The notes beneath the pieces are model-generated. The model did not search any database. It was given only the letters and a program-made list of their open reading frames with translations, and was not told the DNA's origin. 1,267 nt of DNA from sequence record AF039885.1. One strand, written 5' to 3'. The translations under genes were made by a program, and so were the position numbers. This document shows positions 1 through 1,267 of this stretch, one piece after another. Source of the DNA: a phage. Within the stretch, counting starts at the first letter, position 1, and every line of letters begins with the position of its first letter.

Positions 1-290
1 CGATTTCCGGCGGGCAAGATCCTAACAGTGCAGAATCTAAGCAATATGCTGCAGATGTAGATCTGATTGGTGAAGCTATGTGTGACGAAGATGGCGACAT
101 CATTAAGTTCGAGAAAGTTCCTTCTCTGGAACAAACCTATCCGGTTCCTACCTATGAAGAGCAGAAAGAAGCAATTCAAGCCTTCATGGAAGGTCGTGAG
201 AATAAAGATGACGATGCCAAGTCTGGTAACAGCAATGCTGGTTCTCAGAAAGGTATTGACCAGGAAGCTGCAAGCGATCTGGATGACTAA
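1..290 (+). CDS. 5'-truncated ORF (C-terminal ~96 codons) for a hypothetical protein with an acidic, Gly/Ser/Asn-rich C-terminal tail; function not assignable
   Basis: The frame is open from the window edge (first full codon at 3-5) to TAA at 288-290, followed at once by a second TAA at 291-293. The ORF track only reports it from the internal ATG at 78. Translation ends ...KDDDAKSGNSNAGSQKGIDQEAASDLDD. Codon choice is enterobacterial-like (CTG, CCG, CGT, GGT, ACC) and it lies 36 nt upstream of, and co-directional with, the next gene. The overlapping +1-frame ORF 67-330 is basic and starts at TTG, as expected for the wrong frame of an acidic gene. The first ~20 nt may be poor-quality read start. 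Confidence 0.6.
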   Translation, partial: ISGGQDPNSAESKQYAADVDLIGEAMCDEDGDIIKFEKVPSLEQTYPVPTYEEQKEAIQAFMEGRENKDDDAKSGNSNAGSQKGIDQEAASDLDD

Positions 291-326
291 TAANGGGAGT
301 TCCGGCGGTACCCTTTCTTTTAATAT

Positions 327-1148
327 ATGAGAATATTATTTAGTGCTGATCATCATATCAAACTAGGACAAGATAAAGTTCCAAAGGAATGGCAGAAGCG
401 TCGCTTCCTGATGCTAGGAGAACGGTTAAATGATATATTCCATAATCATAACTGTGATCTTCATATTGCTGGTGGTGATATACTTGATGTTGCCGACCCG
501 TCGTCAGAAGAAATAGAACTGCTTGAACAGTTCATGTCAAGACTTGACCATCCAGGCAAAATTTTTACTGGAAATCATGAAATGTTAACTAAAACCATTT
601 CGTGTCTGTATCATTACGCAGGGGTTATTAATAAAGTAACTAGTGGGAAGTGGGAAGTAATTACCAAACCATATCGTTCCCCTGAATTTGATATTGTTCC
701 GTATGATGAGATCCATAAAGCTAAGTGGAAACCTCCGGTATCAAAACTATGTTTCACGCATGTTCGTGGTGAAATCCCTCCACATGTAAAACCAGAAATT
801 GATCTAACTAAGTACAACTGTTATGATACTGTAATTGCTGGCGATTTACATTCCTATACTAATAGCCAGACTATCGGATCTACTAGACTCCTCTANCCAA
901 GGTCTCCATTAACTACATCGTTCCATAGAGAACGCACAAAAGGTACAAATGGGTGCTTTATTAATGATACCGACACATTAAAAGTAAAATGGATTGAACT
1001 AGGTGATTTACCACAACTGGATCCTAAAACAATCGGAGCAGGTGAAGAGATGGGACCTAATGATTATGATCGTGTANCCAACAAAGTTCCTGGGGACGTT
1101 GTTCAATTAAAGTCTATCAAAGACTCNGATTTTTTGTTAGNAGATTAA
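327..1148 (+). CDS. Mre11/SbcD-family DNA repair/recombination nuclease (calcineurin-like metallophosphoesterase), phage gp47/D12-like; 3' end uncertain because of base-call quality
   Basis: ATG at 327 is the first start after an in-frame TAA at 321-323. The 273-codon frame carries all five Mre11/SbcD phosphoesterase motifs in canonical order and spacing: motif I D8-H9-H10 (348-356, LFSADHH); motif II G49-G50-D51-x-x-D54 (471-488, GGDILD); motif III G82-N83-H84-E85 (570-581, GNHE); motif IV H145 (759-761, FTHVRGE); motif V G172-D173-L174-H175 (840-851, GDLHS). Four ambiguous codons lie in the frame: 894-896 TAN (Tyr or stop), 1077-1079 NCC, 1125-1127 TCN (Ser whatever the base) and 1140-1142 GNA. 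The stop is TAA at 1146-1148. Confidence 0.85.
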   Translation: MRILFSADHHIKLGQDKVPKEWQKRRFLMLGERLNDIFHNHNCDLHIAGGDILDVADPSSEEIELLEQFMSRLDHPGKIFTGNHEMLTKTISCLYHYAGVINKVTSGKWEVITKPYRSPEFDIVPYDEIHKAKWKPPVSKLCFTHVRGEIPPHVKPEIDLTKYNCYDTVIAGDLHSYTNSQTIGSTRLLXPRSPLTTSFHRERTKGTNGCFINDTDTLKVKWIELGDLPQLDPKTIGAGEEMGPNDYDRVXNKVPGDVVQLKSIKDXDFLLXD

Positions 1149-1149
1149 C

Positions 1150-1233
1150 CANCGGTTTCTAAAGACCTAATTANATCCTGNTGNTCTNNATNTNTTNNGN
1201 GNACTTGANCTATACTNCCNTGAAGNGGANAAG
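1150..1233. other. Low-quality read tail of the insert (about 20 N calls); content not interpretable
   Basis: N calls at 1152, 1174, 1181, 1184, 1188, 1189, 1192, 1194, 1197, 1198, 1200, 1202, 1209, 1217, 1220, 1226 and 1230. No reliable reading frame can be followed. Confidence 0.8.
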
Positions 1234-1267
1234 GGATCCTCGTAGAGTCGACCTGCAGGCATGCAAG
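1234..1267. other. Cloning-vector polylinker (pUC/M13 MCS, BamHI-XbaI-SalI-PstI-SphI-partial HindIII); not part of the biological insert
   Basis: The sequence ggatcctcgtagagtcgacctgcaggcatgcaag matches the canonical pUC18/19 polylinker GGATCCTCTAGAGTCGACCTGCAGGCATGCAAG(CTT) except for one extra g in the XbaI site (tcgtagag vs tctagag), consistent with a read-end error. Confidence 0.92.

Follow-up and report, generated by a model that had tools for sequence, protein, structure and literature searches.

Gene D12 of bacteriophage T5, encoding an SbcD/Mre11-type nuclease, in a low-quality clone read

The window (the whole stretch of DNA that was analysed, 1,267 nt) carries the 3′ end of D11, a gene for a single-strand DNA-binding protein (SSB), then the terminator hairpin that separates this gene from D12, and finally D12 itself as far as codon ≈ 304 of 325 (Table 1). 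D12 is the already known, annotated nuclease gene of the classical phage T5. In a megablast search of 50,697 phage records, 446 records were matched by the window; the best four matches were T5 genomes, 95.5% identical over positions 14–1225 and annotated with D11 and D12. The T5 genome NC_005859.1 (locus L001) served as the reference for a base-by-base comparison. The DNA alignment gave no mismatches in the intervals 14–292 and 318–853, clustered differences at 293–317, where the GC hairpin was miscalled, 15 substitutions and three N calls in 854–1131, and five 1-nt deletions together with 18 N calls in 1132–1231. Errors and N calls were more frequent toward the 3′ end of the read.

No T5 counterpart was found in this alignment for the sequence past ≈ 1233. 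The final bases read GGATCCTC(G)TAGAGTCGACCTGCAGGCATGCAAG, which we take to be the polylinker of pUC18/19 or M13mp18/19, in the order starting BamHI-XbaI-SalI-PstI-SphI-HindIII and with a single additional G. Bases 1–13 are probably vector or primer-proximal sequence that was called poorly. Because of this polylinker tail and the unmatched first bases, the window can be recognized as an unedited clone read, in which ≈ 47 bases are of non-phage origin. The insert is thus a T5 fragment of ≈ 1.2 kb read from vector junction to vector junction, with quality falling toward the 3′ end. It ends at ≈ 1233, in D12 codon ≈ 304, which is 21 codons before the D12 stop; according to the coordinates in the T5 annotation, the next gene, D13, starts ≈ 47 nt past the end of the insert.

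Table 1 Features of the 1,267-nt window (positions count from its first base)
Feature	Position	Strand	Details and basis
Unaligned read start	1..13	.	T5 alignment begins at 14
D11 3′ end	14..290	+	Identical to T5; phrog_1607; NC_005859.1 annotation
Terminator-like hairpin in the D11–D12 gap	294..321	+	T5 comparison, folding, terminator scan, T5 annotation
D12 codons 1–268, in frame	327..1131	+	T5 alignment, PF00149, phrog_100, PDB profile, fold search
Motif I, D8-H9-H10 (DxH)	348..356	+	D8 (348–350) and H10 (354–356) invariant; aligns with E. coli SbcD motif I
Motif II, G50-D51-I-L-D54 (GDxxD)	474..488	+	G50 and D51 (477–479) invariant, D54 at least 90%; aligns with SbcD GDVFD
Motif III, G82-N83-H84-E85 (GNHE)	570..581	+	Invariant (N83/H84, 573–578); aligns with SbcD GNHD
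Motif IV, H145 in FTHVRG	759..761	+	Invariant
Motif V, G172-D173-L174-H175	840..851	+	All four residues invariant in 45 relatives (H175, 849–851)
D12 continuation, codons ≈ 269–304, unreadable tail	1132..1233	+	T5 DNA alignment
Cloning-vector polylinker, not phage DNA	1234..1267	.	T5 match ends at ≈ 1233

The nuclease gene is represented in the window by an ATG-to-TAA open reading frame of 273 codons on the + strand (327–1148). An earlier note, made from the letters of the window, had reported this frame and left it undecided whether its short length was real or a read artefact. The frame is indeed present, but its 3′ end is false: a 1-nt deletion after position 1132 shifts the reading frame and thereby generates a spurious TAA at 1146–1148. 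Comparison with T5 gave a true D12 length of 325 residues, and the 273-codon length is a read artefact. The in-frame codons 1–268 cover the phosphoesterase domain and the greater part of the capping domain. Codons 1–189 of D12 in the window are identical to those of T5 D12, and codons 190–268 carry read errors; the C-terminal partner-binding region falls in the illegible part of the window. The T5 genes concerned are D12 (YP_006955.1, “putative recombination endonuclease, subunit D12”) and D13 (YP_006956.1), and the gene of the window is the same D12. The clean DNA and residues 1–189 are identical, the flanking D11 gene and terminator are the same, and the differences are confined to the read errors, the false stop and the end of the clone at codon ≈ 304.

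Taken literally, the reading frame that stops at 1148 would describe a short, stand-alone nuclease of 273 residues, devoid of the C-terminal part that binds the partner and acting independently of an ATPase. Such a protein is practically out of the question, since the TAA is created by the deletion after 1132, in a region crowded with N calls and further deletions, the full-length protein is encoded by T5 and 904 phage records, and D12 shares its real 3′ end with the start of the ATPase gene. Its length would also be at odds with the relatives: nearly all full-length homologues found in the protein database search have 308–338 amino acids, the exceptions being a small number of shorter or incomplete entries, and 325 amino acids is typical for the T5-like phage clade.

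The overall identity of 95.5%, rather than 100%, could be taken to mean that the differences after position 854 are real and that the DNA came from another phage of the T5 type, in which the C-terminal half of D12 has diverged. This is extremely improbable. The 815 clean bases agree with T5 throughout; after them, the differences rise steeply and are accompanied by N calls. The 15 substitutions (854–1094) fall predominantly at codon positions 1 or 2 (12 of 15), and they destroy residues invariant in the family (G192, Y252, and E253). None of the substitutions is common to phage IrisVonRoten, a 93%-identical relative that has the T5 base at all 15 sites. For these reasons, that is, the codon positions affected, the disagreement with IrisVonRoten and the loss of invariant residues, the substitutions are read errors and not strain variation, and the sequence is taken as that of T5 D12 itself.

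Upstream of D12, the reading frame at 3–290, with its TAA at 288–290, corresponds to the C-terminal ≈ 92–95 residues of T5 D11, which is annotated as SSB in NC_005859.1 (L001 4504–5277) and ends in an acidic tail, ...EAASDLDD. Its match to the PHROGs family phrog_1607, “single strand DNA binding protein” (E 6.6e-25), confirms the suggestion of the earlier note that the upstream frame does not belong to a partner ATPase. In the family libraries, T5 D11 was matched by PHROGs only (phrog_1607), with no Pfam or NCBIfam family match, so this protein represents a type of SSB outside the curated general libraries.

The gap between D11 and D12 contains in T5 a hairpin (L001 5283–5308) of the form AGAGGGGC-TTCG-GCCCCTTT, followed by CTTTTT, that is, a GC stem with a UUCG loop and a T-run, which folds at −13.9 kcal/mol. 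It was found by the terminator scan, and the T5 record lists it as a putative terminator. In the read, the stem was miscalled, with four extra bases, three substitutions and missing bases, which is typical of GC-stem compression. A hairpin with a T-run occupies the same place in relatives whose D12 is 46–47% identical (L003, L006, just upstream of 5001), with entirely different stems. Since the relatives keep the hairpin and the T-run despite the difference in stem sequence, this terminator or attenuator, which separates the SSB gene from the nuclease gene, seems to be conserved as a structure. The number of promoter-like sites did not exceed that in shuffled sequence (9 against 12.2 expected), and no D12-specific promoter is therefore claimed. 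The terminator before D12, together with the overlap of D13 with D12, suggests that D12 and D13 may be expressed below the level of the SSB and that the two subunits are possibly coupled in translation. Note that in T5 the ATG of D12 directly follows the T-run of the terminator (TTTCTTTTTAATATATG; window 313–329, L001 5300–5316), without a purine-rich Shine-Dalgarno sequence; in the distant relatives, AGG or GGGGGA is found before the D12 ATG.

The family, profile and fold searches identified D12 as an SbcD/Mre11-type nuclease, as the earlier note had proposed. The protein encoded by the window reading frame matched Pfam Metallophos (PF00149) with 27.2 bits against a gathering cut-off of 21.5 over residues 1–128, and PHROGs family phrog_100, “SbcD-like subunit of palindrome specific endonuclease”, with E 2.6e-44; for full-length D12, the latter match improved to E 4.2e-62 and covered residues 1–323. 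The protein database search yielded 5443 homologues with E ≤ 0.001; this number and the phrog_100 E value far exceed what chance would give. The best NCBIfam model for D12 was TIGR00619 sbcd (E 7.2e-10), although its curated cut-off was missed (39.1 against 77.65 bits), as was the cut-off of the E. coli SbcD equivalog in NCBIfam (22.6 against 450 bits). Scores below the NCBIfam SbcD cut-offs place D12 in a distant phage branch, and it is not a bacterial SbcD orthologue in NCBI’s sense. Similarly, the single-sequence phmmer search of the window protein against PDB was marginal, with E 0.09 to E. coli SbcD, and together with the sub-cut-off TIGR00619 score this marks D12 as a distant member of the family.

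Because the single-sequence match was marginal, a profile search was needed. The profile (A1) built from 32 D12 relatives matched S. aureus SbcD (3.3e-10), E. coli SbcD (6.9e-07), T. maritima Mre11 (1.4e-06) and P. furiosus Mre11 (4.9e-05) in PDB; all of the top 24 matches were SbcD or Mre11 (E 3.3e-10 to 2.6e-03), and other phosphoesterases first appeared at E 0.003. For the fold comparison, an AF2 structure model of a 75%-identical homologue (P0001; pLDDT 94.1, pTM 0.85) stood in for T5 D12. The model has an alpha/beta phosphoesterase domain, a beta-rich region at ≈ 209–275, a less confident linker and two C-terminal helices (291–302 and 307–321). In a Foldseek search of PDB with this model, the best 50 matches were all SbcD/Mre11 (top E 2.2e-12) and included 7dog, a “nuclease and capping domain” entry. 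As modelled, this layout matches the plan of Mre11/SbcD, namely, nuclease domain, capping domain and Rad50-binding helix-loop-helix, and the C-terminal helices of the model would be those that bind D13.

The broad Metallophos assignment of Pfam, limited to residues 1–128, and the appearance of PP2A catalytic subunits and a phosphohydrolase at E 0.003–0.01 in the profile search would also suit a generic calcineurin-like phosphoesterase, that is, a protein or nucleotide phosphatase rather than an Mre11-type DNA nuclease. This assignment is very unlikely, given that the best 24 profile matches and the best 50 fold matches, capping domain included, are to SbcD/Mre11, that phrog_100 spans residues 1–323, and that a Rad50/SbcC-type gene overlaps D12 in every relative examined. 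D12 is thus treated below as an SbcD/Mre11-type nuclease.

Conservation of the catalytic residues was scored in alignments of 32 and 45 relatives with 43–75% identity. D8, H10, D51, N83, H84, H145 and H175 were invariant in both alignments, and D12 has phosphoesterase motifs I–IV of the SbcD/Mre11 family. In motif V, D12 and each of the 45 relatives have GDLH instead of the usual GHxH; in the PDB profile alignments, D173 aligns with the first His of GHLH in S. aureus SbcD and of GHIH in E. coli SbcD. The earlier statement that all five motifs are intact is correct as to the residues it named, which are present and invariant, but it is true only if variation in motif V is allowed for, because an invariant D173 replaces the first His. 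Asp is able to bind metal. Owing to this replacement, the metal site of D12 may differ from that of canonical Mre11; the invariant GDLH is a small departure from the canonical Mre11/SbcD pattern.

The partner gene lies outside the window. In both T5 and IrisVonRoten, D13 is located directly downstream of D12, with the nuclease gene first and the ATPase gene second, and an adjacent gene for a Rad50/SbcC-type ATPase is found in the T5 genome and its relatives. The T5 D13 protein of 612 amino acids matched phrog_77, “SbcC-like”, with E 9.9e-133 in PHROGs and AAA_23 in Pfam above the cut-off, with SMC_N and SbcC_Walker_B below their cut-offs; its best NCBIfam models were TIGR00618 sbcc and Rad50, all below cut-offs. 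The sequence contains Walker A (GGNGLGKS, residues 35–42), a Q-loop (Q138), a central CPTC zinc hook (309–312), the signature STGQQ (525), Walker B (LLFLDE, 554–559) and an H-loop (SH, 588). The prediction that a partner ATPase gene with a Walker A motif would be found just downstream, in the sbcD-then-sbcC order and beyond the end of the clone, was therefore borne out. The description of the nuclease as “stand-alone” holds for the window taken by itself and fails for T5, where D13 overlaps D12: the annotated D13 start precedes the D12 stop by 20 nt. This overlap makes translational coupling of D12 and D13 probable. Note that the annotated D13 starts differ between T5 (20-nt overlap with D12, 612 amino acids, L001 6272) and IrisVonRoten (80-nt overlap, 632 amino acids, L002 5211), so the start codon of D13 is not settled by annotation. 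In the metagenomic relatives (46–47%), D12 and D13 overlap by 8 nt.

The wider gene order, which is common to T5, IrisVonRoten and metagenomic relatives with D12 proteins 46–47% identical, is as follows: polymerase, small ORF, helicase, small ORF, SSB-like protein, D12, D13, PDDEXK_15 nuclease, 5′-3′ exonuclease/FEN and dUTPase. The PDDEXK_15 gene, D14 (L001 8114–8596), is annotated as “RusA-like Holliday junction resolvase” and matched the PHROGs family of the same name, phrog_244. At the same time, its Pfam match is PDDEXK_15, “phage putative PDDEXK endonuclease” (E 1.8e-47), and the two names, RusA-like and PDDEXK, imply different folds.

The earlier note had also raised the possibility of an anti-phage defence module, in which D12 would serve defence or counter-defence instead of replication and recombination. 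In its favour, PADLOC gave weak matches of D13 to ABC ATPases that form part of defence systems (mad3, 1.1e-13; AriA; LmuB), all of which share the ABC ATPase fold. For D12 itself, PADLOC gave one marginal match only, to PDC-S10 (E 0.0003 over 50 residues). No defence-island context was found for D12; T5 is a lytic phage, and the gene belongs to its conserved early replication/recombination block, with the SSB gene on one side and those for the resolvase, flap endonuclease and dUTPase on the other, in an order kept down to 46% identity. A defence role is accordingly highly improbable, and that part of the note is not supported.

By tblastn, D12 was found in 909 phage records, whose hosts were mostly Vibrio, Salmonella, Escherichia and Klebsiella, and in more than 400 of the phage records it was at least 90% identical; among the matches listed, most were annotated as D12, SbcD-like or exonuclease subunit 1. 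In the large protein database, the closest cluster had 75% identity to the query, apart from a partial Enterococcus entry, and the results seem to lack the T5 clade itself, despite the more than 400 phage records at or above 90%. The exception (P0005) is a 161-aa “hypothetical protein, partial [Enterococcus faecalis]” from a 485-bp contig, 100% identical to the N-terminus of T5 D12. T5-like D12 DNA was also present in a handful of records whose names give Listeria or Campylobacter as the phage host. The Enterococcus entry and these records look like contamination or misassigned hosts.

Among the known systems, E. coli SbcCD (4LTY, 6S6V, 6S85, and 7YZO) resembles D12 in motifs I–IV, in the nuclease-plus-capping fold and in the C-terminal helical partner-binding region, and it resembles D12/D13 in having an adjacent ATPase with a zinc hook. 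The E. coli order is sbcD-sbcC, with the nuclease gene followed by the ATPase gene, as in D12-D13. The differences are also clear: identity between D12 and E. coli SbcD is ≈ 16%, the SbcD chain has 407 residues against 325, and motif V is GHIH in SbcD and GDLH in D12. The coiled coil of D13 is much shorter than that of SbcC, as follows from its 612 amino acids against the 1043 positions of the NCBIfam sbcc model. Phage T4 encodes another Mre11/Rad50 pair, gp47/gp46, which serves recombination-dependent replication; there the ATPase gene precedes the nuclease gene, and motif V of gp47 is still GHFH. T4-like phages were not reached by the D12 tblastn search at E ≤ 0.001. Archaeal and eukaryotic Mre11-Rad50 are represented by profile and fold matches of D12 to Mre11 of P. 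furiosus, M. jannaschii, S. pombe and human, and also of T. maritima, although D12 is much smaller and 13–18% identical, and no third subunit of the Nbs1/Xrs2 type is expected for D12/D13.

The analysis itself establishes that the gene is T5 D12, its family and fold, the conserved catalytic motifs, the partner gene with its full set of ATPase motifs, and the conserved gene order. A mechanism for D12–D13 can be modelled on the established knowledge of the SbcCD and Mre11-Rad50 complexes, from which we infer, by analogy, complex formation, nuclease activity, metal use and the biological role. A D12 dimer would bind the base of the D13 coiled coil via the C-terminal two-helix motif, with D13, encoded directly downstream, being the Rad50/SbcC-type ABC ATPase with its CPTC zinc hook. 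Binding and hydrolysis of ATP by D13 would cause the head to close on DNA ends or hairpins and to present the DNA to D12. The active site of D12 would comprise D8, H10, D51, N83, H84, H145, D173 and H175 as a two-metal centre, and the DNA would be cut by 3′-5′ exonucleolytic and endonucleolytic action. The resected ends would then enter recombination-dependent replication and the repair of T5 DNA, a role that the neighbouring genes would fit, these being the polymerase, the D10 helicase, the D11 SSB, the D14 PDDEXK/RusA-like resolvase and the D15 flap endonuclease. As a whole, the explanation combining a low-quality T5 clone read from a pUC/M13-type vector, an SbcD/Mre11 two-metal phosphodiesterase encoded by D12, and the D12–D13 mechanism outlined here by analogy is considered very probable.

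In the searchable literature, no biochemical reports on T5 D12/D13 were found, and the mentions were limited to the annotation level and one sentence in a 2025 preprint, which places gpD13/gpD12 of T5 among the Mre11-Rad50 orthologues, beside SbcCD and T4 gp46/gp47. The D2 helicase paper and the preprint on host-DNA degradation by T5 contain no mention of D12/D13.

In substance the earlier note was right, and those parts of its interpretation that could be tested all held. Since annotations of the gene, its family and its partner already exist in the T5 reference genome and in hundreds of genomes of T5-like phages, the finding by itself matters little. What it resolves is that the downstream ATPase exists, that the short length is a sequencing artefact and that the possibility of a defence module is unsupported. 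The system is only mildly unusual, in its invariant GDLH motif V and its compact subunits, and there is a small chance of a specialized activity. In particular, the 325-aa nuclease, the invariant Asp in motif V and the ATPase of 612 amino acids, whose coiled coil is very short, lend support to the idea, rather unlikely at present, that T5-type D12/D13 is a distinct minimal Mre11-Rad50 machine, whose specificity suits T5 DNA, with its nicked strand, long terminal repeats and concatemers, rather than generic end resection. If this were true, the altered metal site or geometry might provide D12/D13 with a T5-specific specificity.
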